Shown in pieces: positions 1-51,856 of a stretch of 51,856 nt of DNA. The DNA lies in assembly GCA_037137755.1 (NCBI GenBank), contig JBAXJR010000017.1:1-51856 (forward strand). Reading direction: 5' to 3'. The stretch's first letter is position 1. Each line of letters begins with the position of its first letter. The notes under the pieces are model-generated. The model had not been told where the DNA came from and did not search any database. It saw nothing but the letters and a program-made list of their open reading frames with translations. Source of the stretch: Methanomicrobiales archaeon (GTDB lineage Archaea > Halobacteriota > Methanomicrobia > Methanomicrobiales > Methanospirillaceae). Both the position numbers and the translations under genes were made by a program.

Positions 1-60
1 GTTGGTACCGGGGTTGGTACCGGGGTTGGTACCGGGGTCGGTACCGGGGTCGGTACTGGT
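1..60. repeat. 12-bp tandem coding repeat (GTTGGTACCGGG-like, ~5 units) encoding PVPT
   Basis: Directly visible at the window start. Confidence 0.9.
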
Positions 61-413
61 TCACTGGTTGAGCCGTCAAACATTGAATTAATAAAAGACC
101 AGAAATCATTCGACCCTGATCCCGGATTAATAACGTCACCCCCATTATTAGTGGGATTAACCGTTTCCTGAGGGGGGGGCTGGGTCATGGCAGGGGTCAG
201 GGTAACGGGGATCGTCAATGTAACAGATGGTGTAACAGGAGTAATAGTTACAGACGGTGAATAACCCGTAGATCCCTCCCCGTTGATCGGTGTTGAGTGT
301 TGCACGGTGTTGATTTTAATTTCAAACGCACCCTCAACACCTGCCATCGAGACCATTACTGAGATAATGAGCAATACGGTCATGATCCTGGCAATGTGGT
401 TCTTCTGCGACAT
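1..413 (-). CDS. Secreted/cell-surface Pro/Thr-rich protein, N-terminal part (runs off the window edge)
   Basis: Not in the ORF track. My translation from ATG at 413 reads MSQKNHIARIMTVLLIISVMVSMAGVEGA (signal-peptide-like), then a T/P-rich linker, then (PVPT)n, with no stop before position 1. Confidence 0.8.
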   Translation of the reverse strand, partial: MSQKNHIARIMTVLLIISVMVSMAGVEGAFEIKINTVQHSTPINGEGSTGYSPSVTITPVTPSVTLTIPVTLTPAMTQPPPQETVNPTNNGGDVINPGSGSNDFWSFINSMFDGSTSEPVPTPVPTPVPTPVPTPVP

Positions 414-725
414 ATTGTGACCTAATAAGACCTATATATGGAGGATTCAAATAAAAAGCTATCCTGCCATAAATCGGGTTAAGGCCATATACAATGATGC
501 CATTTTGTGTTTGAAGGCAAATCATTGGATATCTGATCCCGGCGAAACTGATCGTGGTTACAACTATCAATACGCGCATGGGAGCTAGGTAATAAAACCC
601 TCAAAAATACCACTTTTTTCGTATTCCTTTTGAAAAATGCTATTCCGGCACTTAAAAAAGATAACCACTACGATAAATTTATTTTACCTACACCCCAATA
701 ATACAAAAAATTTTGGAGATTTTAC

Positions 726-1226
726 ATGTTACTTGCAAATGTGGCAGTTGGCATTATCCAGTTGATCATCGCAATCATTCTCGCAGTGGTTGCCCTGTAT
801 ATTGGATTTTCAGTACTAAACAAGATCACGAAGGGTATCGATGAAGAGAAAGAACTCGCGAAGGGTAATGTCGCGGTGGGTATTGTCGTAGCGGCCGTAT
901 TTTTCGCCATAGCGATTGTTGTACAGTCCGGTGTTGCCGGGGTATCTGTCGGCGTGGGATCGGCTCTTTCGTCAGGGCTTGGTTCAACAGATGCATATAT
1001 CGCAATCGGGGTAGCAATCCTTCAGCTCATCCTTGGGATCATCCTCGCAGTGGCTTCAATTTACATTGCACTCAGGGTCCTCGATAAAATGACAAAGGGC
1101 ATTGAGGAGTTCGAGGAGCTCAAGAAGGGAAATGTCGCAGTTGCACTGGAGATGGCCGGTGTGATCGTTGCCGTTGCATTGATCGTACAGGTCGGTGTAC
1201 TCGGGATTACCCAGGCATTGGTTTAA
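726..1226 (+). CDS. DUF350-type membrane protein (two internal repeats)
   Basis: Hydrophobic protein with a duplicated motif: TKGIDEEKELAKGNVAVG and TKGIEEFEELKKGNVAVA. Confidence 0.8.
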   Translation: MLLANVAVGIIQLIIAIILAVVALYIGFSVLNKITKGIDEEKELAKGNVAVGIVVAAVFFAIAIVVQSGVAGVSVGVGSALSSGLGSTDAYIAIGVAILQLILGIILAVASIYIALRVLDKMTKGIEEFEELKKGNVAVALEMAGVIVAVALIVQVGVLGITQALV

Positions 1227-1232
1227 AAACAA

Positions 1233-1247
1233 TTTTTCTCTTTTTTT
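1233..1247 (+). terminator. Oligo-T archaeal terminator (putative)
   Basis: TTTTTCTCTTTTTTT directly after the stop codon at 1226. Confidence 0.45.
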
Positions 1248-1392
1248 GGTCCCACAAAGGGTCACTTATTACAAAATCTGATGCTTAGTCACTCTGATGC
1301 CAGGATCTGACCTGAATAATTATATCGAAAAAAATGGATTATTAATTGGGCCCAGGTAATCCGGAATAAAGGATTAAACCCTCTGTGAGGAG

Positions 1393-2922
1393 TCAGATCC
1401 CTTCTTTCGTTACTTCTTCCGCCGTCTCTTCGGGTTTTATAGCTTCAGGTTTCATCTGCGGGAAGAGGATCACTTCCTTAATCGAGTCGCGGTTGGTGAG
1501 GAGCATAACAAGGCGGTCAATACCCAGGCCGACCCCGCCGGTTGGAGGCATACCATATCCGAGCGCGGTAATGAAATCAGAATCAATCATCTGGGCTTCC
1601 ACATCCCCGGCCCTCCGTTTGGCGTCCTGGTCCTCGAACCGGGCCAGCTGGTCCAATGGGTCATTCAGCTCGGAAAAACCATTTGCAATCTCCATCCCGT
1701 TGATGAAGAGCTCGAACCTCTCGGTGAAGCCCTCCTTTTCCCGGTGCTTTTTTGCAAGGGGTGAGTTTTCAACCGGGAAATCATAGACAAACGTCGGCTG
1801 GATTAGTTTTTCTTCCACCATCCCTTCGAAGAAAAGGACGAGGAACTCCCGTTGGGTCTTCGGTTTTTCATAGTCCTCGATCCGGTTCTTCTTTGCTATT
1901 TCGCGGAGCTCGTCCGGGGTATGTGCATGGATATCAACGCCTGCAATCTCTTTTACCGCATCTTCCATCGAAAGTTTCCGGAACGGGGGTTCGAACCGGA
2001 GCGTAACGTCGCCGTATGCGATGTCATAGTTTCCATGAATGGTGTGAACGAGATGGGAGATGATCCCCTCCATCAGCACCATCATATCACGGAAGTCCTT
2101 GTAGGCCTCGTAGATCTCCACCATTGAGAACTCCGGGTTATGGCGGGTGTCGATATCCTCGTTCCGGAAATTCCTCGCGACTTCAAAGACCTTTTCGAAA
2201 CCGCCGACTATCAGCCGTTTCAGGTAGAGTTCGGGTGCGATCCGAAGGAATAACTTCTGTTCAAGGAAATTGTGATAGGTCGTGAACGGTCGAGCATTTG
2301 CACCGCCGTAGATTGGCTGAAGGATCGGGGTCTCAAATTCAAGGAAGTCCCGGTCGTCCAGGTACCTCCTGATCAGGGAGATAACTCGGCTCCGCGTCCT
2401 GAATACCTCCCGGCTCTCTTCGTTAACTATAAGGTCGACGTAGCGCTGGCGGTACCGCTTTTCGATGTCTTTTAAGCCGTGGAATTTCTCAGGCAATGCA
2501 CAGACGGATTTGCAGAGGAGTGTTACCTGGTCAACCCAGATAGTGATCTCCCCGACTTTTGTCCGGAATACATGCCCGGTCACCCCGATAATGTCACCCC
2601 GATCGAGGTTCCTGTCGATGAAATCGAATTGCTCTTCCCCGAGATCGTTTTTCCTTATATACAGTTGTATTCGGCCGTTCTCGTCTCCAAGGTCAGCGAA
2701 TATTGTTTTCCCGTGATTCCGGACCGTAAAAATCCGCCCGGCAGTTGTGACACCTTCCTCGCTCTTTTCATGTTCTATTGCATGGAACCGCTGCTTGATC
2801 TCTTCGATGGTATCGTTTCGTTCAAATTTCGCCGGGTACAGCGGCACGCCGGCCTCTTGTATCGTCCTGATCTTGTCAAGTCTCGCCTCGTCAAAATTGA
2901 GGGATTCTGGTGTCAAACTCAT
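1393..2922 (-). CDS. lysS: Lysine--tRNA ligase, class II
   Basis: N-terminal OB-fold anticodon domain, GGANARPF, RIAPELYLKRL, FRNE, and motif 3 GMPPTGGVGLGIDRL. Confidence 0.97.
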   Translation of the reverse strand: MSLTPESLNFDEARLDKIRTIQEAGVPLYPAKFERNDTIEEIKQRFHAIEHEKSEEGVTTAGRIFTVRNHGKTIFADLGDENGRIQLYIRKNDLGEEQFDFIDRNLDRGDIIGVTGHVFRTKVGEITIWVDQVTLLCKSVCALPEKFHGLKDIEKRYRQRYVDLIVNEESREVFRTRSRVISLIRRYLDDRDFLEFETPILQPIYGGANARPFTTYHNFLEQKLFLRIAPELYLKRLIVGGFEKVFEVARNFRNEDIDTRHNPEFSMVEIYEAYKDFRDMMVLMEGIISHLVHTIHGNYDIAYGDVTLRFEPPFRKLSMEDAVKEIAGVDIHAHTPDELREIAKKNRIEDYEKPKTQREFLVLFFEGMVEEKLIQPTFVYDFPVENSPLAKKHREKEGFTERFELFINGMEIANGFSELNDPLDQLARFEDQDAKRRAGDVEAQMIDSDFITALGYGMPPTGGVGLGIDRLVMLLTNRDSIKEVILFPQMKPEAIKPEETAEEVTKEGI

Positions 2923-3192
2923 CTGGTCTCATCTCCCGTTAATCCTTGGGAATTCCATTGTACACCCACATCAGACGGAAAACTTTGGGTTTACCGTGTT
3001 TGAAACGGGCATGTACCGAGGGGACGGTTCACTTGGGTTCGCACCAGGGCGCCACCCCGGGTGGCATCTGGAGCGAAATGTACCTGATAAATTCTCCCCG
3101 GGGGATAATAATACCTTCAATGCGGGATCTTCTCCCCGTAAACCACGGACCCAGGTATGAAGATGGATCGGACAACCCGGGTAACCGCTTTT

Positions 3193-3681
3193 TTAGTCCG
3201 GCACCCCCATCGTGATCACCGTGATCGCCTCGGTAATCATTTCCCGGACCCCGTCAAGGTCGTTACGGTACGCTTTTCTCAGTGCCGGAATTGCCGCAGG
3301 ATCCCCCAGGTACCCGAGTGCCCAGGCAGTTTTCTGCCTGACCCTCCAGTCCTCGTCAGAAAGGGCCTCAATCAGGGGACCGACCGCACGGGCATCTCCC
3401 ATCCGGGCAAGGGACTCAGCGGCCTTCCATCGGCGGCCAGAATCCTCATTTTCAAGCATCGCGATATAATACCGGAACTTTTTCTCATATTCATCCGTTT
3501 CATCCTCACCTGCCGGGGGATTAGCACCTGCAGATTCATCAAACGGTTCCTTTTTGTCATCTTCGCTGTGTTCAAACGACCCGTTATGGCCAGGGGTTCG
3601 GGGATCAGGGGGAGGTGTGTTTTCTTCACCCGGAAATCCCATTCTGACAGGATACCTCTGCTGGTCCTTCATCACTATCAC
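3193..3681 (-). CDS. HEAT-repeat (PBS lyase-like) protein
   Basis: RWKAAESLARMGDARAVGPLIEALSDEDWRVRQKTAWALG repeats after an acidic N-terminus. Start codon uncertain. Confidence 0.85.
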   Translation of the reverse strand: MIVMKDQQRYPVRMGFPGEENTPPPDPRTPGHNGSFEHSEDDKKEPFDESAGANPPAGEDETDEYEKKFRYYIAMLENEDSGRRWKAAESLARMGDARAVGPLIEALSDEDWRVRQKTAWALGYLGDPAAIPALRKAYRNDLDGVREMITEAITVITMGVPD

Positions 3682-3865
3682 TCATGCGATTGAATGAACA
3701 ATACTATATCACCGTTGAGAAGCTCATCGATAAGAAACAGATCATTGGAATACCCTTGGCAATTTACTCCCAGGGAGTTATATGGACCTCCAGGTGCTAC
3801 GTGAATTGCAAGCATACGAATTTGAAACTGGCTTTTCCCCAGGGAAATAATACAGTGGTGTAAAC

Positions 3866-4492
3866 ATGAACCCACCCAAATCAGTATACCGGACAGATAA
3901 CGGGATCGTAGTCATTGAGCTCGTCCTCCGGAACGTGATGCAGCTCTTCAATTCCCTGGACCCATCACCATTTCATGAAAAAGAACTTGACCCGGACGCG
4001 GAGGAGTATATTTTCAACGCGGTCCTTGACCAGGGGAAGAAAATTCCGGTTAAAATGGCCATTTATCTTCCGCGAGAGTCGATTACCGAGACTATCCGGG
4101 AATCAATTATCCTTGGGATCCATAACCATTTCATCTACAAGTCCTCGGTTTCAGACCGCGAACTCCGGAGACTGTTCGAACGGGGGAGGATTGTACTCGT
4201 TATCGCCATGGGTTTTCTTTTCGCAACGCTCCTTGCACGCCAGATCCTCGCAACCCTAGAACAGACACTCCCAATCAGGATGGCCCAGGAAGGCCTCTTA
4301 ATTTTAGGATGGGTCACCCTGTGGGAGCCGGCATATATTTTCATCTACGGCTGGTGGCCGATTGTCCAGAAACGTAAAATTTATGATAAAATTACAACGA
4401 TGGAAATTGAAGTGCTGCCGGTCCCCTCAACCGGGGCCATCCGATCCAGTACCACGCAGGTGGTGCATGTTTCCACGAAAGGGAGCACCTGA
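3866..4492 (+). CDS. Hypothetical membrane protein (2 TM)
   Basis: 208-aa ORF with a soluble N-domain (QLFNSLDPSPFHEKELDPDAEEYI) and two hydrophobic segments. Confidence 0.75.
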   Translation: MNPPKSVYRTDNGIVVIELVLRNVMQLFNSLDPSPFHEKELDPDAEEYIFNAVLDQGKKIPVKMAIYLPRESITETIRESIILGIHNHFIYKSSVSDRELRRLFERGRIVLVIAMGFLFATLLARQILATLEQTLPIRMAQEGLLILGWVTLWEPAYIFIYGWWPIVQKRKIYDKITTMEIEVLPVPSTGAIRSSTTQVVHVSTKGST

Positions 4493-4522
4493 TATTATTT
4501 CGGTAGAGGGATACACTAAGTT

Positions 4523-5091
4523 ATGCCAAAGAAAGTGGTGCTGCTCACAGGGAGCCCGAGGCCGGAGGGGAATACGGCCCAGGTCATTGAAGAGTGCGTG
4601 AAGGTGATCAAGGGGTGCGGGGTTGAAACCGAGGTATTTTCTCTTGCAGGAAAAAGATTGAGTCCTGCACGGCCTGTTACCAGTGCAGGGAACTCGGCTG
4701 CTGTGTAATTAACGATGGGCTGAATGACCTTATCGAACTGCTCCGGGATGCAGACGGGTTCATCGTAGCATCCCCTGTGTATTTTGGCACAGCACGCGGG
4801 GACGTAATGTCCGCATTGCAGCGGGTGGGCCTTGTTTCGATGGTGACCGATAATTTCCTCCGCTGGATGGTCGGGGGACCTATCGCTATCGCACGCCGGG
4901 GGGGCCATACGGCAACCGTGCAGGAGATGCTGATGTTCTTCCTGATCAACGAGATGATCGTGCCGGGTTCCAATTACTGGAACATGGTATTCGGGCGTGA
5001 GCCAGGCGAGGTCTGGAGCGATACGGAGGGTATTACAACAATCCGCCTGTTTGCGACCAATGTCGCTGAACTCGTACAGAAACTGGACTAA
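4523..5091 (+). pseudogene. Iron-sulfur flavoprotein / flavodoxin family, frameshifted
   Basis: GSPRPEGNT N-terminus. Adding one A to the A5 run at 4651-4655 restores KKIESCTACYQC...ASPVYFG in frame with ORF 4777-5091. Confidence 0.8.
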
Positions 5092-5247
5092 CGGTAACCC
5101 GGGACCCACAGGGAAGAAGAACCCTTTTTTGATCCGGCGAGTACCATATTTTTCCCTGGAAGCGTTATCCGTGAGCCCTGCCCGGATCACTTGGTTTATA
5201 CTATAAAAGAGACTATAGAGGCCTGACACAGGAAGGCGAACCCTGAT

Positions 5248-6225
5248 TTGAGTACCAGTATTATCGAAGTTAAAGACCTCGAACACCAGTACGGTGATTT
5301 CAAGGCAGTCGACGGGATCAGTTTTACCGTAGGGAAGGGGGAAATTTTCTCATTCCTCGGGCCCAACGGGGCAGGAAAGAGCACGGCGATTAATGTGCTG
5401 ATCACGTTATTAAAGCTCCAGAAAGGCGAGGCCAGTATTGCCGGTTACGATGTCAGGACAGAGCCTGAAAAAGTCAGGGAGTCAATCGGGATCGTCTTCC
5501 AGGAGGTGACCCTCGACCGTGACATGACGGCCTGGGAGATCCTTGAATTCCACGGCAGGCTGTATGGGATGACCCGTTCAGACAGGAAAGAGCGGATACA
5601 GGAGATCCTCGAGCTGGTGAAACTGGAAGGAAAGAAGGACACCTTCGTAAAGAAACTGTCAGGCGGGATGAAACGGCGGCTTGAAATCGGCAGGGGGCTT
5701 ATGACGAGGCCAATCGTACTCTTTCTCGACGAACCGACCATCGGTCTTGACCCCCAGACACGGATGAGGATGTGGGACTACATCAAGGCCGTGAACGAAG
5801 AGGGGACTACCATTTTCCTCACAACCCATTACATGGACGAGGCGGACAGCCTGTCAGACCGGATCAGTATTATTGACCACGGGAAGATCATCGCGAGCGG
5901 GAAACCGTATGAACTAAAGAATGCACTGGGCCAGGACATTATTTACCTCGAGACCAGCGATAATCCAAGGGCGCGGGCCATTATTACAGACCTCGTAAGT
6001 GTAAGCGGGGTCAGTGACAAAGGGAAGGGAATCCTCATCACGACGAATGACGACGGGACAAAGGTACTCCCCCTGCTAATTGAGGAGATCAGGAACAGCG
6101 GTATCAGCGTCATTACAGTGAACCTGAAGAAACCCTCGATGGATGATGTATTCGTCCATTTCACCGGTCGCGAGCTTCGTGACGATAAGCCGGAAAAGAT
6201 CTCAACAGCATTCGGGAGGAGATGA
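5248..6225 (+). CDS. ABC exporter ATP-binding subunit (DrrA-like)
   Basis: GPNGAGKST, LSGGMKRR, LFLDEPT and TTHYMDEA motifs. Confidence 0.93.
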   Translation: MSTSIIEVKDLEHQYGDFKAVDGISFTVGKGEIFSFLGPNGAGKSTAINVLITLLKLQKGEASIAGYDVRTEPEKVRESIGIVFQEVTLDRDMTAWEILEFHGRLYGMTRSDRKERIQEILELVKLEGKKDTFVKKLSGGMKRRLEIGRGLMTRPIVLFLDEPTIGLDPQTRMRMWDYIKAVNEEGTTIFLTTHYMDEADSLSDRISIIDHGKIIASGKPYELKNALGQDIIYLETSDNPRARAIITDLVSVSGVSDKGKGILITTNDDGTKVLPLLIEEIRNSGISVITVNLKKPSMDDVFVHFTGRELRDDKPEKISTAFGRR

Positions 6226-6228
6226 ACT

Positions 6229-7065
6229 ATGCACTACGGCTTTTTGACTATCTACTGGCGGGACATGATCAGGTTTTTGAGGTTCAAGACACTCCTGATC
6301 TCCTCGCTCGTCCAGCCGGCGTTGTGGATGGCGTTTTTCGGCATTGCAATGTCTGCCAATTTTGACCGGCTCGGGGCCTCAATCCCCCCAATCCCGGGTG
6401 TCCCTGAAGTACAGTACCTGACATATATGGCGGCAGGGGTCATTGCAATGACCGTGCTTTTCACAAGCCTGTTCGGCGGGATCGTCCTGTTGTTTGACAA
6501 AAACTGGGGACTGATGAGGGAGATCATGGCAAGCCCGCTCCCGAGGGACCAGATCATATTCGGTATTGCGCTCTCAGGCATGACAAAGTCCTTCATCCAG
6601 GTAATTATTGTCATGGTTTTCGGGCTGCTTATCGGGGTAACGTTTTTTGCCGGATTTACCATCGGTCATACCATCATTGCATTGCTTGGGATCATGCTCT
6701 TTGTAGGGATGTTCTCTATCGGGTTCCTCTTTTTCTCCGCGGCCATCTCCATATCGATGGAGACTCCGGAGGGGTTGCAGGGGATTATCACGCTCCTGAC
6801 GATGCCCATCTTTTTCGCAAGCAACGCCCTCTACCCGGTTGAGGCATTTCCACCGGTTTTACAGGCGATCTCAACCGTAAACCCGCTCTCCCAGCTGGTC
6901 AACGGTGTCCGGTATTTTGCAATCGGGGATAATTTCACCACGATGGGCATTCATTATGTTTATACGACTGCCGGGATCCTCCTCTCATTCACGATACTCG
7001 TCATATTTGCGGTCGCCATGTTCGGTGTCGCATGGTGGAGGTTTAAAAAGGCCGTTGTCACCTGA
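6229..7065 (+). CDS. ABC-2 type permease (DrrB-like)
   Basis: About 6 TM segments, ASNALYP and NPLSQLV motifs, 3 bp downstream of the ATPase gene. Confidence 0.9.
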   Translation: MHYGFLTIYWRDMIRFLRFKTLLISSLVQPALWMAFFGIAMSANFDRLGASIPPIPGVPEVQYLTYMAAGVIAMTVLFTSLFGGIVLLFDKNWGLMREIMASPLPRDQIIFGIALSGMTKSFIQVIIVMVFGLLIGVTFFAGFTIGHTIIALLGIMLFVGMFSIGFLFFSAAISISMETPEGLQGIITLLTMPIFFASNALYPVEAFPPVLQAISTVNPLSQLVNGVRYFAIGDNFTTMGIHYVYTTAGILLSFTILVIFAVAMFGVAWWRFKKAVVT

Positions 7066-7260
7066 TCAGGAACGATACCCGGTTTTTGTTGCAGGCCAAC
7101 AACAAATTCCCGAAGGATTCTTATTTATCATAAAAACCACATCAACGGACTGCTCTGTTGAATCACGCTCACATGGCTCCGCCTCCCCCGTTTTATGGCC
7201 CAGGCGGGGATATTTTAGGATTCCCGGAATCAGATATATATTCCGGGTCACTCCAGATGA

Positions 7261-7323
7261 ACCCTGTCCAATGAATATCTTCATTGGGAAAGGGACAGGC
7301 AGGGGGTGAAACCCCCTGCTGCC
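7261..7323. repeat. Structured intergenic repeat, copy 1 (double hairpin)
   Basis: CCTGTCC/GGACAGG stem enclosing CAATGAA/TTCATTG, then GCAGGGGGT-GAA-ACCCCCTGC. Homologous to 29853-29915. Confidence 0.65.
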
Positions 7324-7461
7324 TCAGCAGTCCTGTTAACTTTTTTTCATTTTAGTCATGGATTTCTTCGAAGCTTATCCTATCGTACTCTGCATAGATG
7401 ACCCGACAATCATCGCCTGCTTAATCAGTCCTTAGCTGATATCCCAGACCATCGATGAGGA

Positions 7462-9618
7462 CTATGTATCATCCGGAGCAATTGTGGCCTCTGGATTATC
7501 CGGTTCTGATACAAACACCCGTGCTGACGATAGTTCAACCATAAAATCGTCTATATGGTACATATCACTCAGGACCATCTCGCGGAACCTTGCGGCAGGG
7601 ATTAAGCTGCCGAATTTCCATCCATCCGGTGCAGGGAGCAGGATGACAGATTCCACCTCTTCCCGGGAAAACATCCCCGCCTCCTCCGCCGCATGGACAA
7701 CCGTCCCGAACGGATCGTCACCCCTGACACCGCGTACGAGAAGCGAGAAGTCATTATAGCTCATCCTGCCCCTCGACCCGAGTGTCCGGTTGAGCAGGGA
7801 AGAGTAGAGTTTCCCGAAATTGTTGTTCCTGAAGGTGAGGAGGAGGACACCCACTCCCTTTGCACCCTCCCGTACCTCAATTACGATGTCTCCCCGTTTA
7901 AAACCTGCAGGGACTTTCGAGATCACGCGTGCCAGGTTGATAACAGCATCATCCGGGAGCGGAAGTGCAGACTTACCCCTGCGGATTATCCGTGAGACCC
8001 CCCTGCATACCACTTCACTATATCCATGCGCCCCGCCGGTCCAGAATATCCCCCCTTTCTGTTCAGACCCGGGTACCACGACAACCCGGTTACGTGCTTC
8101 ATCACAGGTAATCATTGTCCAGTTCTTCCCGCCAAGCTGGAAGTTTGCACTGTTTTTACTATTGACGAACCTTGCATCAAGCCGCCCAACAATTTCACCA
8201 TCGGGAGTGACGGCACGAAACTCACCCCCGCCGGTGATTACGGAATACAGGTCACGCCAGTTTGCCTGGCCGAACTCTTTTTCAGACCTGGCCCCAAGCA
8301 TCAGCATCTCACCATCCGCAACCAGGTACTCTTCTGCCCGGAGATTGTTGATAATCTGTTCAACTGCCACCGGGGGGATTTCCCTGAAGGGTGTGAGGAC
8401 ACGCAATGCTGTTATCAGGCTCCTTGCGGACGCCCTGCGTCTTCTCAGCAGTTCCAGCAGGAGTTGCTGGACAAGCACATTATATGGTCGCATATGCGGA
8501 ACAAGAGGCTCTACTTCCTTTTTACTCGCACACTCTATCACGGCAACGGTACAGAGGAGTTCGCAGGGGTCACGGAGTATAAATGCAACAAACGGCGGTT
8601 TTCCCCGCCGCCCGCTCCGCCCCATGCGCTGCAGGAACGAGGAAACGGAATTTGGGGAGCCGAGCTGGACCACGATATCGAGGTCGCCGATATCGATCCC
8701 GAGTTCAAGCGAGCTGGTGCATACAATACAGGCACTCCCCTCACGTGAGAATGCTGATTCCGCCTCTCTCCGCGTTTCTGGCGATAGCGAGGAGTGATGC
8801 ACGGAGAGGTGGTCTACCCGGCCACGGAGCGATTTTATTACTTTTTCAGCATCGCTCCGGCTGTTCACAAAAACAATTGCCTTCTTCCCCGAAACGATCC
8901 TGACAAGGGAGGTGATGCGTCTCACTTCATCTGGTTCAACCGTAAATGAGAACTTCTTTTCACGCGGGGGGACAGGCACCCGGACAACTTCCTGGGCCCT
9001 CCCCGGTGCAGACAACCACCCGAGCACTTCCTCCGGGTTGCCAACCGTTGCAGAAAGACCGATCCTCTGCACATTCCTCCCGGCCACCTTGTCCAGCCGG
9101 TCTAGAAGGCACCGGAGGTGGACACCCCGCTCGGATTCCACAAATGCATGCACCTCGTCAATGACCACAAACCTGAGATTTTTAAGGTCTGCCGTGAGTT
9201 TCCGCTCAAGCATGAGGACTTCGAGGGATTCTGGGGTGATCATCAGGAAATGGGGAGGTTCCCCTGCGACCCATGCACGGTCCCCCTTCGGTACGTCGCC
9301 GTGCCATTTCTGTACTTCAAGCCCGGTCGGAACGGCAAACGTAAGGAACCGGCCTTCCTGGTCATTGATGAGCGCTTTTAACGGGGAGATATAAACGCAT
9401 GCGACCCCGCGGGCCCCCTCTTTTAACATGGTATCGGTGACCGGGATCAGCGCTGCCTCGGTTTTCCCCCCGGCCGTTGGTGCGAGGACCAGCACGTCAC
9501 TCCCTGACCATACCGCCCGGCAGGTCTGTTCCTGCACATCACGGAGCTCACTCCATCCGAGACGCTGCAGGAGTACTGACTGGAGCGACTCGTGCAACCC
9601 CTCATACACAGAAGACAC
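7462..9618 (-). CDS. Lhr-like SF2 DEAD/DEAH-box helicase
   Basis: APTAGGKT, ITPESL, DEVH, GLSATVG, HHSSL, CTSSLELGIDIG and QRMGRSGRR motifs. Confidence 0.92.
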   Translation of the reverse strand: MSSVYEGLHESLQSVLLQRLGWSELRDVQEQTCRAVWSGSDVLVLAPTAGGKTEAALIPVTDTMLKEGARGVACVYISPLKALINDQEGRFLTFAVPTGLEVQKWHGDVPKGDRAWVAGEPPHFLMITPESLEVLMLERKLTADLKNLRFVVIDEVHAFVESERGVHLRCLLDRLDKVAGRNVQRIGLSATVGNPEEVLGWLSAPGRAQEVVRVPVPPREKKFSFTVEPDEVRRITSLVRIVSGKKAIVFVNSRSDAEKVIKSLRGRVDHLSVHHSSLSPETRREAESAFSREGSACIVCTSSLELGIDIGDLDIVVQLGSPNSVSSFLQRMGRSGRRGKPPFVAFILRDPCELLCTVAVIECASKKEVEPLVPHMRPYNVLVQQLLLELLRRRRASARSLITALRVLTPFREIPPVAVEQIINNLRAEEYLVADGEMLMLGARSEKEFGQANWRDLYSVITGGGEFRAVTPDGEIVGRLDARFVNSKNSANFQLGGKNWTMITCDEARNRVVVVPGSEQKGGIFWTGGAHGYSEVVCRGVSRIIRRGKSALPLPDDAVINLARVISKVPAGFKRGDIVIEVREGAKGVGVLLLTFRNNNFGKLYSSLLNRTLGSRGRMSYNDFSLLVRGVRGDDPFGTVVHAAEEAGMFSREEVESVILLPAPDGWKFGSLIPAARFREMVLSDMYHIDDFMVELSSARVFVSEPDNPEATIAPDDT

Positions 9619-9925
9619 GTTACTTCACCATGTGTCGGGAATAAATATCTGTTTTCGGGAGGAATGCGGGATCATGGTATGCAATACATGCTGGGGGATT
9701 GCCGAACTGGAACGATCTCATATCTGTGTGCAATACACTACGAAAAAAAAACGTATAAATAGCAGTACCTCGATTGTATGTTTAGGTAAACTCATGTCTG
9801 TGACTTGTGGAGTGCGAAGCGGATCATTCCTGAGTGTCGACTTTTTCTTCTTCTTTAGGTAGGGGACCGGCGGCTCTGCCGGATCCCCTGTAATGTTTCT
9901 CCAAAGTTTACCGCGAGGTGTAATT

Positions 9926-10039
9926 ATGCTTGGAATCAATGACCCCTGGATATTGCTCGCTTATGGCCTCTCAATCGGCCTGGCGCTGGCGTGTATAGTG
10001 TACGGCCTCCGGAACTGGAATAAAGGAGGGGACACCTGA
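9926..10039 (+). CDS. Symporter small accessory membrane protein (37 aa)
   Basis: Below the ORF-track cutoff. MLGINDPWILLAYGLSIGLALACIVYGLRNWNKGGDT, preceded by a GAGGTG RBS; ends 1 nt before the SSS gene. Confidence 0.85.
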   Translation: MLGINDPWILLAYGLSIGLALACIVYGLRNWNKGGDT

Positions 10040-10040
10040 T

Positions 10041-11621
10041 ATGGCAGTAAACAGCCTTGCCCTCATCTCCGTGACTGCCATCTATGTTGCACTTATGTTA
10101 TACCTTGGCTGGCTAGGTTATAAAAAGACGAAAACCTCCGAGGATTACCTGGTCGCCGGGAGAGAGGCACACCCGGTAATTATCGCCCTGTCCTACGGGG
10201 CAACATTCATCAGTACATCAGCTATTGTCGGGTTCGGTGGCCAGGCTGCAAATCTCGGTATGGGACTGATCTGGCTTACCGTGCTGAACATCGGCCTGGG
10301 GATCCTGCTGGCTTTCGTTATATTCGGTAAAAAGACGAGGGAGATCGGGCAGCGGCTGAAAGCTGTCACCTTCCCAGATCTGATGGGAAAGATTTACCAG
10401 TCACAATTTATGCAGGTTTTTACCGGAGTTGTCATCATTGTCGGTATGCCCCTGTACACTGCTGCAGTCCTTATAGGAGGAGCCCAGTTCATCCGCGAAA
10501 CCATCGATATTTCGTATAGTACGTCACTTATAGGGTTTGCCCTTATCGTTGCAGTTTACGTGATATTCGGCGGACTGATCGCTGTTATGTACACGGACGC
10601 CGTCCAGGGAGCAATCATGCTGGTCGGTATGACGATCCTCCTGGTGGCGACGTACCTGCTGCTCGGGGGGGTTAACGCTGCGAACAGCAGTCTAACTGCA
10701 ATGGCACCGCTTGTCCCGGAAAACCTTGCAAAAGGCGGAATGACCGGCTGGACAACGATGCCGGTGTTCGGGTCTTCCATTTGGCTGACGGTAATCACGA
10801 CTCTGGTCCTTGGGGTAGGGATAGGTGTGCTGGCGCAGCCCCAGCTGGTAGTGAGATTCATGACCGCCAAGGATAACAAGTCCTTGAACCGGGCAGTCCT
10901 CATTGGCGGCCCCTTCATCCTGATGATGACCGGGGTGGCGTTTACGGTCGGTGCACTGACGAATGTCTATTTCTACCAGACTCTTGGTAAAATAGCCGTA
11001 CAGGTGGCACCCGGTGGTAACGTGGACACGATCATTCCCATCTTCATCAACCAGGCACTGCCGGACTGGTTCGTGGTGCTGTTCATGGTCACACTGCTTG
11101 CTGCGGCGATGTCCACGTTGAGCTCCCTCTTCCACACGATGGGTACCGCATTAATTTGCGATATCTGGGGCAGGGGACGTAAATGTGCGTTATCAATGAG
11201 GGCCAACCAGGTCGGTATCCTGATAATGATTATCGCGAGTGTAATTATTGCCTTCCTGATGCCAGGCAGTATCATTGCCCTTGCAACCGCGATGTTTATG
11301 GGATTGACTGCGTCCGCCTTTCTACCGGTATTTGCGGTGGCAGTGTACGCCAAAAAACCTAATGAAACCGCTGCAAAAGCCAGTTTAATAGTCGGTACAG
11401 TTGTCTGGTTTATCTATGCACTGTTTATGAATGCCCGATACGCATCGGTATTCGGACTCTGCAAGGCTCTTACCGGCCAGGTAAGCCTCGCAGGACTCCC
11501 CTGGGCTGCGGTCGACCCGCTCGTCATTGCACTTCCGCTCTCCGCAGTGGTTATCGTGGTGTTACAAATCTATGCAGACCGCAGAAACGGACAGACTGCC
11601 CAACCCACTCCGGCCACGTAA
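10041..11621 (+). CDS. Sodium:solute symporter (SSS family)
   Basis: DYLVAGR, GGLIAVMYTDAVQG, AQPQLVVRF and AAAMSTLSS motifs; about 13 TM segments. Confidence 0.93.
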   Translation: MAVNSLALISVTAIYVALMLYLGWLGYKKTKTSEDYLVAGREAHPVIIALSYGATFISTSAIVGFGGQAANLGMGLIWLTVLNIGLGILLAFVIFGKKTREIGQRLKAVTFPDLMGKIYQSQFMQVFTGVVIIVGMPLYTAAVLIGGAQFIRETIDISYSTSLIGFALIVAVYVIFGGLIAVMYTDAVQGAIMLVGMTILLVATYLLLGGVNAANSSLTAMAPLVPENLAKGGMTGWTTMPVFGSSIWLTVITTLVLGVGIGVLAQPQLVVRFMTAKDNKSLNRAVLIGGPFILMMTGVAFTVGALTNVYFYQTLGKIAVQVAPGGNVDTIIPIFINQALPDWFVVLFMVTLLAAAMSTLSSLFHTMGTALICDIWGRGRKCALSMRANQVGILIMIIASVIIAFLMPGSIIALATAMFMGLTASAFLPVFAVAVYAKKPNETAAKASLIVGTVVWFIYALFMNARYASVFGLCKALTGQVSLAGLPWAAVDPLVIALPLSAVVIVVLQIYADRRNGQTAQPTPAT

Positions 11622-12199
11622 TAAAATACAGGGAAATTAACCCCATTTGTTTATTTTTAAGCGGAAAATGGGTTTTAAAAAGGGGCCCCAATACCGGGCA
11701 TTCATGTATCCTCCGGGTTCAACATGCCAACCTGAACGGATACCTCTCTAACCCGGCCTATTTTAGTATTTTATTACCTATTCCGGTTTAGTATATGAGT
11801 GTGAAGTCCCGGGACCAACCCGGGGTATTCCCCACAAGAAGACCCAAAGGAGTTATGAAATGATCAGGATAGTATTGGTCGCAATCGGTATCGCATTCTG
11901 TATTATGTCGTCATTGACACCACCAGTATAGATTGCACCTGTCGCACCGGTATTGTCATCACGAAGGAACAATTCAGCACCATTAACATTCCCTCTCCGG
12001 GAAAATGGGTCTCATTTAGCAGATCTGAATCGCAAACTACCAGAATCTGCACCGGTCCGGGTATAAGGAAAGTCCGGACCACCTTTCCGGGGCTTCCAGT
12101 CCATTCAGCATCATACGTTCAACCAATCCATGCATTCCGGCTTAACACCGGCAAATCTAACCTATTTTTTGTTTTCAAAAATAAAATATGCGATATTCT

Positions 12200-13295
12200 C
12201 TACCAGTCAATCCTTTTGCCTTCCCGGTACCTCAACGAAACGCTGATCACCACGATAAGGATGACAGAGATCATTGCCGCGACTTCGATAAATAACGAAA
12301 ATATCGAACTACCCGGTGCCTGTGACGCGACCCTGGCCATATCGGCATTTGCGGGGGTTGCCTTGGTCGCCACCTGTGTGACCTGGGCCGGACCGTTGTT
12401 TAGTACCGCTTGCCCGGGTTCTTCACTCACAGTCCCTTTGTCCTGATCAGAAACTGCGGACGCAGGTGATGCTTCGGTGACGTCAGAAACAACGAGGTTG
12501 CTCCCCCCTCCAGCTCCTCCGCCAGCGCAAGCTGCACTTGCGCTGGTTACACTATTGTGGTTGACGGCACCGGTGTTTACCGAATTCCCGCCAATAGTAT
12601 TCCCGCCATTATTCACCGGGGGGTTGTGTCCGGTATACGCTCCTTGAAACTCAGGTATAGTAACTGCAATGGACTTCCGGCAGTATACACCGTCATCAGG
12701 GCAAAATTAGATAACCCGTGTGGTGAATAGGCCTGGAATACGTCAACATCCTTAACCGGGTCATAATAGAGGAACTTAGTATCAAGTACCTCTGTTGAGC
12801 CCATATCATTTACACGGATTATGGTCATTGGCTCCTGGACATAATGCCACCGGGTAGCATTCAGGGTATAATCGATATAAGCTGAGCTTACCGCAAATGT
12901 AACGGAGGTCGGAAGGGGCGATGCCGTATTATTGTCTACCAGTCGTACGGGAAGATCGGATGGATCGTCGTAAAAGGGAACACCTACTAACCCAATCTGC
13001 GAGACATTTATTCCCCCCGGGTCTGTCACGAGGAATTGGTAATCATTTGTCAGCGGTGCAATTCCAGTGATCATCATAAAGGGGTTGCCCGTTTTCATCA
13101 ACTTTATACAATGTAAAGCGGTGTTCCGGGATAGTGAACTGGCTGTACTTGACAATCCATTCTTGGCTGATACTCATGGTAATCGTTGCCGGACCAGTAT
13201 CAGTCAGGTTATTTTTAGTACAGTGAAGCGTATAGGCAATATTGTTTGGGCCATCTGCCCAATCAGCCGCCTCCGTTGCATACATATATGATATT
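12200..13295 (-). pseudogene. 5'-truncated, frameshifted paralog of the C-terminal third of the 13299-16580 surface protein
   Basis: Three ORF pieces align with the upstream protein: IAYTLHC/IAYSVQC, IIRVNDMGSTEVLDTKFLYYD/IIRVDDLGTIEVLKTQFLYYD, and a similar TM tail. Frameshifts lie near 13045-13085 and at the G6 run 12618-12623. Confidence 0.85.
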
Positions 13296-13298
13296 GAA

Positions 13299-16200
13299 TC
13301 AATCACGTCTACGGTTTCGAGTGTAGACACTGAATACTACCAGAACGGAGATAGAAACTATCGCTGCGGCTTCAATAACGATTGTAAATATGGAGTTCGT
13401 GGGTTGCGGGGGGAGCACGGGGGGGTTCGCTGCAGGAGCATTCGATACCCGTGGAACAGGATTGGCAGAAGGCTGGCCCGCTGCTACGGATTCCGTGGAT
13501 AAAGAATTGGGTTCCATATTGTTACTGGATGAGGTACCGGAGGTCCCTTCCTGTATTGTTCCCGATTGGCTTCCTTTTGTGGAAGCTGGTTCTGATGCAA
13601 CCTGAGTTACCTGGTTGCCACTTCCGCCATAGCTCCCGCCACCGCCGCCTCCTCCACCGCCTGAATTTGGATTACTCGCCGGGGCAGGCGGAGTCACCCT
13701 GATTGAGAGACTGAGGTAAAGCATCTGGAGGGGGTTGGTATAGTGGCCAACGGTAGTAAGAGTAAATTGTGAAAGCCCATTGGGGGAGAGACCTGAAAAT
13801 ACATCCAAATCCCTGGTCTCGTCATAATAGAGGAATTGGGTTTTTAATACCTCAATAGTGCCCAGGTCATCAACCCTGATAATTTCAACAGGGTCATATA
13901 CACTTGCCATACCACCCAGATTATTGTTAGAAACCCAATCTGAATCTATCCCTAACGCAATTGTTGTTGGATTAGCATAGATGGGGCCGGAGGGGGATAT
14001 CAGATTTATTCTGCCATCGGATACAGTATGGTTCCCAACAACAGGGATATACAGACGGTCGAGATCAATTCCATCAGCGGAAGTCACCGTGTAATAATCC
14101 CTGTTATCCGTGGCATTTTTAAAAGAAAATATCGTAGTAAGCGATTTGAACGAACCATCCGGATTCATCTGCTCAACTTTAAACCGATCTTGGACATCAA
14201 CGTAATTACTATTCTTTACGACCCATTTATGACGTACGCCCATTACAATGGTGGCAGGACCGCTTACTGACATGTTGTTCTCAATGCATTGGACCGAATA
14301 TGCAATTCCTGATACATAATCGCCATAATCTGCATACTGGACTGAAATATTGAAAGATTCGTGTTGTTCTGGAGTTATTTCATTGGAGATGACCGTTTTT
14401 ATTGAACCATCTGGAAAATACTGTGGAGTCACAAAGCTGTAGTTCACCATTGAATTGGGACCAATCATATCAGAGAATTCCGGGGAGGAAATATCTTCAC
14501 TGGTTGTGATTATTTTTGACACTTCCCCCGAAATAATTGAATTCAACAAAGAAAAGGTAGTATTTTCTTTTGATATCAGTGTAAATGACGGCAATGCACC
14601 CTTTGTTTTTGGAATAACCAATAATTGTGAATTATTCCCCCCTATACTATACGAATAGGCAGTTTCATTTTTTGTATAAATTTCGATTAATCCGGCATCA
14701 GGGGAGTACTCAAGAACACCGGGGATTGAATACGATGAGACATTTACCGTAGAACTGATAAGATGAACCTGACTAATTGCCGTATTATTACCAAACTGGT
14801 TCCCTGTTGTTAACGAGATCCTGTAATTTCCCGGATTGGGATAAAAATGGGTAGGATTTTGTTCATTGGACGAAGAATTATCACCAAAATCCCAGTTCCA
14901 TGTATCCGGATAACCCAAGGACAAATCAGTGAATGTGGAAGTTAACGGGGCCGGACCTGAAGAGGGACTTATTGAAAATTTTGTCACGGGAACAGCTCCC
15001 GCAGTGATTAAATTTTCCTTAACCGAATAATCGCGTGAATATGGAGTACTTACTATCAGCGAAGGACTGAAATGACCGGCTTCCAGGTACGTATACACAG
15101 GATTCACTTCATAGGATCCATTTCCATCGCCAAAGTCCCAAAGGCGTGTAGATGGATTCCCTGAGGATTTGTCGTTAAACTGGACGCTGAATGGTACCAT
15201 TCCCTGGGTCGCGTTTACAGAGAAACCTGATACAACCGATACCTGTGTCGGACCGATGGTGAACAGAACGATGTCGTAATCAAGATCATTCCGGTTTTCC
15301 CAGACAATCCTGTCCCCGTATATTTTTGTGTTTACCCGGTGCACTGGGGGATCAGTGCAGGTGATAGAGGATGATAGGTTCGTGGTCAGGTCATAAATGA
15401 AAATGTTTTCAATCCCGTAGGATTGGTCACGGTTGTCATCCCAGGTTATAATATTTCCAAAAATACAAGGGTGTCCCTGATCAGAATCTCCGGTACCCGG
15501 GGTTATTAGCGTTTCCTGCCGTGTAGAGGAGTTATACATGTAGATGTCAGACTGGCCACCCCGCCAGTCCTGCCATACAACACGGTCGCCATATATCGAA
15601 GGGGGTGTCCTGGTAACGCCTTTACACGTGCTCTCGAGGATAGTCCTGTTGCCGGTGAAAATATTGCAGACCTCAAGTACTGAATCATCGTCTGTCCCAA
15701 CATACCAGGCAGCCCATTCGCCATATATTGCAGGGTACAGGTGGTCCGGACCTGACGTGTCGTTCGTTAAGAACCTGGTTTGGTTCGTAGTGTGGTTATA
15801 CAAAACGATATTCCTGACCCCCCGGGAGTCATCCACATAAACAATCCGGTCTCCAAAAATCGCGGGGTCTAACCGGTTAAAACCGTCAGACGGGGTAATT
15901 TGGGATTCAATGCCGGTTGAAATGTCGAAAATATTTACTCCGTAGGTACCGTAATAGCTATCCTGAACCCCGTACCCTATAAGATTACCATAGATTACAG
16001 GCCCATTCGGACTGGTGTTGCAGATTATTTTTTCCTGGCAGGTATTGAAATTATACATATAAACTGCCTGCTCGCCGTTACGGCCATCTAACCAGACCAG
16101 GTTATCCCCATAGATCGACGGGTATCTTTGATTTGAACCCCCAGTCCCGACAGTAATTGTTGTGAGGGTGCCTTGGTAACCCTTGAGGTTATCAGCCTTT

Positions 16201-16580
16201 TTTCTATCCACGGGGAGTTTGGCACCCGGTGTAATATCGGGGACCGTTACTTTCGCATCGGTATTTCCGGTTATATTCTGTGTAATATTCGGTATCGCCT
16301 GATATGTTGGCAGAGAGACGGGTTTTACAGGACCGGCACCGGAAAGGTTGGCAGCAACATCCGTGAAGACCGTATTATTACGACTAACATTCAGGTTGGT
16401 ATCAGGGGCTGATACATTGCTGTACACTGATAAATTATCCGCATTGACAAATTCTGATGAATTATTACCGTTTCCGGAGGCATTATTCCCATTACCAATT
16501 GTAATTGTGGTACCAACAACGGGAAAACATAATGCACATATAATTAAAACCCAGGTACACAGTTTCCATACATAATCCAT
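13299..16580 (-). CDS. Cell-surface glycoprotein: signal peptide, methanogen beta-propeller repeats, 2 PKD domains, PGF-pre-PGF-like region, G/S/P linker, C-terminal TM anchor
   Basis: P[SA]I[YF]GD..VW.D repeats, WDFGD twice, many N-x-S/T sequons, and a hydrophobic tail followed by RNRRRD. Confidence 0.88.
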   Translation of the reverse strand: MDYVWKLCTWVLIICALCFPVVGTTITIGNGNNASGNGNNSSEFVNADNLSVYSNVSAPDTNLNVSRNNTVFTDVAANLSGAGPVKPVSLPTYQAIPNITQNITGNTDAKVTVPDITPGAKLPVDRKKADNLKGYQGTLTTITVGTGGSNQRYPSIYGDNLVWLDGRNGEQAVYMYNFNTCQEKIICNTSPNGPVIYGNLIGYGVQDSYYGTYGVNIFDISTGIESQITPSDGFNRLDPAIFGDRIVYVDDSRGVRNIVLYNHTTNQTRFLTNDTSGPDHLYPAIYGEWAAWYVGTDDDSVLEVCNIFTGNRTILESTCKGVTRTPPSIYGDRVVWQDWRGGQSDIYMYNSSTRQETLITPGTGDSDQGHPCIFGNIITWDDNRDQSYGIENIFIYDLTTNLSSSITCTDPPVHRVNTKIYGDRIVWENRNDLDYDIVLFTIGPTQVSVVSGFSVNATQGMVPFSVQFNDKSSGNPSTRLWDFGDGNGSYEVNPVYTYLEAGHFSPSLIVSTPYSRDYSVKENLITAGAVPVTKFSISPSSGPAPLTSTFTDLSLGYPDTWNWDFGDNSSSNEQNPTHFYPNPGNYRISLTTGNQFGNNTAISQVHLISSTVNVSSYSIPGVLEYSPDAGLIEIYTKNETAYSYSIGGNNSQLLVIPKTKGALPSFTLISKENTTFSLLNSIISGEVSKIITTSEDISSPEFSDMIGPNSMVNYSFVTPQYFPDGSIKTVISNEITPEQHESFNISVQYADYGDYVSGIAYSVQCIENNMSVSGPATIVMGVRHKWVVKNSNYVDVQDRFKVEQMNPDGSFKSLTTIFSFKNATDNRDYYTVTSADGIDLDRLYIPVVGNHTVSDGRINLISPSGPIYANPTTIALGIDSDWVSNNNLGGMASVYDPVEIIRVDDLGTIEVLKTQFLYYDETRDLDVFSGLSPNGLSQFTLTTVGHYTNPLQMLYLSLSIRVTPPAPASNPNSGGGGGGGGGSYGGSGNQVTQVASEPASTKGSQSGTIQEGTSGTSSSNNMEPNSLSTESVAAGQPSANPVPRVSNAPAANPPVLPPQPTNSIFTIVIEAAAIVSISVLVVFSVYTRNRRRD

Positions 16581-16711
16581 CCTAATCCCCCCAATGCAGA
16601 TAATTAGTGATGATTATGAGAAGAATCCGAATCGAATGTATTAAAGGATATCTCTACTCCAGAAAATTAATTTTATTCCCCGCAATTTCAGAAAAAAAGG
16701 AAATAAAAAAT

Positions 16712-17545
16712 TTAGATGGTGACTTTAGAGTATTTTTGGAAATAAGTCCCAAAATCCTCCTTTTTAATTCCAAAAACTCCATTCGTGAGATTAATTTTTG
16801 TCCACACCGGGGCTGTTGCATTCCCAGCGGCATTATGTGAAATATAGTTAACCCACCAGGGATCTGCCAGCAGGGTTCCACCCGGTGCCGCACCGACCGC
16901 ATTGCCTTTTGGATTTCTCAGAATTAGGTAGGTAGTTCCAGCAGCATTTGTATACGTTCCCAGTACCGAATACGTATGATTTGCTGTTGAGACAAGAATG
17001 GGATATAGTACCTGGCGGGACTTCCCTGCAAGCGGTGCAGTTTTTGCAGGGGGGTAATTGGATTCTCCTGACAACAGGTTATTACTGCTTAAGAACTGGT
17101 AAAAATCCCCACCCCATGCAGCAAAAGCCGACCATTGGGGTTGTGTGATCCGGTTCAATGCAGTAATACTTGCCGCACCATCCAGGGTACTAGTATACTG
17201 AGCCTGTGTTGGATCTCCATGAATATTGAGAGCACAGGATACATAGGCTTTTTCGTAATATGCAGGCCACAATTCAAATGCTTCAGGTGAATGGCAGAAC
17301 TGTGCTGATGGTGCCCAGATAGTTGGCGAGAATCCCCATGGCTGTTGAGCCCGTTCCTGCCAGTTATAGAATCTGACCTGGTTAATACTGATATTATCCT
17401 TGATATATGTGGGATTCACCCATGCCAACGCAGATAACCCCGCAATTAAAGAGCAATTCTGGCATAACGTTCCCTGGACAGGGTCATCAAATTCCGGATT
17501 AGCACTGTCCGAATACAATCCACCTACAGCTCCTACCCATACCAT
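16712..17545 (-). CDS. Calpain-like cysteine protease (peptidase C2 catalytic domain only)
   Basis: DPVQGTLCQNCSLIAGLSALA (Gln and catalytic Cys), ELWPAYYEKAY, NHTYSVLG (His), ILRNPKG (Asn). Confidence 0.82.
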   Translation of the reverse strand: MVWVGAVGGLYSDSANPEFDDPVQGTLCQNCSLIAGLSALAWVNPTYIKDNISINQVRFYNWQERAQQPWGFSPTIWAPSAQFCHSPEAFELWPAYYEKAYVSCALNIHGDPTQAQYTSTLDGAASITALNRITQPQWSAFAAWGGDFYQFLSSNNLLSGESNYPPAKTAPLAGKSRQVLYPILVSTANHTYSVLGTYTNAAGTTYLILRNPKGNAVGAAPGGTLLADPWWVNYISHNAAGNATAPVWTKINLTNGVFGIKKEDFGTYFQKYSKVTI

Positions 17546-18290
17546 CAGGAATCACCCCTGATTTTTACGCTTAACCCTTCTTCCTTAATCATAATACATT
17601 CAACCTCTCTTGTAAGTTCCAATTTTCCCGTAATGAGAAACCCTCATAGACCACGTCCATAAGAGCATGTGAATAATTAACAACTATACCGTTCTGTCCA
17701 GCCTAATTCCCGGCCTGGAACACCAACAAAAACAACCCTTTCCCTAATAAACCCCTCTATCACCACCTTATAGGGGATATACCGGTATTATACGGAGATT
17801 TTATACCGGCCACACAATAACGCTAATTCTCCGTCCCGGAAATACACCTGATGTCCCAGACCCCCCGGAAATGGGACATTAACCGGGTAATAATCACAGT
17901 GTAATTCTGCAATTGAGTGGTTAAACTGCACTGATATAAATATTTCCAAATCTGCCATCTATAGTAAAAAAGGACAAAAAATAAGTTAAAAATGGCCATT
18001 TGAGACTAATTTCTCTTATCACCGGGCATTCTCACCAGAAAGGCCTTCTGTGCAGGGAAGGGATTTCCATTTTTTCCCTTGCTACACTCTGCGAAACTTC
18101 AAATACCTTGGCCGTTATTTCAATTCCCCTGTGCGCGGGAGGCAGTGCATCACAATCGCTTCCGGTGACCAACTGCAAACCAACCGGGTGCCATTGCGTG
18201 CCCCTGGAGTGTCTCCGGAAGAATTTCCCTGGTTGGCTTATGAACCCTAACGAGGGTGCCCGCAAAATAAAAAGAAAAAATTCGCCCTTT

Positions 18291-19028
18291 TCATACCGTT
18301 GCCCTGTAGATAAGCACGGTCACATTATCCCTGGATGTCAGGAGTGCGGCATTGACAAATCCCGAGACAAGGTCATAAAGTGGTGCCTTCTTATCCGCCT
18401 CCGTAATGATGTCTTCACTCACATAGTCATGGAAGCCATCGCTTGACAGGAGAAGCAGATCGCCGGGCTGCAGTGTGCGGAGAGAGATATCAACAAGGAA
18501 ACTGCTCCCGAGGCTGCTGGTAATCATCGCCCGGAGAGGGTGGTGCCGTGCATCTTCCTCGGAGATCTGGTGGGAATCCACAAGCGACTGAACAACGGAG
18601 TGGTCTTTTGTCTTGAAAATTACTCTCCTCCTGATGTGATACGCCCGGGAATCCCCGGTATTGGCAATCACCACTGAGTTGTTCCGGACAAAGGCGGCGA
18701 CCATCGTGGTCCCCATCCCTTCCTTCTCGTCTTTGGCCTCGGATTCTATTGCTTCATGGGCAGATTTGAAAGAGTCTGATAATAATGCCCCGATTTCATC
18801 AGGGTCCATGGTTTCATGATAGCGTCTCGAAAATTCCTCTGACAACCGGGCTATCGCAATTGCCGATGCCACTTCTCCGGCCCTGTGGCCCCCGATCCCA
18901 TCGGCGATGGCAATGAGATAGCCATCCCCTGCTTTCTCGGCAAGAAGAGCGTCTTCATTGTTATTTCGCTTTCCTGTACAGGATACTCCGACGATATTCC
19001 CGTTTAGGCTGATAGTCCCATCCATCAT
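18291..19028 (-). CDS. PP2C/PPM-family Ser/Thr phosphatase
   Basis: RNNNEDA, ADGIGG, GMGTT, NTGDSRAY, SSDGF and RDNVT motifs. The ATG at 19028 overlaps the kinase stop codon (ATGA). Confidence 0.92.
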   Translation of the reverse strand: MMDGTISLNGNIVGVSCTGKRNNNEDALLAEKAGDGYLIAIADGIGGHRAGEVASAIAIARLSEEFSRRYHETMDPDEIGALLSDSFKSAHEAIESEAKDEKEGMGTTMVAAFVRNNSVVIANTGDSRAYHIRRRVIFKTKDHSVVQSLVDSHQISEEDARHHPLRAMITSSLGSSFLVDISLRTLQPGDLLLLSSDGFHDYVSEDIITEADKKAPLYDLVSGFVNAALLTSRDNVTVLIYRATV

Positions 19029-21517
19029 TCCACCACTCCGGACCAATCGGACCCGGGACCGTTCTCCCCGGTATCATGCTGTGAATCAAGGAACCGTTTC
19101 AGGTCTTCAAGCAGTGCACGGACGGACTGGTACCGGGCTCCCGGGTCCTTTTGCAGGCATTTCAGGATAATCGGATCGAGTGGCCGCGCAAGGGGGTTGA
19201 TATCGGACGGCGGCACCGGCATCCGCGAGATGATTGCATTACTGACATCCGCGAGGTCATCGCCGGGGAACAGGAGTTTCCCGGTCACAAGCTCGTAGAA
19301 AACGACCCCGAGCTGGTAAATGTCGGTCCGTTCATCAGTCTCACCAAATCTGCCGGGAGAGATCTGTTCCGGGGACGCATAGGCAAGTGAGAACCCGGCA
19401 ACGGTAGGTATTGCAGAAGAACCGATGAGGCGGCTCATCCCCCAGTCGCTGATCTTGGGAACACCTTTGCGGTCAATCAGGATATTCTGGGGTTTGATGT
19501 CGCGGTGTATGATCCCCTGTTCGTGTGCATAAGCCAGACCATTCGCTACTCCGACCACGATTTCCACTGCGTCATTCACCGGTAACGGAGTCTTTAAGTC
19601 CGCCAGCCCGGACTTCACAAATTCCATCTCCACGTATGGTATCGGGAGGATGTTCACCTCGGTGATCTCGACGATATTCGGGTGCCGGAGTCCTTCCCAG
19701 GCGAGGATCTCCTTCATAAAGCATTTTCCGGTGGTTTCATCGAACCGTATCGGTATTTTAACCGCAACCGTCATGCCATCCTTTAGTCGCATAGCACGGA
19801 ACACGTGGGAGATTCCACCCATCCCGAGGAAGTCTATACTTGAATATCGGTCTGCAAGTTCCGGGGGAAAAATATCAGGCCTCGTTGCAGTCGAACGCCG
19901 GTAGGGGTCGGATCCCGTGGGCACTCTCGTCTCGTCGCCGTTGAAAAAACCATAGGGGAAACCACGCTGCTGCACCTGCAATGCGAGTGAGTGATCCTGC
20001 CAGAGGGCAAGCAGTGCTGATACCGGGGCTGCCACGATCGTCACGAGGATTGCCGTCACTTCCCCCTGTCCAAGCGAGAAGAGCAGGATCGGGGTAACGA
20101 TGAGGACGATCACACCGATAACGACATGGACTTTCAGGGTCCAGCGGAGGGGACGCGACAAGAGGGATCCAACAGCAAGTGCCAGTGCAGAAAAAATCAG
20201 GTATGCCCCGAGCAGCAGCACGATCAACAGGAGCGGGAGCGTAAGCGTATTGGTAAGTGCCGGCAGCAGCGCTATCATCCTTGAAAGGGCAAACAACAGG
20301 CCGATCCCGCATGCAACCTGCCCCAGCGCCACACCGGCCCTGACCGCCAGCGGCTGGGGGAATGACAGGTGGCCGATCCCGAGATAATCGTGGGCGAGGA
20401 GGAGGACCAGGGGTATTACCGCAATAAACAGGAAGATAATCACATTCCATGATGCCAGTCCCGCGGGAGGTTGTAACCCGGTCCCGGTCATATTTGCAGA
20501 GCCGTTCGCCCGGGTATCCTGCGGGGATGTCCCGGCGGGTCCGAGAACACTCGTATTATTTGTTCCCTGGTTTGAGGTCTCATTCACCGCCGGTGTTACC
20601 TGGATTAAGGTCCCGTTCAGGACAGGAGTTACTGTTGCACTCGGCTGGGGTGTCAGGTTACCGGTGGGGACCGTGGTCGGTAAGACTGTGCGCTCCGTCG
20701 GGGTTGGGAGAATGGTATACGGGTTGAACGTTGAGGATGTCGTGGGAATGTCTGTGGTGTTCGTCGTAGATTCCGCGGTAGTCTGAGTTGTTACGAAGGT
20801 CGTCACCGGCACGGTTGTCCTGACAGTAGTGGTGGGTACCGTCGTGGGGACTGTCGTTTTGACGGTTGTTTGTACGGTGGTGGGAACTGTCGTTTTGACG
20901 GTTGTTTGTACGGTGGTGGGAACTGTTGTTCTGGCGGTTGTGGGTGCTGTAGTGGGAACTGTTGTCGTGACGGTGGGCAGGAGAACAAGGTTAATCTTAG
21001 GGACGTTCGTTGTCTGGTCTCTCTCAACTATCACCGTGCTGGAATAATCAGTGTACCCGGCAAGAGCAACCCGTAATTGGCGCGTACCGGCAGGAATAGT
21101 ATCCACCGTTTTTGGAGTTGTCCCTGAGTCAACTCCGTCTATGAATATTGTTGCACCATTCGGGTCTGAACGGACCATGACCGACCCGAGGTCGGGAGCA
21201 AACGTAACAGAGATGGAATGATCAGCATTGACACTGACAAACTGGTACATAGGGACTGCCGGAGTCACTGATCCGTCAATTCTCATTACCTCAATATGAT
21301 ACCCGGATTCAGGGGTAATCCAAACCTGGATATTGTCACCGGGGTTAGCGGGGACCTGTCCTGCAGGGTCAGTTGTTCCATGACCCCCAGGCGTCGTGGC
21401 GGTAATTGTATATGCGGATGCCGCAGTTGTCACTGTTAAGGAAAGCATCACCCCGATTATCAGGATATACAGGAGTACCCGGGTTTGGTAGGACCGTTTT
21501 CGAAACTGAGGATTCAT
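19025..21517 (-). CDS. Receptor-like membrane Ser/Thr protein kinase (signal peptide, beta-rich repeat + PEGA domain, Thr/Pro stalk, ~5 TM, C-terminal Hanks kinase)
   Basis: LGMGGISHV, VAVK, HRDIKPQN, DWG, YASPEQ and TDIYQLG; PEGA motif VRSDPNGATIFIDG. Start moved to MNPQ (21517) to avoid overlapping the FHA gene. Confidence 0.9.
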   Translation of the reverse strand: MNPQFRKRSYQTRVLLYILIIGVMLSLTVTTAASAYTITATTPGGHGTTDPAGQVPANPGDNIQVWITPESGYHIEVMRIDGSVTPAVPMYQFVSVNADHSISVTFAPDLGSVMVRSDPNGATIFIDGVDSGTTPKTVDTIPAGTRQLRVALAGYTDYSSTVIVERDQTTNVPKINLVLLPTVTTTVPTTAPTTARTTVPTTVQTTVKTTVPTTVQTTVKTTVPTTVPTTTVRTTVPVTTFVTTQTTAESTTNTTDIPTTSSTFNPYTILPTPTERTVLPTTVPTGNLTPQPSATVTPVLNGTLIQVTPAVNETSNQGTNNTSVLGPAGTSPQDTRANGSANMTGTGLQPPAGLASWNVIIFLFIAVIPLVLLLAHDYLGIGHLSFPQPLAVRAGVALGQVACGIGLLFALSRMIALLPALTNTLTLPLLLIVLLLGAYLIFSALALAVGSLLSRPLRWTLKVHVVIGVIVLIVTPILLFSLGQGEVTAILVTIVAAPVSALLALWQDHSLALQVQQRGFPYGFFNGDETRVPTGSDPYRRSTATRPDIFPPELADRYSSIDFLGMGGISHVFRAMRLKDGMTVAVKIPIRFDETTGKCFMKEILAWEGLRHPNIVEITEVNILPIPYVEMEFVKSGLADLKTPLPVNDAVEIVVGVANGLAYAHEQGIIHRDIKPQNILIDRKGVPKISDWGMSRLIGSSAIPTVAGFSLAYASPEQISPGRFGETDERTDIYQLGVVFYELVTGKLLFPGDDLADVSNAIISRMPVPPSDINPLARPLDPIILKCLQKDPGARYQSVRALLEDLKRFLDSQHDTGENGPGSDWSGVVE
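20850..20921. repeat. 36-bp perfect tandem duplication in the kinase Thr-rich stalk
   Basis: ACTGTCGTTTTGACGGTTGTTTGTACGGTGGTGGGA twice, encoding PTTVQTTVKTTV. Confidence 0.85.
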
Positions 21518-21554
21518 ATTGGGTAAAATTCCGGTATAAAATTTCAGGTCTCTT

Positions 21555-22346
21555 TCAGGTAGTATTTGGCATGATGACAAGGAGCTTTGCACCATATATC
21601 CCCTTTGCCAGTTCGACCAGGTCCCCATCACGAACAGGGACGCGCTTTTCCGGGGTGACAACAACAGTATTCACCATCGTCCCACCTGTGCTCCCTGCAT
21701 CATCGATATACCACTGCCCGCTTTCTTCAACGAACTTCGCATGCGGTTTCGAGACCCGGCTGACAGCTGTATACTCTGCAGAAAGGATGACGTCCTGGTC
21801 AGGATTATAACTGGCAGGTCTCCGGGGGTCAACACGCCCGATACGCACCTCTGTACCTGATAGCAGGAAGACCTTCCCATCCTCGGGACCGCCAAGCATC
21901 ACAACCGATGGCGTCGGGGCGAGGAGTTCTTCTGCAACTCTACCCCTGACCGCATCGAGTTTGCTCCGTAGCTCGGTATCCGCGGGGTTGATCCTGATAT
22001 TGGAGAAAAGACCGAGGTTCCGGACAATTGCTTCCATAGCCCCGGGGATAAGGGAGTATTTCCATACCGGGTGAACGCCCTTTGAGGTTGCCTGCCCGAG
22101 ACCTGCCTCTTTCTTGATTAAACCGGTGCTAAGGAGTTTGTCCAGGTGTTTTTTCGTGTTTTCATAACTGGTATCGATCTCGGCAGCAATCTTTCTGACC
22201 TCTTTCGGGCCCTTCTCAAGTATCTTCAGGATTTTCAAACGCTGGCTGTTTGAAAGGACCTCGAGGTACTCGGAGAGCTCAATATAATAGTCGTCATTAT
22301 CCTCGAGGACAATTGTCTGGCTCTGGTCTGTACCTTTTTCTTCCAT
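21555..22346 (-). CDS. ArsR-like winged-helix + FHA domain protein
   Basis: N-terminal LSNSQRLKILKIL...KKHLDKLLSTGLI; C-terminal IGR, SRVSKPHA and GSTGGT. Probable start MEEK at 22346. Confidence 0.87.
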   Translation of the reverse strand: MEEKGTDQSQTIVLEDNDDYYIELSEYLEVLSNSQRLKILKILEKGPKEVRKIAAEIDTSYENTKKHLDKLLSTGLIKKEAGLGQATSKGVHPVWKYSLIPGAMEAIVRNLGLFSNIRINPADTELRSKLDAVRGRVAEELLAPTPSVVMLGGPEDGKVFLLSGTEVRIGRVDPRRPASYNPDQDVILSAEYTAVSRVSKPHAKFVEESGQWYIDDAGSTGGTMVNTVVVTPEKRVPVRDGDLVELAKGIYGAKLLVIMPNTT

Positions 22347-22575
22347 TGTTACACCCACATGTGTTTTATTTCAATTCGGTAATCAGGGGTATATTTTCCA
22401 TACCTTCTTTGTTACTATCATATTTAGAAGGTGATATCTTGCCTTTGTGGTCAGACATGCCGCCGCTAACACAGGACAACAAGTGTCCACCAGTTACAAA
22501 GGAGGTTTTCCTGACACCAGACGCTATGACTACCTCGGAGGAAGGGATCAGGACACAGGGGATTAATATTCATAT

Positions 22576-22989
22576 TCAGGTCCTTTTCCCGGCGAGGCCA
22601 AACGCTGTTTCCACCCGTTTTTTCAGGGCATCTTTCGGATAGGCACCGGTAACACGGTCAACCAGTTTCCCCTGCAGGAAGAACAGGAGGGTGGGTATCG
22701 CGGATATCGCAAACTGGCCTGAAAGGCCCTGGTTATCGTCAGTATTGCACTTTGAAAATGTCACGCTGCCGGCATATTCCCGGGCCAGTTCTTCTACAAC
22801 CGGGCCTACCGTGCGGCAGGGACCACACCACTCTGCCCAGAAATCCACCACGAGTGCCGGATGCGCGTGCAATAATGCAGTGAAATTGCCCTGTTCAAGA
22901 TGCAGGACTTTTCCTTCAGATTGCATCTTTATCCGTTCCTGCATTTCCATTAGTTTTCTCTGGCGGATCTTCCCGAGTTCCTCATCCAT
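22576..22989 (-). CDS. trxA: Thioredoxin with archaeal N-terminal helical extension
   Basis: DFWAEWCGPC and IPT motifs; start placed at MDEELGKIRQRKL. Confidence 0.92.
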   Translation of the reverse strand: MDEELGKIRQRKLMEMQERIKMQSEGKVLHLEQGNFTALLHAHPALVVDFWAEWCGPCRTVGPVVEELAREYAGSVTFSKCNTDDNQGLSGQFAISAIPTLLFFLQGKLVDRVTGAYPKDALKKRVETAFGLAGKRT

Positions 22990-23105
22990 ATCTCCGGTAT
23001 AGTCTGCCGGAATTATTAATCCATCCCCCATGTGGGCTCCCGTCAAAAACAGGAGGGTGAGTAAACTATAAGAGCGCAGAGAGGGTATATAATAACCTCC
23101 AGAGC

Positions 23106-23180
23106 AGCGAGGTAGGGTAGTCAGGATATCCCGACGGGCTCATAACCCGTAGACCGATGGTTCAAATCCATCCCTCGCTA
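23106..23180 (+). tRNA. tRNA-Met(CAT), initiator
   Basis: Acceptor AGCGAGG/CCTCGCT (A1-U72), anticodon arm ACGGG-CTCATAA-CCCGT with three G-C pairs, T loop GGTTCAAATCC; CCA not encoded. Confidence 0.95.
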
Positions 23181-23446
23181 CTGGTTCTTTTTAGGATTTA
23201 TTACCAGCAGCAGGCATGCCCTGAATGAGACAATTGTAAGATCAGGTATGTCACAGGACAATCAGAACAAATCTTAAAATATGGAAGATACTGCTCTTGA
23301 CCGTTCCTGATAAAGGACTGGAATATAGGGGATTTGATTCCCTGGACGTAGATTGTACCCCAACATCAAATTCCCGGAACCGGGATATTGCCGGGCATCG
23401 GTTGATTGGGGGGTTTTTGCACCCTTTCAAAAAATTCAGACAGGGC

Positions 23447-24124
23447 TCATCCTTTTCGTGCCGCTGTAACGATAAACGTCCGGTTCTTGTAAACAACATC
23501 GATATCGGAAAACCCGGATTCCTGAAGCCATCGGAGCTGGGATGACAGCTTTTCATTCCGGTCAAGCGTGTCTCTCCGTCTCAGTATCTCCTGGTGCTCC
23601 TTCTCGCTGAGGGGACCGCTTACAATAAAATCATTCCAGTAATCCAGGTACATATGCTGGAACAGGGGAGTCTCCCCTTCTGCCTGATCGGCGTTAATAA
23701 ACATCCCACCTGGTTGTAAGGCAGTAAAAATTCCATGGAACAGCTGACGCTTGTCATCACGGCTGAGGTGGTGAATCGATAAAGCGGAAAATACCAGGTC
23801 GTAGGGCCCTCCAAGTGAGGATCTGCTATAATCGCTGACCACATACCGGACCGTTTCCAGGTGAGAGAACCGCTGACGTGCCACTGCAAGCATGTTCTCT
23901 GAAATATCCAGCAGGGTAAGAGAGGCACCGGGGAATTTTTCAAGGACCAGGGCGCTCAAAAGGCCGGTGCCCGCACCAATATCAAGGATTTCAGGGTGAG
24001 GCCCTTCTGCAACCGCAGCCCATACTGCCGCACCATAATACTGGTGGAGGTCAGGTATTATGTGCACCCGCTGCGCATCGTATTCCTGTGCAATCGTGTC
24101 AAATGCATCCCGGATGTGTTTCAT
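23447..24124 (-). CDS. Class I SAM-dependent methyltransferase
   Basis: ILDIGAGTG, LLDISENML and YDLVFSALSIHHL motifs. Probable start MKHIR at 24124. Confidence 0.88.
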   Translation of the reverse strand: MKHIRDAFDTIAQEYDAQRVHIIPDLHQYYGAAVWAAVAEGPHPEILDIGAGTGLLSALVLEKFPGASLTLLDISENMLAVARQRFSHLETVRYVVSDYSRSSLGGPYDLVFSALSIHHLSRDDKRQLFHGIFTALQPGGMFINADQAEGETPLFQHMYLDYWNDFIVSGPLSEKEHQEILRRRDTLDRNEKLSSQLRWLQESGFSDIDVVYKNRTFIVTAARKG

Positions 24125-24326
24125 AAAATTCCTTCTTCCCTTTTCTGCATTGAAAATGGCCCGGCCATTTTCACGCACGGATCCCTGTTTCCCGTGTCCT
24201 GTCTTTTTTTCTTGTGGATCATCAGGTTATGCTCCCGGCATGATCATCGGGTACCGCACTTGCCGGGTATTTTTTAGAGGCGGGACTATTGAAAGGGTAT
24301 TCCTGAAAAAAATGATAGGTTGCGGG

Positions 24327-25760
24327 TTATGATCCATCTCCCCCAAACGATTCAAGCCTCGACTGGTAGGTGCCTTCAACAAAGTCAACCAAGGTTTCCT
24401 GCGATTGTTCGCCTTCGATCGGGACCGGGTAGCACCCCGTCAGGCACCCGGTGCAGAGGTTCCCCCGTTCTTCCCCGATTGCAGTGACCAGTGCCTCGAT
24501 AGAGATATGGTGCAGGGAGTCGGCCGTAATGCTGTGTCTCACTTCCTCCTCGACTTTGTTACTTGCAATAAGTTCACCCCGGGTAGGCATGTCCACCCCG
24601 AGATAGCAGGGTGCACGAATTGCAGGGGACCCGATCCGCACATGGATCTCTTTTGCCCCGGAATCCCGCATCATCTCGATAATCCGTCGTGATGTTGTCC
24701 CGCGTACGATGCTGTCGTCCACGAGGACAACAGATTTGTCACGGAGGTGCTCTTTAATCGGGTTTAACTTTATCCTGACTGCATTCTCACGCTGTTTCTG
24801 GGAGGGCATAATAAACGTCCTGCCCATATAACGGTTCTTCATCAGGCTTTCTACAAACGGAATGTGGGAACGCTGGGCATACCCGATCGCGTAGGACGTG
24901 CCCGAGTCCGGGACAGCACCCACACTGTCAGCAATGATCGGGTCCTCTTCGAATAGTTTCGCGCCGATATTCCGCCGAACATCATACACCAGTGCCCCGT
25001 CTATGACCGAATCGGCGCGTGCAAAATATACATATTCAAAAATACAATGGGCGTGGCGGCTGGCGACTGCTATCTGGGTACTCCTCATCCCCTGCCCGTC
25101 GATCCTGATCAGCTCCCCGGGTTTCACATCCCTGATAAATGTCCCGTTGAGGGCATCGACTGCAACACTCTCTGACGCGAGCATGTACCCTTCTTTTAGT
25201 CTTCCTACGCACATGGGTTTGATACCGAGCGGGTCACGGAACCCGTAAATAACCCCGTCAACCATAAGAATAACCGCATAAGACCCCTGGAGAGTCCGCA
25301 TGCAGTTGAGGACCGCATCCTCCACTCCTCCCGAGCCCCTGATCTCTTCGGTAATCAGCTTCGCGATTATCTCGGTATCGGTGGTCGTCGAAAAGATCTG
25401 GCCGCGCTGTTCATAGGAGTCCCGAAGTTCTGCGGTGTTTACCAGGTTCCCATTATGTGCGATCGAGATATCATGGGTCTGGAAATGAAAATTAAAAGGC
25501 TGCACATTTTCCGGGCGGTTTGCACCGGTTGTCGGGTACCGGACATGCCCAAGACCCACATTTCCCTTCAGGGTTGAAAGGATCGTCGTATTGAACACGT
25601 CAGCTACAAGTCCGGACGCCTTGTGTTTGTAAAGGCGGCCTTCGTCATCGAACGTGGCGATCCCTGCACTCTCCTGACCGCGGTGCTGGAGAGCGTACAG
25701 GGCGTAGTATAAAGAAAGAGATACACCGCCAGCATCCACGATGCCAACGATACCGCACAT
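24327..25760 (-). CDS. purF: Amidophosphoribosyltransferase
   Basis: MCGIVG N-terminus, LQHRGQE, HVRYPT and the PRPP motif VLVDDSIVRGTT. Confidence 0.97.
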   Translation of the reverse strand: MCGIVGIVDAGGVSLSLYYALYALQHRGQESAGIATFDDEGRLYKHKASGLVADVFNTTILSTLKGNVGLGHVRYPTTGANRPENVQPFNFHFQTHDISIAHNGNLVNTAELRDSYEQRGQIFSTTTDTEIIAKLITEEIRGSGGVEDAVLNCMRTLQGSYAVILMVDGVIYGFRDPLGIKPMCVGRLKEGYMLASESVAVDALNGTFIRDVKPGELIRIDGQGMRSTQIAVASRHAHCIFEYVYFARADSVIDGALVYDVRRNIGAKLFEEDPIIADSVGAVPDSGTSYAIGYAQRSHIPFVESLMKNRYMGRTFIMPSQKQRENAVRIKLNPIKEHLRDKSVVLVDDSIVRGTTSRRIIEMMRDSGAKEIHVRIGSPAIRAPCYLGVDMPTRGELIASNKVEEEVRHSITADSLHHISIEALVTAIGEERGNLCTGCLTGCYPVPIEGEQSQETLVDFVEGTYQSRLESFGGDGS

Positions 25761-25771
25761 GTCAGAGCTCT

Positions 25772-25954
25772 CTAATGAGTAGGCACTTTTGGTCGCTTAT
25801 CCAGCCATCTTACACTGCGCATTCTGCTGCTTTTACCGAAACCGCACGCAGAGCAGGTCTTATGACGGCAGTGATAGGATATACTGCCGCAGCGCCTGCA
25901 CGCAATGTGGGTCTTCTTGTTCCGCTTTCCCATTGAGGGAGTTCCCTTTGACAT
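25772..25954 (-). CDS. rpl37e: 50S ribosomal protein L37e
   Basis: [23 protein letters not shown]...CSACGFG; next to Lsm as is usual in archaea. Confidence 0.96.
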
Positions 25955-25979
25955 AGCCTTTCACCTGGAAAATTTTTAC

Positions 25980-26210
25980 TTATTGTTCAACTGAGGGTGA
26001 TATATAGATCACATTGTCTCCACGTACGATGAGTGTCCCGACATTTTTTGATACGTCGTTCTCCACATCTGTGGCTTTTTCAAGCACAAGGTTCATGTGC
26101 ACGTCATACCCCTGAAGGATTCCTCGAAGTTCCCTTCCCCCTTTGAGAGATACGATAACAGGCTGACGATTCAGCACCAGGTCCAAAATATCCAACGGCC
26201 TTTTTGTCAT
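25980..26210 (-). CDS. Sm-like (Lsm/SmAP) RNA-binding protein
   Basis: Sm1 motif [10 protein letters not shown] and Sm2 motif [12 protein letters not shown]. Confidence 0.95.
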
Positions 26211-26454
26211 ACAATTACCCTGTTTACATCGCTTTGGAGTAATATATGTGAGTGAGGAGGATACTTAAATATAACGTCTATGATCACTTCTGCAACTTCA
26301 GTCACACAAAACAGTCAGCCTGATATCCAGCCTGCCAGACGGGGATCAACCGTAGTAGCTACAGGTAATCCATTGATTCATAGAACTATAAAACGAGTGG
26401 TTGGAGAGATACATTTTCTTTCACCTGGCAACATACCAATAAGCCGGGACGAAC

Positions 26455-26952
26455 ATGTCAAAGATCCAGCTGAAAAAAAGGCATACCCTGAGAAAGTCCC
26501 AGGTATCTGTCATCTATTCACGATTAAAGTCGGAGATTGGTGAGGCAGAATCCCGGTTCTATCGTGACCAGCTCGAGATTGTCGAGACGAACACCTCGCT
26601 CAAACTCTACATGGTCGATAAGAAGCCCCTCCTCATGGACCTGGACGGCGTGGTTTTTCCCACGCTGCGAGGGCTCCTCGAGCAACCCTTCCCCGAGCGG
26701 CGCATCGTGGTTGATTCCGGTGCGGTCTCGTATGTCGTGAACGGGGCGGATGTTATGCGCCCAGGGATCGTTTCAGTTACCGATGACATAAAGGCTGGAT
26801 CCCCTGCCCAGGTCGTCGAGGAGCGGCATGGGAAACCGATCGCAATCTGCATCCCCCTTTTTGATGCGAAGGAATTGCGGGAGAAAACGACCGGGAAGAT
26901 GTGCAGGAACATCCACCATGTCGGGGACGAGATCTGGGTCCTTGAATACTGA
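26455..26952 (+). CDS. PUA-domain RNA-binding protein (MCT-1/DUF1947-like)
   Basis: FPTLRG, VDSGAVSYVVNGADVMRPGI and HHVGDEIW motifs. Confidence 0.9.
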   Translation: MSKIQLKKRHTLRKSQVSVIYSRLKSEIGEAESRFYRDQLEIVETNTSLKLYMVDKKPLLMDLDGVVFPTLRGLLEQPFPERRIVVDSGAVSYVVNGADVMRPGIVSVTDDIKAGSPAQVVEERHGKPIAICIPLFDAKELREKTTGKMCRNIHHVGDEIWVLEY

Positions 26953-27089
26953 CCCGGGGTCCCTTCTGGTTCTTTGCCATTTTATGAAAGGGCATTCTCA
27001 CCGGAATCCGGGGCAATATAACCAAAAATAAAAATCCGCCGGTTTTCTGAATAGATACTATTAAATAAAATTCAACATACCATTTTTTT

Positions 27090-27461
27090 ATGGGAAAAAT
27101 ATTCGATACTCTTCTTGGCAAGTCCAGCACCCCTGCCGAAGAAGGCGACTATATGGAACTCAATCTGGAGGACTATGAAGGCACGGAGGATGCTCCGGCG
27201 CTGCTTGTCAAGATTGCAACAATAACTGATATCAAAGACAGCCCGAAAATCAAGGATGAGGTGTACAACGGTAATATCGTTATCGTGGACATCAGCAGGC
27301 TGAAGATGGACAAGATCATGTACGAGCGGGTGCTCAAGGACTTAAAGGAAGTCGCAAAAGATGTGAACGGTGACATTATTGGTCTTGGCGACCAGCGGTA
27401 CGTCGTGGTCACACCGCAGGCGGTAAAGATCTCCCGCGACAAGATTGGCGGAGCGGTGTAG
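27090..27461 (+). CDS. sepF: Cell division protein SepF
   Basis: EVYNGNIVIVDI, DVNGDI and VVVTP; conserved context with ZPR1. Confidence 0.88.
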   Translation: MGKIFDTLLGKSSTPAEEGDYMELNLEDYEGTEDAPALLVKIATITDIKDSPKIKDEVYNGNIVIVDISRLKMDKIMYERVLKDLKEVAKDVNGDIIGLGDQRYVVVTPQAVKISRDKIGGAV

Positions 27462-28024
27462 TGCTGACCATTGTCCCCGGACCGTGCCCGGTATGTAATG
27501 CCGAGATCGAGTACCTGTATCAGACAGATAATATCCCTTATTTTTCGGATATTATTATGATCCGTGCCCTTTGTCCCAAGTGCGGGTACCGGTATGTCGA
27601 TACCCAGGTGCTCACCACCCAGGCGCCAGGACGGCAGGAGTTCCTTATTGAGACACCTGATGATATCGATGTCCGTGTTGTACGGAGCATGGAGGGAATT
27701 GTCATGATACCCGAACTCGGGGTCAGGATCGATCCGGGCCCTGCCTGCGAAGGGTTTGTCTCCAATATTGAAGGTGTACTCAACCGGGTCACTGAGGCGG
27801 TCGAGGGGGTAATGGCCCATGGGGATGCTACAGAACGGGAAAATGCCAGAATATTCCTCGAAGATGTAGCGGCGGTTAAGAGGGGTGAGAGACCAGTGAC
27901 TCTCATTATTGATGATCCTTCCGGAAACAGTGCCATTATTTCTGAAAAAACGAGGAAACTGCCTTATCCGGAGGATGAGGGGGAGGGAGATGATGGGGAC
28001 GATCCGGAGAGATCTGCAGAATAA
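27461..28024 (+). CDS. ZPR1 zinc-finger protein
   Basis: CPVC...IPYF...CPKCGYR, IPELG, SNIEGVL and DDPSGNS motifs. Confidence 0.92.
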   Translation: MLTIVPGPCPVCNAEIEYLYQTDNIPYFSDIIMIRALCPKCGYRYVDTQVLTTQAPGRQEFLIETPDDIDVRVVRSMEGIVMIPELGVRIDPGPACEGFVSNIEGVLNRVTEAVEGVMAHGDATERENARIFLEDVAAVKRGERPVTLIIDDPSGNSAIISEKTRKLPYPEDEGEGDDGDDPERSAE

Positions 28025-28199
28025 TCCACTTGGAACGGTCCCTTTATAGATAGTTCGGTCCTTTTGACAGTAACGTTACTACAAAAATTGGCTCTTTTGA
28101 AACAGAACTGAATGGAAGTTCATTTCCGGACTATGAAAATACACTACCAATAACCTCGTTTTTTTGTCCGTTCGAGCATTTAATATGAAAATAGATGAT

Positions 28200-29480
28200 T
28201 CAGTGGCTCACCTCTCGAAATTTTTGATCAAGAGAAGAGTTCGGGTGAATTACTTCGAAGCCACATTCAATAATAAAATCAATAGCCTTTTGAACATCAG
28301 AGCGGGAATTTTTTGAGAATTTCTGAACGACTGGCGGTTTTGTTGGTTTTGTATTTTTTAACGGATCGATATAAAGTTCCTTTTTTATGAGAAGATGCCA
28401 GAGAATGCATAAGATCTTCCGAGCCAGTGCGACAGTCGCGGTATTCCCGCCTTTTCGATATGCGATCCTGTTGAAAAATTTCCTGAACGTTGTATTGACC
28501 GTTCTTCCCGCAGCTTTTGCCGCCTGCACAAGAATCCAACGGAGATGTTCGGACCCGTGTTTAGTGATTTTTCCGGAACAATTTTTCCCTGCGGACTGGT
28601 ACACCGACGGCACTAATCCCGCCCACGAAGCAAGTTTCTCGGCATTTTCGAAATCACGGTAATCCCCGATTTCTGCCAGGATAGTTACCGCCGAAGTAAC
28701 ACTGATGCCAGGAATTGAACACGCGATCTCAACATCACGAATACTATCTTGTTCTGTCATTCTTGCGATGATCTGTTCGTCGAGCGCACGAATGTGTTCA
28801 TTAATATGAGCCATCATATCGAGATTTCTCTTGATCAGAATGATCTGTAAATCCGACAACGAACCGGATAATATCTCCCGAAGTACGTCCGCCTTCTTTT
28901 TAACTCTGGCTGAAGGAAGAGTTGAGATGATATCGTCGGTGTCTGCCCTGTTCAGAAGCCCCAAAATAAGGTGGATCCCGCTTTTCCCAAAGATATCTTG
29001 CACTCCCTTACCTAAGGCAATTCCGGCAGAATCGAGAATGCGGTGAATCCGGTTCTTTATCTGGGTCCTTGACTTAACCGTGGATTCCCGCGATCTGGTC
29101 AATTCCCGCAATTCTCTGTCATTTTTCTGGAAGACTCGCGAAGGGTTGATAAGTCCGTTCATTGCGAGTTCGGCGATCCATTGCGCATCACGAACGTCGG
29201 TCTTCCGACCGGGAATGCTCTTGATCTGGTACGCATTTCCAACTATTACCCGCATTTGGCCCTCGAATGCCAGGTAAAGCCGATACCAATACACACCGGT
29301 TGATTCACATGCTATACACTCGCAGCTTTCTTCCTCAATTCGCTTTTTGAGCTTCTGAATGCCGCTAAAATTGTTGAAAACCCGAAAACTTAACGGGTCT
29401 TTCTCCCGTTTGAGTATGCACACCTGGAGAAATTCTTTATGTACATCTACTCCGCATACACAATTGTAGTGGGGTTGCAT
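28200..29480 (-). CDS. IS110-family transposase/recombinase (RuvC-like DEDD + Tnp domain)
   Basis: GVDVHK (D), CESTGVYW (E), GRKTDVRDA (DD), SIPGIS, and WAGLVPSVYQSAG (catalytic Ser region); GAGGAG RBS upstream. Confidence 0.96.
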   Translation of the reverse strand: MQPHYNCVCGVDVHKEFLQVCILKREKDPLSFRVFNNFSGIQKLKKRIEEESCECIACESTGVYWYRLYLAFEGQMRVIVGNAYQIKSIPGRKTDVRDAQWIAELAMNGLINPSRVFQKNDRELRELTRSRESTVKSRTQIKNRIHRILDSAGIALGKGVQDIFGKSGIHLILGLLNRADTDDIISTLPSARVKKKADVLREILSGSLSDLQIILIKRNLDMMAHINEHIRALDEQIIARMTEQDSIRDVEIACSIPGISVTSAVTILAEIGDYRDFENAEKLASWAGLVPSVYQSAGKNCSGKITKHGSEHLRWILVQAAKAAGRTVNTTFRKFFNRIAYRKGGNTATVALARKILCILWHLLIKKELYIDPLKNTKPTKPPVVQKFSKNSRSDVQKAIDFIIECGFEVIHPNSSLDQKFREVSH

Positions 29481-29493
29481 CGTTGCTCCTCAC

Positions 29494-29660
29494 GGTGTGG
29501 GCAGGACATTACTCCTCGAAGGTAATTTAATATTCGCGTTCGACGACGCATGTATGCTTCGATTGACTAATGAATTGGCTAGTTTTCATGACGGGATCCC
29601 GGTCCCAAAATTCTCGCAGCCTTCCCTGCCCACATTATTACAACATACCCTGGGGTATTC
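29494..29660 (+). ncRNA. Putative IS110 bridge RNA
   Basis: A 10-bp outer stem (TGTGGGCAGG 29496-29505 / CCTGCCCACA 29625-29634) encloses two stem/internal-loop/hairpin units whose loops match the target flank and the donor junction. Strand inferred from G-U pairs. Confidence 0.6.
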
Positions 29661-29852
29661 AATTTTCATCCTGTATGCTTGTGGCCCTTCGGCATCATGT
29701 CTGTTTCATGGGAAATCCACCCCCAATTAGCCATATTGTCTCTGGTAGTCCCAATATTTAATCACGCACCTGGGGCTTCGCCCCGCCGCTTCGGTGACCC
29801 CAGTTGGGATAGAGACCCTGCCTAATATTCTGTACTAATGAGCCTTATAGAA

Positions 29853-29915
29853 ACCCTGCCCGAAAGTTTATCTTTTTTGGGAGTGGGGCAGGGAGAGGTT
29901 GAAACCCCTCCTGCC
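29853..29915. repeat. Structured intergenic repeat, copy 2
   Basis: CCCTGCCC/GGGCAGGG stem and GGCAGGGAGAGGTTGAAACCCCTCCTGCC hairpin; homologous to 7261-7323. An extra GGGGC-TTC-GCCCC hairpin lies at ~29772-29784. Confidence 0.65.
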
Positions 29916-30028
29916 CGCGTATTTCCCCTTCTATTATTAAACACCAAAGATGTCAGAGCGAAAAAAATTGACAATAAGGAAAAGATGTTGGAGCGAGATT
30001 TCGTCCCCGTCCACATCAATCAGAGAAT

Positions 30029-31021
30029 TCAGATAACCGTTTTCCCACGCAACACGACACCCGGTTGCTGAGTCACCACTCCCACAACCTTTGCACCAGG
30101 TACCTCGCGGATGACATCCCCTGCTCTGTCATGGGCAACGATGTAGGCATAGCCCATTCCCATGTTGAAGGTACGGTACATCACAGAATCCTGTATCCTC
30201 CCACTCTCCTGTATCCAGCGGAATATCTCCTGCGGGGGCAACGGATCGCTGAAATTAAATCCATATCTGGAAAGACGGGTGAAGTTGAGTAATCCTCCGC
30301 CGGTTACATGGCACATCCCATGTACCACCACCTTACGGTTCACATCCAGGCACTCATGGTAGATCCTGGTCGGCGTAAGAAGTTCAGCACCAAGAGTCCT
30401 GCCATTCCCAAGCTTTACCTCGTACCCGCCGTGTTCTTCTGCTACTTTCCGGGCGAGGGTGAGACCGTTACTGTGAACGCCACTTGAGGGGACCCCGACG
30501 ATCAGGTCATCGGGTTGTATCGTTTCACCATTCACCACTTTGTTCTTATCCTGGATCCCAAGACACGTGCCCGCGAGGTCAAGACCATTCACGAGTCCGC
30601 GGAGCGTTGCGGTCTCACCACCAACAATATCGATATTCGCCAATTTGGCTCCTTCGTTCAGTCCAATACCGATCTGTGCCATTTTTCCGGTATCGAGCCG
30701 GTCGGTCGCAACATAATCAACAAATGCGACGGGTTCGAGGTTCATCACATAGAGGTCGTTCACGTTCATTGCAATGCAGTCGATACCGACGGTGCTCCAG
30801 TCGTGCATGTGGTCAGCAACAAGCATCTTGGTCCCAACACCATCCACGGTGAGTGCGAGGACTTTTTCCCCAAAATCGATAAGACCAGCATAATGGCCGA
30901 CACTGCCAAGCATCCTGTTCTGGCCACTCCGCCTGTAGCTCAGGTTCCGGATCAGCGATTTTACTGCTGCCGCCTCGAGGTCGATATCAACTCCTGCCTC
31001 CCGGTACGCGTCCTCAGTCAT
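30029..31021 (-). CDS. purM: Phosphoribosylformylglycinamidine cyclo-ligase
   Basis: YREAGVDI, DGVGTK, GGETA, SSGVHSNG, HVTGGG and TFNMGMG. Start MTEDAY at 31021. Confidence 0.96.
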   Translation of the reverse strand: MTEDAYREAGVDIDLEAAAVKSLIRNLSYRRSGQNRMLGSVGHYAGLIDFGEKVLALTVDGVGTKMLVADHMHDWSTVGIDCIAMNVNDLYVMNLEPVAFVDYVATDRLDTGKMAQIGIGLNEGAKLANIDIVGGETATLRGLVNGLDLAGTCLGIQDKNKVVNGETIQPDDLIVGVPSSGVHSNGLTLARKVAEEHGGYEVKLGNGRTLGAELLTPTRIYHECLDVNRKVVVHGMCHVTGGGLLNFTRLSRYGFNFSDPLPPQEIFRWIQESGRIQDSVMYRTFNMGMGYAYIVAHDRAGDVIREVPGAKVVGVVTQQPGVVLRGKTVI

Positions 31022-32423
31022 CACATTCCTCTGAAAGCCTGAACTCGTCATGCAGTACCCGCACGGCACGCGGCCCGTCATCCTGCTTCACAACAAAGGA
31101 AATATTGACCTCTGATGACCCCTGTGAGATCATCCGGACATTGATACCAGCCCGGCCGAGTGCCGTGAAGATCCGTCCCCCGGTCCCTTTCGCTCCCGCC
31201 ATGCCGGAACCTACAACCGCCACCGCACAGACATCCCGGTCGAGCGTCACCTCGCGGACAATCCCCTGTTTTACCAGTGCTGCAAGCGATTCCGATGCTG
31301 CTACAGACTGTGCCTCGTCAATAATGAGCGAGATATTTGCCTCGGAAGACCCCTGCGAGATCATCATCACGTTCACTTCACTCTCCGACAGGGCGGAAAA
31401 TATTGCTTTCGCGACTCCCGGCCTGCCGATCATCTGGGCCCCGTTGATATTGATGGCGGCAACTTTTTCGATGTACGTAATCGCCTTGACAACGCGGCTG
31501 TCATCGCGGACGTTCCTGACAATGCAGGTCCCGGGGTGGTCGGGGTTGAAGGTGTTCTTCACCCTGACAAGGATATCCTTCTTCATCGCCGGCTCGATGG
31601 AGCGCGGGTGCATCACTTTTGCGCCAAAAAACGAGAGTTCCATGACTTCGAGATAGGATACCGAGTCGAGGACACGGGCATCGTTAATCACTCTCGGGTC
31701 AGAGGTCATGATCCCGTCCACATCGGTCCAGATCCAGATCTCGTCAGCGTCAATGCCGGCACCTATTATCGCTGCAGAATAGTCAGAACCGCTCCGGCCT
31801 AACGTGGTTAGTACACCGTTCTCAGTGCACCCCATGAACCCCATGATGACCGGCACCTGGCTGGAGAGAAGAGGTACGATAGAGTTTTTTATTTTTTTCT
31901 CCCCTTCCGGCAGCGCCATTGCTTCACCGTGCTGGGCCGTAGTCAGGATTCCTGCCTCACAACCATCAAGAACTGTTGAATGGATCCCCTGTTGCCGGAA
32001 GGCAGCACTTACCACCAGTGAATTGAGGCGTTCGCCAAAGGTGATGATATAGTCCTTCGACCTCGGTGTGAGGTCCCTTAAGTTGTGGACTGCATAGAGG
32101 ATATTTTGCAGTTTTTCCAGCCGGTCTTCAATGAGCGGGGCAACTTCAGCTACGTAATCCTTTGCCGAACCTTCCAGGGCCTTCATATGCCGTACCCGGA
32201 GGGACTCGATAAAGGGTCCGACCATGATACTTTCAGGACTGTTCACGACCTCCGTGGCAACCGCGATAAGCTGGTCAGTTACCCCGCGCTGTGCGGAAAT
32301 AACAACCGCAACCTCGTTCCCGCCTGAATGGTACTTCTGTATGATACCAGTGACGCGGGAAATGCTTGCGGCATCCGCAACAGAAGTGCCGCCAAATTTC
32401 ATTAAAAACCTCATTTTGGCCAC
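31014..32423 (-). CDS. lysC: Aspartate kinase
   Basis: KFGGTSV, TLGRSGSDYSA, WTDVDG and GAKVMHP; two ACT domains (MISQGSSE twice). Confidence 0.94.
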   Translation of the reverse strand: MAKMRFLMKFGGTSVADAASISRVTGIIQKYHSGGNEVAVVISAQRGVTDQLIAVATEVVNSPESIMVGPFIESLRVRHMKALEGSAKDYVAEVAPLIEDRLEKLQNILYAVHNLRDLTPRSKDYIITFGERLNSLVVSAAFRQQGIHSTVLDGCEAGILTTAQHGEAMALPEGEKKIKNSIVPLLSSQVPVIMGFMGCTENGVLTTLGRSGSDYSAAIIGAGIDADEIWIWTDVDGIMTSDPRVINDARVLDSVSYLEVMELSFFGAKVMHPRSIEPAMKKDILVRVKNTFNPDHPGTCIVRNVRDDSRVVKAITYIEKVAAININGAQMIGRPGVAKAIFSALSESEVNVMMISQGSSEANISLIIDEAQSVAASESLAALVKQGIVREVTLDRDVCAVAVVGSGMAGAKGTGGRIFTALGRAGINVRMISQGSSEVNISFVVKQDDGPRAVRVLHDEFRLSEECDD

Positions 32424-32475
32424 TCTTACAATTCCCTAGCTATTTATGTAATTATAGGATGCAGATAATAATAAG

Positions 32476-34098
32476 ATGCGGTCAGATGAAGTGGTCGATT
32501 GTCATGTCCTCGTAATCGGCAGCGGTGGAGCAGGGGTACGAGCCGCGATTGAAGCCGACCAATACGGTGATACCGTGCTTGTCTCGAAGACTATCGTTGG
32601 CAAAGGGGGGTGCACACCAATGGCTGAAGGTGGCTACAATGCAGTTCTCGCCCAACAGGACACCTGCGAGGGCCATTATGAGGACACCCTTCGGGGTGGA
32701 GCGTACTTAAACGACCCCGCCCTGGTCAGGGTACTGGTTGACGAGGCACCTGCCAGGATGGGCGATCTCATCCGCTGGGGGGCCGTTTTCGATGTGGATG
32801 ACTGCGCATGTGTCGCACAGCGCCCATTTGGTGGCCAGAGGTTCCCGAGGACCTGCTACGCAGGGGACCGGACCGGTCACGAGATGATGACCACCCTCAC
32901 CGAACGGATGGCTGACACAAAGGTGGAGACCTACCAGGAGGTCTCGATCATTTCGCTCCTTGAATACGAAGGAAGGGTATCAGGGGCCATGGGACTTGAC
33001 CGCAATGGCGAGGTCATGCTGTTCCGATCGGACAGCACCGTCATCGCGACGGGCGGGGGGACCCGTGTATACGATATCTCGACAAACTCCTCGAGTGGTA
33101 CCGGGGATGGGTATGCCCTCGGTTACCGTGCCGGTGCGGAAGTAATCGACATGGAACAGATCCAGTTCCATCCGACCGGTGCAGTGTACCCCTATGATGC
33201 ACGGGGCAGGCTGGTGACCGAGGCGGTCCGTGGTGAAGGGGGCCTGCTTAAAAATAAGCTCGGGGAGCGGTTCATGACCAGGTATGACCCCGATCGGATG
33301 GAATTATCCACCCGGGACGTGGTCTCCCGTTCAATTGCAACAGAAATACTGGAAGGGAGGGGTACGGAACATGGGGGGGTCTACCTTGACGTGACCCACC
33401 TGCCTGCTTCCCAGATAGAGAGCCGCCTCCCTGTAATGCTCGAGCAGTTCCTGAAATTCGGGGTGGATATCAGGGTGGAGCCGATGGAAGTTGCACCCAC
33501 GGCACACCATATTATGGGAGGCCTCCGCATCCGGCCTGATTGTTCCACTACCGTGACAGGACTTTTTGCCTGTGGTGAGGTTGCCGGAGGTGTTCACGGG
33601 GCCAACCGCCTCGGGGGCAATGCCCTCGCTGAAACACAGGTATTTGGAAAGCGGGCGGGAGAAGCTGCAGGGAAAGCGGCAGTCCACGGCAGGAACCACG
33701 ATCCTGCCCAGGTGGAGGGCGAGAGGGACAGGCTCGGGAAGTATTATACCGGGACGTCTGACCCTGCAGGAGTATGGAGACAACTGAAACTATCGATGTG
33801 GAAAGGTGCCGGGATCTTCCGGACCCTGCCGGCCCTGCAGCAGACCCGCTCGGTGATCCAGGGCCTACAGACCCTGCAACTACGTGCAATGGCAGCAGAA
33901 AACCTGGTGGACTGCTGTACTGTCAGGAACATGATTACCACCGCCTCGCTTATCGTCGACTCTGCGCTTCTCCGCCCTGAGTCGAGGGGTGCCCATGTCA
34001 GGAAAGACATTACACAGGACTGGACGATGGAAACATCACCCTTTGGGCATACCTTTATCTCCCGGGGTTGCCGGGGGATCGGGACGGTGAGCAGATGA
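32476..34098 (+). CDS. tfrA: Thiol:fumarate reductase (CoM/CoB) subunit A, flavoprotein
   Basis: IGSGGAG, MAEGG (no covalent His), QFHPTG, TEAVRGEGG and HGANRLGGN; adjacent to a HdrD-like subunit. Confidence 0.9.
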   Translation: MRSDEVVDCHVLVIGSGGAGVRAAIEADQYGDTVLVSKTIVGKGGCTPMAEGGYNAVLAQQDTCEGHYEDTLRGGAYLNDPALVRVLVDEAPARMGDLIRWGAVFDVDDCACVAQRPFGGQRFPRTCYAGDRTGHEMMTTLTERMADTKVETYQEVSIISLLEYEGRVSGAMGLDRNGEVMLFRSDSTVIATGGGTRVYDISTNSSSGTGDGYALGYRAGAEVIDMEQIQFHPTGAVYPYDARGRLVTEAVRGEGGLLKNKLGERFMTRYDPDRMELSTRDVVSRSIATEILEGRGTEHGGVYLDVTHLPASQIESRLPVMLEQFLKFGVDIRVEPMEVAPTAHHIMGGLRIRPDCSTTVTGLFACGEVAGGVHGANRLGGNALAETQVFGKRAGEAAGKAAVHGRNHDPAQVEGERDRLGKYYTGTSDPAGVWRQLKLSMWKGAGIFRTLPALQQTRSVIQGLQTLQLRAMAAENLVDCCTVRNMITTASLIVDSALLRPESRGAHVRKDITQDWTMETSPFGHTFISRGCRGIGTVSR

Positions 34099-35552
34099 AA
34101 CAACTGACCCTCCGGGTGTTACGGTTCGATCAAAAAAAAGACACTGCGCCGCATTTCGAGAGCTACACCGTTCAGGTCCATGACGGTGCGAGGGTGCTCC
34201 ATGCCCTTCATGCAATCCACGATGACTGCGACCCGACCCTCACGTACCGCTACTGCTGTGGGACCGGGCAGTGCGGGAGCTGTGCCGTCAGGGTGAACGG
34301 GGAACCGGTACTTGCCTGCATGGAGGAGGCCCGGGACGGAATTTCTGTAGAACCACTTGAAATCCCGGTGATCAAAGACCTCACTGTAGATCTCCTTCCC
34401 TATATTGAGGCATTACCGGTTATCTGTCCGGAGACGACAGCAACCGCACAAATGCCAGGGAAAGATCTGGTCGAGACCATGAAGCCGCTCCGGAGCTGTA
34501 TCGGCTGCATGGCCTGTGTTTCGGTGTGCCCCGCACTTTCTGTTTCAGACTTTAAGGGGCCGACAGCGATGCGGCAGGAAATGCGTCTTACCCTCGATCC
34601 ACGGGACAAGAAAGACAGGGCTGCTGAAGCAGTAAAAGGGGGTCTCTTCAGGTGCACGAGTTGCCAGGCGTGCTGGACAGTCTGCCCGAAAGAGATACAG
34701 ATACCCGGAAAAGCCATTGAAAAGCTGAGAGAACTGGCGCATTACAAGGGCCATACACTCCCACGCCATGCAGAGGTCGCAGCCCTGGTCAGGGAGACCG
34801 GACGGAGTGTCACCTGGACTGAACCCTCGTTCCTCGAGTTGACTACGGAGGTAATGGAACCGTATGGCCCCGTAAAAAAGACAGTCGGGTTCTTTGTCGG
34901 GTGCATGTACAACCTGCGTCTGCCACGGACTGCACTGGACGCGATCGAGGTACTCAGGAGGAACGGGGTAAGGGTTGTCATCCCCCGTGACCAGATCTGC
35001 TGTGGTTCCCCGCTCATCAGGACCGGCCAGACTGAATATGTCGATACCTTAAAAACCCGGAACATTACGGCATTCACTGCACTCGGCATCGATACTGTTG
35101 TGACCATGTGCGCCGGGTGCGGCTCAACGCTCAAGCATGATTATGAGACCCCGTTTAAAGTCCTGGATTTTTCCGAACTGCTCACCGAGACCGGTTTCGG
35201 GTCACCGGCACACCTTGGACTCAACGTCACATACCATGACCCCTGTCACCTCGCCAGGGGACAGGGTGTGACTGAACAGCCCCGGGCGATCCTCCGGAAG
35301 GTTGCAGACATTACTGAGATGCCATCGGTATGTTGTGGGTCAGGTGGCGGGGTCAGATCCGGGTTCCCGGATGAAGCAGCAGCACTCGGTGAACGCCGGG
35401 GTGAAGAGATTAAAAAAACCGGGGCAGAAATGGTAGTCACCTGCTGCCCGTTCTGCGAGTTCCATATCGCGGGGCACACCGATAAGCCGGTACAGCACCT
35501 GGCAACGCTTCTTCTTAAAGGTTACAAGGAAAAAGAAAAGCCTTGTAAATAG
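34095..35552 (+). CDS. tfrB: Thiol:fumarate reductase subunit B (2Fe-2S, 2x4Fe-4S, two CCG domains)
   Basis: CCGTGQCGSC, CIGCMACVSVCP, CTSCQACWTVCP, CCGSP, YHDPCHL and CCGSGGG; ATGA overlap with tfrA. Confidence 0.9.
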   Translation: MKQLTLRVLRFDQKKDTAPHFESYTVQVHDGARVLHALHAIHDDCDPTLTYRYCCGTGQCGSCAVRVNGEPVLACMEEARDGISVEPLEIPVIKDLTVDLLPYIEALPVICPETTATAQMPGKDLVETMKPLRSCIGCMACVSVCPALSVSDFKGPTAMRQEMRLTLDPRDKKDRAAEAVKGGLFRCTSCQACWTVCPKEIQIPGKAIEKLRELAHYKGHTLPRHAEVAALVRETGRSVTWTEPSFLELTTEVMEPYGPVKKTVGFFVGCMYNLRLPRTALDAIEVLRRNGVRVVIPRDQICCGSPLIRTGQTEYVDTLKTRNITAFTALGIDTVVTMCAGCGSTLKHDYETPFKVLDFSELLTETGFGSPAHLGLNVTYHDPCHLARGQGVTEQPRAILRKVADITEMPSVCCGSGGGVRSGFPDEAAALGERRGEEIKKTGAEMVVTCCPFCEFHIAGHTDKPVQHLATLLLKGYKEKEKPCK

Positions 35553-35637
35553 ACTCTTTTTTAGAGGAGGGGTGTTAGTCCTGCCTTGGGCAGGGCATAA
35601 CATGGCATGCCAGCCCCTGTTCAGATTGGAGATTAAG

Positions 35638-36198
35638 TCACAAGAGAAGTAACAAGGAAAGGACAATGCACACGCTCAATGGAATCGTGAGATTGTCATC
35701 AACCGGTGAAAGGAGCTCCATAACTCCTGCGGTAATCGCAGCTGCTGCAGCCAGCGGGATAGAAAGCGGTGTGAGCACGAGAAGTGCCAGAATCGCGGTA
35801 CCAATTCCTGCAAGGGTCCCTTCCAGGGATTTGGATTTCCATATTTTATGGTGACCGTAGTGGATCCCGACGAGCGTGGCCACACCGTCGAGGACGGCAA
35901 GGCAGATAATTGCCGGGATAACGACCTGGAGCGGAAAGAAGACCAGGACGAAAAAAACACCGATTGCAAAATACAGCGTCCCTTTCCCGGGCATCACGTC
36001 CTTTCTTTCGAGCAGCAACACCACGCGTGATATCAGGGGCAGTTTGTAGCCCCGGGATATCGCATCAGAAAGGATGAAGCCGGCAAATATGGCCATCACA
36101 AATGCGTAGAGGACCAGTTGCATATCGACCAGCGGGATGGCTATCGCAATGCTGATCCCGATGAGGAGGTGGACACCCTTCCTGAGCACTTCATGCAT
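35638..36198 (-). CDS. Dolichol/polyprenol kinase (CTP_transf_1-like) membrane protein
   Basis: EVLRKGVH, DGVATLVG, KSLEGTLAG and DDNLTIP motifs. Confidence 0.82.
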   Translation of the reverse strand: MHEVLRKGVHLLIGISIAIAIPLVDMQLVLYAFVMAIFAGFILSDAISRGYKLPLISRVVLLLERKDVMPGKGTLYFAIGVFFVLVFFPLQVVIPAIICLAVLDGVATLVGIHYGHHKIWKSKSLEGTLAGIGTAILALLVLTPLSIPLAAAAAITAGVMELLSPVDDNLTIPLSVCIVLSLLLLL

Positions 36199-36229
36199 TC
36201 ATATTTTTATGATCCTGCGGGATTAATGG

Positions 36230-37591
36230 ATGATCCCCTGGCAAAGGATGCATAACAGAGAATATTTTGACCGGGCAGACGAATACACAATAGAGATGGC
36301 CCGTCGAGAAAAAAATAAGTACATCCGCCCCTGCCAGGAAACATTAACGTGTCGTGAGTGGGTTTCTGACGGGTCCGGGACAGTTGATCCTTCCAACGGG
36401 ATAAAATACCATCTTCCCGGACAGGTAATCTCTGATACGGTCCAGGTTGAGGATGAAACGGTAACGCGATACTCGGCGGAGCTCTGGACTTCAGCACAGA
36501 GAAAGGCCTCTTCCATCCATGAGATATCATACCGTGCGTGTTTTAAACCGCAACTTGCAGGCTTCTTTATTGAACGGTTTTCAGAGGAGGGAGACCTGGT
36601 CTATGACCCCTTCGGCGGGAGGGGGACGACCGTCATCGAGGCCGGGCTTCGCGGCCGCCAGGTCGTGCAGAATGACATCAACCCGCTCTCTGTCCTGCTG
36701 ACAAAACCGCGCTTTTTTGTCCCATCCCTTGGGGCAGTGAGCGACCGCCTTTCACTAGTCCCCCGTGAACATGGACCGGCTTCCGATCTCGACCTTTCAA
36801 TGTTTTATCATCCGGCGACCGGGAAGGAGATCCTCGCACTCCGGGAATTCCTCACAGGGCACATGGGACAGGGTGATGAAGACGAAGTCAATGCATGGAT
36901 CAGAATGGTGGCAACGAACCGGCTCACCGGGCATTCCAGTGGTTTCTTTTCTGTCTACACACTCCCGCCAAACCAGGCGGTATCCCCGGTTGCCCAGGTA
37001 AAGATCAATATCAAGCGGCAGCAGGTACCACCGTACCGCGACACCCACGAAATCATTGTGAAAAAAACCCGGACACTTACCCGGAACCTCACCATTAAAG
37101 AGCGTGAAAGGCTCCGCAATGCAGGGAATTTGGGAATTTTTCTAACCGGAGATGCCGCATCGACACCGGAAATCCGGGACAATTCTGTCCAGCTGACCGT
37201 TACTTCACCCCCGTTTCTCAATATTGTCCAGTATTCAAAGGATAATTGGCTCAGGTGCTGGTTCAATGCAATCGACGATATCGCCATAGGAAAGAAGATC
37301 ACGATGACACCTTCCCTTGATATCTGGGTTGGCATGATTACGGGTGTATTCATTGAGCTGTTCCGGATCACCCGCCCCGGCGGATATGTCGCTTTTGAGG
37401 TGGGGGAAGTAAAAAACGGGACAATCAGGCTCGACGAGCACGTCATCCCTGCCGGTATTTCAGCCGGGTTCCATTGTGAATGTATCCTGATAAACCAACA
37501 GGAATTTACCAAGACTTCCAATATCTGGGGTATCGGGAACAATAATACCGGGACGAACACAAACAGGATTGTCTTGTTCAGGAAAGATTAG
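36230..37591 (+). CDS. DNA amino-methyltransferase (N4-C/N6-A type), apparently solitary
   Basis: VYDPFGGRGTT (motif I) precedes LTVTSPPF (motif IV). The true start is probably downstream of 36230. Confidence 0.85.
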   Translation: MIPWQRMHNREYFDRADEYTIEMARREKNKYIRPCQETLTCREWVSDGSGTVDPSNGIKYHLPGQVISDTVQVEDETVTRYSAELWTSAQRKASSIHEISYRACFKPQLAGFFIERFSEEGDLVYDPFGGRGTTVIEAGLRGRQVVQNDINPLSVLLTKPRFFVPSLGAVSDRLSLVPREHGPASDLDLSMFYHPATGKEILALREFLTGHMGQGDEDEVNAWIRMVATNRLTGHSSGFFSVYTLPPNQAVSPVAQVKINIKRQQVPPYRDTHEIIVKKTRTLTRNLTIKERERLRNAGNLGIFLTGDAASTPEIRDNSVQLTVTSPPFLNIVQYSKDNWLRCWFNAIDDIAIGKKITMTPSLDIWVGMITGVFIELFRITRPGGYVAFEVGEVKNGTIRLDEHVIPAGISAGFHCECILINQQEFTKTSNIWGIGNNNTGTNTNRIVLFRKD

Positions 37592-37746
37592 GGAGACAAC
37601 GGCCTGATAAAAAGGACGAGGGGCATCCACCCTTTTTTCAGGAGAGGAATACCAGGGTGGTGTCGTATGACCCCACCCCTCTTTTTTGATTGTTAGTTTT
37701 CTGATCAGATTTATGGATTGTATACTTTCCCGGCAGTTCCCTTTCA

Positions 37747-39927
37747 TTAAGCCCGGGCATATGTTAGATCAAGGGACGCCTTGCCGAGCGTAATAGATGA
37801 GATAGCGTCGGTGAGAACAGGACCGGTAACCTTGCTGGCGTCACCTGGAAGACTTGGTGGACCAGATAGTGCATACAGGGTAAAGGTGTAGACCTTGTCC
37901 CCGGGGCCCACCGAGCATGGAGGATCGTAGGTCATGATCGTCCCGTGGCTACCCGTTCCTACGGTACCGACTCCCACAGTATTCTTGGCGAGGCGGGATG
38001 TCGGCGCGGGTATGCCATACAATACCCAGTTCCACTTGGTCGTCCCATCACCCGGTAACGTTGTCATCATCAGAGCGAACTCTTCTGTACCGGCAGGTGC
38101 ACCGGACCAGGACAGTGCAGGGGAAGACCCTGCACCATCGCACGTGTATTCAACCGGTAATCTGCCGCCGTCAATAACGGCATTGCTGGTAAGCGAAAAA
38201 ACCTGTTTTTGGGCGATTTGATTTGTTTGTATATTCAGGAAACGATTCAGGGTTGATATTCCCTGTTGCTGCCATCGGGTAATCATGGTGGTTGGAGTTA
38301 CAACCGCTTTTGTAGGGGTGGTAAGCGGTGTGACAGGAGTGATTGTTGTCGGAAGGACCCGTGGTGTTTTTGTGACGGAAACCTTTGGGGTAATTGTGGG
38401 CGTTGGTGTTGTCGGACGTAGCGTCGGTGCTTTTGTGATCACAACTTTTGGCGTAGTTGAAGGGGTTGGGCTTACGGTCGCCACCTGCAGTCCCTGTAGC
38501 CAGGTAGACATTTGTGAACTGTCGTACTTCCCGACACCGAAGAGGAAATCAGAGGGTATATTCTGTGGCATGCTGATCGCCTGGGAATACAGGTATGCCC
38601 CTTCGCAGACGTAGCCGTCGAGGTTCCGGAGTGCTACCATCTTCTGTTCCTGCTCGTTTGTCGTGGATTTCCCCACTTCTGCAAAGTGTGTTGCGTAATA
38701 ATACGATATCTCGCCGTCCAGTTCCCCGTATCGTGCAGAAAGGGACCTGACAAGGCTCTCGTCTATGGTATCCCCGGTTAATGCTGTACGGAGTTCGGTT
38801 GCAATTGCAGTCCGTTTCGCCACAATCTCGTTGAGATCAGCACGCTGGAGGTCAACAAGGCTCGTGATCTTCTCTTTTTGCGTGGAGGTCAGCAGGTCCA
38901 GGAACTCCTGCCCGGAATCACCAGTAAGGGTTGTACTGATGGAGTAGCCCGAATTGCCCATTGCAGGCCGGTCTTTCATGTAGAATGAACCGAAGTAGGT
39001 CGCCTGACGTTCAGGGCAGAAATACACGTCTGATTCAACATCCCCCGCGTACCATCCGAACATTTCGCTGGCATAGGTCCGAATCGCAACCGAGTTGTCC
39101 TGGCCACTTTTTCTGAGGGCGGCGGATGCATCTGCGACCGGCCATGTCTTCATTCCCCCGGATGCCATCTTGTCGAGATAAGCCCGCTGGGTCTGGTTAA
39201 GGGACCGGATCACACTGGCATAGGTCTTCGCCCTCCCCAGGCTGATGCTTGCATCAACATCATACAGTTTTGCCGAGTATGCCATCACGGCGGTTTTGTC
39301 AAGGCCACTGCTCCCGGAAGGGATCGACCCATCAAGCTGGGCACGGAACGCTTTCATCAGGGGGAACCGCATATATTCGTACTGGCTCGAAAGCGGGGCC
39401 TCTGTTTTTGATAGTGCAACAAATTGTGCCAACTGGTCGTCATTGAGGATAGATAACACATTATCCGCGGCCCGAGTGACAAAATCAGTATTGTGTCCCA
39501 TCTCCGTGGCATCGTTGTCACGGAGGTACTGGAAACCTGCATAATCAGCAACTTTGCCGGGTGGCAGGAACGTATCGCTGCAGGCCTGGCCTGTCAGGAA
39601 AGCCAGTGCGTCAAACGCAATCGTTGCCTGCTGGCCCTGGTCGGAAAGGGTCTGTTCCATAGTATATGCCTGGTTACCACCCTTCCCTTGGGTTGTTCCG
39701 CCGTTCCCGGCCCCAATCTGGACCTGAACAGGATTAATTACATAATTATTCGTCATCTGCTGTTGCGGTCCCGTTCCGTTTCCTGGTAACTTGGAACTGG
39801 TCCCCGGGGGCTGTTGCCAGGCGATACCTGACGTACCTGCTGCACTGGCCGCTGCTATCACAAGTGCTATGATACTAAACGCGGCGACAACAAGGCCTAT
39901 CTTCTTTGATATGTTCATCGTTGACAT
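37747..39927 (-). CDS. Secreted protein: unknown ~400-aa domain, T/P linker, C-terminal YbhB/YbcL (PEBP/RKIP-like) domain
   Basis: Signal peptide; C-terminal LPVEYTCDG..SPALSWSGAPAGT..FAL..YDPPC..YTFTLYAL. Confidence 0.8.
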   Translation of the reverse strand: MSTMNISKKIGLVVAAFSIIALVIAAASAAGTSGIAWQQPPGTSSKLPGNGTGPQQQMTNNYVINPVQVQIGAGNGGTTQGKGGNQAYTMEQTLSDQGQQATIAFDALAFLTGQACSDTFLPPGKVADYAGFQYLRDNDATEMGHNTDFVTRAADNVLSILNDDQLAQFVALSKTEAPLSSQYEYMRFPLMKAFRAQLDGSIPSGSSGLDKTAVMAYSAKLYDVDASISLGRAKTYASVIRSLNQTQRAYLDKMASGGMKTWPVADASAALRKSGQDNSVAIRTYASEMFGWYAGDVESDVYFCPERQATYFGSFYMKDRPAMGNSGYSISTTLTGDSGQEFLDLLTSTQKEKITSLVDLQRADLNEIVAKRTAIATELRTALTGDTIDESLVRSLSARYGELDGEISYYYATHFAEVGKSTTNEQEQKMVALRNLDGYVCEGAYLYSQAISMPQNIPSDFLFGVGKYDSSQMSTWLQGLQVATVSPTPSTTPKVVITKAPTLRPTTPTPTITPKVSVTKTPRVLPTTITPVTPLTTPTKAVVTPTTMITRWQQQGISTLNRFLNIQTNQIAQKQVFSLTSNAVIDGGRLPVEYTCDGAGSSPALSWSGAPAGTEEFALMMTTLPGDGTTKWNWVLYGIPAPTSRLAKNTVGVGTVGTGSHGTIMTYDPPCSVGPGDKVYTFTLYALSGPPSLPGDASKVTGPVLTDAISSITLGKASLDLTYARA

Positions 39928-40042
39928 TCTCCTTTTCTGGTATATCCCAAAATTAGGGCTATTATGCAGATTAATCAGGAAAAGAGATAAGGAAATGCCA
40001 GAATTTGCCCCGGATTACACCCAAATCATACCCAAATCTGGA

Positions 40043-40498
40043 TCATTCAAGGCTGATCCAGATGAGGATTACCAGGGCAGCCGTTGCACAGAGATCAGGT
40101 ACGATCTGGAACACCCCGACAAAGTCCGGCCGACCACCAAGGAGACTCACAAGCAGCGGGTTGGATGTGATTGCATACATGCCCAGGGCAAAGATCACTG
40201 CCATCAGACCGAGGGTAAATGAGCTCCGAATCTTCCGGTAAATCCCTGCATAAATAATAAACAGGGGGATGATCAGGCCGATATTAATGAATGATATTAC
40301 CGTTTTAAGATTCTCCATCGGTGTAGGGGTTTGCTGGATGGGACGTGGCTGTTGAGGGGAGTTAGGGATTTGATTTTGCGGGGTGTTTTGCACGGCTCCG
40401 GGCGCTGGTGTTTTAATAATCATCGGGATTAGGAAACTGGCAAGTACGAGAACAATCACCGAAATTAGAATTAAAACGACAAGATTTTTTTTCTCCAT
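40043..40498 (-). CDS. Hypothetical membrane protein (~4 TM)
   Basis: Hydrophobic segments and YRKIRSSFTLGL; 1 bp downstream of the wHTH gene. Confidence 0.75.
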   Translation of the reverse strand: MEKKNLVVLILISVIVLVLASFLIPMIIKTPAPGAVQNTPQNQIPNSPQQPRPIQQTPTPMENLKTVISFINIGLIIPLFIIYAGIYRKIRSSFTLGLMAVIFALGMYAITSNPLLVSLLGGRPDFVGVFQIVPDLCATAALVILIWISLE

Positions 40499-40499
40499 T

Positions 40500-40802
40500 C
40501 TATCTTTCCTCTCTTACCACTTCTGGTACATCGACCTGTTTCCAGATCTCCATGAAGTCTTCATATCTCGTGTTCATCTGGTCAGTTAGAAAATACATTG
40601 TTCCGTATCCCTCCCCCATTGATCGGACAACCTGGTGCTTTTTCAAAACATCAAGGTGGTGGCGGACCGTTTTATAATCAAGGCTGAACAAAGAGGTCAA
40701 CTGGTTGGCATTATAAGGCCGTTTATGGAGTACCTGAATTATCCGGGCCCTGTTAATGCCTCCTTTTGAACCAGCGATCAACCACCACAGTAATTGTTTC
40801 AC
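40500..40802 (-). CDS. ArsR-like winged-helix transcriptional regulator
   Basis: LLWWLIAGSKGGINRARII..RPYNANQL..LDYKTVRHHLDVL..YGTMYFL, an archaeal wHTH type. Confidence 0.88.
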   Translation of the reverse strand: MKQLLWWLIAGSKGGINRARIIQVLHKRPYNANQLTSLFSLDYKTVRHHLDVLKKHQVVRSMGEGYGTMYFLTDQMNTRYEDFMEIWKQVDVPEVVREER

Positions 40803-40953
40803 TTCGGCACTCCAAATCCAGGGCTGATATATCCTATTGTGATAGTGAGGGTAATAAAAGGGTTATCCGGACGGGCAATAAACGACGACGGCCGAATAAA
40901 AAATATAACGTAAAAAAAGAGCGGTTTTCTCAAGGGCGTATCTCCCGCCCTCC

Positions 40954-42105
40954 TTACAACTGGACCAGATATTCATAGGCTTCCAGCGCTGCCTTGGCCC
41001 CTTCTCCCGCCGCAATGATGATTTGTTTGCCCTTGATATTCGTTACATCTCCTGCAGCGAAAATTCCCGGAACGCTGGTATGACAGTTAATATCGATAAT
41101 GATCTCTTTCTGGTCATTGAGCTTCACAAGACCAGAAACAAAATCAGTGTTGGGTGACCAGCCGATCTCTGCAAATACTCCATCGAGGGTAATTTTTATT
41201 TCCTCACTGGTGAGCCGGTCTTTGATAGTTATTGCGTTAAGGAGGGTATTCCCGTGAAGTACGGTCACGACCGAATTGGAATGGAGAATAATGTTTTTTT
41301 GTCCTTCGAGCAGCTTGACATACACTTCATCGGCCCTGATAGTGCTTCTCACAATGAGATGAACTTCTTTTGCGATCTTACTCATTTCGACCGCAGTCTG
41401 AAGGGCGGAATTTCCACCGCCTACAACAGCCACGACCTTACTTTTGAATAGCGGCCCGTCACAGGTTGAACAGACCGACAGGCCCCTGCCGAGAAAACGT
41501 TCCTCTCCATCGACACCGAGTTTTTTCGGTTGTTTCCCTGGTACAAGGATAACCGTACGCGCAAGATAAGTAGTATCCGTGGCGGTGTGGATTGTGAATA
41601 TTCCCTCAGACGGGATAATTTCCCTGACCTGGTCGAGCTCGAGACTGATTTTCTGCTCTTTTACCTGGTCCTCAAATTTCTTCATCAGCTCATCGCCGGT
41701 GATCATCCGGTACCCCATGTAATTCTCGATGGTCCAGCTTGCAAGGGCCTGGCCACCGATATTTTCAGTGATGACCACGGCTGTGAGGAGCTTCCTCGCG
41801 CAGTACACGGCAGCAGTCAGGCCGGCGGGCCCAGCACCTATAATGACAACATCAAGAATTTCACCTTCGGTACCGGTACCAAAAATCTCGTTGAGCCGCT
41901 GGGCGTCAAACCCGATAATTATCTCATCGTCAATGGTGATAACCGGGACACCACGCTGGCCGGAGATCTCGATCATGTGCTTTGCTGCTTCCTCGTCTTC
42001 CCCGACATCGATTGATGTATACGATATAGAGTGTTTTTCGAGAAACGCCTTTGCCATCCTGCAATAGGGGCAGTTTTTTGTGGAATATACGGTAACCTGA
42101 GGCAT
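40954..42105 (-). CDS. Glutaredoxin-like domain fused to a thioredoxin-reductase-type flavoprotein
   Basis: N-terminal CPYC...GQRGVP, then IGAGPAG, CSTCDG, VGGGNSA and IFAAGD. Start MPQV at 42105. Confidence 0.9.
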   Translation of the reverse strand: MPQVTVYSTKNCPYCRMAKAFLEKHSISYTSIDVGEDEEAAKHMIEISGQRGVPVITIDDEIIIGFDAQRLNEIFGTGTEGEILDVVIIGAGPAGLTAAVYCARKLLTAVVITENIGGQALASWTIENYMGYRMITGDELMKKFEDQVKEQKISLELDQVREIIPSEGIFTIHTATDTTYLARTVILVPGKQPKKLGVDGEERFLGRGLSVCSTCDGPLFKSKVVAVVGGGNSALQTAVEMSKIAKEVHLIVRSTIRADEVYVKLLEGQKNIILHSNSVVTVLHGNTLLNAITIKDRLTSEEIKITLDGVFAEIGWSPNTDFVSGLVKLNDQKEIIIDINCHTSVPGIFAAGDVTNIKGKQIIIAAGEGAKAALEAYEYLVQL

Positions 42106-42218
42106 TGATACCCTGCATTTCAGATCTATCCGGATATAAAGATGCTGGAACACCCGGGACTAAAAAGGGATAATCCCAAAAGTAATCCGAAAAAAAGTGA
42201 GTCAGGCCAAGTGCCAGG

Positions 42219-42725
42219 TTATTCAATTTCCCTGAAGACTTTTTTGAACGCACTGCAGATCGGGCATCTCTCCGGGGGTTCACCACGGAAGATGTTCCCA
42301 CAAATAGGGCAGAGCAGGACTTTCTGCCCGGAAAGGTCATGTCCTCCACTGATCGCCTTTAATGCCTCCTTGTAAAGGTTGGCGTGGACTTCTTCTGCTT
42401 TCATTGCATACGTGAAGGCAATGACCGCATCGCTCTGCTTCTCTGCGTCCCCTTCTTTAACGAAGCCGGGGTACATCTCGGTATATTCATGGGTCTCACC
42501 GGTAACAGAGGCTTTCAGATTGTCTTCGGTCTTACCGATTGACCCAAGCACTTTCAGGAGCCGCTTTGCGTGGATCGCTTCCGCTTCTGATGCCGCGGTG
42601 AAGAGTTTCGCGACATTGGTAAACCCTTCATCCTTCGCCTTGTCAGCGAACGCCGAATATTTTCGGTTTGCCTGTGATTCCCCGGCAAACGCCTCCATTG
42701 CATTCTCTTTTGTTGCCATGATCAT
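42219..42725 (-). CDS. rbr: Rubrerythrin
   Basis: AFAGESQA, EAIHA, GETHEYTEMYP and EEVH; C-terminal CPICG...CPIC. Confidence 0.93.
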   Translation of the reverse strand: MIMATKENAMEAFAGESQANRKYSAFADKAKDEGFTNVAKLFTAASEAEAIHAKRLLKVLGSIGKTEDNLKASVTGETHEYTEMYPGFVKEGDAEKQSDAVIAFTYAMKAEEVHANLYKEALKAISGGHDLSGQKVLLCPICGNIFRGEPPERCPICSAFKKVFREIE

Positions 42726-42972
42726 CTAGTGGGACAAAATCGGTTATAACTGTATTCATCGTTCTGGTGCAGGAGGGTCAATTTGGTTCAGTGCTATTTT
42801 TCGGAGAATCGTAACCGGGACAGTAGACGATAAAAAAATCGGATAGTATTCCGGAACCCTTTTACATCATCACCACACCACGCTGATATCTGGAACTCTG
42901 CCGGCGGAGCCATTCGTTTACGAAACGGCCGGTTGATGAAACGACCGGGTGATAGAACGATGGTGCTTGGGT

Positions 42973-43641
42973 ATGAAAAAGATGAAACAATTGCCGGAAC
43001 ATGACCGGCCAAGGGAACGGATACGACGTCTTGGTCCCGGGGCGCTCTCTGACAGGGACTTGATTGCAGCGATTATCGGCAGGGGTATACCCGGAAGAGA
43101 CGTGCTCGTGGTGGCAGGAGATATCGAGAAAGAGCTCAGTTCCGGCAGGGAACACCTTACCTATGAAAAACTGGAAGAGATCCCGGGGGTTGGTCCGACA
43201 AAAGCCGCACAAATTTCTGCATGCTTCGAACTTTCACGCCGTTATCCGGTGAAAGAAGAGGTAGTGGCCCATAAAATATCCCGTCCGGAAGACGCACTGC
43301 CCCTGCTCCATGGAATATCAAATAAAAAACAGGAGTATTTTATCTGCATTACCATGAACGGCGCCGGGGAAGTAATCGGGAACCGTATCATAACCGTCGG
43401 GCTGCTGAACCACAGCCTTGTCCACCCGAGAGAGGTCTTTGCAGATGCTATAACGGACCGGGCTGCATCGATCATCTGTGTCCATAACCACCCTTCCGGG
43501 ACGCTTGAGCCAAGTCCGCAGGACCTTGAGGTTACGAGGCAGTTGACAGAAGCGGGGGCGATCCTCGGCATCCGGCTCCTTGACCACCTTATCGTAACAA
43601 AAGACGGCCACCTCTCGATGAAAGAGAGGGGGTACCTTTAG
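42973..43641 (+). CDS. radC: RadC (UPF0758) JAB-domain protein
   Basis: RPRER, HhH motif IPGVGPTKA, VHPREVF, HNHPSG...PSPQD and LLDHLI. Confidence 0.93.
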   Translation: MKKMKQLPEHDRPRERIRRLGPGALSDRDLIAAIIGRGIPGRDVLVVAGDIEKELSSGREHLTYEKLEEIPGVGPTKAAQISACFELSRRYPVKEEVVAHKISRPEDALPLLHGISNKKQEYFICITMNGAGEVIGNRIITVGLLNHSLVHPREVFADAITDRAASIICVHNHPSGTLEPSPQDLEVTRQLTEAGAILGIRLLDHLIVTKDGHLSMKERGYL

Positions 43642-43967
43642 GCGATCTGGGTCGTCCACGTCGATTTGCCGGTTATCATGTTCCTTTTTTTACCCTGGTG
43701 ATGACATGGAGAGTCGATTTTTCCCGGAGTGCCTGGTCAGGCAGTTTTGCGGTATTCCCTTTCACAAGGGGACTGCCGGGGAACCCGAGGATCTTCATTC
43801 CGATGAGAGAAGAGTATCCACGAATGGTGCGGTATACCTTTTGTGTAGCCGGAGGCGGTCACGCTTTCCCTGAAGATCTGGTATTTAAATGAGATTCCGG
43901 CAATTAAAGAGAACAAACACAACTAATAAATAACTCACTGCACCAATTACAAAAACAGGTGATAGTT

Positions 43968-44198
43968 ATGACCGAAACCAAACAGTATAAAGCAGGCTCA
44001 AAGGTCGGCCCTGGGAAATATGTATGCCTTGATTGCGGAAAGGAGTATGAACTTGACAAGAGCGAACAGGACCTCCGCAAATGTCCTGCCTGTGCATGTG
44101 AAGAGTACCAGTGTCTCCCGATGCATCACATCAGGCCGGATGTAAAAACACCGGAAGATGCAAAGAATCCACCCAAGCGTGGCCAGAGCAACCAGTAA
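43968..44198 (+). CDS. Small zinc-ribbon protein
   Basis: GPGKYVCLDCG...CPAC; AGGTG RBS upstream and a T-tract after the stop. Confidence 0.78.
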   Translation: MTETKQYKAGSKVGPGKYVCLDCGKEYELDKSEQDLRKCPACACEEYQCLPMHHIRPDVKTPEDAKNPPKRGQSNQ

Positions 44199-44327
44199 TA
44201 TATTTTTTTTCTTCCTCATACCGTCAGGGCATACGAACACCGGCAATGAACAGGTCTCAAACAAAGATCCGGTTCATTGCCGGAAAGGCAATCTGCCTTA
44301 TCAGACCATTCGGGAGAACAGGGCACT

Positions 44328-44456
44328 ATGGTAAATGTATCGAAAGAAGGACAGGTCTACGAATGCGAGATCTGTGGTAATATAGTGGTAGTAAAGGCAG
44401 TAGGCGGGGGAGAACTCGTCTGTTGCGGTGAGCCGATGAAACTTACAGAAGGGTGA
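44328..44456 (+). CDS. Desulforedoxin-like FeS4 protein (42 aa)
   Basis: Below the ORF-track cutoff. [42 protein letters not shown] carries the CxxCGN...CCG signature. Confidence 0.9.
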
Positions 44457-44461
44457 ACAAA

Positions 44462-44806
44462 ATGACAAAAGACATGGATGAACTTGAAAAGAAAATAGGA
44501 AAAGTCCCGAAATTCTTCAGGGAACTGACTGAAAACGACCCCGTAATGTTTGATATGGTGATGAAACTTGAGGGCCATATCTGGGACGACGGGGCATTGA
44601 CAAAAAAGACTAAGAAACTTATCGCAATCGCAATTGCAGCATCTCTTCGGGACCAGCATGCCGTGCATGCGCAGCTGATTGGTGCCGAGAGCCTCGGAGT
44701 GACAAAGAAAGAAGTGGAAGAGGCTCTCAGGGTCGCATTCCTGCTTGCAGGGATGCCGGCATATGTCTACGGAAAAGCCCAGCTTGACGAAGTAATGAAG
44801 AAGTGA
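44462..44806 (+). CDS. Carboxymuconolactone decarboxylase/AhpD-like family protein
   Basis: DGALTKKTKKLIAIAIA...AESLGVTKKEVEEAL..AGMPA; contains no cysteine. Confidence 0.85.
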   Translation: MTKDMDELEKKIGKVPKFFRELTENDPVMFDMVMKLEGHIWDDGALTKKTKKLIAIAIAASLRDQHAVHAQLIGAESLGVTKKEVEEALRVAFLLAGMPAYVYGKAQLDEVMKK

Positions 44807-44816
44807 GGGAAAAAAC

Positions 44817-45464
44817 ATGTGTGGAGAAATGGGGTCAGGCCGGATGCCTATGATCGGTGAACCGGCGCCAGACTTTACCGCCGAGACCACGCAGGGCCCG
44901 CTTAAGCTATCTGACCTGAAAGGGAAGTGGGTTGTCATGTTCTCACACCCTGCCGATTTCACGCCGGTCTGTACAACCGAGTTCCTTGCATTCGCAACTG
45001 TTTATGACGAGCTCAAGGCAATGAATGTGCAGTTAATCGGCCTTTCCGTGGACAGTGTTTCTGCCCACCTGGCATGGGTGCATGCAGTGAAAGAGAAGAT
45101 GGGGGTGGATATCCCGTTCCCGATCATTGCTGACCTTTCGATGAATATTGCAAAGAGTTATGGCATGATCCACGCGGGACAGAGCACAACCGCGACAGTC
45201 CGCTGTGTATTTTTCATCGATGACAAGGGGATTACCAGGGCGATGATCTACTATCCATTGCAGAACGGGAGATATATCCCGGAGATTATCCGCCTCGTGA
45301 AGGCACTCCAGATGACCGATAAGAATAAGGTGTCAACACCCGCAAACTGGCAACCTGGTGACAAGGTCGTCGTCCCGCCCCCCAAAACCGCGGCTGAAAT
45401 GGCAAAGCGGCCGACAGAGGGCTACGAGTGCAAAGACTGGTACCTCTGTTTTAAATCCGTCTAA
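44817..45464 (+). CDS. Peroxiredoxin (Prx6/archaeal type)
   Basis: FSHPADFTPVCTTEF, TPANWQPG and C-terminal CKDWYLC. Confidence 0.94.
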   Translation: MCGEMGSGRMPMIGEPAPDFTAETTQGPLKLSDLKGKWVVMFSHPADFTPVCTTEFLAFATVYDELKAMNVQLIGLSVDSVSAHLAWVHAVKEKMGVDIPFPIIADLSMNIAKSYGMIHAGQSTTATVRCVFFIDDKGITRAMIYYPLQNGRYIPEIIRLVKALQMTDKNKVSTPANWQPGDKVVVPPPKTAAEMAKRPTEGYECKDWYLCFKSV

Positions 45465-45511
45465 AACACTGCAACAATCTTTTTTTATCCTACGCCGCCA
45501 AAGGCTCATTC

Positions 45512-46135
45512 ATGCCCATAAAGGTCCTTGCATTCGCTTCGAGCCCGCGAAGGGGCGGGAATTCAGAGACGCTCCTCGACTGGCTGCTTTCGTCAATGAG
45601 TCGTGAGAGCGATGTGACCGTCGAGAAGATTGTAATGGTTGATGCGGATATTAATCCCTGCCGGGGATGCAATGCCTGCGAAAAGCTCAATTATTGTGTC
45701 CAGAGAGACGGGATGGACCGTGTTCATGATAAAATAATCGAGGCGGATATTATTGTGTTTGCTTCCCCTATCTTCTGCATGGGGATCCCTGCGCAGGGAA
45801 AATCCTTAATCGACCGTGCACAGGTGTTCCGGTCAAGAAAATACGTCCTGAAACTCCCGGTCGTCCCCCCGGAGCGCAAAGGTAAACGGATGGGCATTTA
45901 CCTGGGGACCGCAGGGCAAACATGGGAGAATGTTTTTGACGGGGCGATCATGTCGGTCAAATGCCTTTTTCATGTAATTGAGATACGGGACCGAGATATC
46001 CAGTACCTGTTCATCAGGGGGGTTGACGAAAAAGGTGCAATCCTTTCACATCCAACAGCTAAAACCGATGCGGAACAGCTCGGCCCGAAAGTAATCGCCG
46101 AACTCAGGAGCAGGCTCCAGAGTGAGAATGTATGA
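45512..46135 (+). CDS. Iron-sulfur flavoprotein / flavodoxin family
   Basis: SSPRRGGNS, PCRGCNAC..C, ASPIF and LIDRAQ motifs. Confidence 0.88.
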   Translation: MPIKVLAFASSPRRGGNSETLLDWLLSSMSRESDVTVEKIVMVDADINPCRGCNACEKLNYCVQRDGMDRVHDKIIEADIIVFASPIFCMGIPAQGKSLIDRAQVFRSRKYVLKLPVVPPERKGKRMGIYLGTAGQTWENVFDGAIMSVKCLFHVIEIRDRDIQYLFIRGVDEKGAILSHPTAKTDAEQLGPKVIAELRSRLQSENV

Positions 46136-46728
46136 CGGTCACAGTTCTTGGGATCTCGGGCAGCCCCCACCGTCATGGTAATACCGAGACATTGCTGGAT
46201 AGTTTTCTTGACGGTGCCCTCAGTGCTGGTGCAGAAACTGACAAGATTATTTTAAGCACTATGAAGTACACCCCGTGCCGGGGATGCAATGCCTGTCATA
46301 AAACAGGGGAATGCATTGTCCAGGACGACGCCGAGATAATCATTGAACGGATCATGTCCTGTGACGGCCTTGCCGTCGCCTCACCAATATACAGCATGGG
46401 GATTACGGCAGAGTTGAAGGGGCTGATCGACAGGGCCCAGTATATATGGGCACAAAAGTTTATACTGAAGTCCCGTTTTTACCAGGATGATGTAATCCGG
46501 CGCCATAAAGGCGTATTCATCTCAACCGCAGGTCTGCCGTGGGAACATGTGTTTGATGCGGCTTTTCCTGCGATAACGGCATTTTTCAACACGCTTGGCA
46601 TCGAATACTATGACAATATCATCGCCAACGATATGGACACCTACAAGGGGATCAGAGGACATCCAACTGCACTATCAGAGGCATTCACAAAAGGGGAAAA
46701 AGTAGTCAGAGTTACCGAATCCCTTTAA
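46132..46728 (+). CDS. Iron-sulfur flavoprotein / flavodoxin family (tandem paralog)
   Basis: GSPHRHGNT, PCRGCNAC..C, ASPIY and LIDRAQ; 4-bp overlap with the previous gene. Confidence 0.88.
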   Translation: MTVTVLGISGSPHRHGNTETLLDSFLDGALSAGAETDKIILSTMKYTPCRGCNACHKTGECIVQDDAEIIIERIMSCDGLAVASPIYSMGITAELKGLIDRAQYIWAQKFILKSRFYQDDVIRRHKGVFISTAGLPWEHVFDAAFPAITAFFNTLGIEYYDNIIANDMDTYKGIRGHPTALSEAFTKGEKVVRVTESL

Positions 46729-46794
46729 ACCACTTCTTGACTAATTGAGATGATATCAATATTGGAGGATAATTTTCCATTAACGGGCGGTTAA

Positions 46795-47663
46795 CTAAGT
46801 CCGGGAGTGTTCTGCATTCCTTATTGCAATCGCGCCATAGCACATATCTTCTCCCATCCTCGTCAGCAATTCCTCTTCCTCCCTGTCAAATGCATCAGGT
46901 TCGCAGGAATATATCTTCAGGACGCATGAAACGGTACTTTCGTACAGCAGGGGAATGGTTATTGAAGAGGCATAACCACGTCTTTTAGCCTCATCACGCC
47001 ACATATCCGTAAAGTCTTCCTCCAGGTCCCGGGCGATTGCGGGACTCTTGGTAGAGATTGCCCGCCGTGTGTGTCCTGCACCGGTTTCATGTTCTCCCCA
47101 TGCAATCTTCACTGATGACAAGTACCCATCTTCAAATCCCGCGTATACAACCGGTCGGACTGACGTTTCTGCATCATAGTGAACACACCCTATCCACACA
47201 AACCGGTAACCCCCCATACTAATGATTGTTTCACAACATTGCCGGTATAATTCCAGTTCATTCGTAGAAATATGAATAATCCGGTTACATTCGATAAACA
47301 TTCGAAGGGCCCTGTTAAGGCGATATATTCGTTCCTAGTCTCTCCTCTTTGCAACGGCCATTCTGATTTTGTGGATAAGCTCGGTGAACTGCGCCGAGGG
47401 ATTTCCTCCCTGCCCTGCCCGGTAAAGAGGATAAACGGGATCCGGTTCCCCTCCGAACGGATAACCTTGAGAAACTGGATCCCGTCAGTCCCAGGCATAC
47501 GAAAATCTGAAACTATGGCATCATAATGGCAGGTGGCAAGTGTGTCAAGCGAATCAGCAACACAAATCTTCGTGTGAACCTCTATGTCCTCCTCCTGTTC
47601 GAGAAATATTTTACCGATTTCGAGCAAATCAGGTTCATCGTCAGTATATAGGATTCTGATCAT
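46795..47663 (-). pseudogene. Receiver (REC)-GAF signalling protein, disrupted
   Basis: The REC domain (YTDDEP, SDFRMPG, FTGQGREE) breaks at ~47400 and continues in another frame as PSAQFTELIHKIRMAV. An in-frame TAG at 47335-47337 precedes the GAF domain (RRGYASSITIPL). Confidence 0.8.
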
Positions 47664-47812
47664 CACAGGCCCCACTTGGTAGTAGGAAGTATATTACCAC
47701 CTCACACTTTATTAACTAATCTACAAAATGTGCCGGATGCTGCCCAAAATTTCGAATCGACGTGACATTGCTCCATGTGGTTATCTTCCCGGGGACCCTG
47801 ATAACCCAGGAT

Positions 47813-48994
47813 TCATCTCCCGCTAGTCCCTTCCTTCATCTCATCAACCACAATCCGGATACCACTCACGGTATCAAATTCCAGGACCCTTTGCTCAACC
47901 CGGCGTACCATCCCGGTACTTGTCAGGATCAACGAGGATTCTCCTATAATTGCCCGCAAAATACATTTATCGATCACCCCGTAGGTAAAATCAAGGGGGA
48001 TGTGATTGTCTGCCGCATGCTGTTTCGCACGGGTCCCCATCGCTCCGATTGATATTCCCGGGCGTGAGGCGAGCCACCCGGGTAATGAATCATGCGGGGA
48101 CGAATCAACATCGAACACGCTGATTGTCCCGGGGGAAGCATGAGAACAGGGTGTTTTCTGAAACGCAACGTCAATCACCTGCAGCATGTCAAGTACGGTC
48201 CTCGGTTTTCTTTCCGGCAGTGAATAGCCCCGCTTTTCAAGTTCAAAATAAAGGTCGAGCAGGATCGGCATCGACAGGTGTGCCTGCCTGACGTATTCGG
48301 GCCTGCCAAATGCCACATCCGGTATTGCTTCCTGGAGAATTTTACCCTCTAACAGGAGGATTGCACGGTCAGCCCACGGGTACGCGAGCTCAATGTCATG
48401 CGTTGAAATAATTATGGTCTTGCCCTGGTGATTGAGTTCATCAAGGAGTTCCATAATGTCCTCTGAACCTGATGGATCAAGACCGCTGGTTGGTTCATCA
48501 AATACGAGGAGATCCGGGTCCATAGCAAGCACCCCCGCAATCGCCACCCGTTTCTTCTCTCCTCCTGAAAGGAGATGGGGAGGGCGGCGTTCGAACCCCT
48601 CGAGTCCCACGTACCGGAGCGCCCCGGTAACAGCCTGCTTGACCTCGCTCTCGCTGTACCCGAGGTTGACAGGGCCGAATGCCACATCCTGGTATACCGT
48701 CGGTGCAATAATCTGCCGGTCCGGGTTCTGGAGGACAAAACCCACTCGTTTGCGTAATTTCCGGAGCGACTGCTTATCATAGCTGACCGGCTCGTTATCA
48801 AAAAGGATAATCCCTGAATCAGGGCGTATCATCCCGTTGAACATCAGCATGAGTGTGGATTTTCCGGCACCGTTGGGACCGACAAGGGCTATTTTTTCCC
48901 CTTTCCGTATATGAAAACTGATACCCCGTATCGCTTCCATCCCCCGCGGGTAGTGGTACCGGATCTCCCTTGCTTCAAGAATGATGCTGCTCAT
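47813..48994 (-). CDS. cbiO: Cobalt ECF transporter ATPase with C-terminal extension
   Basis: GPNGAGKST, QNPD, LSGGEKKR, DEPT and STHD motifs; operon context. Confidence 0.92.
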   Translation of the reverse strand: MSSIILEAREIRYHYPRGMEAIRGISFHIRKGEKIALVGPNGAGKSTLMLMFNGMIRPDSGIILFDNEPVSYDKQSLRKLRKRVGFVLQNPDRQIIAPTVYQDVAFGPVNLGYSESEVKQAVTGALRYVGLEGFERRPPHLLSGGEKKRVAIAGVLAMDPDLLVFDEPTSGLDPSGSEDIMELLDELNHQGKTIIISTHDIELAYPWADRAILLLEGKILQEAIPDVAFGRPEYVRQAHLSMPILLDLYFELEKRGYSLPERKPRTVLDMLQVIDVAFQKTPCSHASPGTISVFDVDSSPHDSLPGWLASRPGISIGAMGTRAKQHAADNHIPLDFTYGVIDKCILRAIIGESSLILTSTGMVRRVEQRVLEFDTVSGIRIVVDEMKEGTSGR

Positions 48995-49004
48995 GGAACA
49001 AAAC

Positions 49005-49793
49005 CTATATCATGACAATATTTCGTGTAATAACCACGATCACTAACGATACCAGGAGAAATAACCCAACTGTCACCAGGGAATAACAGTTCACCGGGCC
49101 GGTCTCCCCGAGGACCGCAAACTTTCCTGAATAACAACGTGCGTCCATTGCCCGGACCAGATCTTCCCCGGCATCCCAGCTGGCGATAAATACTGAACCA
49201 CACAGGGTGGAGAAGGTCTCAATCGATTCACGGAAGGAGGAGTACCCGAGGCGCATCACCTGGGCCTGGTATGTCTGTACAAGCAGGTGCATGATCATGA
49301 AGATGGTCCGGTAGATCATCATCGTGAGGTCAAGGACTGCCTCAGGGATCCGGCACCGTCTCATCACGATGAAGAGGTCCGTCATGGGTGTAGTAAGGGC
49401 AATGAAGATCAGTGCCGACATCCCCCCGATAACCCTGCAGAATACAAAAATACCCTCGTTGAGGCTTTCACGGGTAATAGAGAGCGAGAGCCATGGAAGT
49501 GGGTCCCAGATCCAGTATACCTCATTTCCACCGGACAGGAGAATAATTACCAGGACACTCATGACTGCAAACCAGAACGGCACGATGAAAAGTTCCGCGT
49601 ACGTCTTTACATCGACCCTGGCGAGGAGGATGATTGCACAGGATAGCAGGACCGCAATAAAGAGTGGGGCAATGAAACTCGTGGAGAGGAGGCAGAGAAT
49701 GATTGCACCGAGGCCGGCCATAAGTTTTACGTAGGTATTGACCTCCCTCAGCCCGTTCGTCTGGGCAATATCTTCTAGTAACTCTTCATACAT
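49005..49793 (-). CDS. cbiQ: Cobalt ECF transporter T component
   Basis: LTTPMTDL, IYRTIF, MRLGY and AMDARCY motifs. Confidence 0.92.
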   Translation of the reverse strand: MYEELLEDIAQTNGLREVNTYVKLMAGLGAIILCLLSTSFIAPLFIAVLLSCAIILLARVDVKTYAELFIVPFWFAVMSVLVIILLSGGNEVYWIWDPLPWLSLSITRESLNEGIFVFCRVIGGMSALIFIALTTPMTDLFIVMRRCRIPEAVLDLTMMIYRTIFMIMHLLVQTYQAQVMRLGYSSFRESIETFSTLCGSVFIASWDAGEDLVRAMDARCYSGKFAVLGETGPVNCYSLVTVGLFLLVSLVIVVITRNIVMI

Positions 49794-49805
49794 TGCTGCG
49801 ACACT

Positions 49806-50117
49806 TCAGGTGCTTTTTGTTCCTTTTTTCTGCCCGATCCAGTAGCCGAACACCAGGCCTACCATGATGCCGCCAATTGCTGCCTGCAGGGCGAACAATC
49901 CGGATTCAATTTCTGCACTTGGGGGGACCCACTGCGGTATTAATGGATGGATTTCATCTGGCGGCACTCCTGCCAGTTCAGCAATTTTTTCTGACCCGGC
50001 CGTGTCAGATCCCGAAAATTGTGCGTTGCCCGATATTGAACTTGTGTAGATGAACAGGATACAAAATATAATAACGGCTACCAGTGCCAGGATCTCTAAC
50101 CGGTGATTTTTTGCCAT
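49806..50117 (-). CDS. cbiN: Cobalt transport protein CbiN
   Basis: FSGSD and PPSAEIESGLFALQAAIG; 2 TM. Confidence 0.92.
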   Translation of the reverse strand: MAKNHRLEILALVAVIIFCILFIYTSSISGNAQFSGSDTAGSEKIAELAGVPPDEIHPLIPQWVPPSAEIESGLFALQAAIGGIMVGLVFGYWIGQKKGTKST

Positions 50118-50123
50118 TTTCAG

Positions 50124-50813
50124 TTATTCCCCCCTTGCGGCGTTTATTTTTTCCTCAGGGAACACCTTCATCCGCAGAAGGATATCAGGTTTGAGCTGCA
50201 CGATGTACTTGAACACCAACGCAAGGACAATTCCCTCAACGATGGCAAGCGGTACCTGCGTAATAGCAAAAATACCTAAAAAGAGAACGAATGAGCTGCC
50301 TACACCGCCCACCTGGGCAGGGTACGCCAGGGCCAGTTCCAGCGACGTCGTAATATAGGTGAACATATCAGCAAGCATGCAGGCAAGGAACACCGTGAGA
50401 AACATATTCACACGGGTCTCACGGAGTCCCCTGTATACGGCATATCCAGCAATGGGACCGACTATCCCCATCGAGACGACATTCGCGCCGAGGACGGACA
50501 GCCCGCCATGGGCAAGAAAAAGTGCCTGGAAAAGCAGCACGATCGCGCACACAACAGAGGTTATCCATGGACCGAAGCAGATGGCAGAGAGACCGGTGCC
50601 GGTCGGGTGGGAGCAGCTACCGGTCACTGAAGGGAGTTTCAGTGAAGACAGAATAAAAATAAAACCCCCGGTCACCCCGAGCAGGGGGAGCGCTTCTCGG
50701 TCGGCATCCAGCACTTTTTTCAACCGGTAAATGCCATAGACAAGGCAGGGGAGGGCGATTGCCCACCAGAAAACAGCCCAGTTCAACGGCAGAAAGCCTT
50801 CCATGATATGCAT
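50124..50813 (-). CDS. cbiM: Cobalt ECF transporter S component
   Basis: Metal-binding N-terminus MHIMEGFLP (start 50813), GSCSHPTGTG and AHGG. Confidence 0.95.
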   Translation of the reverse strand: MHIMEGFLPLNWAVFWWAIALPCLVYGIYRLKKVLDADREALPLLGVTGGFIFILSSLKLPSVTGSCSHPTGTGLSAICFGPWITSVVCAIVLLFQALFLAHGGLSVLGANVVSMGIVGPIAGYAVYRGLRETRVNMFLTVFLACMLADMFTYITTSLELALAYPAQVGGVGSSFVLFLGIFAITQVPLAIVEGIVLALVFKYIVQLKPDILLRMKVFPEEKINAARGE

Positions 50814-50991
50814 ATGTTCGATATCTCCAATCAATAAAATTTGTTTTAACTTAATATTACTTTATTATTTGATACTAATTATCGATTCCGGTTTTTTTCT
50901 AACCATCCAAGTATCGAAAAACACTAGGCATATTTCAACCGGATTCATGCATAAAATGTCAGCATTGGGATTTTTGTTCCACAAAAATGGA

Positions 50992-51627
50992 TCAGATGTA
51001 TGATGGGACCATGGTAAGTGCAATGACCAGCACCGCGAAGGAAACTGCAATCATGACAACGAATATCACCGGGTTCCATTCGAGGACTTTCTTCCCGTCA
51101 AGGACACTGATAGGGAGGAGGTTGAATGCGGCAATCATTGCATTGATCTGGAGTCCCATCATCCCGACAAAGCCTAATACAGGCCCCCATCCGGTGATGA
51201 GGGGGGTCATAAGGACCATGATCCCGAACGGAATGCAGAGCACGAGGTTTGTGGCAGGGCCGACTGCAGAAATTTTTCCATTCTGTTCCTTCGACAGCCC
51301 GCCCCCGTAAATGACCGTGGCACCTGGAGCCGCAAATACAACGTGGACCAGTGCCGCTAAAACAACAGACATCAGGAGCATGACGTTATCTTTCCTGAAT
51401 TCTGCATAATAGCCGTATTTCATGGCAGTAAACTTGTGGGCCATTTCATGCAGAACAAAACCGATTCCCACCGTCAGGCAGGATATCCCAAAGATGTAAA
51501 GGAAGAACAGGGGGTCTATTTTTCCATTAAAACTTGAGAGCACGATTGCAAGGGTGAACGCAATCGTGATCCCAAGCCACGCAATGAAGAGATCAAAGCG
51601 CTCCCTTCGAGTTATTAGTTCGAGCAT
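50992..51627 (-). CDS. M50 family (site-2) zinc metalloprotease
   Basis: HEMAH, VGPATN and FNLLP..LDG motifs. Confidence 0.9.
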   Translation of the reverse strand: MLELITRRERFDLFIAWLGITIAFTLAIVLSSFNGKIDPLFFLYIFGISCLTVGIGFVLHEMAHKFTAMKYGYYAEFRKDNVMLLMSVVLAALVHVVFAAPGATVIYGGGLSKEQNGKISAVGPATNLVLCIPFGIMVLMTPLITGWGPVLGFVGMMGLQINAMIAAFNLLPISVLDGKKVLEWNPVIFVVMIAVSFAVLVIALTMVPSYI

Positions 51628-51856
51628 AAATTGTCCTGTACTGGTGGTAGTTCCCGGGGCTTATTTGCTTCGGATGGCCCATAACACAGATTTGTTCCTG
51701 CATGCGAACAAAAAAATAACCGGAATCTTCCAGGTATGGTTTTCTGGACTGCAGGATTGCAGGGGATCATCGATGCCTTGTCCGTATGCCTGCCGGGGAA
51801 CACATTTAAACCTTTAAACTGCTGCAAGTAGGTACTATGCCAATCGAGTCACTCAG

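Follow-up and report, generated by a model that had tools for sequence, protein, structure and literature searches.

Introduction

To our knowledge, bridge RNAs and seekRNAs alone among guides determine both recombination partners, and their mechanism is understood from a few bacterial elements. For IS621 and the IS110 group a bridge RNA has been described (Durrant et al., 2024; PMC11208160), with structures 8wt6 and related entries. In the sections of that description available here, 8–9 nt on the 5′ side of the IS621 loops pair with the bottom-left strand, and 4–7 nt on the 3′ side pair with the top-right strand. A seekRNA, or bridge RNA, has been described for the IS1111 group (Siddiquee et al., 2024; PMC11187229), and a preprint survey of bridge RNAs from 2026 gives, in its accessible part, 32190 loci and 86 models.

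Here we analyze a locus of a methanogenic archaeon within a stretch of 51856 bases (the window), which holds an intact IS110-family element whose recombinase is probably steered by a structured RNA from the long non-coding end near the gene start. Like IS621, it combines a DEDD and serine recombinase (PF01548 and PF02371, NF033542) with a long non-coding end upstream of the gene (229 nt, against 13 nt at the right end). It further shares with IS621, as far as the available description goes, two stem/internal-loop/hairpin units of which one matches the target and one the donor junction, a dinucleotide common to both junctions in this copy without a longer duplication, and guides that are naturally reprogrammed among relatives. 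It departs from the same description in that a single outer stem surrounds both units and that, on the gene strand, the donor loop precedes the target loop and the 9-nt guides occupy the 3′ side of their loops. Neither loop yielded a second guide, and the left flank lacks conservation. The proteins are distant as well (E 4.8e-8, C-terminal domain). With the IS1111 group, in the excerpts at hand, the element has in common a guide order that differs from IS621, terminal or sub-terminal inverted repeats (here 7 bp, TGAAAA/TTTTCA) and the frequent targeting of related elements or repeats. In that group, however, the gene precedes the non-coding region and the inverted repeats are sub-terminal and of 7–17 bp, whereas here the region is upstream and the only inverted repeats are the 7-bp terminal one and an internal ATGAAAAT.

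Results

An intact IS110-family element

Homology with the orthologues and with gene-less mini-elements starts and stops at both coordinates of the element (Table 1). Aligning other copies had been proposed as the way to fix the ends; these limits do so, and the alternative core pair at 28178–28179 and 29715–29716 is therefore rejected. On the plus strand the ends read ATGAAAAT.. from 28185 and ..TTTCAT at 29704–29709, with one copy of AT per junction, inside the element at 29708–29709 and outside it at 28185–28186. The predicted AT core is thus present at both junctions of this copy, but among 68 left junctions of relatives only 20 have AT on the donor side, so that a 2-nt core shared by the whole family is not general and this idea was dropped. 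The junction TTTC-AT-GAAA is palindromic, in agreement with the near-palindromic donor that had been proposed. The terminal ~60 nt of the left end hold a hairpin and the internal ATGAAAAT (29662–29669), which is an inverted copy of the right end.

Table 1. Coordinates of the element, its RNA and its flanks in the window.
Feature	Position	Strand	Description
IS110-family insertion sequence, intact, 1523 bp	28187..29709	-	Homology with orthologues and mini-elements starts/stops at both coordinates
Target right half-site	28178..28186	-	Minus strand AT-ATTAAAT, directly outside the right end; identical to 29525-29533
Short right end, 13 nt	28187..28199	-	Minus strand ..CATCTATTTTC, then AT; relatives keep ..ATTTTC-AT
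Recombinase gene, 426 aa	28200..29480	-	DEDD residues and Ser motif, without stops; ORF and profile matches
Long non-coding left end, 229 nt	29481..29709	-	Upstream of the recombinase gene
Structured RNA core	29497..29633	either	Outer stem around two units (stem, internal loop, hairpin); covariance model and covariation
Target guide AUAUUAAAU	29525..29533	-	3′ side of second loop (minus strand); covaries with right flank, 26 guide classes
Donor guide UCAUGAAAAC	29582..29591	-	3′ side of first loop (minus strand); matches left terminus; covaries, 83 relatives
Left-end terminal ~60 nt	29650..29709	-	Common to miniature elements without gene and RNA
Left terminus	29702..29709	-	Minus strand ATGAAACA; 1 A shorter than guide and orthologues
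Left flank	29710..29718	-	Minus strand GGATTTCCC

The recombinase, which had been read as intact, is an uninterrupted ORF that matches DEDD_Tnp_IS110 (PF01548, E 4.4e-29), Transposase_20 (PF02371, E 2.2e-25) and the NCBIfam model NF033542, 'IS110 family RNA-guided transposase' (270.9 bits, cut-off 140). Residues D12, E59, D95, D98 and S296 are invariant among 14 relatives and align with the IS621 motifs GIDTAK, IEATG, KTDTVDA and YESGSS; we take the aligned positions to be the catalytic residues of IS621. Judged by these matches, the element belongs to the IS110 family, and its recombinase consists of a RuvC-like DEDD domain and a C-terminal Tnp domain with the serine.

A covarying two-unit fold in the non-coding end

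The two-unit structure predicted for the non-coding end was recovered with all its stems, and its fold is kept by covariation in relatives. Unit 1 pairs TCGAAG (29516–21) with CTTCGA (29557–62) and GCGT (29536–39) with ACGC (29546–49); unit 2 pairs GGCT (29577–80) with AGCC (29618–21) and GGGAT (29593–97) with GTCCC (29602–06). The outer stem, thought to be of 10 bp, has nine Watson-Crick pairs between 29497–29505 and 29625–29633, and its tenth pair forms only as G-U and on the minus strand only. The resulting core is a compact structured RNA of ~137 nt, matched by the covariance model at 119.4 bits; an Rfam scan of 27800–30100 matched no family inside the element.

A first covariation set of 27 relatives gave 23 pairs in 4 helices, 13 of them with compensatory changes, and in a larger set of 99 distinct RNAs two-sided changes were found in 21 of the 23 pairs. 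In this larger set 96.3% of cells are paired, compared with 87.1% in shuffles, and none of 500 shuffles reached any of the measures; when the helix partners were slid by 1–3 columns, only 33–43% were paired. Single-sequence folds were no better than shuffles for the window's copy (z -0.81) or for the C29 copy (z +1.87). The argument for an RNA structure is thus one from covariation across aligned sequences and not from single-sequence folding.

One loop tracks the insertion site

The nonamer in the second loop, ATATTAAAT on the recombinase strand, equals the DNA just outside the recombinase-distal end. Its plus-strand form ATTTAATAT occurs exactly twice in the window, at 28178–28186 and at 29525–29533, which bears out the identity of the unit-1 loop with the left-hand plus-strand flank on which the original prediction was built. 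Such a repeat alone is weak, as at least two matches were present in 7 of 100 shuffles, and by our comparison the excess over chance rests on the relatives and not on the window.

In an initial set of 32 insertions (26 extracted automatically and 6 read by hand) loop and flank agreed at 89 of 96 variable positions, and none of 200000 shuffles at class level reached the observed agreement. The covariation of this loop with the flanks across homologous non-coding ends, suggested earlier as a check, is also present among 76 automatically extracted distinct insertions with 26 loop sequences: loop equals flank at 201 of 228 variable positions, and 60 of the 76 match at all three variable bases. The other 16 mismatch at one or more of the three positions, several of them being miscalled right ends or broken copies. 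Counted per guide class (n = 26), 66 of 78 positions agree, and by either count none of 100000 shuffles was as high. At one locus (L182) AC replaces AT in loop and junction alike, and in multi-copy relatives with the loop AT-GGAAAAT the right junctions read GGAAAA in 6/6 intact copies of one genome and 5/5 of another. In the orthologues of the window's element the flank ATTAAAT is the same in 9 of 10 full-length copies and is present at the RE-only locus L017.

The other loop tracks the element's own end

The unit-2 loop, TTTCATGA at 29584–29591, had been assigned to the donor, and in relatives it does follow the element's own end, but in the window's copy the left terminus is one A short of the donor guide, which counts against the guide reading. 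Exact matches between donor loop and own end (8/8) were found in 48 of 83 elements compared with 6 of 415 unrelated-guide controls, and matches of 7/8 in a further 21 of 83 compared with 30 of 415. These matches are positioned about 67–88 nt upstream of the outer stem. In an orthologue of 81% identity, loop and end have both changed to GGGAAAC. Taken across the many relatives compared, one loop tracks the insertion site and the other loop tracks the element's own end.

One guide found per loop and a probable half-site target

A second guide was not found in either loop in either orientation, in line with the caveat of the original prediction that convincing right-hand guides were missing. For the left flank GGATTTCCC, no conserved match was detected when the whole element was searched on both strands in four orthologues with wobble allowed. 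This flank is common to 3 of the 10 full-length orthologues and to several mini-elements, and no conserved left flank emerged among 68 left junctions of relatives; at one locus (L014) the two flanks come close to being reverse complements of each other. Since left flanks are unconserved in relatives, target recognition appears to be that of a 9-nt half-site, with the other side loose or absent.

The predicted empty site held up on its right side, which recurs in 9 of 10 full-length orthologues, but its left side is found in only 3 of 10. A search of this genome returned no uninterrupted empty site, and a genus-wide pattern search yielded 4 matches with one mismatch (in 3 of 13 genomes) compared with 3 control matches. 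In other genomes of the genus, the orthologous intergenic region lacks the element and is too diverged to show an uninterrupted site.

Mini-elements and metatranscriptome contigs

The mini-elements retain the terminal ~60 nt of the left end and lack both gene and RNA. By manual reading, the sequence next to the right junction is exactly ATTAAAT in 9 of the 18 with a readable junction, and within one mismatch of it in 16. Dozens of them lie at this same half-site in Methanoregula, and they have apparently been moved in trans.

In metatranscriptome run X2 two 100%-identical contigs cover 29482–29677 and none covers the gene; the data are unstranded and of low depth, and DNA carry-over is possible. 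Runs X1, X3 and X4 contain small shares that correspond to relatives. No circle-junction contig was found in the four RNA runs, and a joint of 28192 to 29648 in run X3, considered as a circle, was rejected because it is a mini-element.

Bacterial elements for comparison

The best match in the plasmid collection is an element on an Alicyclobacillus fastidiosus plasmid (NZ_CP104068; 37.8% identity over 91%), whose sole annotation is 'IS110 family transposase'. Its left end is likewise laid out as terminus, hairpin, ATGAAAAT and structured region, and two copies on the sense strand, GU-AC-AUAAGAC and GU-AC-GGUAGAA, correspond to its left terminus and its right flank. It differs in being bacterial and in its junction dinucleotide, AC, and its RNA is too diverged for the archaeal model to find. 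In the IS4321 RNA, which we checked here, AAAACGGAAA, the reverse complement of the right target, precedes TATTTTC, which reproduces the left target in sense; the top-right match and, after it, the bottom-left match each terminate at the crossover. For the archaeal element this does not hold on the gene strand, and its protein resembles that of IS4321 in the C-terminal domain only (28%, E 2e-8).

Strand of the RNA

The proposed order of target loop followed by donor loop holds on the plus strand, but this strand is antisense to the recombinase gene, and on the gene strand the donor loop comes first. The strand tests conflict, wobble counts and T runs standing against folding energies and hairpin pairs. 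In favor of the recombinase strand, G-U exceeds A-C in variable pairs (38 vs 17 cells, 29 vs 15 clusters), and 6 of 57 clusters have T runs of at least 6 within the RNA, compared with 14 of 57 on the other strand. A Shine-Dalgarno-like GAGGAG follows immediately after the outer stem on this strand, so that the gene needs transcription through the non-coding end. The guide polarity on the recombinase strand, on the other hand, contradicts IS4321 as checked here and IS621 as available in its description. We slightly prefer the reading, at about an even chance, that the RNA is made on the recombinase strand, within or ahead of the recombinase mRNA.

A competing reading, which we hold to be possible at somewhat under an even chance, keeps the same RNA-guided system but takes its functional RNA from the plus strand, antisense to the recombinase leader. 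The target loop would then come first, the long guides AUUUAAU-AU and GUUUUC-AU would lie on the 5′ side of the loops, adjoining the distal hairpin, and the crossover dinucleotide would be at the 3′ ends of the guides, as for the left target and donor guides in the available account of IS621, with the short 3′-side guides missing. Loop order, loop side and guide polarity would all be canonical at once, measured against that account and IS4321; the gene-strand reading departs from the IS621 layout, whereas the opposite-strand reading fits it for the long guides. By minimum free energy, too, the plus strand folds better in 36 of 57 clusters (p 0.044; p 0.003 for the gene-proximal unit), and more pairs enclose the gene-proximal hairpin there (715 vs 681). 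Downstream of the outer stem on the antisense strand the Alicyclobacillus relative has a hairpin and a T-run and the archaeal copies have T4–T5 runs, and the unstranded contigs of run X2 would suit an antisense transcript. Against this reading stand the G-U excess and the commoner T runs noted above, two near-invariant wobble positions that would turn into A-C, and the first codons of the gene, which contain no conserved promoter-like element and in which the His-Lys codons vary. The recombinase mRNA must moreover cross the region in sense anyway, and no report of an antisense bridge RNA appeared in a literature search at title and abstract level or in the accounts available here. Two further comparisons were uninformative as to strand: the wobble-type guide–flank mismatches divide 5 to 3 between the strands, and a search for promoter and terminator motifs found A+T-rich motifs and T runs on both sides.

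Discussion

In the mechanism that we favor, one strand of each internal loop carries ~9 programmable bases. The gene-proximal unit spells AT-ATTAAAT, the target half-site present in the DNA just outside the far end of the element, and the other unit (TC)AT-GAAAAC, the element's own near end. We infer excision of a circular form with the joint ..CTATTTTC-AT-GAAAC.., in which the near end would follow ..ATTTTC and create the donor junction; written out, the predicted circle junction is ..CATCTATTTTC-AT-GAAACAGAC... In the complex of RNA and recombinase one loop would pair with this junction and the other with the chromosomal AT-ATTAAAT, and strand exchange at AT would place the element to the left of ATATTAAAT.

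The internal copies might instead act as DNA, either as sub-terminal sites for the recombinase or through DNA-DNA pairing, the fold reflecting something else. Both copies do run in the same sense as the DNA that they match, an uncommon arrangement for a guide RNA on that strand, and further repeated motifs, among them the internal ATGAAAAT, are present in the ends. The copies are, however, located precisely in the internal loops of a fold with compensatory changes in 21 of 23 pairs, the protein's family has been shown experimentally, in the accounts available, to use such RNAs, and mini-elements without the copies still land at ATTAAAT, which fits a factor acting in trans. We consider a role as DNA sites very unlikely.

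Practically no credence can be given to the alternative raised with the original prediction, that the loop ATATTAAAT serves the recombinase gene as a TATA box and nothing more, and resembles the flank by chance or through a common A+T-rich context: the sequence is TATA-like at a plausible distance (about 45 nt upstream of the ATG), and the 9-mer repeat is by itself not significant, but the reading fails because the non-TATA loops of relatives (GGAAAAT, GACAAAT, GGGAAAA, GCCAAAT, ACGAAAA and others) match their own right flanks, with a class-level agreement that no shuffle equaled. In this copy the loop may have a promoter role besides its guide role.

If the RNA is read from the recombinase strand, its guides would be the mirror image of the IS621 and IS1111 geometry and would represent a third architecture in the IS110 superfamily, which we put forward tentatively, as slightly more doubtful than probable. 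In that case the DNA segments held by the RNA would face the crossover with their 3′ rather than their 5′ ends, the target's left half would be left unread, and the architecture would be common to methanogens and at least one Bacillota relative.

As the principle is established and large surveys exist, the finding extends known biology and does not overturn it, and the archaeal clade may already be within published bridge RNA surveys. The element accounts for local genome dynamics in Methanoregula. Within a compact RNA, the archaeal clade displays natural settings of the target (at least 26) and of the donor (many), and thereby offers a ready-made table of reprogrammable positions. Relative to the published IS110 descriptions, as far as these were available, one of two things departs from the known cases, the polarity of the guides or the orientation of the gene, and settling which of the two applies would show how much freedom the scaffold of recombinase and RNA has.

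Recombinase Gene and Element Boundaries

The single long open reading frame of the element encodes a 426-aa protein with both IS110 domains (PF01548, E = 4.4e-29; PF02371, E = 2.2e-25), which scores 270.9 bits with the NCBI model 'IS110 family RNA-guided transposase' (cut-off 140). The structurally solved recombinases of IS621 and ISCro4 are distant kin (E = 4.8e-8 and 9e-8). Aligning 14 relatives showed no variation at D12, E59, D95, D98 and S296, residues that line up with the corresponding IS621 motifs. The genome holds one intact copy (in the window), one that is split (contig C20) and one with two stops (contig C29), and homologues of the recombinase were found in 26/151 genomes of the family.

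The element boundaries were set by comparison with other copies. In orthologues from other Methanoregula assemblies (83–93% protein identity) homology begins at ATGAAA(A)C and ends at ..ATTTTCAT, and it starts and stops likewise in the degraded C29 paralogue and in gene-less mini-elements. These copies fix the ends at 28187 and 29709 and so exclude the alternative core pair of the original prediction, which lies 7 and 6 nt farther outward at the respective ends. The flanks on the recombinase strand are GGATTTCCC (left) and ATTAAATGC (right), and each junction has AT. The left flank GGATTTCCC is also present in 3/10 full-length orthologues and several mini-elements, often there as the terminus of another repeat of the genus. 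In the window its position is at or close to an end of an adjoining repeat of ~200 nt, which has a very high copy number in the genus (a 4.1-kb query matched dozens of times per genome). When the window was compared with C20, the DNA immediately beyond the right end proved similar to the sub-terminal left-end module of C20-type relatives (..TCCGTTCGAGCATTTAAT in the window, ..TGCGGTCGAGCATAAAAC in the C20-type, each followed by ATGAAAAT), and from this likeness the element may have landed in the relic of a related element.

Coordinates of the element, its guides and associated features
Feature	Location	Coordinates	Strand
IS110-family element	window	28187-29709	
Recombinase gene	window	28200..29480	minus
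Target loop, AUAUUAAAU	window	29533..29525	minus
Flank identical to target loop	window	28186..28178	minus
Donor loop	window	29582-29591	
Region covered by RNA contigs	window	29482-29677	unstranded
Segment resembling C20-type left-end module	window	28086-28186	
Repeat of ~200 nt	window	29741-29949	
Second RNA-model match	L016 (locus)	4085-4211	opposite to first match
Mini-element	L003 (contig C3)	near 1690-1830	
Bacterial relative and partial second copy	L109 (Alicyclobacillus plasmid)	2050-2700	

A Conserved Two-Loop RNA

Every stem of the original prediction is present where it had been placed. Folding of the single sequence was no better than that of shuffles, and the support for the structure comes from comparison: 27 non-redundant relatives share 23 consensus pairs, 13 of which have compensatory changes. 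A covariance model built from these relatives was run on 99 loci and gave 102 matches, 99 of them distinct. In the resulting 99-sequence alignment, which was fitted to the model and is hence biased towards structure, 96.3% of cells are paired (87.1% in shuffles) and two-sided changes occur at 21/23 pairs; 0/500 shuffles attain any of the fold measures, and sliding the partners by 1–3 columns leaves 33–43% paired. The model matches 13/151 genomes sampled phylum-wide (9/63 genera), and in a metagenome scan a relative of the recombinase is encoded by 519/597 pattern-matching stretches. At locus L016 a second match (110.4 bits), about 2.7 kb from the first, has a GGGAAAT guide, which places two family members with distinct guides close together.

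The Target Loop Matches the Right Flank

On the recombinase strand, the sequence along the 3' side of the gene-proximal internal loop is GCG(A/G)-AU-NNNAAAU. As originally predicted, nine bases of the window loop are identical to the AT and the seven bases that follow the right end, and this 9-mer has just two copies within the window. The right flank is ATTAAAT in 9/10 full-length orthologues at unrelated loci (the exception is L115) and at L017, a locus with only a right end. Relatives with other loop sequences adjoin the matching flank (AGTAAAA, TGGAAAT, AGGAAAT, GGGAAA, GCCAAA, GACAAA, GGAAAA, ACGAAA, GGTAAA, GCGAAA and GTGAAT), and in L182 AC replaces AT in loop and junction alike. Reading the target loop as a TATA box only is refuted, because loop sequences unlike a TATA box track their own flanks.

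In an initial tally of 32 insertions (6 read manually), loop and flank agreed in 89/96 comparisons at the three variable positions. With automatic extraction, a guide and a right end were obtained for 80 elements, or 76 distinct insertions; 35 further loci yielded no guide or right-end call. Identities amounted to 201/228, with all three bases identical in 60/76 insertions; wrong right-end calls and broken copies are among the misses and were retained. Across 26 guide classes 66/78 positions are identical, which 0/100000 shuffles reach. In two complete genomes with a multi-copy element, the intact right junctions are GGAAAA in 6/6 and 5/5 cases, and the left flanks vary. Two metagenome elements (L114 and L115, 93% protein identity) have the target loop ATCAAAT, yet their flanks are ATTAAAT and ATTATAG; the C-for-T difference may reflect a G-T wobble, available to a plus-strand RNA only, or mutation after insertion.

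The Donor Loop Matches the Left Terminus

The last eight bases on the 3' side of the window donor loop, AUGAAAAC, recur at the left terminus of the element, which is one A shorter than the guide. The predicted donor junction TTTC-AT-GAAA is palindromic, as had been proposed. Within 110 nt upstream of the outer stem, an exact match to the donor guide is present in 48/83 distinct elements and a 7/8 match in 21 more, at a steady distance of ~67–88 nt; guides of unrelated elements gave 6/415 and 30/415, respectively. C20-type copies have ATGATAAC or ATATTAAC in loop and terminus alike. In L119, a metagenome orthologue (81% protein identity), both terminus and donor loop read GGGAAAC instead of GAAAAC, which at the level of sequence is a natural donor reprogramming.

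A wobble-tolerant scan of four whole orthologues found no conserved match for a left-flank guide, a weak preference for T is all that the left junctions of relatives share (n = 68), and 10 different left flanks occur within one donor class. With no such guide found and with left flanks unconserved, recognition looks like that of a 9-nt half-site. The left-junction dinucleotide tracks the donor loop and the right-junction dinucleotide the target loop. The predicted AT core, shared by both junctions, therefore fits the window copy but not the family, as AT occurs in 20/68 left junctions.

Mini-Elements and Nested Copies

Mini-elements of ~75–85 nt, comprising ~60 nt of left end and ~13 nt of right end, are common in the genus (up to 22 matches per genome). 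Since they lack both gene and RNA, they were probably mobilized in trans. Among those with a readable right junction, manual reading found ATTAAAT exactly in 9/18 and with at most one mismatch in 16/18. C20-type elements lie directly after a mini-element ending ..TTTTC-AT, a placement expected if the old right junction stays usable as a target. The genome itself has mini-elements on contigs C3, C53 (L004) and C20 (L005); that on C3 is nested or duplicated, in inverted orientation, and another directly adjoins the C20 copy at its left end. In genome G054 one foreign sequence interrupts two copies of a relative (L051, L052) near the right end; it has a G+C-rich hairpin (..CCCGCCCCCTCATAACGATGTAGGGGGGG..) and may be another mobile element. 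Behind the bacterial relative on the Alicyclobacillus plasmid, its gene and right end appear a second time as a partial copy, so that it seems to have used another copy of itself as insertion site.

Strand and Polarity of the Guides

We give an even chance to the RNA being made on the recombinase strand, by a narrow margin the preferred reading. Consistent with this, G-U exceeds A-C in the variable pairs (38 vs 17 cells; 29 vs 15 clusters), two positions are near-invariant wobbles, long T runs are rarer (6/57 vs 14/57) and a ribosome-binding site directly follows the outer stem. Transcription from the opposite strand, antisense to the recombinase gene, is a serious possibility that we hold tentatively. 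On that strand, as originally read, all fits the geometry of the IS621 long guides, the free energy is lower in 36/57 clusters (p = 0.044; p = 0.003 for the gene-proximal unit) and enclosing pairs are more numerous; a downstream terminator-like site is present on this strand in the bacterial relative, but the other strand has one too. Two 100%-identical RNA contigs from one run, both unstranded, cover the RNA region, and none covers the gene.

If the RNA is made on the recombinase strand, the two guides begin from the crossover and have the same sequence as the right top strand, which sets them apart from those of IS621 and IS4321. According to PMC11208160, the 5' side of the IS621 loop base-pairs with the bottom-left strand over 8–9 nt and the 3' side with the right-hand top strand over 4–7 nt, the core is part of both guides and the target loop is the first of the two; in IS1111 elements the two matches come in the opposite order, as given in PMC11187229. 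In a plasmid record of IS4321, two matches lie in the downstream region and both end at the crossover: AAAACGGAAA is the right target in reverse complement, and TATTTTC, which comes after it, is the left target in sense orientation. No relabelling of strands maps the recombinase-strand layout onto the known rule. The Alicyclobacillus relative has the same layout, but with an AC dinucleotide.

One paper counts 662 IS110 recombinases of archaea, and a 2026 preprint lists 86 models covering 32190 bridge RNAs, many of them different from IS621. In titles and abstracts on bridge RNA and IS110 in archaea or on the opposite strand the layout is not described, and survey supplements may contain it. 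Bridge and seek RNAs are already established, and the guide layout of this element is a variation on their principle.
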